Shown: in pieces, positions 1 to 64,000 of the stretch
How positions within the stretch are numbered: the first letter of the stretch is position 1
Layout of the letters: every line of letters begins with the position of its first letter
From: Octopus vulgaris
Taxonomy: Eukaryota
Direction: 5' to 3'
DNA: 64,000 bases
NCBI GenBank assembly: GCA_951406725.2
Contig: OX597819.1
Location: 83,142,001 to 83,206,000 of the forward strand
Position numbers and translations under genes: made by a program
Notes under the pieces: model-generated
The model's database searches: none
Told to the model about the DNA's origin: nothing
Seen by the model: the letters and a program-made list of their open reading frames with translations, nothing else

Positions 1-675
1 AAGAGCTCTCCAGATAAACTAACTACAGTGTTTGTAGAATTAATTTTCGTTCCTCAATTTATCAAATAATTATCCGAATATATTAAATATTTCATCAGGA
101 TATTACCATCAACTTTATATTAAGCTTATCAGAACAGTAGTATGCTTCAATTAGTAGAAAAATAATTCATCACTAAACCTAAAGACATTCAGTATTTAAT
201 TTTGTCCTGATATGTGATGAGTTAAGATGTTGTTGTGGATGATATTTCATTCTCACTTCTCTGAAAATTGATATAGTAAGAACATGTCATCTGCTGGAGG
301 AAATTATGCCATGTATTGTAGCCTAAAATTATTTAGTTTTAAATGAATATAAGATATTATTTTCCTCTTGCCACCTTCTGTTAAAATGGTAAATTTACAT
401 TGATATTCTTTTATTGTAAATCCTATTTGTGCACACTTATTCTATCCACTAATAATTTCTGTTCACTTTTAACAATACTTAACTTCTGGAATGGGTACAA
501 AGTCACAAATATTTAGGGGGAAAGTACGGTTGTATGAATCAAACCTACTACATAGCAAGTACTTGTCAGATTCAGAAGATGCAGTCAGGTCCTTTGTTCT
601 CAGCATTACAATTTCTTCTAATCTTTTGTAAAATAAAATGTTGAATTCCTACTTTAATTGCGATATATTTTTTAG

Positions 676-764
676 CACATTGAAAGCATACAAATCAAAT
701 TTAAACAATAAGAATTGCAAGATACCAGACGACATGGAGTCAGAATACAAAGCTTTAAAATGTG
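676..764 (+). CDS. Gene A internal exon (phase 2 to 1) of a Cys-rich, putatively GPI-anchored protein; TLKAYKSNLNNKNCKIPDDMESEYKALKC
   Basis: Bounded by tttttag and GTAAGC. Length 89 nt, the same size and phase as exons 8165-8253 and 62828-62916, with the same final two Cys positions. The gene continues upstream of the window. Confidence 0.75.
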
Positions 765-1197
765 GTAAGCTTCTATACATTTAAATAATATTTGCTATCT
801 TTATTTGATGATTTAGTAACTGATGTCTTGCATTCAGTTCCATAAATCACTAATCTCTCACTCTGTTTTGAGAACTCACTTTATAATAATTTTCAAAGAA
901 CATCATTATAATCATGCAATTTTAGTCATATTGAGCCTACATAGCACTTGTTCAAATGTACTAATTTTAAAGTTCATTTTTTACATTAGATGCAAATAAT
1001 ATGTTCACAAGTTTTTTTTAAAAGATGAAGTAAGAAGAAACACAAAATAATGTACTGTTTATTATTGATGTAAATTCTAGACATAATTCTCTCAATAAAT
1101 AAAACTCAAAACATATTAATGACATTTCAATACAGACTGCAAATCATCCCCTATTAATCATCAACATTCTGGTTTTCATCAAGAACAAAATATGTAA

Positions 1198-1640
1198 CTA
1201 ATATAGAAGATGGGAAAATTTGTAACATCTTCTGCAGGATCTGAATACCTCATATACTATAAACAGTATAGCTGTATTTAAACACTACATCAATGTGACA
1301 TCACAAATTTTGAACAACGAAATTAGTACACTTAGATTAAGTAACTACATTGGAATACCAGTGACCTATCAACAGGGACCTCAGTTCACACAGTGTTCAG
1401 GATATTGCATTATATATATCTAATATAGAAGACGGAAAAAGTTGTGAAACTGTCTATGAGATTCGAGTATCACATCTACAGTAAACCACATAGTTAGTTT
1501 TGGTGCAGCTAACCACTATAACATTGTGATGTTACAATATTTCACCCATTTAGTAGAATTTAATTTAGTAGTTGCAATGATATACTAGTGATCTTTCAAT
1601 GAAGATTTTAATCCACACAGTAGTCAAGATTTAATATGAA
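1198..1640. repeat. Diverged tandem duplication, two units of about 220 bp
   Basis: Both units start ctaatatagaaga(t/c)gg (about 1198 and 1420) and share internal and terminal motifs. Confidence 0.55.
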
Positions 1641-1989
1641 TCACATATCTTAATGTCAGAAAGAACCTGAAAGTGAGTGAAGAAATTTCATAAGAGTTCA
1701 GTGTGGTCCATTTGTTCAAGTGGTTATCATTGATTTCATTATTGGCAAAACAATTTTCACCAACCTTCAAGTTCTTAAAATGTTATATTGTCTGAAAGTT
1801 CTGAGTGTTTTTAAGCTAAATCTTTTAATGCTTCATTGAACACACCTGAAACGTAACACAGTTAAAGCTTTGGTGTTGCTTGAAGTGGTAGGGCATCTCT
1901 TCTTTGTTCCTGACTAAAAAACAGTTTTATCTTTCATTCTGGTTACCCTTTATTGACATTTGAAATGGATAATCAAACATTTCATATTT

Positions 1990-3005
1990 GCATTGTAATG
2001 CTTTTCTTTTTTTGAAAAAGGAGAAAGTTTTGCGAAAACTTGCAAAACATTCGTGAAATTTATGGTAATGATGCTGTAGATGAATCAAATGTTCGAGGAT
2101 GATTTGCAAAGTTTAGAGCTGGAGAGTTTAGCTTGGAAGAAGACAGTTACAGTGGATGACCTTCAAAATTGGATGAAGATGTTTTGAAGGCAAAAATTGA
2201 AGAAAACTCAAATATCACGACTAGAGAACTTGCAGAGGAGTTGGAAGTTTCTAAAAGTATGGCTCATGAACACCTAGTGAAGCTAGGATACATTTCTCAC
2301 TATAATGTATGGGTTACTCACAAACTCTCAGAAAAGAATTGGACCAGTATTCCATTTGTGATATGCTTTTGAAACAGAATGAAAGCATAATTTTTTAAAC
2401 AACTCATGACTGGAGATGAAAAATGGATTGTGTAAGAAAACGTAGTGTGAAAAAACTACTAGGGTTTGCGTGAGGATCCCTCAAAATAGCAATCAGAGAA
2501 AAATATCCATGCCAGAAACCTATGCTTTGTGTTTGGTGGGATCATAAAGACATTATTATGAGCTTCTCCCACAAAACCAGATCATTAATTCTGAGGTGTA
2601 CCATAATCAGCTGGCCAATTTGAGCCCAAAAAATCAAAGAATTGAGGCCTGAGATTACCGGCAGGAAAAGGGTGATGTTCCAACAAGACAATGCCCGATC
2701 ACATGTCTTTGGCTACTCAAACAAAGTTACATGACATTGCACCAACCAGATACCACTTGCTTTTGTCTCTACAGAACTCTAAGAAAAACATTTAACAATT
2801 TAGATGGAGTCAAAATGCATCTAGATAACTTTTTTCTTCAAAACCAGTCAAATTTTATGCTGGTGAAATATTTAAATTGCCTGACAGACGGGCAAAGGTC
2901 ATTAATAATAATGGAAATTATTTCATTGAATACAATTTAGTGAACGGTTATTTATATTCCATTTTTGTATATTAAAAAATGATCAGAACTTTCCCGACAG
3001 CCTTA
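1990..3005 (+). mobile_element. Degenerate mariner (Tc1/mariner) relic
   Basis: HTH-region peptide ITTRELAEELEVSKS..WVTHKLSEKN. Remnants of TGDEKW and FQQDNAR. Right TIR-like cagaactttcccgacagcctta. Confidence 0.8.
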
Positions 3006-4332
3006 TAGTTAATGTTACATGTATAAAAGCAATACTTATAGAACTTTAATTTACTCATCAAAAAATGATGAATGATCATCTAACACTGATAAAATATTAT
3101 ATTTCTGAAAATATTACACTGAGCTGGAATAAAGTCTGTACCATTTTTTCATTTGGAGGGGTTTAAACACAAGGATTCCATTGTTCATGTGGCAGAAGCA
3201 TGACACATATTTTATGAAAGATGATATTTCAACACAACTGTTTATACAACTTCTGTGTGCATAGTTTATTTCTATTGTTTCTATGTTAAAAGGGAAAACA
3301 TAAGAAAATAAGCTTGTCATTTACCATCCTCTTGCTCCCAGAAAGAAAACATCCTGCACAAACAGCTAACAAGATATGTGCAGCTTATGATGCTGGTTCC
3401 ATACGTGAGAGGACTGTTCACAACACAAGTTGTACACTAGGATTAGGAGTGAAAATTTTGATCTGAAAGACTGTAAATATTCAAGACAGCCTAAATATTG
3501 AAATTTTAATAAACCAAATCCAGATTGGATAACTCAGGACATCACAAAGCTACTCCATGTCTCATATGAACATTATAAGGCATTTAAAATCACTTAGATA
3601 TGTGAATTGCTATGATGAAAAAAATCAATTTGTTTAAAATGACAAAATTGGTGTTTTGTAGAGTCAGGGAGCAGAAAAAATTCTCAGTAGCTGTTGAAGG
3701 CAACTTTTTCATGCAACAATTTCCATGGGGAAGACAATATTCTAGTAATTCTACCCAAGTATACCATTTGTCATTACTTATGGGCCTCTTAAAAAGAAGA
3801 CACTAATGCACTTTACTGGTGCCATAATGAATATATTGAATAATGCAAAATTGTGGTTTCATTTTGAACTTAATACGAAGACTATACTTTAGTTTAAGTA
3901 GTAAATGGTATGAAAAGTGCAACATTAGGATGCATAATATAACATTGGTGTCTTTTTCAAGTGGATATTAGTAGAGTACTGTCTCTCGACAATCAAAACA
4001 ATGTCACAGTCTGAATTTGCAGCAGCTTACCTTATTTTCTAAGGTTCTTACAACATAAACCCAAATAAAAATATACATTTCTAATTTGAAGGAAATTGTT
4101 CCTATTGTAGCTTAAAGTGGTATTGTTACGGTTGCAATCTGAATTTAATTTTCCTGTTGTCTTGTTCAAATTGTTTCATTTTATGTACAATATAGATACA
4201 CTTAGGAAATGTAGAGATGTCACATTTTTACAATTTTTGTCTTTAAAATATGCTTGTTACCACTTTTACAGTCTTATCATTTGTTTCATGCTAACAAATA
4301 TGTTATTTCTACATTTTTTTTGCCATATACAG

Positions 4333-4408
4333 ACACTCGTTGCTCGAAAAACTACTTGGTCTGCCCAGCAAATGTGGATGATGATTATAGTAGAAAAAAA
4401 AATTGCGA
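4333..4408 (+). CDS. Gene A internal exon (phase 1 to 2); (D)TRCSKNYLVCPANVDDDYSRKKNC(E)
   Basis: Bounded by tatacag and GTGTGT. Length 76 nt. Joins in frame to both neighbouring exons. The three-Cys pattern matches exon 17759-17843. Confidence 0.75.
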
Positions 4409-5639
4409 GTGTGTATTTCAATTATTATTACTATATGATACTTAACAGGAAATCAGCTAATAGGGTTAAACTTGTCTATATTATAAGAATAAAATCTTCA
4501 TTGCTGCTCAGTCCCAGTTAACACAGGTAGTGCAACTGCAATAGCAATTTATGATATCAATTGAATTTACATACACAGAACACAAGCTAATGTTTGCTGA
4601 AAATGTACTTCAAAGTGAAGTTGTATGTAGTTTTTCAATCATTTGTTTGAAGACTGTTTAACATGAACAAAAGGGAGATCAATGAACATAACTCTTTCAG
4701 ATCTGCCTGTACTGGATAATCAGAGAAATTGAGAACTGAGATTAGTAAGGTTAATGTATAGCTTGAGTTTTCAAATGTTAGTAGGGAGAAAATGTATTTA
4801 TATACTCCAAGAGAATGTGCATTTTAATAGTTTAATTAACACATTAAGTGATAGCTTGTAGAGCTAAACTGGAAAAATAGAAAGCAAGTGAAAGGTATTT
4901 CAGAGAAATTTGTGTTAGAAGTAAAACTAAAGTCAAAGACATGGCAAATATAATAAAGTTGGCTTAAGAGATATTTCAAAACAACTCCTCCAGATTGAGT
5001 AGGAAACAAAATTGAAATGATACAAAGTTAGTAGAGTTGAGTAGGTCATTTGAATTTGGTTATTTTGGTAAATCTAAGTCACAATCATATATTTAGTGAA
5101 GGTTCAGAAAATGCATGATTTGAACAAACAAGGAGTTCCCAGGTGAGTTGTGACATTTACATGTTTTGGTTTCAGTGTATGTTAGATATTTTAGTCTGTT
5201 AAACCAATAAGGAGCACAAGTGGATAGCAGAAAAGTTTAAAATAGGAGGTAGAGAAAAAAGTCAGCGTTTTTGGTAAGTCATCTGAATGGTTATAGATAC
5301 TAATGAAAGAAAAAAATCATATTATTTCGTAGTATTAGGATTATAAACCGCAATTTAGGACAATTTAAGACAAGTCAAAAGATTCCCCTGTTCATCTCAA
5401 ATAGCTGCTTACATTACATATCATTAACATAAAATCTTTCTAATTAATCTATTATATAATCTAATGACATAATGCTTTAAACAAATGCTCTCTAAGCTAC
5501 AGAACATAATCGGGAATATAATCTATTATTCACAAACTATGAAATGGAATCAAAGCTGTAATCCATTACAACTACAACAGTTATTCACAATGTATAAATA
5601 TTTTAAATTTAATGTGTTTCGACACACATACATACATAC

Positions 5640-6055
5640 TTCTTTATTTTCTTTTACTTGTTTTAGTCATTGGACAGAGGTCGTGCTGAGGCATTGCCTT
5701 AAAGGACTTAGTCAAAGAAATCAACCCTAATATTTATTTTTAAATCTGGAATTTATTCTATTGGGCTCTTTTGCCAAACCACTCAGTTAGAGGGATGCAA
5801 ACAAACTAATAAGAGATCAGAAGCAGTGGTGGAGGACAGATGCAAACAAAAAGACACACTCGAAAATATATATACACATGCATACATACAAACACACTCA
5901 CATGCACATGCACACACACACACACACACACACACAATAGGCTTTCGCACAATTTAAATCTAACAAATTCACCACAAGGTGTTGAAAGATCCAAGGCTAG
6001 AGTAGAAGGCTTTACCCAAGGTGTTGTACAGAGAGACCGAACCCAAAACCATCTC
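5640..6055 (-). mobile_element. Diverged tRNA-derived SINE (family 1)
   Basis: Homologous to 23366-23830 in reverse orientation. Confidence 0.6.
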
Positions 6056-7020
6056 GGAATGAGTGCTCAACATCATTGGTGGATAAATATTCCTTATTTG
6101 TGAATAAACAAGGCCTTGTTAATTCAAGTTCACAAATCAAGTACATAAATACACACACACACACATATACACACACATATACACACAATACACACAACAC
6201 ACATATATGTATGTATGTATGTATAATTTTAATGATAGTGACTGAGTTTTGGCCAGTAGTTGGTCTCATCAATCTGCAAATTGTATTCAGATTGTACTGT
6301 TTATATATGCAGGTCTTTCTAGAGATGGCTGGCATTTAGCACAATGCAGAAATTAGTTCACACATTAAAACGTTTGGTGAGGACGTTTGATTATTACCTT
6401 AGTTGGGAGGATAAAAAAAGGTATGATGAAGAAAGGAATAAGATGGATGTGAATATGTGAAAAAAGAAGAGAAAGTTGAAGTGGAAGAAAGGGTAGAAAA
6501 GGCAGAAAAAATTAATAGAAAAAGCAACAAACAATGGTTGCACAAAGAGATGCTGAAGTAAATCAAATATTTGCTTTGTTTTAAATAGGACAAAGTTTAA
6601 TTAAGAAGAGGTATAAAGTATATAAATATATCTAAAAACTCCTCACCACACACACACACGCACATACACACACACATATCAAACAGAAACCAGGTATGGC
6701 ATTCACGACTCTATAGAACATACACATGTTTCAATAATTCACCATCATAATTGCATGACACTTGTATGTAGATACATTATACAATGTTGCAAACATATCA
6801 TCTTTGTCATGCAACAGATACTATAACAAGTATTGAAGGCACAATATATATTCTGTTATGCAAATTATCAACAACCTTATGTGCTACACAATGTTACAGG
6901 AGACAGAGCATCCAAACCATAGTTGTTTGAGTCCAGACATATGATAAAAACATATGATAAAAAAACCTATCACCAATAATAATAATAATCTATAGGAACA
7001 TTTATTTAACTATTATCATT

Positions 7021-7119
7021 AACCTGAAGATTGACTATAATTATAATTCGAATTTTTAATAGAATTTAAACTAATTGTAATTCGAATTGAATTATGGCCA
7101 TGAAACGTACGTAGTGGTT
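7021..7119 (+). ncRNA. Degenerate type I hammerhead ribozyme with long stem II
   Basis: CTGAAGA, an imperfect AT-rich hairpin (TGACTATAATT/AATTATGGCCA), GAAA, palindromic CGTACG, then TA. Stem I is weak. The element ends at (TA)n at about 7380. Confidence 0.5.
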
Positions 7120-7377
7120 TTACTTATATTATATTAAACTTTTTAATATTTTTGATAGCTTAAAAAAATTAATAAATTAAAAACTTAATAACTTAAAAGA
7201 TTAAAAAATTAAAAATTAAAAGTTTAAAAATTTATAAATTTTAAATTTTAAAGATATAAAAATTTAAATTTTAAATTTTATATATTTTGTATATTATATT
7301 AATTATATTTATTTTTATGTTTTGGTTTATGTCTTTCACTGTTTGATTTGCCTAATAGTGGTTTTATCTCTAGTTTA

Positions 7378-7462
<85 letters not shown>

Positions 7463-8164
7463 AACATATATATATTTGTATATATACGCGTATATACACA
7501 CATACACACTTACACGCGCGCGTGTGAGTGTGTGTGTATATATATATACATATATATATATATATTACTGCATATATTTCTCGTCTTCTCTCCAGGGTGT
7601 AGCGCTTCAGTTCTGGTACACTCTCCCTGTAACTCAACTACTTCATCGAGTTAGTCTTCTTTGTGTAGGGGCGCTGGATTGCCTCTAGTTCTGCCACCAA
7701 CTTGACGCTCTGCAGCGACCACTGTTTAGAGCACTAATCTAGACGACTGAGAACAAAAGAGAGCTTTTGAAAAAAGTGTAAATTTTCAGCTGACAAAATA
7801 TTTTGTTAAAATGGCACAAGTTGTATAATGGTATTTTGTAAAGCAGTGCTACAATTTATTTTTAATAATGTTGTATACTTTGATATAAATATCAGGACCA
7901 ACTGTACGAAGTAGCTATTGAAATGTATATATTTCTATTATTGGATTACATTCAACATCTATTTTACCAACAACTGAAGCCGCCAAGATAGTGATCTGTT
8001 CGTTATCGAAATGAACTGTATCTATGCTCGTGTTTACTACAAACTCATTTCTATTAAGTAAAAAGTGACTAGCGATTAAAAGCTGATCAGAAATATAGTT
8101 TATTAACCGACAGTTCCTTAATTGTTTACTTTTGGGTAAGAAATTTATTTTTATTACTTTACAG

Positions 8165-8253
8165 ACGACTATCATATGCCGTTGAGTGTTCGAAGAATAC
8201 TGTCTGTCCTACATCACAGAAAACCCATGATCTATACGCTTTTTATGGATGTG
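8165..8253 (+). CDS. Gene A internal exon (phase 2 to 1); RLSYAVECSKNTVCPTSQKTHDLYAFYGC
   Basis: Bounded by ctttacag and GTAGGT. Length 89 nt. Aligns codon for codon with paralogous exon 62828-62916 (-). Confidence 0.85.
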
Positions 8254-8429
8254 GTAGGTATTTCCTCTTTCAATGATATTTTTAATAACTCCGGGAAAAT
8301 ATTGTTTTTAAAAAATGTTAATATACAAGGCGGTGCCCCAGCATGACCGCAGTTAAATGGCTGAAACAAGTAAAAGATAAATAATAAGAATATTCCTACA
8401 AAAAAATAATAAATTCAAATTCATATGAG

Positions 8430-8810
8430 TTATTAATATTGACTTCAAATCTTGGCACAAGGCCAGCAATTTTCGGGTGAAGGGGTAAGTCGATTGCCTC
8501 GACCTCATGTACTCAACTGAAACTTAATTGATTGACTCCGAAAGGATGACAAGTAAAGTCGTACTAGGTGATAAAGTCGAACTCAGGAGGTGAAGACGGA
8601 CAAAATACCGCAAAATATTTTGCCCGACCTGCTAACGACTGTCAGTTACTGTTATCAGAAATATAAGGTGACGAGCTGGAATAATCGTTAGCACGCCGGA
8701 CAAAATGTTCTGAATTCAAATTCCGCCAATGTCAACTTTGCTTTACATCCTTACGGAATCAATAAATTAAATGCCAGTTGGGCACTGAGGATGATTACAC
8801 TAAAATCTGA
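8430..8810. mobile_element. Two head-to-head fragments of SINE family 2
   Basis: Homologous to the gcgagctggcagaatcgttagcac..caaaatg repeat also seen at about 18590, 27790, 45915-46115, 56330-56465 and 62638. Confidence 0.6.
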
Positions 8811-9540
8811 AACCAATATTATCAAGAAATATAGCTTTAGCTATACTTAAGAGCAGTTATATGTAGCTTTTTGTCAAAATTCATCAGAAATGCATTTTCA
8901 ACAAATTCTTACTGTGCTTCTATGACTGAAGTACATTCATAAAAACCTAATAATGCCATTATGAAATACATTTTAAATAATTTCTTTTTTTTTTTTTTTG
9001 CATTTAAACATAAATTATATAAATTTTCTGAAGCTTCACTGACTTTTTACCAAAAGTGACTTTAATGTTATGAGTGTTTAATGGCCAAGATAGATTCAGC
9101 TTCTTATTTATTTTTCCGGTCCAAGAAGCTTTGGGTTGCACTTCTATAAATGGAGTGCATTTTCGGAAAGCCTTCCAGGATAGCGTACACGTGGACTCAA
9201 ACACCCCACATACAATATACCTTTATATATTCATCGTTGTTTTCACGTCTACTTATCCATGGATCAGAGTTTACTGAAGCAAATTTTCTACACCTGGATG
9301 CCATTCCTGTCACAACCCCTCATCTGTTTCCAAGCAGGTGGCCAGACATGCTTTTGCAGATGATTGGAAATAACATTAATTTACAACAATCTTATGATTT
9401 CAAGAGAAGAAAACACAAATATATATATGTATATATATATATATATATATATGTATAAGGGTGGAAAGGAACACACGAGTTGATATATATGAAAAAACAA
9501 GTCAAAAATAGAAAATGCTAAGATAATTTTATAGTGAATC

Positions 9541-9584
9541 TTTCAGTACCGGTTTCGGTCATTTTGAGACCTTTTCAACTGTAA
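9541..9584 (-). ncRNA. Hammerhead ribozyme, U3-A8 core variant
   Basis: Mirror copy of 9815-9858. Confidence 0.7.
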
Positions 9585-9814
9585 CGATTAAATAATTAAA
9601 TTTAGAAAAATTAGAAGAAAAGTTTTTTTAAAAGAATATTTCTATAGTAGCGTTCAGATATAAGTGGCATTCTGCCTTTCTTGACCTCGAACACACAAGT
9701 GCAAACAAGGGAGTCAGAGAAAGGCAGAATGCCACTTATATCTGAACACTACTATAGAAATATTCTTTTAAAAAAACTTTTCTTCTAATTTTTCTAAATT
9801 TAATTATTTAATCG

Positions 9815-9858
9815 TTACAGTTGAAAAGGTCTCAAAATGACCGAAACCGGTACTGAAA
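9815..9858 (+). ncRNA. Hammerhead ribozyme, U3-A8 core variant
   Basis: CAG TTGAAAA GGTC-tcaaaat-GACC GAAA CCGG TA CTG gives stem I CAG/CTG, stem II GGTC/GACC, a palindromic stem III and a GUA site. Confidence 0.72.
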
Positions 9859-9908
9859 GATTCACTATAAAATTATCTTAGCATTTTCTATTTTTGACTT
9901 GTTTTTTC

Positions 9909-9957
<49 letters not shown>

Positions 9958-10469
9958 CATATTCATATTCATGCATACATGCAAACATTCATATGTGTGT
10001 GTATATATATACATATATGTATGTGTGTCTATGTGTGCGTAAACGCTATCGACTACACATAGTCAATGTATGTGTTTGATTTGTTCTCTGGTTCGCTGCT
10101 GTATAGCGTTTGGAGGATAACGTTCTCGTAAATATGGGTGTTAAAACACCTGAAAGTCATAGACAGGCGAGAATCGTACCTGAATCGAACTGGGGAGGAA
10201 TCAAATCACCATTCTGTGACTATATATGAATAGTGTTGATAAACTACAAAAATAGCAAACTATCAGTATCCATAACTCCTGAATTCGAATGAGTTCTCTC
10301 GTCTGTCGATGATTTTCCTGTGTTTTAACACCCAGTATTATGAGGGAGTTATCCCGCAAGTATTATACTGCAGTGAACCGGCGAACAAACGAAACACACA
10401 TTGCGTATGTGCGGTCGATAATGTTTACAAAACTAATGCTGCTTTTTAATTCGTTATTGAATGCATATA

Positions 10470-10600
10470 CACACAACGGGTTTCTTTCAGCTTCCACCCA
10501 TAAGACTTTGGTCGGCCCAAGGCTATAGTAGAAGACAGTTGCCCAGTAGGACAGAACATGAAAACATGATTTGGAAACAAACTTATTAAACACACATCTG
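10470..10600 (-). mobile_element. SINE family 1 fragment
   Basis: ctttggtcggcccaaggctatagtagaagaca core shared with the other copies. Confidence 0.65.
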
Positions 10601-10723
10601 TGCTAACTATATGTGTGTGTGTGTGTATATGTATGTATGTATGAATGTATGTATGCATGTACGTGTATGCATGCGTGTGCGTGTGAGTGTGCCTGTGTGT
10701 GTATATATATATATATGTATATA

Positions 10724-10755
<32 letters not shown>

Positions 10756-10976
10756 ACTAATGTAGGATAAAAAGTTTTTCGGGAAAAAAATTTTTATCAA
10801 TGGCCAGCATATCAAAAAATACCTTTAAAGGTTAAATTTATAAATAATTTACAAGATAAGGGCAAAAGAAAAATTCTAATGCCAAATATGCCGAAAAAAA
10901 GACAAAAATTGTCAATAACCATTATAATTTATGCGTCTCGAAACAAACCGATAGAAATTTCTTTAAAAATCCGTTA

Positions 10977-11036
10977 TTACCGTATTGGTCCAATTTCGGA
11001 GTTAATTCATAAGAATTTTCCCCTCTTCAGCGATAA
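10977..11036 (-). ncRNA. Type I hammerhead ribozyme (canonical core)
   Basis: Minus strand TTATCG CTGAAGA GGGG-aaaattcttatgaattaa-CTCC GAAA TTGG-a-CCAA TA CGGTAA. Confidence 0.88.
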
Positions 11037-11443
11037 ATACGTGAGATATAAGTGAAATACTTACTCATACCCATGGAAAAAGCAAGCACTAAGTCCTGAG
11101 CAGACCTAAGTACCCCAAATATATCCAAAATAGAAAATCTTCGGCACATCTCGAGACACGTGTGATTCGAAATAGAAACTTTCACAGAGTGAGAGAATCC
11201 GGGAGTGAACACTATTCAATTTATAACTAATGTAGGATAAAATTTTTTTCGGGAAAAAATTTTTTTCAATGGCCAGCATATCAAAAAATACCTTCAAAGG
11301 TTAAATTTATAAATAATTTACAAGATAAGGGCAAAAGAAAAATTCTAATGCCAAATATGCCGAAAAAAGACAAAAATTGTCAATAACCATTATAATTTAT
11401 GCGTCTCGAAACAAACCGATAGAAATTTCTAAAAAATCCGTTA

Positions 11444-11503
11444 TTACCGTATTGGTCCAATTTCGGAGTTAATTCATAAGAATTTTCCCCTCTTCAGCGA
11501 TAA
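11444..11503 (-). ncRNA. Type I hammerhead ribozyme (canonical core), second copy
   Basis: Identical to 10977-11036. Confidence 0.88.
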
Positions 11504-11526
11504 ATACGTAAACACAGAATATACGT

Positions 11527-11594
<68 letters not shown>

Positions 11595-11599
<5 letters not shown>

Positions 11600-12330
11600 G
11601 GTTAACGCCGTTAGTAGGAAAGATTAGGAAGGTAACAGATTTGGTACCGCAGTGACTGGCTGAAGGAGTGGTGGGATTGGCGACAGAGAGAATGGCAGAA
11701 GGCAGTCTGACAGAAGACAGAAACAGGAGAACAGCAAACACAGAATATACGTTAATCTGCTCTTCTACGGAAAAGAGGTAGAGAAAAGTTTAAAATCAGC
11801 ATTTATAGATTTGACCTCCCCGTTAGAATCAGGAAACGGGGCCACACAACGTCTCACACACCAGTAACACACCGGACGCATGCTGTTTAAATCAATATCC
11901 AGTCATAACAGTGCAACCAATAAACAGCGTCCGGGTGTGTTTTACATGATGCACTCTTACGTGGCGACTTATATAGGATCAACCAGAAGACACTTTCACC
12001 TTAAAGTGAAGAACACATCCACAAGGTTATATCACACATTGGCATGTTGTGGGGACTTCACCCGGATACTGGTGAGGGGAATGGATACAGTTAAGCTCAT
12101 GATCATAGAGGCTCACTTCATTAGGAAGAAACACCTAGCCTGAACCGCCCTAAATGGGCTGGATGCATGGAAACACATATGCTGCTCCTAGGATCTTTAG
12201 TAGCCATCATCAAGACAGAACGAAAAATAAGCTATTACTCCCAGCAACAAGGCTTTCATATATCTGTTTTTTTATCTAGCTAGCTGATAATATCAAGGCA
12301 ATGAAGATTTTAGAAATTTTTAATACCAGT
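11595..12330 (+). mobile_element. Penelope-like element relic (GIY-YIG endonuclease)
   Basis: ORF 11880-12143 contains GVFY...TYIGSTRRH...KLMIIEAHFIRK. Begins at (TA)n. Confidence 0.7.
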
Positions 12331-12379
12331 GACCTAGCGTATAGAAAAATTAGTCAATAGACTATATATTGTTCATATA

Positions 12380-12655
12380 AAATACAGTGTACATTTAAAC
12401 ACATTAAGAGGTTTCCATCATGGGAATCCTTTACGCTAGAAAGAACAGCTAAAGTCCAAACCACTTGTTAGGGATAAATTCTTGAAGGGAATGAAAAATA
12501 AAAGCATTTACCATAAAGAGATGGTAAATGTTTTTATTTTTCATTCTCTTCAAGAATTTATCCCTAATTTGTGGTTTGGACTTTAGCTGTTCTTTCTAGC
12601 GTCAAAGATTCATATGATGGAAACCACTTAATGTGTTTAAATCTACACTGTATTT
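12380..12655. repeat. Imperfect long hairpin (arms about 135 bp, loop aaagag)
   Basis: aatacagtgt...catttaccat pairs with atggtaaatg...acactgtatt. Confidence 0.88.
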
Positions 12656-12975
12656 TACATCTATCTATCTAGCTATCTGTCTGTCAATTTCTTATCTGTC
12701 TGTCTATCTTTTTATCTACCTATCTACTTTTATATCTACTTATATCCTTAAATCTATTACAGAAAATTAAACCTCCTCATATCTCCTTGTACTCTACAAT
12801 CATTTTATTGTATTTTATCTAATTCCATCTAGATTTATTTTATTCCACTCTCTTCCTTTACCTTCCTAACTTCTCCGACTAACAGCGTTACCCTGTTATC
12901 TTACTATACTCTAATTATGTTGCCTGAGATACACAAACATTTTGTGTGTGTTTGTGTGTGTGAGAGAGAGAGTGT

Positions 12976-13007
<32 letters not shown>

Positions 13008-13066
13008 AGACGATATATTTATATCAGTATAGACTGGTAGACTGAGTGTGTATATTTGAAGGCATA

Positions 13067-14105
13067 CGAGGGACGTTCAATAAGTAATGCCTCTGACCCA
13101 CTTGCCTTTGTTTGATCGTGAATTCAAACATGGTCGGAACTCTGTGGAAACAGCTCCCAGATCTGGTCGCACCCCTTCTGCCATTGATGAGGCATCTGTC
13201 CGTCAAGTTGAGGCTGCCATTTTGGAAGATCGACGCATAACTATTCGCCAAATAGCCCATGAGGTCAAGATTAGTACCGGGTCTGTGGAAGCTATCATTC
13301 ATGACCATTTGCATATGCAAAAGGTGTCTGCCAGATGGATTTCCAGGTTGCTCACACTTTTCCAGAAGCAAGAACGCAAGAATTCCAAAAGCAAGAATTT
13401 AGGGATGTGCCAAGAAGATGAGTCAAAATTTTTCAAAGGACTGATTACACAGGATGAGACCTGGGTCCATCACTATGATCCAGAGACCAAAGCCCAGTCA
13501 ATGCAGCGGAAGCACCATGACTCACCTCCTCCAAAGAAGGCAAGGGTGCAGCCCTCCGCTGGCAAGGTCATGCTCACAGTCTTCTGGGACCAGGACGGAG
13601 TAGTGATGACAGATTTCCTGGCAAAGGGTACCACAATTACAGGAGCCTATCATGTTTCACTTTTGAGGAAATTAAGAGAAGCTATCGAAACCAAGAGGCG
13701 GGGCAAGATCAGCAAAGGCATCCTCCTCCTGCAGGACAACGCTCCGGTCCACAACTCGCGTGTCGCCAGATCAGAAGCACAGGCGTGCGGCTATGAACTC
13801 TTCCCCCACCCCCAACTCTCCTGACCTTGCACCCTCTGATTTTCACCTCTTCCCAGCAATGAAGTTGTTTTTGAAAGGAAAGCGTTTCCCAGATGATGCA
13901 GCCTTGATTTCTGAAGTCACGTCGTGGTTGGAGGACCAAGCTGGGGTCTTCTACGAAAACGGTCTCCAGAACTGCATCAAACGATGGGAGAAATGCGTAC
14001 CTCTGGGTTGTTCCTATGTAGAAAAAGACTAATACCTGTGCCAAGTTTCGTTGCTGTACTGCTATGGGAAGTGGGTAAGGGGCATTACTTATTGAACGCC
14101 CCTCG
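13067..14105 (+). mobile_element. Internally deleted mariner (irritans-like) with both TIRs and TA TSD
   Basis: TIRs cgagggacgttcaataagtaatgcc and ggcattacttattgaacgcccctcg. Catalytic motifs ITQDETW, LQDNAPVH and SPDLAPSDFHLF. N-terminus missing; one frameshift. Confidence 0.92.
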
Positions 14106-14205
14106 TACTTATTAAAATAATGTATATATCTTATATATGTATGCGTGTGTGTGTATATATATATACACACACAGGCCTTATCTAACTTTATCTATCTATC
14201 TATCG

Positions 14206-14242
<37 letters not shown>

Positions 14243-14249
<7 letters not shown>

Positions 14250-15124
14250 ATATTTCGGAATGGTCATATTGCCAGTTTAGCCAATAAAAACACACGCACT
14301 ATATATTTGGTGTTATTTTGCTTCAGTGATATTTATTTTTTACATTAATCTTAATCTTATTTCGGCCAAAGTTCTTTCGTCACACTCCTGTGACCGCATC
14401 AGTGGTCCTTTGTTTTCTTCTCACTTACTTGTGTCTCTCCTTACTAACCGTCAGTCATTTTGTATTTCTATTGTATGTCTTCATTTGCGCATGCTTATAT
14501 CTCTATGTGCGTCTATGTTTATTTAGTGTGTGTGGGGGGGGATGCCTGTAATATTTCTATCTTCTGTTTATATACATTCTTGTAATTTGTATTTTGTTTT
14601 TGTTGTTGTTGCTTTTGTTCGAATTTTGTTCATGTGTTTACATCCACCCATTATTATCATTACATATGCTTGTATGTATGTATAACAACAATATTAGTAA
14701 TAATAATAATAAATCTAATCGAAAAAAAAAAAAAAAACTATATATATATATATACATATATACACACATATATACACATATACATATATATATATACACA
14801 CATACATATATATAGTTATTCATTTCTATTTCTTTAATTATCTGTGTATTTATTATGTTTGCAGGATCCACTATCGTCATATGTTGTGGTGTGTGCTATT
14901 GCTCCATTCTAGTTTTCTATTCAGGCTAGGTTTATTTATAAACCTAGCCTGAATAGAAAAATAGAAAACTAGAATGGAGCAATAGCACACACCACAACAT
15001 ATGACGATAGTGGATCCTGCAAACATAATAAATACACAGATAATTAAAGAAATAGAAATGAATAACTATATATATGTATGTGTGTATATATATATATATA
15101 TGTATATGTGTATATATGTGTGTA

Positions 15125-15171
<47 letters not shown>

Positions 15172-15670
15172 TTTTTTTTGTTTTTTTTCGATTAGATTTA
15201 TTATTATCATTACTAATATTGTTGTTATACATACATACAAGCATATGTAATGATAATAATGGGTGGATGTAAACACATGAACAAAATTCGAACAAAAGCA
15301 ACAACAACAAAAACAAAATACAAATTACAAGAATGTATATAAACAGAAGATAGAAATATTACAGGCATCCCCTCCCCACACACACACTAAATAAACATAG
15401 ACGCACATAGAGATATAAGCATGCGCAAATGAAGACATACAATAGAAATACAAAATGGCTGACGGTTAGTAAGGAGAGACACAAGTAAGTGAGAAGAAAA
15501 CAAAGGACCACTGATGCGGTCACAGGAGTGTGACGAAAGAACTTTGGCCGAAATAAGATTAAGATTAATGTAAAAAATAAATATCACTGAAGCAAAATAA
15601 CACCAAATATATAGTGCGTGTGTTTTTATTGGCTAAACTGGCAATATGACCATTCCGAAATATAACAATA
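14243..15670. repeat. About 1.43-kb near-perfect palindrome (inverted pseudo-LTR-like duplication) in (TA)n
   Basis: Arms of about 700 bp meet at ggtttatttataaacc (about 14929-14944). Mirrored ORFs appear in the ORF track. Confidence 0.93.
15505..15549 (+). ncRNA. Hammerhead-like fold with atypical core (mirror copy about 14363-14410)
   Basis: GGACCA CTGATGCG GTCAC-aggagt-GTGAC GAAA GAAC TT TGGCC. A9 is replaced, and stems I and III are short. Confidence 0.35.
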
Positions 15671-15724
15671 TCTGTTTCAACACACGACTTCACATAAAAA
15701 ATCTTGCACAACAAATATTTAAAC

Positions 15725-15772
<48 letters not shown>

Positions 15773-15773
15773 A

Positions 15774-15849
<76 letters not shown>

Positions 15850-15853
<4 letters not shown>

Positions 15854-16642
15854 AGTTAGATAAGGCCTGTTTATGCGATTACCCTGCGATTCACGTCCAT
15901 AAAGCACTTAGCCCTACAGCGTATCATCAGATCCCAAATTTATTGGTTTATGGCCTCTAGCAAGTGGCTGCTCTAGCGAATGAAGGAGGAAAAAACTTCG
16001 TTATCTATGTCAACAACAGGGGATTTTTCTCCCTTTGGCTGTCAATCGTAAATGATTCCGTTTTCAACACCAGCAGATACAGCATTACCAACACCTCGAC
16101 ACGGAGATACATCGGATGCTCCGGTATCACATTCAAGCAACGCCTCTCCAATCACTATCCTCTTTCAGGGTACCGAAAAGTAGATAAGTTACGTCATTAA
16201 CCAGCCATGAATGGCAACTGAAGGACGACGAAATTCCACACGTAATATCATGAAAATCCAGGCCCTTACATAAACGGGACCAAGAGTTGTAAATAGTGCA
16301 TAGCTGAACCGGCGAGGATACTGAAGGACTCCCTCGATCCGGGAAACATCCTTAACTCCAGCAAGAAGGTCTTCGGACCATGCTTGCACTTTAGGAAATT
16401 ACTGCTGGCCTACTGAGACCCACATAATAACAGGGTCATTTACGATTGACAACCAAAGGGAGACAATCTTCTGTTGTTGACAGAGTAATGAAGTCTTTTT
16501 CTCCTCTGTTTAATTGAGAGGCCACATCCTAGAAAGACCATAAGCCAACGAGTTTGGGTTGTGACGATACGCCGTAAAGCTAAGCGTTTTATGGACGTGA
16601 AACCAAGGGTAATCCCATAAACCGACCTTATCTAACTTTATA
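15850..16642 (+). mobile_element. Penelope-like 3' fragment (GIY-YIG + UTR) with an inverted upstream UTR copy
   Basis: YIGCSGITFKQRLSNH, then C..C and PCLHFRK C-terminal motifs. 15850-16062 is a diverged reverse complement of 16429-16642. Confidence 0.85.
16555..16617 (+). ncRNA. Degenerate hammerhead (partner copy 15874-15936 on the minus strand)
   Basis: Consensus of the two arms is TGGGAT CTGATGA tACG...CGT GAAA CC-aag-GG TA ATCCCA. Confidence 0.65.
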
Positions 16643-16699
16643 TAATATACTGCTCTATAACTTAGAGTGTACTTCTATTTCGGATTTATGCTTTACCTG

Positions 16700-16765
<66 letters not shown>

Positions 16766-17758
16766 ATTACAGATATAGGGTGAAATATAATTAATTTAAT
16801 AAAATCAACAAATTTCACCTATATATATATATACATATGTTATATAAAATCCGTTCTGTCTCTGTGTGTGTGTGTGTCTTCTAGGATCTCGGGCATCCCC
16901 CATCTGATTGCACTCAAATTTGATATGTAGATACCGACGGTATCAGAGCGTCTATAAGTCTTGAAAAAAATTACAAAAATCGATTCCAGGTGAGAATGCG
17001 ATCGATAAATCCGTGGGAACGTGCATTTGTACGCACAAATACATCAGCTGTTGCGATCAATACTACGCGTACGCGAGAAAAATGCACGTGCAGTTTATGC
17101 AAAAAAAAAAGCCGGCTGGCTTGAAATAATACCACAAAATGCAGTATAATTAAGAGACCTAAAAAGTAAGACGCATAAGAGATATTTTCTTCAAACCTGG
17201 CATGAAGGTAGGAAAGACTATTTGGTTTCTCAAGAAGTCTTTTTTTCCCCTTAACTTCGTTTAACAAAACCAAAACGTTTTGTGAAATAAAGGCATGCTT
17301 AATTATTTTTTAATGAAAAGAAAACACTGATTGCTTTTTATCCAGCAGATATGATTCAGTACCGTCCATTGGACGGGAGGCGTTTTGCTCGTGTGTATAT
17401 ATATATATATATATATATTCAGGATTAAATAAAAAGCCAACGAACTGAAAATATGACATACCTATATATATAATTAAAAAAACGTGCAGTAAATAAACAA
17501 TGTTCATGTATAATGAGTGTGTGTGTGTGTGTGTACACACACATATACATGAACATTTAAATGTTTTTACAAAGTTGAACTACAGTCACACACACACATA
17601 TACACACACATACACACACTAACACACAAACACAAGCGTACGGTTAAACATATTTAAATGTTTTCTATTATTGAATATTCCTCAACGGAAGAACTGAAAT
17701 ATGTTGATATTTGTTTTGTTCAATACACGCAATTTTTAAAATTTTTTTGCTCTTGCAG

Positions 17759-17843
17759 ATACCAGTTGCAACGGTATTGAATATTCTAAGTGTACGAATA
17801 CTTTAAAGGAACCGCTAAACAGCACAAGAGATGAGCAATGCGG
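17759..17843 (+). CDS. Gene A internal exon (phase 1 to 2); (D)TSCNGIEYSKCTNTLKEPLNSTRDEQC(G)
   Basis: Bounded by ctcttgcag and GTAAAT. Length 85 nt. Paralogous to 56943-57027 (-). The NST sequon is conserved. Confidence 0.88.
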
Positions 17844-18842
17844 GTAAATATAGAACCATATCCCCCGAAAACATTCAATGTAGTTAATATAACTTTATAA
17901 AAGAGACATTCAGATAAGGACTAGCATGATATCTAGTTTTATTTATACTACTTTTAATATGATTCGTTATATATTGATATTTATGAAATACTGATCATAC
18001 AGACAATGTGCTTTTGAGGAACTGCTTGACGACTTTATCTTCATATCGTGCATCTATCACAACTCTGCTTGGTAACGGTAATCCATTCTTAATTTATATA
18101 TGTAACTCATTAAAGTAATGTTATGCAATGTTTTACTTAAGAGTGGGCTAAATTGTTATATTCAAGGAAGAGATGTGTCTCATATGTTTTCAAGTTTCAG
18201 TTTGCGGAAGGAGATAAAGGGAGAAGAAACTTTACACTGCTAGTATTTGAATCAAGTCATGAGACATTGAATAAGATATTGTAAAGTATAGAGTAAGAAA
18301 CTGTATACCATCCCACAAATGTCAAACACAATTTACTTTTGATAACAGTTGTGGCCAAAAGATTGGAACATAGGTCTAAAAATTAGAATTTTTATATTTA
18401 ATTTGCAATATATTATTACTTGACCAAAAGTTTGGAACAAATGTATGCGAATTAGAATTTTTATATTTAATGCCCAAATATATACTTTGTATATATTTGA
18501 ATCGAATTGTACTTGAACATAACAATTTTAGTTTGTAAAAAAAGTTTCAAAATTTTAAGCTCAACTGTAGTGTTATTTTTATTATTTAAGGTGCCGTGGG
18601 TAGACGAATGGCAAAATCTTTAGAGCATGTAATAAAATGCTTTGCATTAAATGTAACAATTCTTTGCCTTTTGATTTCACGTTTTGCTGAGGTGAACTTT
18701 GCTTTCATCACTCCAAAGGTGATAAATAAAGAACCCGTCAAACACTGTGGTTGACATAATCGTGTAGTCTCCTCCACTCAACTGTGAGATGTTATACCTA
18801 CGTTGGAAGAGATTATTATTATTAATATTATTATTATTATTA

Positions 18843-19152
18843 TTGAGTGAGAGAGCAGTGCATGCCAGCAAAGTGACACTGGAGTAAAATATACGAAGCC
18901 CAGTATACCAATCATGACTACCCGTCCTATAAGGGTACACTAGGCACATGCATCATAACCATATGTGCGCGAAATGGTGATCTCATATCAAGATAAACAG
19001 CACATGACCTTGCAGGTGGGGCCCAGTTAGAATTTTCTTCTGGTCAAGTAACCCATCCCGCTCAAAAGGTCCCTGAATAAGAGTTGTTTAAGAGTTGTTT
19101 AAGGATGTTGAATGAAACATCCATGTTTCCAGAGGTGAATTACCCAAACCCC
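18843..19152 (+). repeat. Interspersed repeat anchored in (TTA)n; second copy at 53290-53722 (-)
   Basis: gagagagcagtgcatgcc..aaagtgacactgg..aaatatacgaagcccag shared in reverse complement with the second copy. Confidence 0.75.
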
Positions 19153-19180
19153 AATTATTATTATTATTATTATTATTATT

Positions 19181-22100
19181 CTATGTTTGAGTTTTGCTTT
19201 ATATTTGTACAAGTTGGCTCCAAGTTTCACCCAGAGACCTCAAGAGACAACAGGTTGGAAGTTCATGTTGTTGTTATGCCTAGTGTGCTATATATTTGGG
19301 GGGGGGGGGAGTTTTTGGTGTTGTACTAATGAATGTCTAAAAAAAAAAAAAATTTTTTTTTTTTCCTTAAAAACCGAAAATTATGTTTGTTTTAAACCTT
19401 GAGATTACATAGAAAGTATTTTGCGTAGGATATGAGCAGTTCCCATGAGCACTATCTTTTGAACTTCTGCCATTTTTGGGTTTCCTGGTATCTGAGTTAG
19501 GTAGCTATCAGCCCCTTTTGCTATCATTCCCAGGGCACCTATGACAACAGGTATCGTTTTAGTCTTCAGCTTCCACATTTTGCTGATTTCTATTTCAAGA
19601 TCTTTATATTTGCTCAGTTTTTGGTAGGTCTTGACAGATACGTTTATATCGATTGGGACAGTCATATCAATGAGGACGCATGTTCTTTGTTTGAAGTCTT
19701 TCAATATGATGTCTGGCCTATTTGCATCTATCTTTCTGTCAGTTTGAATGGTGAAGTTCCAGAGGAGTGAGATGTGGTCATTTTCAAGCACTGGGGGTGG
19801 TTTGTGTTCCCACCAGTTTTTTTCATGGGGCAAATCCAGGTTTTTGCAGATTACCCAGTGAATATATTGTGCAGCTCTAACGTGTCTGTTGAGATACTCT
19901 GTAGGCGCTAGAAGACTGCACTTGGAGACCACATGGTCAATGGTTTCATTTTGTTGCTGGCATACACGACACGTTGGACTGCTTCTGATCTTTAATATGT
20001 TGGCCTGATAGTTTCTTGTTGGTAGGCATTGATCTTGAGCTGCTATGATAAACCCCTCTGTTTCAGATTTTAAGCCAGAGGCCATTAGCCATTGATGGGT
20101 CAGGGCTTTGTCAACATCTGCATTATTCGCTCTCTTTGGGTATTTGCCATAGAGAGGTTTTTCTTGCCATTTATCATTCAGAATATCTAAGGCCGCAGAT
20201 TTAGCACGGGTTTTCATGCGCTTAGCTTTTTCTGTGCCTGTTTCTTGTATGTCTATCTCTAATTCCGAAATTTGTTGTATTCGGAATTCACTTAGATATT
20301 CCTTTGCCTGTTTTGTTACTGAGTATGATGCTTTCTTGTTTTCATGTTTTGAGACAAGTTTTAACATCCAGTCCTCAGACTTTTTCAGGTAGGTGTCTAG
20401 GCCAATTGTAGCAATCTTCATTGTTATTGCCAGTTGTAAAATTCCACGGCCTCCCTCTTTTCTTGGCAGATAAAGTCGTTCTGTATCTGCCTTAGGGTAG
20501 TGCATTCTATGCATTGTCAACAGTTTTCGAATTTTTCTGTCAAGATTACATATTTCAGTAATTGACCAGTTAACGATATTGAAACTGTAAGTCACAACTG
20601 GTATGTACGGCTAATGCATTGATCGCTTCGATCCTGTTTCTCGCATTCAGCTCTGTCTTGAGTATTGCTCTTACTCTGCGATAACATTCCCTCCTGATCC
20701 TTTCCTTCCTCTCTGAATGCCTTATTCCTTCTCCTTCAATTACCCCTAGATACTTGTAGTTCTCTGCTGGATCTAACTCTTTCATGACATTCTGCTGGTC
20801 AAGGTAAACGTTAGATGTTTCTGTCATTTTTCCTTTGATAAAGGTAGCTTTTGCACACTTATCGAGGCCAAATTGCATTCTGATGTCATCACTGAATTGT
20901 TTGACAATCGCTAGTAAGCCCTTGAGTTGTTGGTCATTTTTTGCAAAGAGCTTTAAATCATCCATGTAAATGAGATGATTTATATTTTTATCAAACATTT
21001 TATACCCGTACTGCGCGTCATTGAGCAGTTTTGAGAGAGGTATTAAGGCTAAACAGAAGAGGAGTGTTGATAGTGAGTCTCCCTGGAAAATGCCACATGA
21101 AATTTTTACATCACCAGCATTTAGAGATTCATTGTCACTGTTCAAAGTTAGTGTGGTTCTCCATGATCTCATACTTACAGACAAAATGTTTCGCAGGGCA
21201 GGTGCTATCTTATACATTTCTAGGCATTTCTTAATCCAGCTATGTGGTAGGCTATCAAAAGCCTTTTTATAGTCTATCCAGGCTATTGATAAGTTTTTGT
21301 GTCGTTTGTGACAATCTTCTAAGATCATCTTATTGATGAGTAGTTGATCTTTACAACCGTAGGATCCACGTTTACATCCTTTCTGTTTATTAGGGAATAT
21401 GCTGCTGTCTGTCAAAAAACTATAGGTATATTCCGTCAGGACAGATGTTAGTGTTTTATACATAGTTGTTAAGCAGGTTATGGGTCTATAGTTTTTTGGT
21501 TCATTTGTTTCTTCACTTTTTGGAAGCAGGAATGTTAACCCATTAACTAGCCAAGGAGGCATCCTACTAGGGTGTTGCAAAATATCATTGTAAAGTTGTT
21601 AGTAGTTCATGGCTCTCTGGGAAGGTATTCAACCAAAAGTTAGGGATTTTATCCTTTCCTGGTGACTTCCATTTGCTTGACCTCCTGAGAGCAGATCTTA
21701 TATCTTCTACCTTGACACCCTCCCACTTTTGCTCTTCTAATGAGTCCAGTTCTTTAGATATTCTATCAATCCAGGGGGCCTTTTCGCTGTGTGTTTTTTC
21801 TTCTGCCCAAATTTTATTCCAAAATCCCTGCACTTCTTCTTTTGATGGTACAGACTTTACAGTAACTGTTGTTTTTCCTATCTTCCTGTAAAACTTTTTG
21901 GGATTATTTTTGAACATGTTGTTGTCCCTAAAGAATCTAACACGCTTTTCATACCTCGCTATGCGGGCAGCTTTAGCAGATACCTTTTGCTTGATGGTTT
22001 CTATGGTGGCATCAATATCAAGTATAGTTTTCATATTATATTTTTTCATTAGTTTTGGGGTTTTTGTAGGTTTGGTAGTCTTATGAACCTTAAGGTTTTT

Positions 22101-23270
22101 CAAATATTCAATGTCAGACCTAAATATTTTAATTTGTTGTTGCAAACGCTCTTGCTAAGAAGGCTTTTTGTGGAAATGTTGCCGTTTTCTAATCTTTTCG
22201 CCACATAGGATCGTTGAGATTTTCGCGGATGCATAGTATAGGTGGTTGAGATCTGTGATATCAACATCATTAGCTGAAATTATATCCTTAAGTGCAAACC
22301 GGGTTTTACCAATTATTTTCATGTTTTGGTTAGAGTTGCGGATTTTAGGGAGTATATCACGTTCATCCATACTGGTTTCTTTAATTTTCAGCCATTCAAT
22401 CATGATTTGACTTTTTAGCTCATGTAGTTCTGTCGGGTCAATATTTGTGTGACTTTCTTCATCTATTTGATGTTCATCTGTCTTAGTGTTTATATTTGGT
22501 TCAGGGAGTATTTCACTTTGCCTATCACTTATACTAACTCTTTCAATCCTTACTTCGTTTTTATTAGCTCTGGGCTGGTCTATAATTATTTCCTCTGTAT
22601 TATCTTCTCTAGCTGCAGCTTCGTTCATTCTATCCGTTACTGCTTGTCTAATTTGATCAATCTCTACTTCAGTCAGTAAATTTTTTTTTATAATATTTCT
22701 TCTGACGTTGGCAAGTTTGTTACTGTCTATGTTGGGTCTTACTTCAGGGTATTTCTGTCTCCAGTTTATGTAGGTTTGTATAGTGTTCGATTTATCTGTG
22801 GGGAAATATATGGCGTGGTAGAAGGCCGCAAGAACTTCTTTATTATCTTCCCTAGTCCATTTTTCCTTCTTTTTCTTTTGAGTGTTTGGTGACGAGCATG
22901 GATGGCCATCTGTTGGAATATTCCAGTTGCGGGGTACGTCCAGCTCCTGTGTGTCGGGAAGATTTTATCCAGTAGCTGATTTTTCAATCAGACTTTGGTT
23001 CAATTTTCGTGTACGTGGTCTTTTGTAGTCCGCTCGCCGACCATCGCAGATTGTAGGTTGTTTTGTTGACATTGAAGCATGACGAGCTTCGACTCTTACA
23101 TTAAGAGACGGATCTGTCAGTTTAGGATTCTCTGCACGTAAACATTGTTCGTAGCGCAGCTTCTCAAGGCTAGCAGATCTGTATTCGTCTGTATTTTTTT
23201 TGTTGATAGTTTTATCTCCTGGCATAGTTTTCCCTTCTTCCTGTTATTTATTCATTCACTTTTTTTCCCT
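19181..23270 (-). mobile_element. Near full-length R4/Dong-clade non-LTR retrotransposon (RT + CCHC + restriction-like endonuclease), frameshifted
   Basis: NYRPITCL, IFQGDSLS, YMDDLKLF, CRVC..ETIDHVVSKC and RPDI..LIDMTVP..KLSKY motifs. The 3' end abuts a (TAA)n tract, the known Dong target. Confidence 0.92.
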
Positions 23271-23365
23271 AAACTTATGAAAGGTTCACTCTGCCTGTAT
23301 TAGTTCGAAAAAATGAGAATAAAATACGAGAAAAAAATAATAAATAAATAAATAAATAAGCAAAC

Positions 23366-23533
23366 AGGAGTGGCTGTGTGGTAAGTAGCTTGTTTACCAA
23401 CCCCATGGTTCTGGGTTCAGTCCCACTGCGTGGCATCTTGGGCAAGTGTCCTCTACTATAGCCTCGGGCCGACCAAAGCCTTGTGAGTGGATTTGGTAGA
23501 CGGAAACTGGAAGAAGCCCGTCGTATATATGTA

Positions 23534-23569
<36 letters not shown>

Positions 23570-23830
23570 TGTATGTATGTATGTATGTATGTATGTATGT
23601 ATGTATATGTTTGTGTGTCTGTGTTTGTGTGTCTGTGTTTGTCCCCCCACCATTGCTTGACAACCGATGCTGGTGTTTTTTCCGTCCCCGTCACTTAGCG
23701 GTTCGGCAAAAGAGCCCGATAGAATAAGTACTGAGCTTACAAAAGAATAAGTCCCGGGGTCGAGTTGCTCGATTAAAAAGGCGGTGCTCCAGCATGGCCG
23801 CAGTCAAATGACTGAAACAAGAAAAAGAGT
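23366..23830 (+). mobile_element. tRNA-derived SINE (family 1), full length
   Basis: A-box-like tggctgtgtggt, B-box ggttcagtccc, conserved core, internal microsatellite, and tail ending ctgaaacaag. Confidence 0.85.
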
Positions 23831-24139
23831 AAAAAGATAAAAAAAAAAAGAGTAAACAAACAAAAATAAGAATAATCATCATCACCGTCATCATCATCAC
23901 CATCATCATCATCAATGACATTGTTTTATGTGTAGTCACAGCGGTAGCTTATTATTATTATTATTATTCCCATCACCATCACCGTCGCCACGGTCAAGTG
24001 GTCATGTTCTATAAATAGATTCATCAGATGGTGGGCAAAGGACATTTTGGGTCAGGGAGAGGTCAAACCTGTTTACTAGTACCAGCGTTATCTTGAAAAG
24101 CAATCCAGCTATATATATATACCCATACACATATGTATA

Positions 24140-24360
24140 TGTATATGTATATTCACACACGCATATTTTCCGATATTCACTCGATGATTTTTTTAAAATA
24201 TTTCTGAGTTCAATTGTGTTGCTGCAATAAAAGTTTACGTGTTTACGTGTATATGCATATGTATATTCTTACACGCATATTTTCTGATATTCGATGATTT
24301 TTTTTTTAAATTTCTGAGTTCAATTGTGTTGGTGCAATAAAAGTTTACGTGTTTACGTGT
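24140..24360. repeat. Local tandem duplication, two units of about 115-120 bp
   Basis: acacgcatatttt..ctgagttcaattgtgtt..caataaaagtttacgtgtttacgtgt occurs twice. Confidence 0.8.
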
Positions 24361-24836
24361 TTGGGTAATATATTAAAGTTTTTTTAAGTATTCTTGAGAT
24401 GTCCATTTGGAAAAAAAAAAAGATTTTTGCAAAGGGAAGAATGTTTACATTTTCGAATGCTCAGAAATTTTTCTTTTCCTTTTAAAAGTTATGCTGTGGT
24501 GTACAGTTTTTGTGGTTGTGCAGTGTATATATATTGGCATACGCTTACTTCCATAGTTTTTTTATCGTGCATTTAATTGTGTTGTTACAATAAAAGGTAA
24601 AGAAGGGACGGCAGACTGTTCACACAAAATTGGAGATATTTATGATTCTAAATTCTTTGTTAGGTGTTTGCTTGTATGTGCAAAGCTGTAGATATGTAAG
24701 TTCCTTAGCTTATTTTGAGGGAAATTCAAATTACTCACAGAAAACAGTAGATCTTCCAGTTTTCCGTTGTCACGCTGGGTTGGTCAGAGCAGCGAAAAAA
24801 CACGTCTAGCTTCTATCACGTCCAGCCGCCTTCTCC

Positions 24837-24894
<58 letters not shown>

Positions 24895-24902
24895 CATTAT
24901 TA

Positions 24903-24943
<41 letters not shown>

Positions 24944-24944
<1 letters not shown>

Positions 24945-26917
24945 TATGTTTGACTTTTGCTTTACATTTGCACAAGCTTGCTCCAAGTCTCACCCAGAGA
25001 CCGCAAGAGACAACAAGTTGGAAGTTCGTATTGGTGTTATGCCTAGGGTGCCATATATTTGGTTTTGTACTTAGTGTTGTACTAGTGAATGCCTAAAAAT
25101 CATACGAAAATTATGTTTGTTTTAAAACTTGAGATTACATAGACAGTAGGATATGAGCAGTTCCCATGAGCACTATCTTTTGAATTTCTGCCATTTTGGG
25201 GTTTCCTGGTATCTGAGTTAGGTAGCAATCAGCCCCTTTTGCTATCATTTCTAGGACACCTATGATAACAGGTATTGTTTTAGTCTTCAGGTTCCACATT
25301 TTGCTGATTTCTGTTTCCAGATCTTTATATTTGCTCAGTTTCTGGTAGGTCTTGACAGATACATTTATATCGATTGGGACAGTCACATCAATGAGGAGGC
25401 ATGTTTTTTGTCTGAAGTCTTTTACTAAGATGTCTGGCCTATTCGCATCTACCTTTCTGTCAATTTGAATGGTGAAGTTCCAGAGGAGTGAGATGTGGTC
25501 ATTTTCAAGCACTGGAGGTGGTTTGTGTTCCCACCAGTTTTTATCATGGGGCAAGTTCAGGCTTTTGCAAATTACCCAGTGAATATATTGTGCAGTCTAT
25601 CATACCTGTTGAGATACTCTGTAGGCGCTAGAAGACTGCACTTGGAGACAATATGATCAATGGTTTCCTTTTGTTGTTGACATACACGACATGTTGGGCT
25701 ACTGCTGTTCTTTAATATGTTGGCCTGGTAGTTCCTTGTAGGTAGGCATTGATCTTGAGCTGCTATGATAAATCCTTCTGTTTTAGATTTTAAGCCAGAG
25801 GCCATTAGCCATTGATGGGTCAGGGCTTTGTCAACATCTGCATTATTCGCTCTCTTTGGGTATTTGCCATAGAGAGGTTTTTCTTGCGATTTATCAGTAA
25901 GAATATCTAAGGTAGCAGTTTTAGCACGGGTTTTCATGCGCTTAGCATTGTCTGTGCTTGTTTCTTGTAAGTCTAATTCCGAAATTTGGTGTATTCGGAA
26001 TTCACTTAGATATTCCTTTGCCTGTTTTGTTACTGAGTATGATGCTTTCTTGTTTTCATGTTTTGAGACAAGTTTTAACATCCAGTCCTCAGACTTTTTC
26101 AGGTAGGTGTCTAGGACAATTGTAGCAATCTTCATTGTTATTGCCAGTTGTAAAATTCCACGGCCTCCCTCTTTTCTTGGCAGATAAAGTCGTTCTGTAT
26201 CTGCCTTAGGGTGGTGCATTCAATCCTGTTTCTCGCATTCAGCTCTGTCTTGAGTATTGCTCTTAGTCTGAGATAACATTCTCTCCTGATCCTTTCCTTC
26301 ATCACTGAATGCCTTATTCCTTCTCCTTCAATTACCCCTAGATACTTGTAGCTCTCCGCTGGGTCTAACTCTTTTATGACATTCTGCTGGTCAAGGTAAA
26401 CGTTAGATGTTTCTGTCATTTTTCCTTTGATAAAGGTAGCTTTTGCACACTTATCGAGGCCAAATTGCATTCTGATGTCATCACTGAATCGTTTAACAAT
26501 CGTTAGTAAGCCCTTGAGTTGTTAGTCATTTTTTGCAAAAAGCTTTAAATCATCCATGTAAATGATATGATTTATATTTTTATCCAACATTTTATATCCG
26601 TACTGTGCGTCACTGAGCAATTTTGAGAGAGGTATTAAGGCTAAACAAAAGAGGAGTGGAAAATACCAAATGAAATTTTTACATCACTAGCATTTAGAAA
26701 TTCATCGTCACTGTTCAAAGTTAGTGTGGTTCTCCATGATCTCATACTTACAGACAAAATGTTTCGCAGAGTAGGCGCTATTTTATACATTTCCAGGCAT
26801 TTCTTAATCCAGCTATGTGGTAGGCTATCAAAAGCCTTTTTATTGTCTATCCAGGCTATTGATAAGTTTTTGTGTCGTTTGTGACAATCTTCTAAGATCA
26901 TCTTATTGATGAGTAGC
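24944..26917 (-). mobile_element. 5'-truncated R4/Dong LINE copy with internal deletions
   Basis: Highly similar to 19181-21345. The 3' end sits at a long (TAA)n tract. Confidence 0.92.
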
Positions 26918-27300
26918 TGGAAGTGAAGTTCACCTCAGAAGAAAAGGCCAAAAAGCACTCAACAACCACCTTAAGGAGTTACAAACTCATCCTCAGCCCC
27001 ATTTACCTTGGCTGAAGTGTGTATAAAATAAGAATATTAAATATACCACCAGAAATCAACATCCACTGGTTGGTGGAAGCGGTTCTCTTTGACATAAAAG
27101 AGAAAGCCAGTATTCTGCAGATACTGAGAATACAGAAGATCATGTGTGGTTAACACAGATAGATCTGCCAAATGTCGAGGCCATCCCTAGCTTCATAACG
27201 CTACCAGATTGCACAAACCTTCACGTGGCTGTTGTGAGTAGAAGGACAAAGTGTCACTTGTGTGGGAACACAAATAACATAAGACATTTTACCCACATAA
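26918..27300 (+). pseudogene. L1/Tx1-like ORF1 (gag-like) relic
   Basis: EVKFTSEEKAKKHSTTTLRS...IRILNIPPEINIHWLVEAVL...TKCHLCG. Homologous to the ORF at 55867-56118 (-). Confidence 0.55.
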
Positions 27301-28271
27301 AAGGAACGGGCCTTAAGCATGCGACTGTAAATTGGGGAATGGTAGTTGTGAGGGGGCACTTGTCTAAGACCGTGATTTTTGTAGGACTTCCACGAATAGC
27401 TCTCAGAGGTTCTCCTATGCTGGGAAATTGGTCTTTGAATCTTTGTATTTATCTTTTGATAATTCTCTTGTTTACATATTTTTATGTAATCCCATATCAC
27501 ATCGTCTTGTGCTGGCCTTGATATTTTTGTCAATTTTGTGGTTAATAAAGAGATCATCATTTTAGCAGAAACGTTTGAGCATCAGAAAAATTACCTTGTT
27601 GAATTTGTTCCAAACCTTTGCGTTCTCACTTCAAATCCCGCAAAGGGAACTTTGCCTTCTCTGCGATCAAGAAAATAAAATGACAATCAAGTTATTGAGC
27701 CGATCGTTTCAACAAACCCATCCCCTCATAAGTGCTGGTTTTATGCGTAAATCAGAAAACGTTATTATATAAAACAAAATGAAGAGGCGGCGTACTAGCA
27801 GGAACCTTAGTATTGGACATATACTTTCTGGTATTTCTTTCGGCTCTATACATTCTGATTTCAAATTCTGCCAAATTATATTTGTCTTTCATCTTCTCAG
27901 GGTCGATAAAATAAAGTCGTATCGGAAAAATATAGATTATATTATACTTTTGCTTGTCCAAAGCATTTTCATGTTTGTCATAATCGTCCACGCTTGTATT
28001 CAAACTTTTCTTTAGCTCTTTCTTCAAACGTCCTGAGTAATATAAAGCTATCTTTTCTTAAGTTCCAAATTACACTGGTGATTGTAAATATTGCGAATGT
28101 GCAACATATATGGTACATGGTGGTTAAGGAAATACATCCTGTGAATCCCAAGTGATGCACAAGACAGACAAAGGATTAATTAAGGAACATGAGGAAAACA
28201 TTGAGTAGTGTCATATTTCATTACAAATTCTATCGCTTCAACAATATGTTTTCTTTTCTCTCTCTTCCTAG

Positions 28272-28354
28272 GTATTATAAAGAATATCTTGACTGTGCTG
28301 AGAAATCCAAATGTGAGGTGGACGAGGGATATAACAAACTTCTGGAGTGTAATG
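28272..28354 (+). CDS. Gene A internal exon (phase 2 to 1); YYKEYLDCAEKSKCEVDEGYNKLLECN
   Basis: Bounded by tcttcctag and GTAAGT. Length 83 nt. Paralogous to 52760-52842 (-). Confidence 0.88.
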
Positions 28355-29006
28355 GTAAGTAATTCATTATTTTTCGTAAGACAAAATCAAGGTGATTAAC
28401 GATGTGATTAACACGAAAATAAGGTGAATTAAATACTAATGTATGCAATTTAAAATAAAATTATAAAGACGAACCGACCTGGATTCTACACATTATTACT
28501 CCCTTACACACAAGTCATTACAGCTTTGCTGCGACACAAAACCTTTAGCTTCCAAGCAAGGTTTATGTTCCATTTACACTTCTCCCAGCAGAATATCAGG
28601 AACAAATATTTCCACTTACTCTGACTCAAAGTTACCCTTCCTCGTCACTTTAATCTGATTTACTGTTTCTACGAGTCATAATAAAATCTATGTATAGATT
28701 TTATACATAGATAAAATCTATACAGTAGTTTTTGTTTCTCTCTATTCCACCTGTTTTTATTTCTTCAAAATAGTTGTTATTTGTTCATGACCCCCAAAAT
28801 ATCATGCACTACATCAGCTTGTAATCTGTTCAATGAATATATATTTTTACATTCTTGGTTTTTAGTTTTTAACTGAATTTGCTGTTGTTGATAGAAGAAA
28901 AACGTAACATATAGACAAACAACAACCGGCTTACAGGCGTTATTAAATACTTCCTCAAAAACAAAATTCCGTTGATGTTCATATGTATTTTTCTTTTCTT
29001 TTGTAG

Positions 29007-29095
29007 GCGCTGCAAGCCGGAATATAATGTTCTCAATAATAATTCTTGCTTTACTAACTGTTCAGATGCTAGAGAGATATATTTCACTTTCCTAA
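29007..29095 (+). CDS. Gene A terminal coding exon with a GPI-signal-like tail; (G)AASRNIMFSIIILALLTVQMLERYISLS*
   Basis: ttttgtag acceptor and TAA stop at 29093-29095. Small residues are followed by a hydrophobic stretch. AATAAA motifs occur near 29343-29360. Paralogous to 44944-45032 (-). Confidence 0.88.
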
Positions 29096-29919
29096 ACATC
29101 AATGAGATTTATATATATATATTTTTTTATTTAGCGCACAGACTTAAGCTCTTCACATAGCATATATCGTTACATTTACGTATCACTTTCGCATAAGTAT
29201 ACATAACAAATTAGCTTTTACTTTACCTTGTTTTCATCGATTGATACAGACTTCGACATGTTCGACAGCAAAATAATCTTTGTGAAGTTATTAATATTTA
29301 CTAAAAAATATCTTTAACGTTCTTCAACACGTTTTGACATAAAATAAATTTACTAATAAATATGAATAGCCCTACTGTCTTGATTAAAACGTTTCAACCT
29401 ATTGAATAAATTAATATCTGCCACTAAAATTGCTTGAGAATTGCTCTTACCAATTTGGATAGTACCATGCTTATTATTCAACAACTAAAACATGTAATTT
29501 ATTCAGATTTTCGAAAATAAATTTATTAATATCCACTTTATGAAACTTCAAAGGATGGTTAACATTTTTGTATTGTACTACGCATAGAATCTGTCCAATT
29601 TCATCACTGAAAGATTCGGTACAACTTTCTCTAAATGTATTAATATGTGTTATAAATAATAAACATGCTACAATAAATAATGAATATTTTCTTTTACCAT
29701 AAATATAAGAGCTTCTTCTTCTTCTTCTTCTTCTTCTTCTTCTTCTTCTTCTTCTTCTTCTTCTTCTTCTTCTTCTTCTTCTTCTTCTTCTTCTTCTTCT
29801 TCTTCTTCTCCTTCTCCTCCGCCATCTTCTTCTTCTTCTTCTTCTTCTTCTTCTTCTTCTTCTTCTTCTTCTTCTTCTTCTTCTTCTTCTTCTTCTTCTT
29901 CTTCTTCTTCTTCTTCCTT

Positions 29920-30162
29920 ACCAAGAATTCACAACGACTTCGAACCCACAAGAGTAAACAAGAGAGACAAAGACAGGCAGAAACAAGGAAAATTCCACTT
30001 GTATTTGAATACTATACAAATATTCTTTTAAAAACACTTTTCTTTTAATTTTTCTAAATTTAATTGTTTAATTGTTACAGTTGAAAAAGTCTCAATGACT
30101 GAAACCGGTATTGAAATGTTCTTTCTAAAATTATTTTACCATTTTCTATCTTGACTTTTTTC

Positions 30163-30165
<3 letters not shown>
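29920..30165 (+). mobile_element. Single copy of the 9.7-9.9 kb ribozyme-bearing element
   Basis: Aligns with 9686-9910. Lies between (TTC)n and (CA)n/(TA)n. Confidence 0.8.
30075..30116 (+). ncRNA. Hammerhead ribozyme, U3-A8 variant
   Basis: CAG TTGAAAA AGTC-tcaat-GACT GAAA CCGG TA TTG. Stem II has a compensatory G-C to A-T change relative to the 9.8 kb copy. Confidence 0.68.
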
Positions 30166-30235
<70 letters not shown>

Positions 30236-30254
30236 ACATATATACATATATATG

Positions 30255-30356
<102 letters not shown>

Positions 30357-30359
30357 GGG

Positions 30360-31328
30360 AAAATATGTTCAAAAAAGGACAATTCAAACTTTTTGAGAGG
30401 TCTAAAAAAAGAGAAAAAATGATTTCTAATAAAGATTCATCAAATTCATAAAAAAACAGCGAGAGCAAATAATAAGACTCTTCAAGGCATAAAGGGCGAG
30501 TTCTATTTCTAATCCTATAAGAGGGGGCAGAAGAAACAATATTCCAAGAAACAGTAATTTTTGTTGTCTCTTTTAAGTTGCCATACCTTTATGGATAATC
30601 TAGTACTACTTTCTTTCCAAGGATCATTTTAAAGATGATTTATGAGTATTCAAACGTAATTTAAGAGGGGTCTGCTTGCAATCTATATAATGAAACCTGA
30701 AGAGATCATGTGTTGTAATAGTAGCTTTATATACAGCCTTTTTCGTTTTACAATTACCTATAACCTCACAGGTGTTAGGGTTTCCACAGTTACAATTGTT
30801 ACTAATATTAGACGTACTATTGTTGTGTGTATGTGTGTTGATAGAGGAAGAGTTTGTGTGAGCATGGGAATCGTTGGTAGAAGATACAGAGCTACTTGAA
30901 TAATTGGGGTTAGTATAAGTAGTAGAGGGGGTTAAATTCTTGCAGTAAAGATTTAGTTTTCTATTGTTAAAGGAAGAAATAATCCTAAATAAGTTAGGAG
31001 AAACAGAAAAGCCAAATTTAATCATTCGGTTATTGAATATCCCGGTTTACCTAGATTTACTAAAATTTGGTGTAATAATAGAACGAATAGAGTTTATAAA
31101 ATAAGACTACCAATGTTTAGCAAAAGGAAATATAATCCAAATAATGTTATTATTGTGTTTCTTATTGGTATGGTGGTTTTTATTAGACGGGTCGCCTATT
31201 CGAATAAAAGTTATAGGTTTCTTTTTACCTCTCTTCTTCTTCTTCTTCTTCTTCTTCTTCTTCTTCTTCTTCTTCTTCTTCTTCTTCTTCTTCTTCTTCT
31301 TCTTCTTCTTCTTCTTCTTCTTCTTCTA

Positions 31329-31381
<53 letters not shown>

Positions 31382-32690
31382 GAAAATATTGGACATCATT
31401 AAAGTTGGTTATGTAGTTGTGTGGGGAATTAAGATTATGCGAAGAAATAAGAGATTTTTTGTGTGTTACTATTTCCGGCTATATTAATGTTTTTTTCTCG
31501 CAATGACTGCCTGTGACATTACAATTGTTTATCATCATAGAAATATAGGTATTGGTAGAAATCTGGTTAGTAAAAGTCTTGTTATTTGGTCCATAGCTGT
31601 TAAAACTTTTCTTTTTTATGGTGGAGTTATCTTTACAAATATACTTCATAGAGTTAAGTTGTGTGCCAGGGTGTTCCAATTCGTGATGGTATCAAGAAAT
31701 TGTGGTGTGGTTATTGAAATTCATATCATAGGGATGATGCTCTGTTTGTAGTTCGAAATGCCTCTAACCGTAAAATCGAAAGATATCAGAAGAGATTACA
31801 TAAATTTGTCAAAAGCAATTGCTATGATTGGAAAATTCATTGCTAAATTTGTTGTACTTAATTTGATATTTATAACCAGCACTCCTAAGAGCCAGATTGA
31901 AATAGTATTTATGCTTATTAAAAATTTCTTCATTTGAGGATAATGAGTTAATTCTTATTTTCAATGTTATAAGGTATGTAATCAAGATTATTAGAAGGAT
32001 GATTGCTATGCACATGAATATAATTAATATTGCTATTAGGCTTATGGTATGGTTGGTAAGCTGAAGTAGTGAGGTTAAAATTTGCATCCAAGAAGTTCAC
32101 AGAAGTGTGATCCTGTTCGATGGTGATGGTAAGTCCATGGCTTTTGACAAATTTATGTAATCTCTTCTGATATCTTTCGATTTTACGGTTAGAGGCATTT
32201 CGAACTACAAACAGAGCATCATCCCTATAGAGACCACCTGTGAGTTCTTCATGGATTAGGTGTAGTAAATAAATCCTAAGTATATGACTTCGGCTGAGTC
32301 TTGCGCGCCCATTGGTATATCAAAGCAATTTGTTGTGTCCTTTCTAGTCTAAAATTTTCCTTGGTGATGAATTATGGTCTTCCTCGCCTCAAGTATAACT
32401 CTTATTTCCTTCATTAATAAGTTAATCCTATTCTTTGCAAAAATAAGAGCCTTATTAAGTAGAATAGGACTAATCAATTGATAGTAACTGTCAATGTCAA
32501 ATTGGAAGAATTTTGATTTATTCTAGTCGCTTAAGCATTGAAACCATTTAATAGTTTCCAGTGTGTTTGACCATAGGTGAATTGAAACTTATTTTGTATT
32601 AATCTAAATTTGATACCACACTTTTCTCCACCATTTTTCTATAATTGTTTATGGTATACTTATACCTATAACGACACTTTTCAACTATAT
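30360..32690 (-). mobile_element. Degenerate Penelope-like (Naiad-type) retroelement: RT + GIY-YIG
   Basis: CFDIPMGAQDSAEV, GLYRDDALFV and CNCGNPNTCEVIGNC..KAVYKA..HYID..LKLRLNTH motifs. (TA)n on both sides. Confidence 0.85.
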
Positions 32691-32764
32691 ATATATGTAT
32701 ATATATATAGATAGATAGATAGATATATAGATATATATATACATATATAGGCATATACATATAG

Positions 32765-32865
<101 letters not shown>

Positions 32866-32889
32866 GATAAAATACATATAGATATATAC

Positions 32890-32962
<73 letters not shown>

Positions 32963-32963
<1 letters not shown>

Positions 32964-34154
32964 CAGATCATCCCATAAGTTCTGGCCGAATTTTGAATAA
33001 AGAAAACATGTGTTCAAATGTTATATTGAATTGAAATTTAATCATTAATTTACTTTCCCTGATTATCTATGACTTCCTTCCATCTGTTTACAAGCTTTTT
33101 AATCCAATCAATATAAAACTCATTTGGTTTCAAAGTGAAGAACTCTGAAATGTCTGTTTTTCTGTTTCGACGTCCTCCTGGCTTGCGAAAGTTATGTCCC
33201 CCAAATGATTTTGTAAACTACGAAACAAATGGTAGTCTGAAGGACCAAGGTCTGGAGAATAAGGTGGATGAGGAATTTTTTCCCAACTAAGCTCTTCGAT
33301 CTTCTGTGATGCGATCTTTGCAGTGTGGGGTCGCGCATTGCCCTGATGAAACATTACTCCTTTTCGAGTAACTAAAGCGGGTCTTTTTTTCTGCAAAACT
33401 TGGTTCAAACGCTCTAATTGTTGACGGTAGACTTGAGCATTGATTGTTGCATTAGGTGGTAACAATTCAAAGTGAATTACGCTTTTGCAATCCCAGCAGA
33501 CGGAGAGAACCTTTTTTAACATTTCACATTTCTATAGAAGATTCATTTTTCGTCAGCAGCCACAAGTCTATCCAAAAAGGGGCAAATGAGTTCGCGAGAA
33601 TGGAGAGAAAAGCAGATATCAACTCGAGATTTGCGGTTGCTTTTGCACAATTCATGAGGCACCCACTTTCGAAGTTTAAGAATCTTTCCAAGTTGTTGAA
33701 GATGACGATGAACAGTTGCATGGTTGAACTCATTTTATTGTCAGTTTTTCAAATGATTATGCAGGATTTTCTTTAAGTAATACCTCAAGATGCTTATCAT
33801 CAAACTCAACTGGACGTCCGGTTCGATCTTCATCTTCAAGGTTGAAGTCTCCACTTCTGAATTTCGCAAACCATCTTTTGCAATTTCCTTCATTCTTGCA
33901 TTCTTTCCCATAAACTGAGTACATGTTTCGAGTCGCTTCAGGTGCAGAGTTTCCTTTTTTTTATACTCATAAAGCATTATGTGCCTTAAATGCTCTTTGG
34001 ATACTTCCATGTTAGAAAGTGTTTTAATCAAAGAAATTTTAATTCTATTATTCTGTAAAATAATATTTAATTCCATTAGACATTCTAAAATACTATTAAA
34101 TTTCATTCAATTTTAAAAAAGGTAAAATCGGACAGAACTTGTAGAATGACCTGA
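32963..34154 (-). mobile_element. Mariner relic A with both TIRs
   Basis: MEVSKEHLRH start and HPPYSPDLGPSDYHLF. TIRs tcagatcatcccataagttctg and cagaacttgtagaatgacctga. Flanked by TA. Confidence 0.92.
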
Positions 34155-34206
34155 TATATACATATATATACATATTGAAATCTATATACATATATACCTA
34201 CATACG

Positions 34207-34274
<68 letters not shown>

Positions 34275-34368
34275 ATCCAAACACGAAAGCACAAAAAAAC
34301 ACAAACACGCGAGGACGTGGAACAAATATAGTATTGTTGGACAATCAGGAAGGAAGGAAAGAAGGAGG

Positions 34369-34403
34369 GTTTAACGTTTCGAGCGGAGCTCTTCGTCGGA
34401 AAC
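34369..34403 (-). ncRNA. Minimal hammerhead, U4C variant, in a short element (about 34270-34418)
   Basis: Minus strand GTTT CCGACGA a GAGC-tcc-GCTC GAAA CG TT AAAC. Confidence 0.65.
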
Positions 34404-34411
34404 ATAAGAGA

Positions 34412-35250
34412 AGGAAAGTTTAAGTTCCTATAACCTGTGCTACTTCTGTTAACCCTTTAAAATGGAAGATAAAAAAGTTCATTTTCGGCACTTGATGCTT
34501 TTCTTTTTTCATGAAGGGGAAAATGCCTCACAAGCAACCAAAGAAATATGCGCAGTTTACGGTGATGTTTCTTTATCCGAAGGAACTGTATGGAAGTGGT
34601 TTGCAAGGTTCCGTGATGGAGATTGCAGTCTTGTTGATAAAGAGCGATCACGCAGATCATCTACTACAGATGATGGCCAAATCAAGTCATCAATTGAGAA
34701 TAACCCACATTTCAAAACCCGAGATTTGGCAGAAAGCCTCAACCTATCCAAATCCGTCATTCATGAGTACCTGGTAAAGCTTGGGTACACAAATTGCTGT
34801 GATGTTTGGGTACCACATGAGTTGAGTGAGAAGAACCTTTTGGATCCTATTTCCATCTGTGATTCGCTTTATAAGCGGAATGAAAACGCGCCTTTTTTAA
34901 AGCAGATTGTGACAAGTGATGAGAAATGAATTATCCACCGAAATGTTCAGAGAAAGCGATCCTGGAGTAAGCGACATGAGCCATCCTCAGCTACCCGAAA
35001 AGCGGGTTTTCACCCTAAAAATGTCTTGCTCTGTGTCTGGTGGGATTGGAAAGGAATTCTCTACTATGAGCTTCTTCCAAGTAACCAGTCAATTGATTCT
35101 GAGAAATACTGCACACAATGGACGAGTTAAAAGCAGCAATTCAAGAGAAACGTCCAGAATTGGCCAACAGGGAGGGTGTTGTTTTCCAACATGATAATGC
35201 AAGAACGCACGTTTCTTTCGGAACCAGACAAAAATTGCTGCAGCTCGGCT
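34412..35250 (+). mobile_element. Mariner relic B, truncated at both ends
   Basis: MEDKKVHFRH...WVPHEL...IVTSDEK. Close copy of 37480-38305. Confidence 0.9.
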
Positions 35251-35272
35251 ATGGCATGACCTGATATATATA

Positions 35273-36396
35273 TTAGGTCATGCCATAAGTTCTGTCCGAA
35301 TTAGGAATAAAGAAAACAAGGTGTTTAAATGTTATATTGAATTGAAATTTAATCATCAATTTACTTTTCCTGATTATCTATGACTTTCTTCTATCTATTT
35401 TCAAGCTTTTTAATCCAATAAATGTAAAACTCTTTTGGATTCAAAATGAAGAACTCTGAAATGTCAGTTTCGACGTCCTCCTGGCTTTCGAAAATTATGT
35501 CCCCCAAATGATTTTGTAAACTACGAAACAAATGGTAGTCTGAAGGAGCAAGGTCTGGAGAATAAGGTGGATGAGGAATTTCTTTCCCAACTAAGCTCTT
35601 CGATCTTCTGTGATGCGATCTCTGCAGTGTGGGGTCGCGCATTGTCCTGATGAAACATTACTCCTTTTCGAGTAACTAAAGCGGGTCTTTTTTTCTGCAA
35701 AACTTGGTTCAAAAGCTCTAGTTGCTGACGGTAGACTTGAGCATTGATTGTTGCATTAAGTGGTAACAATTCAAAGTGAATTACGCTTTTGCAATCCCAC
35801 CAGACGGAGAGAAGGACCTTTTTTCCATGAAGTTCCCTTCTAGGTTATGGTTGAGGTTTCTTCCATTTTACCAAGCCACTAAGTTGATATCTGCTCTAAG
35901 TTGATAACTTTTCCAAGTTTAAGAATCTTTCCAAGTTGTTGAAGATGACGATGAACAGTTGTATGGTTGAACTCATTTTATTGTCAGTTTTTCAAATGAT
36001 TATGCAGGATTTTCTTTAAGTAATACCTCAAGGTGCTTATCATCAAACTCAACTGGACGTCCGGTTCGATCTTCATCTTCAAGGTTGAAATCTCCACTTC
36101 TGAATTTCGCAAACCATCTTTTGCAAGTTCCTTCATTCATGCATTCTTTCCCATAAACTGAGTACATGTTTCGAGTTGCTTCAGGTGCAGAGTTTCCTTT
36201 TTTTGTACTCATAAAGCATTATGTGCCTTAAATGCTCTTTGGATACTTCCACGTTAGAAAGTGTTTTAATCAAAGAAATTTTAATTCTATTATTCTGTAA
36301 AATAATATTTAATTCCATTAGACATTCTAAAATACTATTAAATTTCATTCAATTTTAAAAAAGGTAAAATCTGACAGAACTTGTGGAATGACCTGA
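35273..36396 (-). mobile_element. Mariner relic A' with both TIRs and an internal deletion
   Basis: Close copy of 32963-34154, with HQDNARPH and SPDLAPSDYHLF. Confidence 0.92.
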
Positions 36397-36494
36397 TATA
36401 TACATATGTATACATACTGAAATATATATACATATATACAAACATATATATATATATATAGATATATACATACATACATACATACATACATACT

Positions 36495-36530
<36 letters not shown>

Positions 36531-36534
<4 letters not shown>

Positions 36535-37309
36535 AAATATTGAATTTCTAAATCTCTCGTAGAGACATGTACGGTGGTGGGGCGATAGAATGGTCGTATA
36601 CTGTCAATCTAACAAGAACGTGACAGTAGGGGGTACGCCACCGCTGTATAGCCCTAGGAAGCATCGAACGCCTCCTGATAGCTTTGACACATTTTTTTCC
36701 CCTGTGTCCTTATATACATATACGAAGGGGAGACAAACACCCCCGGCCGCCGGAACTGCATCTAGGGACACCGTGTTTCAGGATCGTTGTCCTTCATCGG
36801 CCTAGAGTAGCTGACACCGGTCAGCTGGTGATATTTGCCTCGACTTCGTAATTGTATATACATATATTCAGTGAAGTTTATTCACTGATTATCAAAATAA
36901 GAAATATTGAATTTCTAAATCTCTCGTAGAGACATGTACGGTGGTGGGACGATAGAATGGTTGTATACTGTCAATCTAACAAGAACGTGACAGTAGGGGG
37001 TACACCACCGCTGTATAGCCCTAGGAAGCATCGAACGCCTCCTGATAGCTTTGACACATTTTTTTCCCTGTGTCCTTATATACATATACGAAGGGGAGAC
37101 ATGAAGGACAACGATCCTGAAACACGGTGTCCCTAGATGCAGTTCCGGCGGCCGGGGGTGTTTGTCTCCCCTTCGTATATGTATATAAGGACACAGGGGG
37201 AAAAAATGTGTCAAAGCTATCAGGAGGCGTTCGATGCTTCCTAGGGCTATACAGCGGTGGTGTACCCCCTACTGTCACGTTCTTGTTAGATTGACAGTAT
37301 ACAACCATT

Positions 37310-37310
<1 letters not shown>
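36531..37310 (-). mobile_element. Retrozyme-like element: 367-nt unit, partial tandem copy and inverted copy
   Basis: The unit 36531-36897 restarts at 36898-37100. 37101-37310 is the reverse complement of 36588-36797. (TA)n on both sides. Confidence 0.88.
36761..36806 (-). ncRNA. Type I hammerhead ribozyme, U4C variant
   Basis: Minus strand TCTAGG CCGATGA AGGA-caacga-TCCT GAAA CAC-g-GTG TC CCTAGA, with a perfect 6-bp stem I and a GUC site. Confidence 0.85.
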
Positions 37311-39068
<1,758 letters not shown>

Positions 39069-39096
39069 TATATACATATGTGTATACGTATATATA

Positions 39097-39157
<61 letters not shown>

Positions 39158-39190
39158 ATACAAATACATGTATATATATATATATATAAA

Positions 39191-39252
<62 letters not shown>

Positions 39253-39282
39253 TATGTATATATATTTTTTTTTCAAATAGCC

Positions 39283-39345
39283 AGATAACCGAAGAGATGG
39301 TGTTGTGGATTTCCACTTCGGCATCTGAAACTCAGAGTTTTATCT
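39283..39345 (+). ncRNA. Hammerhead-like ribozyme (U4C, extended stem II) in a short (TA)n-embedded element
   Basis: AGATAA CCGAAGA GATG..GTGGA-tt-TCCAC..CATC t GAAA CTC-a-GAG TT TTATCT. Confidence 0.62.
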
Positions 39346-39441
39346 TGACTACCGAGTAATGTAACATATTGTATAGATAAATTTCCTCTATTTACATAAT
39401 ATTGAGGTCTCTTTCTTTCTTTTGTTATCTTACCGTTTTAT

Positions 39442-39504
<63 letters not shown>

Positions 39505-39529
39505 CGTCGCTAAAATCCGCGACCTGTTC

Positions 39530-39560
<31 letters not shown>

Positions 39561-39562
<2 letters not shown>

Positions 39563-40245
39563 AGAAGGTGAATGAATTATCCTAGTATGGATAATTCGGT
39601 TAACCGATACCTGGGTAGCAAATTCACGTCAGAAAACACGGTTGAAGCTATATGCCAAGAGCAGGGATCCCGTGTTCTCGTGTGTAAATTTGTGGGTTTT
39701 TTTAACTATGAATAAATGAAAGAATGGAGTCGAACGACGATTTTAACAAAATTCCTTTACTCTCGACACATGTTTCGAAGGCTGCATATTCCTAATTCCG
39801 AAGGAATAAAGGGTGCATTATGCCGCCATCTCATCAGGAAAGACAAGGTACTTATGTCAGCACCATGAAGAGCAAAAACTTTTAGATGACTGCCCACATG
39901 ATGTCCATAGTAATAATGAGTGTTTCTTTAAAATATCCCGTTATAAGCAATGACGTCAAAGTTGGTTGGATGGAGAATGTTCTAAAGAATTCAAAAGTTC
40001 AAATTTGGTTGGGAGGAGAAAGCTCTAGGAAGGGGATAGAGTGCAAGCTGCATCGTATGGGGATGCGTGGGTGTATTCTATTGTTAATGAGTTTGAGTGC
40101 TTGTGTGTGTGTATGTATGTATATAACTGGATTCGTGTCTGTGTGTGTGTGTGTGTGCGTGACTGTGTGTGTAGGGTGACAAATGTCAGAAACATTTAGT
40201 AGTGAGGTGACAGATTTGTGTCTGTGTGTTCGATTGTGGGTATAG

Positions 40246-40285
<40 letters not shown>

Positions 40286-42760
40286 GGAGATGCAGAGAAA
40301 AAGGAAAACATATCCCAACAAATTTAGTAGTAATTCTTCATGTAACGTAGTAGAAAAAAAGAAATTGTCTATGGTGGTGTTGTAGAAGTGAAACTAAATT
40401 ATTAAAATCGAAGAGGTTATCTATACTAATCATCATTCATATGAGAGGAAAGTATGTCTCTGCCAATATTTGCACTTATAGGATTTTTCTATAATTGTGT
40501 TTACCAAGGGGAAGTTTGAGAAAAGGATAAAGAAGACTTCGGAATTACAAAGGCCACAGAATTTCCTGCCCTTATCAAAAGGAAAAGATACAGATAATAT
40601 GGACCAGTCCAGTTTGAAAGTTATATTGCTGTCCTTAAGACGCCAAACTAATTTATTTAGTCCTGTACTCTGTTGTTTTCTCTTATCTCGGAAAGTTGAA
40701 TAATGATTGGAAATTCTCTGGGACAAACGAGAAGTTGTCGCGCCAATATAGAAGAAGACACCGGTACTGGAAGAAATCCTACACTGGTAAATGGAGTTTT
40801 TAATTTTGGAATTACTGGATAAGAACTTTAATCTGTTAGGGTTTTCCTCCGAGATTAAAACGGAGTTTCCATTGTTCTGATTGCTGTTAACATTACTGCT
40901 AGCGTTGATCACTACACTATTTCTATTATTGTTATTATTATTAGTTGTACTATCACCGGCAATATCCCTGACAATAGAAATGCTGTCGTTGTTACCATCA
41001 ACACTACCACTGTTATTAATTTGACTAATACTATTACTAATATTACCATTGTTAATACTAACGCTGTTACGAATGTTGTTATTATCAATACTACCTCTAT
41101 CATTACTATTGTATGTTTGGTTGGAATTGGTGAGAATAGTGTTGTAACTCCCGGGTGAAGAATCTTTGTTTAGCAGCTTATTATTATGGGAGGCGATAAT
41201 TTGCAAAAGATTTTTAGTGTTAGAGAATGCAATCCTTACCCTATACGAATTGATAATCGAGTAATACCTAGAATCCCCGGGAAAGTTCTTAGCTACGGCC
41301 TCACGGAACTGTAAAGGAAGGTTTGATTTGATTTGCTTCCCGAACGGTATAACAAACCAGATATAGTTTTTTGTGGATTTAGAATTGGTCATATTGCTAC
41401 CATTGACAGTAAAGGGAAAATGTCTATGTTGGAAATTTGGGGTTGGATGTCTATTTCCTCCCCTGGTCCGTAAATTACTTTTCTTATGTACAGGGGTGCT
41501 GACATTGTTAGAGCTGGAATCATTATTCTCACTATTTCTATTGTTATTAGTTTTCTTATCCTGAGAAGCATTTATTGGTTTAGAATGGGCCGGGTCGGTG
41601 TATGATACTTTATCTCTATAACCGGCTTTTGATAAGGCGGCGTTGTAAAATTCAGCTTTCTGGTTAAAGATGTCGACATTGGCAGACAATTTCGACAGTC
41701 TTAAAGAATGTTTTTAACTAAATTATCGGTAATTGTTTTGGCATGGTTGCTGAAAATGCTGATATATTTAAGATTAGTAGAAGGCTTATGATAAGGGAAG
41801 TATGAATTATTTTGTAGATTTAGGGTAATGTCTAAGAAGTTGGCTTTAGTTAATTCATCGTCAAAAACTATACTCAGGCCCTTTCTCCTAAAAAATCTAG
41901 CTAATCTGCTCTTAATCTTCTGTATTCTATGGTTCGAAGCATTCTGGAGGTAAAGTAGACAATCGCCCCGATATAGACCGCCACAGATGTCCGGGAATTG
42001 GTCGGCCAATTCATAGAGAATATAAATTCCGACCAAATCGGCTATTTGGGCGCTGTCTGTACTTCCCATTAGCACATCGAACGCGTTAGGGGTGTCTCTT
42101 TGGACCCACAACTTATTATCGAACTGTATGAAAGACTTTCTAGCTGCTAATATTACATTGATTTCCTCCCTGGAGAGGCCTACCTTATTATGCGCGTGCC
42201 ACAGGGCCTTATTGAGTACACTAGGGTTGATCGAGGGGTAGAAACTAGATATGTCGAATTGTATAAATTTTGTGTTTTCCTTATCAGTAATAGCAGTAAA
42301 CCACTCTACGACTTGAGCGGAGTTGGACCACAAGCTGAGTTTTAACTTTTTGATTAATATAGGTATATATTTATCTAAAATGTACTTACTAAGGGTACCG
42401 ATGTCAGAACTAGAAGGGCATATGAGCCTTAATGCAGGGTTGGTGTGAAAATTCTGTTTATGGTCCTTAACGATGAATCTTGGTTGTCTGGGGTTCAGCG
42501 GTTGTGTTTTCATTTGTAATCCGTACGTTTCCATGATTTTCTTAATTTCTAAGTTGGCTTGTCTGAGTGTATTCTTATTTGTTGTCCTGTAATTCTTATG
42601 TATTTCTTTCTTGAACAGCTCTAAATAATGGTTCTTTGCAAGCTTATATATATTCCCGGTTTTATCCGATTGGACCAGGATAGCGTCAAATTTGTTTATA
42701 TCTCTGGCGACTTTGTCGAGGTATTTGAGGTGTTTATTCCTTAGGGGTGATTTACGAAAG
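39561..42760 (-). mobile_element. 5'-truncated Penelope-like (Naiad-type) retroelement: RT, Asn-rich linker, GIY-YIG and ribozyme-containing 3' UTR
   Basis: SDKTGNIY, KDHKQNF, FIQFDISSFYPSI, FDVLMGSTDSAQIADLVG and GLYRGD in the RT. SIYQC..FYIGATT..RISNH and CGLC in the endonuclease. One frameshift near 41695. (TA)n at both ends. Confidence 0.93.
39761..39841 (-). ncRNA. Type I hammerhead ribozyme (canonical core) in the PLE 3' UTR
   Basis: Minus strand TTTC CTGATGA GATGGCGGCATA...TATGCAGCCTTC GAAA CATGT GTC GAGA. Confidence 0.85.
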
Positions 42761-42774
42761 TATATATATATGTA

Positions 42775-42878
<104 letters not shown>

Positions 42879-43373
42879 CAGACAGACATATAAACACACA
42901 AATATATATATGCACACATACATATACCTATACATAATTTGCAAACTGATAACTCTTACAGATATGTATGTACGTATTATATATGCATGCACGTATGTAT
43001 ACGAAATTACACAAGCGTACACATACATGACACATACATGCATACATATACACATGTACATGCATAAATAGATCTACACATACACACATGCATCCATACA
43101 TGCGTGTGTGTATGTGTATATTGAAAATGAAAAATTAAATATAAATCCCCACACCTGTAGAAAGCAGAAACGGTACAGCAAATATCAAATTCATTGACTA
43201 AAGTCAGTGCAGTTTTTGAATATACCTTTTTTCAAAATGAAACCACTGATGATACTTTGCAAAAATAGTCACTCCCATATGAATATTTTTTTTAAACTGC
43301 TCTTATACAGCCAGTAATTTAATATTCTTTCCATTTCACTTCCCGCCGTTTTATTACTGAATGTATTCATAGA

Positions 43374-43412
<39 letters not shown>

Positions 43413-43784
43413 TCATTATAGCTGCTGTGCAGCTCCCTATCCCACAGAACAATATCAGGTCTGTTATGTTTGCACCGAATTGCTGTTTTGCTGTTTTTAT
43501 TGGAGTTCTCTACAAGTATTCATTGTCTTTAAAGGTGTGAATACATCCTGGTTATGAAATGCCTTTGATGTATACACCGGGGCAAATCCTTCCTGCAGAT
43601 AGCGTTGTATTTATATCATGCTTCAAGGGTAGCTAATATCTCGTAGATATATTGGAGCAGCTGATTATGATATGCGTGATAACTTCAACACTGGCATATC
43701 ATAGACAATATTTTCTTTCACAACAGGAGGTTTGATGGTATCTCTTGTTTATCAGGTATTTAGTAGCTCTCCTGTTCCTGGATA

Positions 43785-44320
43785 GCAAAAGTTCATTTTT
43801 TGCACTCTCACCTAGATTTTTCCCCGAAAACTTGTGTGATATTAGTGAGGAGCATGGTGAAAGATTTCATCAGGACATCGCAACTATGGAAAGAAGATAC
43901 CAAGGACGATGGGATACTGCTATGATGGGAGATTATATATGGTCCCTAGTCAGAAGAGATGAAGGTATACACTCCAGAAAATCTCGGTCGTCAAAGCACT
44001 TCTCATCTTCAGAAAAGAGTTATCAAGGCATTTACAGTGCAGAGTTTATTGTTTCTTTTTGTTCTAACTAATATTATACTTCCTACAATATATGAAAAAG
44101 TACTAAATGTTGTGTAATTATCCTTACAATACTAGAATAGACTGAACCAACAAAGTGCTGTGGAGAAAAGTTACAAATATAACGAGCAAATATGAAATTA
44201 GGAATAAATAAATAACTATCGATGTTGCGTCAAAACGAATGTGATTTTTTAATTTAGTGGAAAAAATGCATATATGAGCATTAAAAAATACAAATAAACA
44301 AACCATGTGTTACATTGTGT
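43785..44320 (+). mobile_element. 3' fragment of a Chapaev3-like (CMC) DNA transposon
   Basis: FFPENLCDISEEHGERFHQDIATMERRYQGRWDTAMMGDYIWSL. Terminus-like tgttacattgtg. Confidence 0.7.
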
Positions 44321-44943
44321 AATTTATGACATTTTTTATTAATCATTACATGTGAAAATAGATTTAAAGAAAATGGTTCAGAATTTTTTAGTGATCGAAT
44401 TAGAAACATTCTGTGCATAGATCAATGCAAACATATTGATCATCGTCTGAAGATCCATGAAGTGGATGGTTTAGACATTTTTCCTCCGATTTGGACAAGA
44501 TAATAATAAATTTATTTTCTTTTAATTCTAAATGGCTTGTTATAGATGTTGAATAATAACAATATAATGCTGTCCTAAGTTGGGAGAGCTAATTCAATTA
44601 ATGTTCAAACAATTTTAGCAGCAAATATTAATTTATTCAATAGGTCAAAACATTTCTAGCAAAGGTATGAAGGGTTGTTCATATTTATTAGTAAATTTAT
44701 TTTATAGCAAAACATGTTAAAGAATGTGAAAGATATTTTTCAGCAAATATTAATAATATCGAAAAAGTAAGTTTGCAGTTGAACATGTCGAAGCTTGTAA
44801 CAACTGATGAGATAACGGTTATGTAAAATCTAATTGTTTATATTTATAGTTATGCGAAAGTGACGCGTAAGTGTAAAAATCTATGCTTGTATATATATAT
44901 ATATGATTGTATATATATTTCTTGTTATCAATAACATTCATCT

Positions 44944-45032
44944 TTAAGAAAGAGAAATATATTTCTCTAGCATCTGAACTGCTAATAAAAACGAAAATAT
45001 GATGGCGAACACTGTATTCTGATTTGCAGCGC
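44944..45032 (-). CDS. Gene B terminal coding exon with a GPI-signal-like tail; (G)AANQNTVFAIIFSFLLAVQMLEKYISLS*
   Basis: ttttgtag acceptor and TAA stop on the minus strand. Length 89 nt. The 3' UTR (about 44600-44940) is homologous to 29100-29420. Confidence 0.88.
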
Positions 45033-45914
45033 CTACAAAAGAAAATACAAATTATGTATCAGCATCAATGTAACTTTGTTTTCTTTAAGAAGTGTCACAT
45101 TTAATAAAGCCTGTAAATCAAATCACTGGTTGTTGTGTGGCTATATTTCACATTTTTTTTCTTTGAAAGCCTTTGTTGTTTGTTTATGCTTGCTAAAATC
45201 CAAGCATTTAAAAATGTACAGGATTATTGAAAAAAATATTTTTGCCGTCATAAACAAACAGCTTCGGAAAAATAAGAAGAAGTGAACTATAAACAAACAG
45301 AAGCTGGTGAGATTATTTATAAGTTTTATTAATTATGACTCTTCTCAAACATAACGTTTCAATAGAGTTTCAGATCAAAGATTTTATATAAAAAAATACA
45401 AATTCAAAAATCGAAAAATCAAGACACTAAAAACTAATGAAGTCAACGTGATGTGATTACGTTAAAGCGAAAAACAAAAATGCCCGAAAGTATGAATCAG
45501 TATGACAATATAGTTTAGACAAACATAGAATAAGCCATCATGAAAAGTGATTTCAAGTGAATCGAGTTAAAATCGCTATCATGTCTGTAGGAGTAATTAA
45601 ATATTCGGATTTTAACCCAGAGGTGTTCTAGATAAATGTGAACCAGGCTTGAAAGATGGTCTCCCAAATTACTGGAAATTTGTCCAAAGTGACGGGGTCT
45701 TTGTACATAGTCAATCTTAAATACTTTATCTCCTAACTATGATATTAATTTTACGAGTAGTCAAAATAGTGTGCTTAACCGTACTTGAGGATTTTACTAA
45801 ATTTGAAGCCATATTTAGCATTTAATGTCTAAAAATTGAGACACTTTCAGCCTGTGAAACTTTATACATGCAGCCTACTCCACGAATACACTACAAATAA
45901 ATTATAATCTCTTC

Positions 45915-46115
45915 TACTATAGGCACAAGGCCTGAGACTTGGGAGTGAGGGGTCCTAGTCGATTACATCGACAACGTTATTCGGCTAGTACTTACTTCAT
46001 AGAAAGGATGAATGGCAAAGCTGACCTCGGCGGATTGTGATCTCTGAACGTAAAGACGGGCGAAATGCTGCGAAACATTTTGCCCTGTGTGCTAACGATT
46101 CTGCCAGCTCACCAA
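45915..46115 (-). mobile_element. SINE family 2 copy
   Basis: gctaacgattctgccagctcacc end. Homologous to 8430-8650. Confidence 0.7.
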
Positions 46116-48044
46116 GTCCAAACATGTAAAAACATACTTCGAAATGCAAGATTATTTTGGATTTTAGCATCCGATACAACAATTTCAGGTGATTAGTCCG
46201 ATACATTTTGATAGTAGGCACAAATGTCTATTATATTATCAAAATTCGGACAGTGAAAATATTAAGATCTGGAATTAATAGTTACCGCATAATGGCCTAA
46301 GACTCAAATGGGCCATGTCTGATCTCCGGAAATCCAATGTGGGCCATTTTTTCAACTCTTTTTCAACATTTTTCAAATGTTTTCAACTCTTAGCACAAAT
46401 TCATTTGCTTTAAAAATAAGCAATAAACTAGCTTTAAAATCCAGGGGTTGGGTATATCTCAAACTTGAGATAGTATAAGTATGGCCCCAAATTAAGCGAA
46501 ATTCTCAAATTAGGCCCGGCCCCTATTGTGGATGCTTACATAGTTAGGAGCTAAAATTTAAAAAGTAAAGAAGTATGTATGTCTGCACAAACTAGTTTTC
46601 AGAAGGCTGATCGATGGATGGATGGATGGATGGATGCACGGACGGACGGACGGACGGATGGATGGATGGATGGACTGTAATTACTAGTTATAATAAGGTT
46701 TCCAACACTAATAGTATTGTTGCACAGTTCTTCAGTTATTTTAATGTTCTGGCAGTGAAAAGAAAAGTAATATAGACAACTTAGATTGGGTCCATCCAGT
46801 ATTTATCCAAGACCATGTGTACTTAATGGCACCAACTAGTGAAGTTATATGTTAGGAAACTATAGCCAAATCAGTAGAGTGTTGTAATTAACCGAAATAT
46901 ATCTGGGAATCACTGGTTTATTCTTAACTTCTTGAAATAATTTGTCTCGGTATCGTTCGAAGGCTATGGGAACATTTTAATATTTGATTTTTTTCAAAAC
47001 GGTGTTATATATATATATACATGTACATATGTGTGTGAGACAGTGAGAAAGGTGGGAAGAGAGAGAGAGAGAAAGAGAAAGTGAGAAAGATAGAAGTAAG
47101 AGACAGAGATTCAAACTCATACATACACGCACATATACATAATGGATAGATATCTAGAAAACTTTCCCCATATATATGTATGTGCGTGTGTGTGTGTATG
47201 TTTGCGCGTGTGTGCGCGTGTACTTGCGTGTGCGTGTGTGCGTGTGTGTGTGTGTTTGTGTGTGTGCGTGTATGGATATCTGTAGGTGCCTACATACATA
47301 CATATATATGAAAGTGGGAGAGAATTTGAGAGAGAATCAGGCAGAAAGCATTTTCCACCGACGTACACGAGGGTCACGATGACAGCCAAGTACATATGCC
47401 TTTCAAAAGAGAAGGCTACGACGTACGATATCTGATAGTTTTTTATAAGAACAACGCAGAACTGATTTCAAAAGCAACCAGAGGTGCTGATTCTGTATTG
47501 CGTAAGAATCTTATCATCCTTATACTTTTCATCCGCATATATTCTTGAACTGCAACGTGAAGATTTTCACATCTTGGCTCTATGAACGAAAAGTATAATG
47601 TGAGACAGTGATCAAGACCCACCCAACGGTAAAGACTGGTGTCTGCTTCGTATAAACATATGTGACGTATGAGACCATCAATCTTCCCACAACCCCAGAT
47701 TTTTCTAAATCTTTCCTTTTTTATACCCTGCCACTCTGTTTCCTTCTCTCTCACTCTCTCTCTCACTCATTCACACACTCTCTCTCTCACTCATTCACAC
47801 ACTCTCTCTCTCACTCACTCACTCACTCTCTCTTTCTCACATACACACACACACTGTCTCTCCCTCTAATTTTCTCTCCTCCTCCTCACTCTCTCTCATT
47901 TTTCATATGTATACGTGTATATATGCTTGTATATATATATACATATATATACATATATATATATACATATATATATATACATACATATATATATACATAC
48001 ATATATATATATATACATACATATATACATACATATATATATAC

Positions 48045-48384
48045 TCTTTTACTCGACCCCGGGACTTATTCTTTGTAAGCCCAGTACTTATTCTATCGGT
48101 GTCTTTTGCCGAACCGCTAAGTGACGGGGACGTAAACACACCAGCATCATGCTAGGGGGACAAACACAGACACACAAACACACAAACACATACATATATA
48201 TATATATATATATACATATATACGACAGGCTTCTTTCAGTTTCCGTCTACCAAATCCACTCACAAGGCATTGGTCGGCCCGGGGCTATAGTAGAAGACAC
48301 TTGCCCAAGATGCCACGCAGTGGACTGAACCCGGAACCATGTGGTTGGTTAGCAAGCTTCTTACCACACAACCACTCCTGCGCC

Positions 48385-48385
<1 letters not shown>
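48045..48385 (-). mobile_element. tRNA-derived SINE (family 1)
   Basis: Reverse-complement homolog of 23366-23765. Confidence 0.85.
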
Positions 48386-48459
<74 letters not shown>

Positions 48460-48462
<3 letters not shown>

Positions 48463-50348
48463 ATTTTAATCCAAACGGGAAAACAAAAAAACAACAACAA
48501 TGGAACAATTACAGTATTATTATTAATAGGCGCTCAGGAAATGGAAGCAGGAAGGTATGACGTTTCGAGCGGAGCTCTTCGTCGGAAACATAAAGAAGGA
48601 AGAGAGAGGAAAGAAAGATCCCAAACGAGCAACAGGGGATAGAGAAAAAAACGACTGGTTTTTACGAGTTACACATGGTGAAAGGCGGAAGTTTACGATA
48701 ACAAGAGCAAAGTAGGTTTTTAAAGCCAAAAGAGTGGAGACAAGGTTGGTAACGCAACAGATGTGTGTGTATGTGTGAGTGTGTGCGTGTGCGTGTGTGT
48801 ATGTGTGTGTGTGAGGCGAGATAAAAAAACAGAAAATATATGTATGTGTTAGTGTGTGCGTCTGTGTGTAGGCGTGTGAGGTAGGGCGAGACAGTGGTAG
48901 GCATAGCAGACAGTGGTCAGTAGTAAGAAAAAGAAGGAAGGAGGAAGGGAGGGAGGGGAAGGGGTGGGGGCGTATGTAGCGTGCCAGCGTGTGTTGAGTA
49001 GTAGTGTGTGTGTGTGTCCAGTGTCGTGGTAGTATTAATGGCGAGTAGATTGAATGTGTGTAAGAGTAATGTATATATTTAAGCAATGTGTGTATATGTG
49101 TGCGCGTGTGTGTAACAAAAAAGGGCGGGGTTAAGGAAAAAGGACTCCAGCTGAGGGGAAGATGGAAGAGTGGTCCCGCGGAGACGGGCGTGGGAAAACC
49201 CAACGACAAGCGACGGTCCCAGGAACGAGCGGGAGGTCTCGTCGGGTCCAAGAGTGAGGTGCATGCGGCGCGTATGCGTGCGCGAACCGGCGCAAGCGCG
49301 TGTGTGCGCGCGCCCGCGAGTATGCGCGTAAGTATGTATGTGTGTGGATGTGTGAGTGTGTCTGTGTGTATGTCTGGGTGTCAGTGTGTCCGATGAATGT
49401 ATGTGAGTATGTGTGTATATATGTGTGTGCATAGATGTATGTCCGTGTGTGTGTGTGTGTGTATGTGTATGAGTGTGTATGTATGTACGTGTGGGTGTGT
49501 GGAAGTGTGTGTATGTGCATGTGTGTGCGCGTACATACAGGTGTGTGAGTGAGTGTGTGTGTGTGTATGTATGTGTGAGTGTGTATGTATGTGTGTGTAG
49601 GATGCATGTATGTGTATGGGTGTATGTATGTGTGTGTGTATGTATGTATGTGTACGTGCGTGTGTGTGTGTGTATGCGTGTAGGTGTGCGCGTGCATGCA
49701 TGCATGCATGCATGTGTGTGTGTGTGTGTGTGCATGTGTGTGTGTGTGTGCATGTGTGTGGGTATATATGTATGTGCGTATATGTGTGTGTATGTGCGTA
49801 CATGTGTGTGTGTGTATGCATGTGTGTGTGTATGTGCGTACATGTGTGTATAGGTGTATGTATGTAAGTATGTATGGGTGTGTCCGTGTATGTGTGTGTA
49901 TGTATGTGTGTGTATGTAGGTGTGTGGGCGTGTGTATATATGTGTGTATGTAGGTGTGTAGGCGTGTGTATATAGGTGTATGTATGTATGTCTGGGTGTG
50001 TCCGTGCATGTTTGTGTGTGTGTGTGTATGCATGTGTATGTAGGTGTGTGTGTACGTGTGTAATGTATGTGTGTATGCGTGTGTGTGCGTGCGTGTGTGT
50101 ATGTAGGTGCGTGTGTATGTGTGTGGGAGTGTAGGTGTGTGTGTGCGTGTGCGTGTTTATGTTGGTGTGTGCGTATGTGAGTGTGAGTGTATGGGTGTTT
50201 TTCATGCATGTGTGTGCGCGTGCAGGTGAGTGTGTGTGTAAGTATGTGTGTGTGTATGTTTGTGTGAGTGTGTATGTGTGTTTGTCTGTGTGTATGTATG
50301 TGCGTATAGGAGTATGTAGGTATGTGTGTGTGTATGTGTATGTGTGTA

Positions 50349-50379
<31 letters not shown>

Positions 50380-50430
50380 ATAAGTATATGTGTGTGTGCA
50401 TATGTGTGTGTATGTGTATGTGTGTGTATT
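48460..50430 (-). mobile_element. Non-coding hammerhead-bearing element with a long degenerate (CA)-rich tract
   Basis: 48460-48600 is homologous to 34270-34418. Includes a GC-rich segment at 49120-49330 and about 1.1 kb of cryptic TG repeat. Confidence 0.55.
48555..48589 (-). ncRNA. Minimal hammerhead, U4C variant
   Basis: Minus strand GTTT CCGACGA a GAGC-tcc-GCTC GAAA CG TC ATAC, with a GUC site. Confidence 0.65.
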
Positions 50431-50466
<36 letters not shown>

Positions 50467-50603
50467 TATAGAAAATAGTAAAGAGTGAAAAAACTACAGA
50501 AGGCTTAAATGTTAAAAAATATATATATTTGCGTCAATATGTCTGAAGAATATTAGAAAATTTTAAAAAAAATTTTTTTTCCTCTTATAATGACATAATT
50601 TAA

Positions 50604-50642
50604 AAGAAAGACCGGTTTCGCGTGTAGCTTTTCAAATTTCTT
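50604..50642 (-). ncRNA. Minimal hammerhead, U3-A8 variant
   Basis: Minus strand AAGAAAt TTGAAAA GC-tacac-GC GAAA CCGG TC TTTCTT, inside a 190-bp element between (TA)n tracts. Confidence 0.6.
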
Positions 50643-50648
50643 GCGACA

Positions 50649-50716
<68 letters not shown>

Positions 50717-50992
50717 CATACATATATATATATACATATATACATATATAAACATACATATATATATACATACATATATATATACTTGAAGTCGGAGAAA
50801 AATAATCTTATAAGGAAAAAAAGTGTTTGTATATTTAATCATACGTGAGTAGAGGCATATTTGCATATTAGTGTAAATAGATATTGGAATTCTAGTTGTT
50901 TTATGATTAGGTTATGCATAAAAAAAAGTAACACCTTACAAAAATATTTCATGAAGGTAAATATTGGAGCAGGAAAGATACACCAGACTGTT

Positions 50993-51071
<79 letters not shown>

Positions 51072-51594
51072 CGTTAATTAAAATTCTCTTATATATTTTA
51101 ACAACTTGTCTTCTCCATTTTTAAGTAAATTGATGAGTTTTATCGGATTTCTTTCCATAAATTCACATCATATACAAGTATATATATATATATATATATT
51201 GTACATGTATGGATGTAAGTGCAAAGTGCATATCTATATATGTGTGTGTGATTATGTATAATGAAATTTGCATGTACACTTCTGATGTTTCTACCTACCA
51301 AGTCACTTCACATAGCTCTTTATACCATAAAAAACCTTAAAAACCTACTCTGGCAGTTTGTGAGTTCCTCCATGCTTTATATTTTTCAGGTTACTTTTCT
51401 GGAAACTAAATGGTTTGTTTTTCGCATTTACTATTATGACCCACTGGATGTAAATTTAATCATTTATCTAGCCATCCAACAGACTAGCCATCTGCCCATC
51501 GATCCATCCATCCACCTATCCATCCACCCATCCATCTATCCATCCGCCCATCCTCCCATCCATCCATCCATCCATGATTACCTACATACATGCA

Positions 51595-51625
<31 letters not shown>

Positions 51626-52759
51626 CATACATACATACATACATACATACATACATACATACATACATACATACATACTTGCATTGCAAAATAAGAGTTG
51701 TTAAGGATATTAAAATATTTTTACATAGTGTAAACATTATCTGATATAGCACTGAATATGCTGGTAGAGTAGATAGATATGTTTCTTATATCAAATCTTG
51801 ACCGGTTAGGTGGGCTATTTTTCGCGAACTCCAATAGCTTTGTATGAGAGATGTGAAGGAATATTTGCTACTTAGATAATCACAATTGACTAACTACGAC
51901 AAGTTGGGTGAGACGAAGGGATGAAATACCAGAGAGTTTAGATGATTATGGCATTGTGCAGGTCGTGGATATGTGGTAAGTTGCTTTGATGAAGTAGTAG
52001 CTGGATGACTCAATAGATGCAGGAACGGTAATTGTTTGATAAACATTGGATTTAAATTTGAGAAATTAAAGATGTTTTGTGAATTTGTGCTGGTCGAATA
52101 TGCAAGTATATACTGTGGCTTTTGTTACGTGCTAATGAAGGAGCCACTACACAGTTGTTTCTGCTGTGAGAAATAACTGCCAAATGCTCTTGAAGTCGCA
52201 GCCTACTTACATAGTAATTATTGTAGAGAGTTCAGAATGGCAAATGAATCGGCTTCTGTAATAACAGTGTTGTTGTGAGGTTAATGATTAAATCAAGGGA
52301 GGTTGTGAATATTGAAGTCACTGACGATCATGACTTTAGAAGCGATAATGTAACATGAACATGTCCTTGATGCTAAAGAGAGACAGAGTGAGAGAGTGGG
52401 GAGGGAAATAGTTAATGGTAGTTGGAAGAGATCAGAGAGTTGTAGGAACAATCGGAAACCTTTGTGTCAGAGTAACTGGAAGTCTTTTTCCCTTACATCG
52501 AGCTGAGAGATATACAAATGGAACAGAGATGTTACTTAGATGTCAGAGAGTGGACACACATAAAATCTAAAGGTTTTATGCGTCAGGGAAGAGGTAATAA
52601 CTTGGGTATTAGTAAGTGATAATGCGCAGAGTCAGTATTGAATCTTTTTTATGATTTATGTTAAATTGCATGCATTACACTTGAATTCACCTCATTTTCG
52701 CATTAACCACACTGCTAATTTCCTTAGTTATGCCTTACAATAAATAAGAAACTACTTAC

Positions 52760-52842
52760 CACTACATTCCATAAGTTTCATATACTTTTCTTCCAACTTA
52801 CAATTGGCCGCTTCATTACATTTGCCTTCTTCTCTAAAATAT
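52760..52842 (-). CDS. Gene B internal exon (phase 2 to 1); YFREEGKCNEAANCKLEEKYMKLMECS
   Basis: Bounded on the minus strand by tcttcctag and GTAAGT. Length 83 nt. Paralog of 28272-28354. Confidence 0.88.
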
Positions 52843-53289
52843 CTAGGAAGAGATTTAAAAAATGTTGTTGAATCGATATAATGCGGAATAAAACTTAGTT
52901 GACAGTATTCACAATGTTTTCCTCGTGCTCCTATAAATAACCCCTTGCCTGTCCTGTGTATTACAAGTGATACGCAAAACATATTTCTCTGGAGTCCGTG
53001 CATCCATATAATATACACCTTCCTATTTTTTTGAAACACCACAGTAACTTTGGACTAATGAAGGGAAAGTTTTATACTACTCAGAACATAAGAAACAAGG
53101 GCTAACTAAAAGCCTGAAAATAAGCGTTGACATTTAGGAGAAAGTTAAAAATTCTTTTGAGAGATGCAAAAGGTTAAAATAATCTATATTTTACGCATCA
53201 ATGGATATAAACAAACAAACAGATAGAGGAAAAATTTATGGTGATATTTTCTAAGATATGGCCCACTTGGTTTCAAATTGCTCAATACC

Positions 53290-53722
53290 ATAGATTTACT
53301 TGTCAGTTGTTTGACCATAACCAGTTGAGCAACCAAATGTCCCTTAGTGGCTGACGATATGTGAATCTCTGATCACAAGCAGAAGTAGTGGTGGAGCGTC
53401 ATAGCCATGTATTGAGAGGGATTCTTTGGCGTTTGGATAATTCACCTTTGGAAACATAGGTGTTTCATTCAACATTTTTAAACAACCCTTATTCAGACCT
53501 TTTCAGTGGGATGGGCTACTCAACCTGAATAAAATTCTAACTGACCTCCACCTGCAAGATCATGCGCTATTAATCTTGATATGAGGCCATTATATCGCGC
53601 ACATATGGTTGTGATACATGTGCCAGTTGTATCCTTATCAGACGAGTAGTCATGATTGGTATCCTGGGCTTCGTATATTTTACCCCAGTGTCACTTTAAT
53701 GGCATGCACTGCTGTCTCATTT
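53290..53722 (-). repeat. Interspersed repeat anchored in (TAA)n (same family as 18843-19152)
   Basis: Reverse-complement homology to 18843-19152. Confidence 0.75.
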
Positions 53723-53726
53723 AATG

Positions 53727-53797
<71 letters not shown>

Positions 53798-54599
53798 CAA
53801 CCCGAGACCTAAAAATACCAGGTTGGCGTCTGGTGGGGTTAATCCTGTCTCATTGTAGTTTCACATTTGCGTCGTTTATTTTTACCCACACATACATTCT
53901 TTTTGGGGTGTCATCACGACTTTCCGTTGATCAAACTTTTTTAGAAGAATTTTTTCCGACCTTTTCTGCTTCGCTATGCAGTGCGAGTATTTATGTCCTA
54001 TTTTTTGACAACTAAAATATTACCGAGTTTTAAATGGACAGTCTTTCTTAAACTCCAGACATTCACACCCATTGCATGGATTAAGTCGTAACATTCTTTT
54101 TTCTTTATTTATTCCCGGTTGACATGTCTGTACTTGGGAGAATTTTTTTTTCCTCAAATTTTCTTTACGTCCTGTCACAAGCTGATAATTCTTTGACATT
54201 CCTCTGAGAGACATGATATTGGTATGTCTTGTGATATTTTGTTGTAGTATGCAGATTATGTTGCTGATATTGACGATGTTGTTCATCTTCCTGCTGCTGT
54301 TGTTGTTGTTGTTCTCATGAGATTATCAATCCTATTTTTGTTGTTGCTTCTGTTGTGGCTGGCATTGTTTTTGTTCTTGCTTTTGCGTTTGCTGATTTTA
54401 ATGTTGTGGCTGTTGTTGTTAATTCTGTTAGTAGTAGTGGTGGTGTTCCTATTGTTGACATTGTTGCTGCTTTTGCTCTTGATGGGACTACTGTAATGGC
54501 AATGGCATTGGCTGTAGTGGCAAATGGTTTTCTTCTCCCTGCTTTTGCAGTCGGCAGAAAATTCTTAGATGGCTTATTTGACCAAGTAGGTAACACCTT

Positions 54600-56300
54600 G
54601 TCTTTCCGTTTTCAATCACCACGAAAAGGTGCAAGTCACCTGATAGATTGATTAATTTTAGGATGTGCTATTTACTTTCATGATCAGTTTGGACCAATAA
54701 ATCCATCCCTTGACCAGGTAAAATTTGCTTTTGCAGCCAGTGAGCTTAAAATATGTTCATAAGCAGCAAATATTTATTTCTGACGGTAGATAGACCACCT
54801 TTATTTTTACTGTCCTCCACCGACAATAAATTGGTTACTCATTATGAGTGTTACAGAGTGCCTCCTGTTCTCTTCGCTGGTCGGAAATCTCAACACATTC
54901 GTGCCGAAAATTTCCCTCGAAATTTTGGTAACCCGAATTCGTTTAAGATACTTTTTAATTTGGTTTCTGACCTTCAGAACAATACACCTAGAAACAATAC
55001 TTTCTTTATGCATCCCTCGGATCTTTTGCTGGATGCTACAGAATACTGTCTTTGCAACACTGGTTTGCAAATATTAGTATGTTTCAAATCTTGCAGCAGT
55101 AGAGAAATTAACCTTCTTTGCAGTCGCCAAATTTTAGCGACACCGTTAACATCTTTTCTGCTAGTCATTTCTTCCCTCAGTTTATGGACATGTGCTCAGA
55201 ACAGACTCTTCGATTGGATCATTCTTACCAATCTCAACCACCGTTCAAAGAAGTTTGCTGGAAGGCAACACTTCTCTTTCCACCCTTCATTCCACCTTCG
55301 CTTCTCTTTTCAGGTGGATCTTAAGAAGTTGATGATGACTTGGTTAAAGAGTAAGATAGCTATTTCAGCCCTTTCATTCTAGCCCGCCATTCATCTTTTG
55401 CTCACCAGACAGATAAACACTGAATGTACTCTTCGGTCAAAGGAAGACGCGGGACGATCCTCACCAGGGAACTGCCCTACACACGACAACAGGTATTCAA
55501 TATAAACTCGCAAGTCAGCAGTGTTTGGGTACTGCACGAGTGCATGCAGAACAGTTGTTTTTGGTGCTTCTACTCTTAGTACTGTCCTTGGTACTGCTTC
55601 TGTTTGTGTGTGTGTTGTTGTTGATGATGATGATGATGATGATGATGCTTTTGTTGATATATCTGTTGTAGTGGAGTTATCTTTCTGTTTTTTTTTTGTT
55701 TTTTTGCAGTGAGCAGAATGCTTATATATTGTCTACATGGCTACATATGTGGCATCACACCCTCTATCCTGAACTGCTATGAAAAGCTGCAAGCCAGTTA
55801 AGAGATTGATCAAGCTTTCATAGTCGGTCAGAATTAGTAATTCCGTTTCTGTGCTTGTCCAATTTTTTATTTCCAGTCAGTGGACTTGCTTGTTTTATTT
55901 TCTATGTAATATAATACGGCAGCAACAAGAAAGGGGGTGTCTACTCCGGGTGGTACCTCAGCTACCTTTACCTCCACAAGACACAACGATTTAGATATGT
56001 TAGGATCTTCGCTTTTTAAAGTAGTGGTAGAATTCTCTTTAACGTATTCTTTACTTGGAGACCCTACCTCAATTTTTCCGAAGCACCTTCCTCGAATTAA
56101 ATAGATTTTCAAACCCAAGGCCAGTTATGAAGCAATTTTCCTTTTTTTTCCGTTTTAAATATGTAATTTTTACCAATAAATTCTGAAACTCATCCCAAAG
56201 GGCGCGAAAATTTCAGAAAGATAGCTGGTTGACTGATTAACGAGATGGTGCAACAAAAATACTAATAACGTTCTTTAAAACTACAAACATAAGCAAACTC
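54600..56300 (-). pseudogene. Degenerate L1/Tx1-like LINE relic (ORF1 and C-terminal ORF2 remnants)
   Basis: KIEVGSPSKEYVKENSTTTLKS..EVKVAEVPPGVDTPFLVAAVL and a CHIC knuckle remnant. The downstream part is only weakly recognisable. Confidence 0.45.
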
Positions 56301-56942
56301 TCTCGAGAGCTTTGAGACGAGAGGTTTTTACCATGCTGTATACCAACAATTCTTTGGTGACGGAAAGGAAAGTTTACCTCAACATGATTTGAAATAAAAA
56401 CCTAAAGAGTCAGAAAAGTAATACAAAGCATTTTATTTGGATGCTCTAATGATTCTGCCAAGCCTCTGTCCAAGAAAAGGTAAACATCTATGAAATTTGT
56501 GGGATGATATACTACTTCTTACTATAAACTTTAAATTAACTTGTTTGATATTTCAGATGATTTGGTTAAAATAGTAGCAATGTAAAGTTTCTTCTCCCTC
56601 CATTTCTTTTCACAAATACTGAAACTTGAAAGAATAAGAAACAAAATTTTCCTTGTATATTTTCTTTCATTGAGCTATGAATATAAAGTGAGAACAGACA
56701 GATTGCCGCCGCCAAGCAGGATTGCCCTAGACGCACTGTATACAGTTAAAGCTTTCTACAACACCACATTAGTTTATATGATCCATACTTTGTAGATATT
56801 AAGATATAACATTATATTAAAAGTAGTATAAATAAAACAAGATATGCCAATCCTTTCCTGAATGTTTCTTTTTTAAAAGTTATATTCGTTATAATGAACG
56901 TGGTTTGAAAAATAGACATGAAAGATACGTTTCTATATTTAC

Positions 56943-57027
56943 CCGCATAGCTCTTCCCTTGTGCTGTTGAATGGCCGTTTTAAAGAAGCCACACACTCAC
57001 TCAATACATTATCATCGCAACTGGTAC
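56943..57027 (-). CDS. Gene B internal exon (phase 1 to 2); (G)TSCDDNVLSECVASLKRPFNSTREELC(G)
   Basis: Bounded on the minus strand by ctcttgcag and GTAAAT. Length 85 nt. Paralog of 17759-17843. Confidence 0.88.
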
Positions 57028-57739
57028 CTGCAAGAGCAAAAAGCATTACATGGAATGAACAAAACCAATAACAACAAGGCTATTTTAACATTTTCAACTG
57101 TTCAGTTGCTGAATATTTGTCAATAACCAGTAATCGACATTTAAATCTGTGCTTGTGTATGTGCGTGCGCACGTGTGTGTCTATCTGTCTGTCTGTGTAC
57201 GCGCGTGCGCACGCCAGTTATGTAGAAGGTGCTGGTTTCGTTCCCGACAATCCAACCATGAAACAGGTAATACAGAGATTTGTAGACATTTTGCTGGACT
57301 TAAAACAAAAACCTGTCAAAAGGCGAAGGAGCTTATTGTGAGAGTCAACGGCCATCTGCACAAGTGGTACCTCCTAAAATCATCCTGCACGGGGACTAGC
57401 AATCTACCAAGACCGTATCCACGACAACTTTGTTGAAAGATACGCTGAGATTTCAACAAATTGGAGTCGAACTGGAGTCAATGTCCTGAGATGACGTGTC
57501 ATGGAGATATAAGTTAGAAGTTTGAAAGAGTAAATATTTAGTCTAGCTTCGTAAAAACACTTAGAAACGTATATATAAAATATTGTGTGGAAAATATTCG
57601 TACCGTATTTCATTTGACGAAGTTTAAGCATGCGATTTAGTGTTTCACATGAAGAGAAGCATTTGACATATATTACCTGAAAGTTGACATTTCAGCACAT
57701 TTTTCAATACGATTACTGTGTGGATAGTTTATTTCTAAA

Positions 57740-58780
57740 GTTTTTACGTTAAAAGTGAAAAGAGGGGTAAATCAGATATATTTTCTTCATTTGGTGATCT
57801 TTTATTTCCAGCAAAAGAAAACGCAGCACAAACAGTAAAATCAATATGTGCAGTTTATGGAAATGGTACCATAGCAGGAGAACTCTTCGTAAGTCATTTG
57901 TTAAGTTTAGCAGTAAAAACTTTGCTCTGGAGGACAGTGAGCGTTCCGGTAAGCTCTCAATTGTTGATGATGACCAACTCGAAACGTTAATCAAATGTAA
58001 TCCAGGTCACACAACATCACTGGGGTACTCCACATATCATTCTGAGCGTTATAAGGCATTTCATTAAAAGCACTTGATTCGTGAATTGCTATGATATTCG
58101 GGTGCTTCATAATTTAGCGGAAAAAAATTTAATGGGCCGTATTTCCATATGCGATCATCGGCTCAAACCCATTAAAATGATTGATTTTGAATAGAACGAT
58201 TGCAGGTGACAAGAAATTGTTTATAACATGTAGTGAAAAGAATCACCCAAATCACCCAACAATTTGTCACAATCCGAAGAAGGTAATGCTTTTTTCTCTT
58301 GTAGGATTGGAAGGGCATTGTGTATTGTGAACTCTTTCCGCAAAATCAGAGGTTGAATCCAGATAATTATTATTCCAAGTTAGACCGATTAAATATAAAT
58401 CGATGAAAAATATCTATAATTGGCCAATCGGAAGGGTGGACAACGTTAGACCTCTTGTATCCTCATAGAGCTAAGAAATTGGTACAGCTTACTCAGTTGA
58501 CCGTGTACCTTCAGATTCCAACTTAATTCGCTCCCTATGAAATCCTGTTCATGGGGAGAAATCCAATTGCTTGGACGTTTGTAAAACCCACTTAGATTTG
58601 TCCATTACCCAGACAGATGTCAACTTCTGGGTGGGGGGAATCATAAAACTGCCTCTAAGATAGAGAATGGTACAGGAATGTTAGAGGACATATGGGGTTT
58701 AATAAAGAAATGCACAAATATCGAAATAATCTCTTTGAAATTTTTAATTAATAACCGATGTAAATTTATGTTCCAAGCTA
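57740..58780 (+). mobile_element. Highly degenerate mariner relic
   Basis: FALEDSERSGK..VDDDQLETLI. Remnants of gtgcttcataattta and ggattggaagggcattgtgtat match mariner B. Confidence 0.7.
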
Positions 58781-58849
58781 ATATATATACTTGCAAAAGT
58801 AGGTTCTCCAAAAGCATACAATGAAGTTCTTTTCGTATCGTTCAGCAAT

Positions 58850-60320
58850 GTTCGAGGTCTTCATAATAATTTCCCATTCGTCCAATCCTTTCATCATGCA
58901 AACTCTCATGTTCTTGCACTCTGTGAGACAAATCTTAATGATTCTGTATGTAACACCAAGCTTATGGCTCTTTACCGTAGTTAATCTGATACTCATCTCC
59001 ATGAGTTGGCTGTCTATGCACGAACGGATTTTGCTAAAAGTCAGAGTGCCTCTTGAATATGTGGATGAATCATATATGTGCTTCCTTGTTCCTCTCCTTC
59101 AAGCAACTTGCTACCTATTTTTCTTATATAAATCGTCTTCCTTTGACTCGCGTCCAGTTATTGAAGCTTTATTTGATGGGATTTACAAGATTTGATGATT
59201 TCGATGCTCTTCATCGAACTGGCTGGCCTGAAGTTTCCTATAACTACTTTCTGGCTCATCGTCTCACTCAGATTATTGACTTTTCAACCAGATCTCCTGA
59301 CAGTGATACTGGAACGTTTGATTACTTTATGACTTCTGTCCTAGAAGGTTGTTAGGCAACTTCTTTCCCTCCATTTGGTCCATCGGATCAAGCAGTAGTA
59401 GCTGTCAATATCGAATCTGTTTCTGTTGCTGGTGTAGATAAACCTTATAATCGTAAGACTTTCAAGTTTGCAAAGGACGATTGAAATGGCTTTAGTTCCT
59501 TCTTTCAAGATGTTCTTTGAACTCTGTAAGAGGGCTATTGCAGATGCTAAATCATCTCATGCACACAAGGCTTATGAATCCTTTACCTCACAAAGGCTTG
59601 GAAATCTCAACTTTTGGAAGATCTACAATAGTGTTATCAAACTTGGTAGGTCTTCTCTGCACCCCACCCACACACATGTTTTGATAGTGTCAGGTGTTCT
59701 AGGTCATCCGCAGAGAAAGCTAACTTTTACTCACTTGCTTGTTAATGTTCCTTTGAACTCTACTTTGGGAAAGTTAACTTTGATACTACAGGTAAATACA
59801 TAGAGTGGGTACATACTGATATTGACACTATTATTCTTGTCACAATTTTAGGGAAACGCCTCAATCTCCGCCTTGGTTCAACACAGTGTACATCTATTGT
59901 TTCTTATCGGAACCATTTTACCGATACTTTCAGCACAATCAGTTTAAAGATTCTTGGTTCGCCTTTCGGATAGTCAGCAATGTCTGTAAAAGAGCTATTG
60001 CTGATTTGCAAATTCTTTGCTTCACAGAGGCTTGGAAGTCGAGACTTTTTGAAAATCTATAATAGTGTGCCTCCACTTTTTGATAGTGTCAGGTATTCTC
60101 GGCCCTCCGCAAAAAAAGCTGACCTCTTTGATCACTTGTTTGCTGATAACTCTATACTTGATGATTCGGGTGCATCTATTCACATACAGAACATTTTTGT
60201 TTATTCTGCAGTCATTACTTCAAAGTTAGTTAAGTTAAACTCTAAGCTTCGTCAGTCTAAAGTATATGGTCCTGACGTCGTTCCTAGGGTTGCTTTGAAA
60301 GCGTGTGCAAACTACTAGAT
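58850..60320 (+). pseudogene. CR1/Jockey-type LINE relic (APE end to RT start)
   Basis: STRSPD..FDYFMTS, SQRLGSRDFLKIYNSV, KADLFDHLFADNSILDDSG and SKVYGPDVVP..LKAC motifs. Confidence 0.65.
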
Positions 60321-60529
60321 CTACCAACTCAAGTCTAAAGTAAATTCATTACTTTCGTCTTAATTTCTTTTTGTTCATAGTCTCTTACTCTAAGTGGCTT
60401 CATGCCTTGTTTGGGACATTCTAATTTTAAAGCACACACACATGTATATATATATTTTTTTTTTTGTGGAGACGCAATGGCCCAGTGGTTAGGATAGAGG
60501 ACTAATAGGATGTAACGTTGGGGTACTAT

Positions 60530-61915
60530 ATTACTAGACTATGATTTTAAGTTTATTCCATCTAAGAAATTAGGACATGTTAATTGTTTATCAAGATTGA
60601 TTTCGAAAAATACTGGACCGTTTGAAGATACTATGATTGCTGCGTTGCGAGCAGGAACTGGGATTTAAAATGATATTCCATGTTCCTGACTGCATGTTGA
60701 TCACGCACGTCCACTTAAGCGTTCATATTATCTTGTGGTGGACAGTTTTTCAAAGTGGCCTGAAGTGCATAAGTGTAAAAAGCTTAAATTTGTGATTACA
60801 GTATTTTTTTTTACACGAATTGTTCACCAGATATGGTATTTTTGATAGCATTGGGTCTGATAATAGAGCTTAGTTTACTTCAGTCGAGTTCAAAAAGTTT
60901 TGTAAAAAGTTCGTTATCGAACATGTGACCACTCCGCCGTATCATTCTATGTCGAAATGTAAGGTGGAGTGTTTTGTTGATACTTTTAAGAGGGGTTTTA
61001 AAAAGGCGAACAACGAAGTAATGGATGACTTAACACTTCAACAATTTCTAAGAGTGTACCGAGAAACATCTGATCCGAATACACCATCTGGAATGTCACC
61101 AGCGGAATTAAGGTTTGCTAGAAAGATCAGATCTGCTTTTGATAATTCGATACCGAGTAATAAAAGAAAAAATGGCGAACAACAAATATACTTCAAAATT
61201 CTTCAAGATAGGTTACAAAGTTTGTTTGTTTTTTTAATTGTACAGATATGGTAAAGAAAGTTGGGAGAACGGAGTAATTATTGAACAAATTGGAAAAGTA
61301 TTATTCCTGGTAAAAGGATCTTTTCACTTTGACCAGCAGATTTTAAAAATAATTTCTTTGTAACTAAACACTTTTAAACTTCGTATACTGGTAGAATGTT
61401 TCACATAAAACATCTTTTTCTCTTGGCGTTCTTGAGAAAATTAAGTAGTTTGTAAGCTATTTCTTGTTTAATTTCTCGTATTTCGGCAATTTCAACCAAT
61501 CAATGACGTCTATTAACAAACTACATAATTTTCTCAAGAACGCCAAGAGAAAAAGATGTTTTATGTGAAACATTCTACCAGTATACGAAGTTTAAAAGTG
61601 TTTAGTTACAAAGAAATTATTTTTAAAATCTGCCGGTCAAAGTGAAAAGATCCCTGGTAAAAAGAAAAAAATTTCGAACATAAAAGACATATAAGCCAAC
61701 TTAAAAAGATGTACGGAAGAAACAGTCACGAAAGACGAAATTCCCATGGAAGTTTTGTACGCCCATGTTTGAAGGTACCAACATCCCCAAAAATTGAAGC
61801 TACACGTTCAAGTAACAGAAAAAGGAAAAGAACGGAAATACTAGAATTAAACTCTAAGCGTAAGAGATATTAAAACTCTGGACGGAGTTTAAATTTCAGA
61901 AAGGGGAGAAGTTAT
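60530..61915 (+). mobile_element. Gypsy-like LTR retrotransposon integrase relic with polypurine tract
   Basis: VVDSFSKWPEV, GSDN and TTPPYHSMS..VECFVDTFKR..MSPAEL motifs. PPT-like aaaggggagaag at about 61901. Confidence 0.75.
61316..61653. mobile_element. MITE with TIRs of about 135 bp and 9-bp TSD (CTGGTAAAA)
   Basis: ggatcttttcactttgacc...ggtcaaagtgaaaagatcc. CTGGTAAAA at 61307-61315 and 61654-61662. Confidence 0.92.
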
Positions 61916-62233
61916 GGGAGGCTAATTTTCAAAAAAGGCGAGAGGTTGTGGAAAGATCCTGACCACCCCCACGTGACTAACAGTGGACTGACGTATTTCA
62001 ATGAAATAAACAGTTGGCAGTTACCAAACAGTTAACAGCGTTGATCGTTCGTATTGGCGTAATATGGAGTACGTTCTGCATGAGCATATTAATCCTGCGA
62101 AAGGTTATTCTAGATAACCATATCCAAATGTTCATTTGGCTAATACTATTCTTACACCTTTGTTCACATGCCAACGTCATCATAACATTATTGGCGACAA
62201 GATATTCAAACCCACGACATAACATATATATAT

Positions 62234-62280
<47 letters not shown>

Positions 62281-62337
62281 CGCACACACACACACACATA
62301 TGTATACATTCATACAATATGTGTGTGTTGGGGGGAG

Positions 62338-62705
62338 GGCGCAGGTGTGGTTGTGTGATAAGAAGTTTGCTTCCCAGCCACAAGATTCCGCATTCAGTCC
62401 CACTGCATAGCAATTCTGCTATAACCTCAGGTGGACCAAAGACTTGGTGAATTTGGTAGAAAGAAGTCGGTCGTGTGTTTCTGTGTAAATACCAAGCTTT
62501 AAAGATAAGTAGTGAGGTCGATTCGTTCGACTCACATTCTTGAAGCCATTGCTCCAGAATAACCGCAGTCCAATAAATGGAACTAGTAAAAGAAAGATAA
62601 AGGATACATATATTATTTTAATATACATGTGTCTTAGGGCGGCGAGCTGACAGAATCGTTGCAACACTGGGCAAAATGCTTAGCGGATATCGTCCGTCTT
62701 CACTT
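62338..62705 (+). mobile_element. SINE family 1 (diverged) followed by a SINE family 2 head
   Basis: ggcgcaggtgtggttgtgtg..cattcagtcccactgc, then ggcggcgagctgacagaatcgtt. Confidence 0.7.
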
Positions 62706-62827
62706 ATTTGGATTTTATTTATTTCTAGGGACGGGGAAAATAGAATTCAATATTAAATATGTTTACAATTATTAAACAATATTTTCGTGGAGATATAAAA
62801 GCTATCAATGAAAAAGGTAATACTTAC

Positions 62828-62916
62828 CACACTCATAAAGAGCGTATGAATCACGAATAATCTGTGGTATAGGACATTTAGCATCTTCCTTACATTTAGA
62901 CATAAATGATATTGTT
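62828..62916 (-). CDS. Gene B internal exon (phase 2 to 1); TISFMSKCKEDAKCPIPQIIRDSYALYEC
   Basis: Bounded on the minus strand by ttgcag and GTAAGT. Length 89 nt. Paralog of 8165-8253. The gene presumably continues beyond 64000. Confidence 0.85.
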
Positions 62917-63647
62917 CTGCAATATAGTAAATCTAAATATGTTAGCCAAAAGTAAACAATTATTGCAACTATATTTTTGACCAGCTTTTAATACATTAAT
63001 ATATCGCCAGTCACTTTTTACTTAATAGAAATGAATTTGTAGTAAATATGAATATAGAAACAGTTGATAATGAAATACATCTTGAATGTAATCCAACAAT
63101 AAAAATATGCACATTTTAATGCGTACTTGATATGTACTGATATTTATATCAAAGCATTTACACTTGTTAATAGTAAATTGTAGTAGCACTTTACGAAGTA
63201 CCATTATCCAACTCGTGCAATTTTAACAAAATATTTTGTCAGCTGAGAATTTACTTTATTTTTTAAAAACTCTATAAATCAGTTAATTAAACAGCTCTGC
63301 TCTTCTCAACTATTCTCTACGTTAATTTGAATCCAAATGATTAAGTATAAAATATGTCAAAGTGTCCATATTCAATATCCATTTAATCTATTTCCTATAG
63401 CTTTACTATCTTTCACCAAACTCTCCGCAGCGCAAATACGCCTTATTATCACCATTCGTGAACTGCTCCTACTCTAAGATATTTGTAGCCAGTCATCGAA
63501 CTCCCAAAATGTTCATAGCTTTTACTGTCTACCTGCACAAATCCAGTTGGGGAAGAAGCTGACTCAATCTAGCATGATAATATTTTACTAGTAATACCTA
63601 TGGAAAAAACCCACGGATATTTTGAAATCTATGTCCCTAATTCTATC

Positions 63648-63745
63648 GTTTCTGGGGAGAGTCATTCTCTTTTGGTGCCTTATAATTTAACACACTCACC
63701 GGTAAAATTATAAGGCACCAAAAGAGAATTACCTTCCCCAGACAC
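63648..63745. repeat. Short inverted duplication containing an ORF-start motif shared with 15646-15726
   Basis: tctggggagagtcattctcttttggtgccttataattt pairs with aaattataaggcaccaaaagagaattaccttccccaga. Confidence 0.8.
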
Positions 63746-64000
63746 AACAGAATATGCTTCAACACTCGAACTCACATAAAGAATCTTGCAAAGCAAATCC
63801 AAAAACGAAAAATATCACTAATGTTATTGACAATTTATTGAAAGAATAATGTATATAGAGAAGCAATGCAGCACTATCGAATACATAATTTATAATAATT
63901 TTTCATGGTACGAATGTGTTAGTAACATTTTAGCAACTATTCTACATTCTTATTTTCATATCAAAGACAAAAGCGTACAGCTTGACATGAACCTACTCTC

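What the first reader, a model, noticed from the sequence alone, without database searches (positions are those of the whole stretch)
36531..37310. Second retrozyme family: 367-nt unit with a U4C hammerhead and an inversion that starts inside the ribozyme core
Seen: unit 36531-36897 restarts at 36898, breaks at 37100, and continues as an inverted copy beginning ATGAAGGAC, within the CCGATGA core. The intact ribozyme at 36761-36806 has a perfect 6-bp stem I and a GUC site. Inference: the more-than-unit-length, permuted structure fits reverse transcription around a circular or multimeric RNA, followed by the 5' inversion typical of Penelope integration.
Basis: partly seen in the sequence, partly recalled or inferred. 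Interest (0 to 1): 0.75.

Follow-up and report, generated by a model that had tools for sequence, protein, structure and literature searches.

The report
Retrozyme fused to its Penelope driver
This is one of several hundred young copies of a small protein-free jumping repeat with a predicted self-cutting RNA motif (a known kind), and two other copies are fused directly to a Penelope-type jumping gene, which is therefore the likely enzyme source that spreads it.

Summary
The anatomy is real: a 367-nt unit, a partial second unit and an inverted arm in a TA tract, with a type I hammerhead on the minus strand. It belongs to a young dispersed family (471 exact 3'-end matches) in which C4 is the norm (182 versus 6). 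Two first-reader points fail. Ends are fixed, not permuted: 214 of 230 outward 3' ends sit at two sites 54 nt apart, and 71 of 85 two-armed insertions use one of each, the Penelope 'tail' footprint. The inversion point inside the core is at chance level (7 of 192, 5.2 expected). Both arms share subfamily variants, so they likely copy one RNA source; about half read through the cut site. Two of 145 insertions are fused, with no TA between, to a 5'-truncated Neptune/Nematis-type Penelope element with no sequence likeness to the repeat: the likely driver. Cleavage and circles are untested. The scan noted the two-site footprint before for other families in this genome; my look-ups showed no chimera note. 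New member of a known kind.

The parts
36531..36897 (-). Full 367-nt unit (unit positions s1 = 36897 to s367 = 36531); 3' end at the fixed 'T' site, abutting the TA tract
36898..37101 (-). 5'-truncated upstream unit (s163/164-367), partial tandem
37101..37313 (+). Inverted arm s101-313, ending at the second fixed 'S' site; 1-nt overlap at the junction
36761..36806 (-). Predicted type I hammerhead: stem I 6 bp, core 36800-36794 with C at position 4 (36799), stem II 4 bp closed by A-U, near-palindromic stem III, predicted cut after 36767
36714..36860 (-). Long predicted hairpin (s38-184) that extends stem I; family variants mostly keep its pairs
36531..36584 (-). 54-nt 'tail' between the two fixed ends (s314-367), two short predicted hairpins
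36498..36530 (.). TA microsatellite target, left part
37312..37350 (.). TA microsatellite target, right part

Best explanation
The locus is one insertion of a young, dispersed, non-coding 367-nt hammerhead repeat whose copies end at two fixed sites, and it was likely written by the reverse transcriptase and GIY-YIG endonuclease of a Neptune/Nematis-type Penelope-like element acting in trans. Inferred steps: the enzyme cuts both strands of a TA-rich target with a stagger of roughly 7-13 bases; one DNA end starts copying at s365-367 and the other at s310-314 of the same RNA source; both run towards the RNA 5' end, often through the ribozyme site and the unit junction, on an uncut multimer or a ligated circle; the two cDNAs are joined head to head at variable points with 0-2 bases of overlap, giving inverted arm, partial unit and full unit. 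The hammerhead would cut transcripts to unit length, likely slowly or as a dimer, but cut ends do not set the insertion boundaries.
For: Fixed ends: 117 + 97 of 230 outward 3' ends at s362-367 and s307-315; 55 of 61 in the core-selected sample. Pairing rule: 71 of 85 two-armed insertions are S+T, 1 T+T, 0 S+S; 15 of 19, 0, 0 in the core-selected sample. This is the published Penelope layout (partial tandem, inverted 5' copy, tail at one end: PMC8557442, PMC3846280 passages) and two RT start sites bounding the tail were shown in vitro (PMC11167929, parts 1-2 of 4). Targets: 48 of 85 two-armed insertions have TA both sides; 13 of the other 37 have a non-simple duplication of 7 or more bases. Arms share minor alleles 134 to 42, against 11730 to 87463 between insertions. 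In 18 of 31 single-piece S+T insertions the inverted arm holds sequence the direct arm lacks, so it is not a fold-back copy. Two chimeras with one Penelope family. Ribozyme core and stems: 0 of 37 sites polymorphic against 43 of 299 elsewhere, p = 0.008.
Against: No cleavage, circle or enzyme test. Only 2 chimeras in 145 insertions and none new in 38 further loci; both element types favour TA tracts and the Penelope family has 5658 exact 3' ends, so adjacent insertion followed by deletion is possible. The repeat and this Penelope family share no sequence, and other Penelope families exist in the genome. 59 within-insertion pair-site comparisons at polymorphic sites are discordant, which one identical circle explains only through later mutation. 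The tail is 54 nt, longer than the published 30-40.
Confidence: 0.8

Rival explanations
1. The copies are solo pseudo-LTRs or 5'-truncated ends of an autonomous Penelope element whose own terminal repeat is this 367-nt unit.
For: Same insertion footprint as autonomous elements; pLTRs carry type I hammerheads (PMC4209133, parts 1-2 of 4).
Against: Upstream of s1 lies s367 of the same unit (84 exact junctions), not an ORF; in 145 insertions the only coding neighbours were the two chimeras and unrelated or TA-separated pieces; the hammerhead is of canonical, not minimal, size.
Confidence: 0.07
2. The inverted arm arises by fold-back self-priming of one cDNA (or an antisense template) and is trimmed at s313 by the endonuclease, as proposed for rotifer Penelope elements.
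For: Inner ends of the two arms lie within 25 nt in 19 of 66 insertions, 9.6 expected, p = 0.002; hypothesis in PMC3846280 (passages).
Against: 18 of 31 inverted arms contain sequence absent from the direct arm; in chimera L147 the S arm (s175-313) is wholly absent from the other arm; 23 of 60 one-armed insertions end at S with no inversion.
Confidence: 0.1
3. A LINE mobilises the repeat, with L1-like twin priming giving the inversion; the Penelope chimeras are coincidences.
For: Variable 5' truncation, inversions and target duplications also occur with LINEs (recalled); PMC7229834 names LINEs as candidates.
Against: No poly(A) or repeat tail of its own; two fixed internal starts with a strict S+T pairing are a Penelope trait; both chimeras involve one Penelope family.
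Confidence: 0.03

Closest known systems
Metazoan non-LTR retrozymes (Cervera and de la Pena 2020, PMC7229834; passages and section 14 read; mussel 350-390 bp)
   Same: Non-coding 367-nt repeat, 45% GC, canonical-size type I hammerhead in each unit, highly self-paired, tandem copies, larger target duplications, co-occurring Penelope elements.
   Different: Here arrays are short (at most about 2.8 units in a row seen) and mostly two-armed inverted insertions; C4 core; cleavage and circular RNA not shown. That paper names Penelope elements only as strong candidates for mobilisation.
Li, Clavereau and Pollet 2026 (bioRxiv 10.64898/2026.07.22.740005; parts 1-3 of 5 read, supplements closed)
   Same: Concludes that animal retrozymes are non-autonomous Penelope derivatives.
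   Different: Its evidence is co-occurrence and pLTR homology in Xenopus; here there is no homology to the candidate driver, and the evidence is insertion ends and fused copies. It found cleavage in only 1 of 9 tested dimers.
Endonuclease-positive Penelope-like elements: Anolis PAc (PMC11167929), Naiad/Neptune/Nematis (PMC8557442), rotifer Penelope (PMC3846280)
   Same: Partial tandem, inverted 5' copy, tail at one end, AT-rich or TA targets, two internal RT start sites, hammerhead cutting dispensable for insertion in vitro.
   Different: No ORF; tail 54 nt instead of 30-40.
Natural U4C hammerhead variant (passage in Perreault 2011, PMC3088659)
   Same: U4C is known; said to lower activity in vitro yet permit viroid infectivity.
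   Different: Here it is the propagating allele of a family, with an A-U closing pair in stem II.

Membership tests
Non-LTR retrozyme | Non-coding 150-450 bp repeat, GC under 50%, no LTR | tested here: met
   367 nt, 166 of 367 G+C; unit joins itself head to tail
Non-LTR retrozyme | Type I hammerhead in each unit | tested here: met
   with U4C and an A-U closing pair; not detected by Rfam
Non-LTR retrozyme | Dispersed and tandem copies, some with two hammerheads in one orientation | tested here: met
   L010, L013, L025 and others; the window copy has only one intact motif
Non-LTR retrozyme | Self-cleavage | not testable with these tools
   only conservation of core and stems
Non-LTR retrozyme | Unit-length circular RNA | tested here: inconclusive
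   only assembled contigs of runs not on record as RNA
Non-autonomous Penelope-like element | Partial tandem plus inverted 5' copy with a tail at one end | tested here: met
   71 of 85 two-armed insertions S+T
Non-autonomous Penelope-like element | TA/AT-rich targets, variable target duplication | tested here: met
Non-autonomous Penelope-like element | 3'-end sequence likeness to an autonomous partner | tested here: not met
   no blastn hit beyond simple repeats or 16 nt against the chimera partner; other Penelope families not tested
Autonomous Penelope-like element | RT plus GIY-YIG ORF | tested here: not met
   none inside the unit or between units
Neptune/Nematis clade (the fused partner) | C-terminal GIY-YIG preceded by a Cx2-5CxxC motif; DKG motif; RT domain | tested here: met
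   motifs read in the ORF against the description in PMC8557442; Pfam RVT_1 6e-09; Pfam did not report the GIY-YIG domain; no tree built, so the two clades are not told apart

The most novel reading that the evidence does not exclude
One Penelope protein complex copies a non-homologous ribozyme RNA from two fixed internal sites on both cut DNA ends, and can jump between its own mRNA and that RNA within one integration. The two chimeras would be genomic records of such jumps, naming the driver; in L147 the jump lands at s124, 7 nt from the predicted cut, and both arms fit inside one cut monomer, which would be a trace of U4C ribozyme cleavage in vivo.
Probability: 0.35. Interest if true: 0.65.

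Novelty: new member of a known kind. Interest (0 to 1): 0.42.

Why it matters
Which enzyme mobilises animal retrozymes has been proposed from co-occurrence and homology, not shown. This family gives a defined RNA (367 nt), two exact start sites and a named, young, partly intact candidate protein, so the existing in vitro Penelope assay can test mobilisation in trans directly, and test the two-start, two-strand rule behind Penelope inverted insertions. The family itself and the U4C core are ordinary.

Tried and rejected
Inversion point tied to the ribozyme: rejected (7 of 192 breakpoints in s95-104, 5.2 expected; 3 of 192 within 5 nt of the cut, 5.8 expected). Circular permutation of ends: rejected. 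U4 copies as a lineage: rejected for the two checked by position, where C4 and U4 arms lie in one insertion. G at s366 as a family variant that would lengthen the chimera overlap: not seen in 84 junctions. Paired 3' ends 2.5 and 3.8 kb apart (L067, L068): a local duplication and an interrupted copy, no Penelope ORF. L155 and L145 as chimeras: not counted (decayed 73% fragment; TA between). Targeted search of 29 non-TA 3' junctions: only the known chimera. Stall of T arms 25-50 nt short of one full turn (10 of 30 against 4 of 39 S arms, p = 0.03): window chosen after the fact, too weak to count for a circle. RNA: no RNA holder listed on record; contigs cannot show ends or circles. Rfam and phage collection: nothing. 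Paper searches for hammerhead + CCGAUGA, octopus + penelope + hammerhead and penelope + template switch + chimeric + nonautonomous + hammerhead listed no description of this family or of such chimeras (listings only). Lunse et al. on Penelope hammerhead variants was not held, so whether it lists C4 variants is open.

Full report
Observation. The window holds a 367-nt unit at 36531-36897, a 98% identical partial copy at 36898-37101 and a 98% identical inverted copy at 37101-37313, between two TA tracts. The minus strand of 36806-36761 is a type I hammerhead with 6-bp stem I, CCGAUGA core, 4-bp stem II closed by A-U, GAAA, a 3-bp stem III and GUC. The unit folds far better than shuffles (z -5.85). 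Rfam does not detect it. I number the unit in ribozyme sense, s1 = 36897; the predicted cut is s131/132.

Family. The own genome (2.8 Gb, 227 contigs) gave 113 matches among 40 scored of 2209 candidates, 92-100% identical, 471 exact matches to the 3' end, 182 to the C4 core and 6 to the U4 core. Contigs from runs of four other coded organisms hold the unit, with no change listed at the C4 position. I built a catalogue of 145 insertion clusters from the 30 best hits, the 6 U4 hits, loci around the first 100 of the 471 tail hits and 40 further regions from the first 100 of the 182 core hits. Four loci split into two clusters and two pairs are local duplicates; I did not remove these. The first and third samples are biased to copies with a tail; the core sample (42 clusters) is not.

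Ends are fixed. Of 230 outward-facing 3' ends, 117 lie at s362-367 (T) and 97 at s307-315 (S), 16 elsewhere; in the core sample 25, 30 and 6 of 61. Of 85 two-armed insertions 71 pair an S arm with a T arm, one is T+T and none S+S (core sample 15 of 19, 0, 0). The window locus is a typical S+T case. This is the published Penelope layout of partial tandem, inverted 5' copy and tail at one end (PMC8557442 and PMC3846280, passages), and Frangieh et al. showed in vitro that the tail lies between two internal RT start sites, that both target strands are cut and extended, and that hammerhead cutting is not needed (PMC11167929, parts 1-2 of 4). 48 of 85 two-armed insertions have TA on both sides and 13 of the other 37 have a non-simple target duplication of 7-13 bases (lengths include microhomology).

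Inner breakpoints are variable. Seven of 192 fall in the core (5.2 expected) and 3 within 5 nt of the cut (5.8 expected), so the title feature is chance. In 66 regular S+T insertions, 34 T arms and 37 S arms pass the cut site, so the template was an uncut multimer or a ligated circle. The two arms share minor alleles (134 shared, 42 discordant; 11730 and 87463 between insertions) and differ by 2.0% against 3.9% between insertions: one source per insertion. Inner ends of the two arms are near each other more often than chance (19 of 66, 9.6 expected, p = 0.002), yet 18 of 31 single-piece inverted arms hold sequence missing from the direct arm, which argues against plain fold-back. Circle versus multimer is not settled; a stall just short of one turn is weak and post hoc.

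Ribozyme. No site of 37 in core and stems is polymorphic at 5%, against 43 of 299 elsewhere (p = 0.008; related copies are not independent), and most variants in the long stems keep pairing. Stem III is a perfect palindrome in 38 and a near palindrome in 63 of the insertions scored, as in dimer-acting animal hammerheads (PMC4209133, parts 1-2 of 4). U4C is a known, activity-lowering natural variant (PMC3088659, passage) and is also the major allele of an abundant minimal hammerhead in this genome (8113 against 3170). Activity is inferred, not shown.

Driver. Two insertions are fused to a Penelope element. In L042/L072 (G000 C1) the order is TA, inverted s313-201, direct s207-365, then without any TA a 5'-truncated ORF with DKG, RT, a Cx4CxxC motif and GIY-YIG, its 3' untranslated region with a minimal hammerhead, and TA. 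Fourteen other copies show that the ORF continues upstream of this point; overlap is 1 base. In L147 (C5) the order is inverted s313-175, direct s327-367 and s1-124, then the last codons and 3' end of a related copy (82-90%), with a 3-base overlap and a possible 7-base AT-only duplication around the whole. In both, the Penelope 3' end forms one boundary and the repeat's S site the other, which is what one integration with a template jump would leave. The Penelope family is young (99% identical copies), occurs as partial tandems of about 4.5 kb, has 5658 exact 3' ends and shares no sequence with the repeat. Against: only two cases, none new in 38 further loci, and TA-sharing neighbours are common, so insertion side by side followed by deletion is not excluded; I put template jump at about 0.7.

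Comparison and verdict. It meets the sequence-level definition of a metazoan non-LTR retrozyme (PMC7229834, passages and section 14) and works like a non-autonomous Penelope element; the 2026 preprint (parts 1-3 of 5; supplements closed) already argues this link by homology. Earlier notes of this scan describe the two-site footprint for 352-590-nt families in this genome, including a 359-nt CCGAUGA family; a look-up by sequence found none for this unit and a look-up for chimeras none. These notes are not independent support. What this family adds is the pair of fused copies. New member of a known kind; interest 0.42.

Noticed in passing
window 33667-35250 and 35910-38305: Paralogous segments with transposase-like pieces (mariner-like by recall). 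The matching TA tract at about 34210-34270 lacks the retrozyme and is followed by a different repeat end; the sequence right of the two tracts differs for about 140 bases.
   Followed up: partly
window 34270-34410, minus strand: End of a very abundant TA-targeting repeat with a minimal hammerhead whose core also has C4 (8113 versus 3170 exact matches); laid out like the Penelope 3' end, but no ORF within 1.5 kb in 6 of 6 loci.
   Followed up: partly
window 10749-11530, minus strand: Another TA-flanked partial tandem (467-nt spacing) with two CUGAAGA type I hammerheads at 11503-11444 and 11036-10977.
   Followed up: no
L128-L130 (G000 C13, C11, C9): The chimera-partner Penelope family carries a minimal hammerhead-like motif with U at core position 6 about 125 nt before its 3' end, in all intact ends seen.
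   Followed up: no
L067 (G000 C1:93932500-93941500): A retrozyme copy is split near s63-79 by a 3.4-kb insert with two tandem ORFs (zinc-knuckle, LINE ORF1-like by recall); L054 and L103 share the same 5' neighbour at s63. May be a retroelement that targets this repeat.
   Followed up: no
window 14242-15671, 9418-9963, 61316-61653, 12375-12660: Several long self-inverted segments, possibly further two-armed insertions.
   Followed up: no
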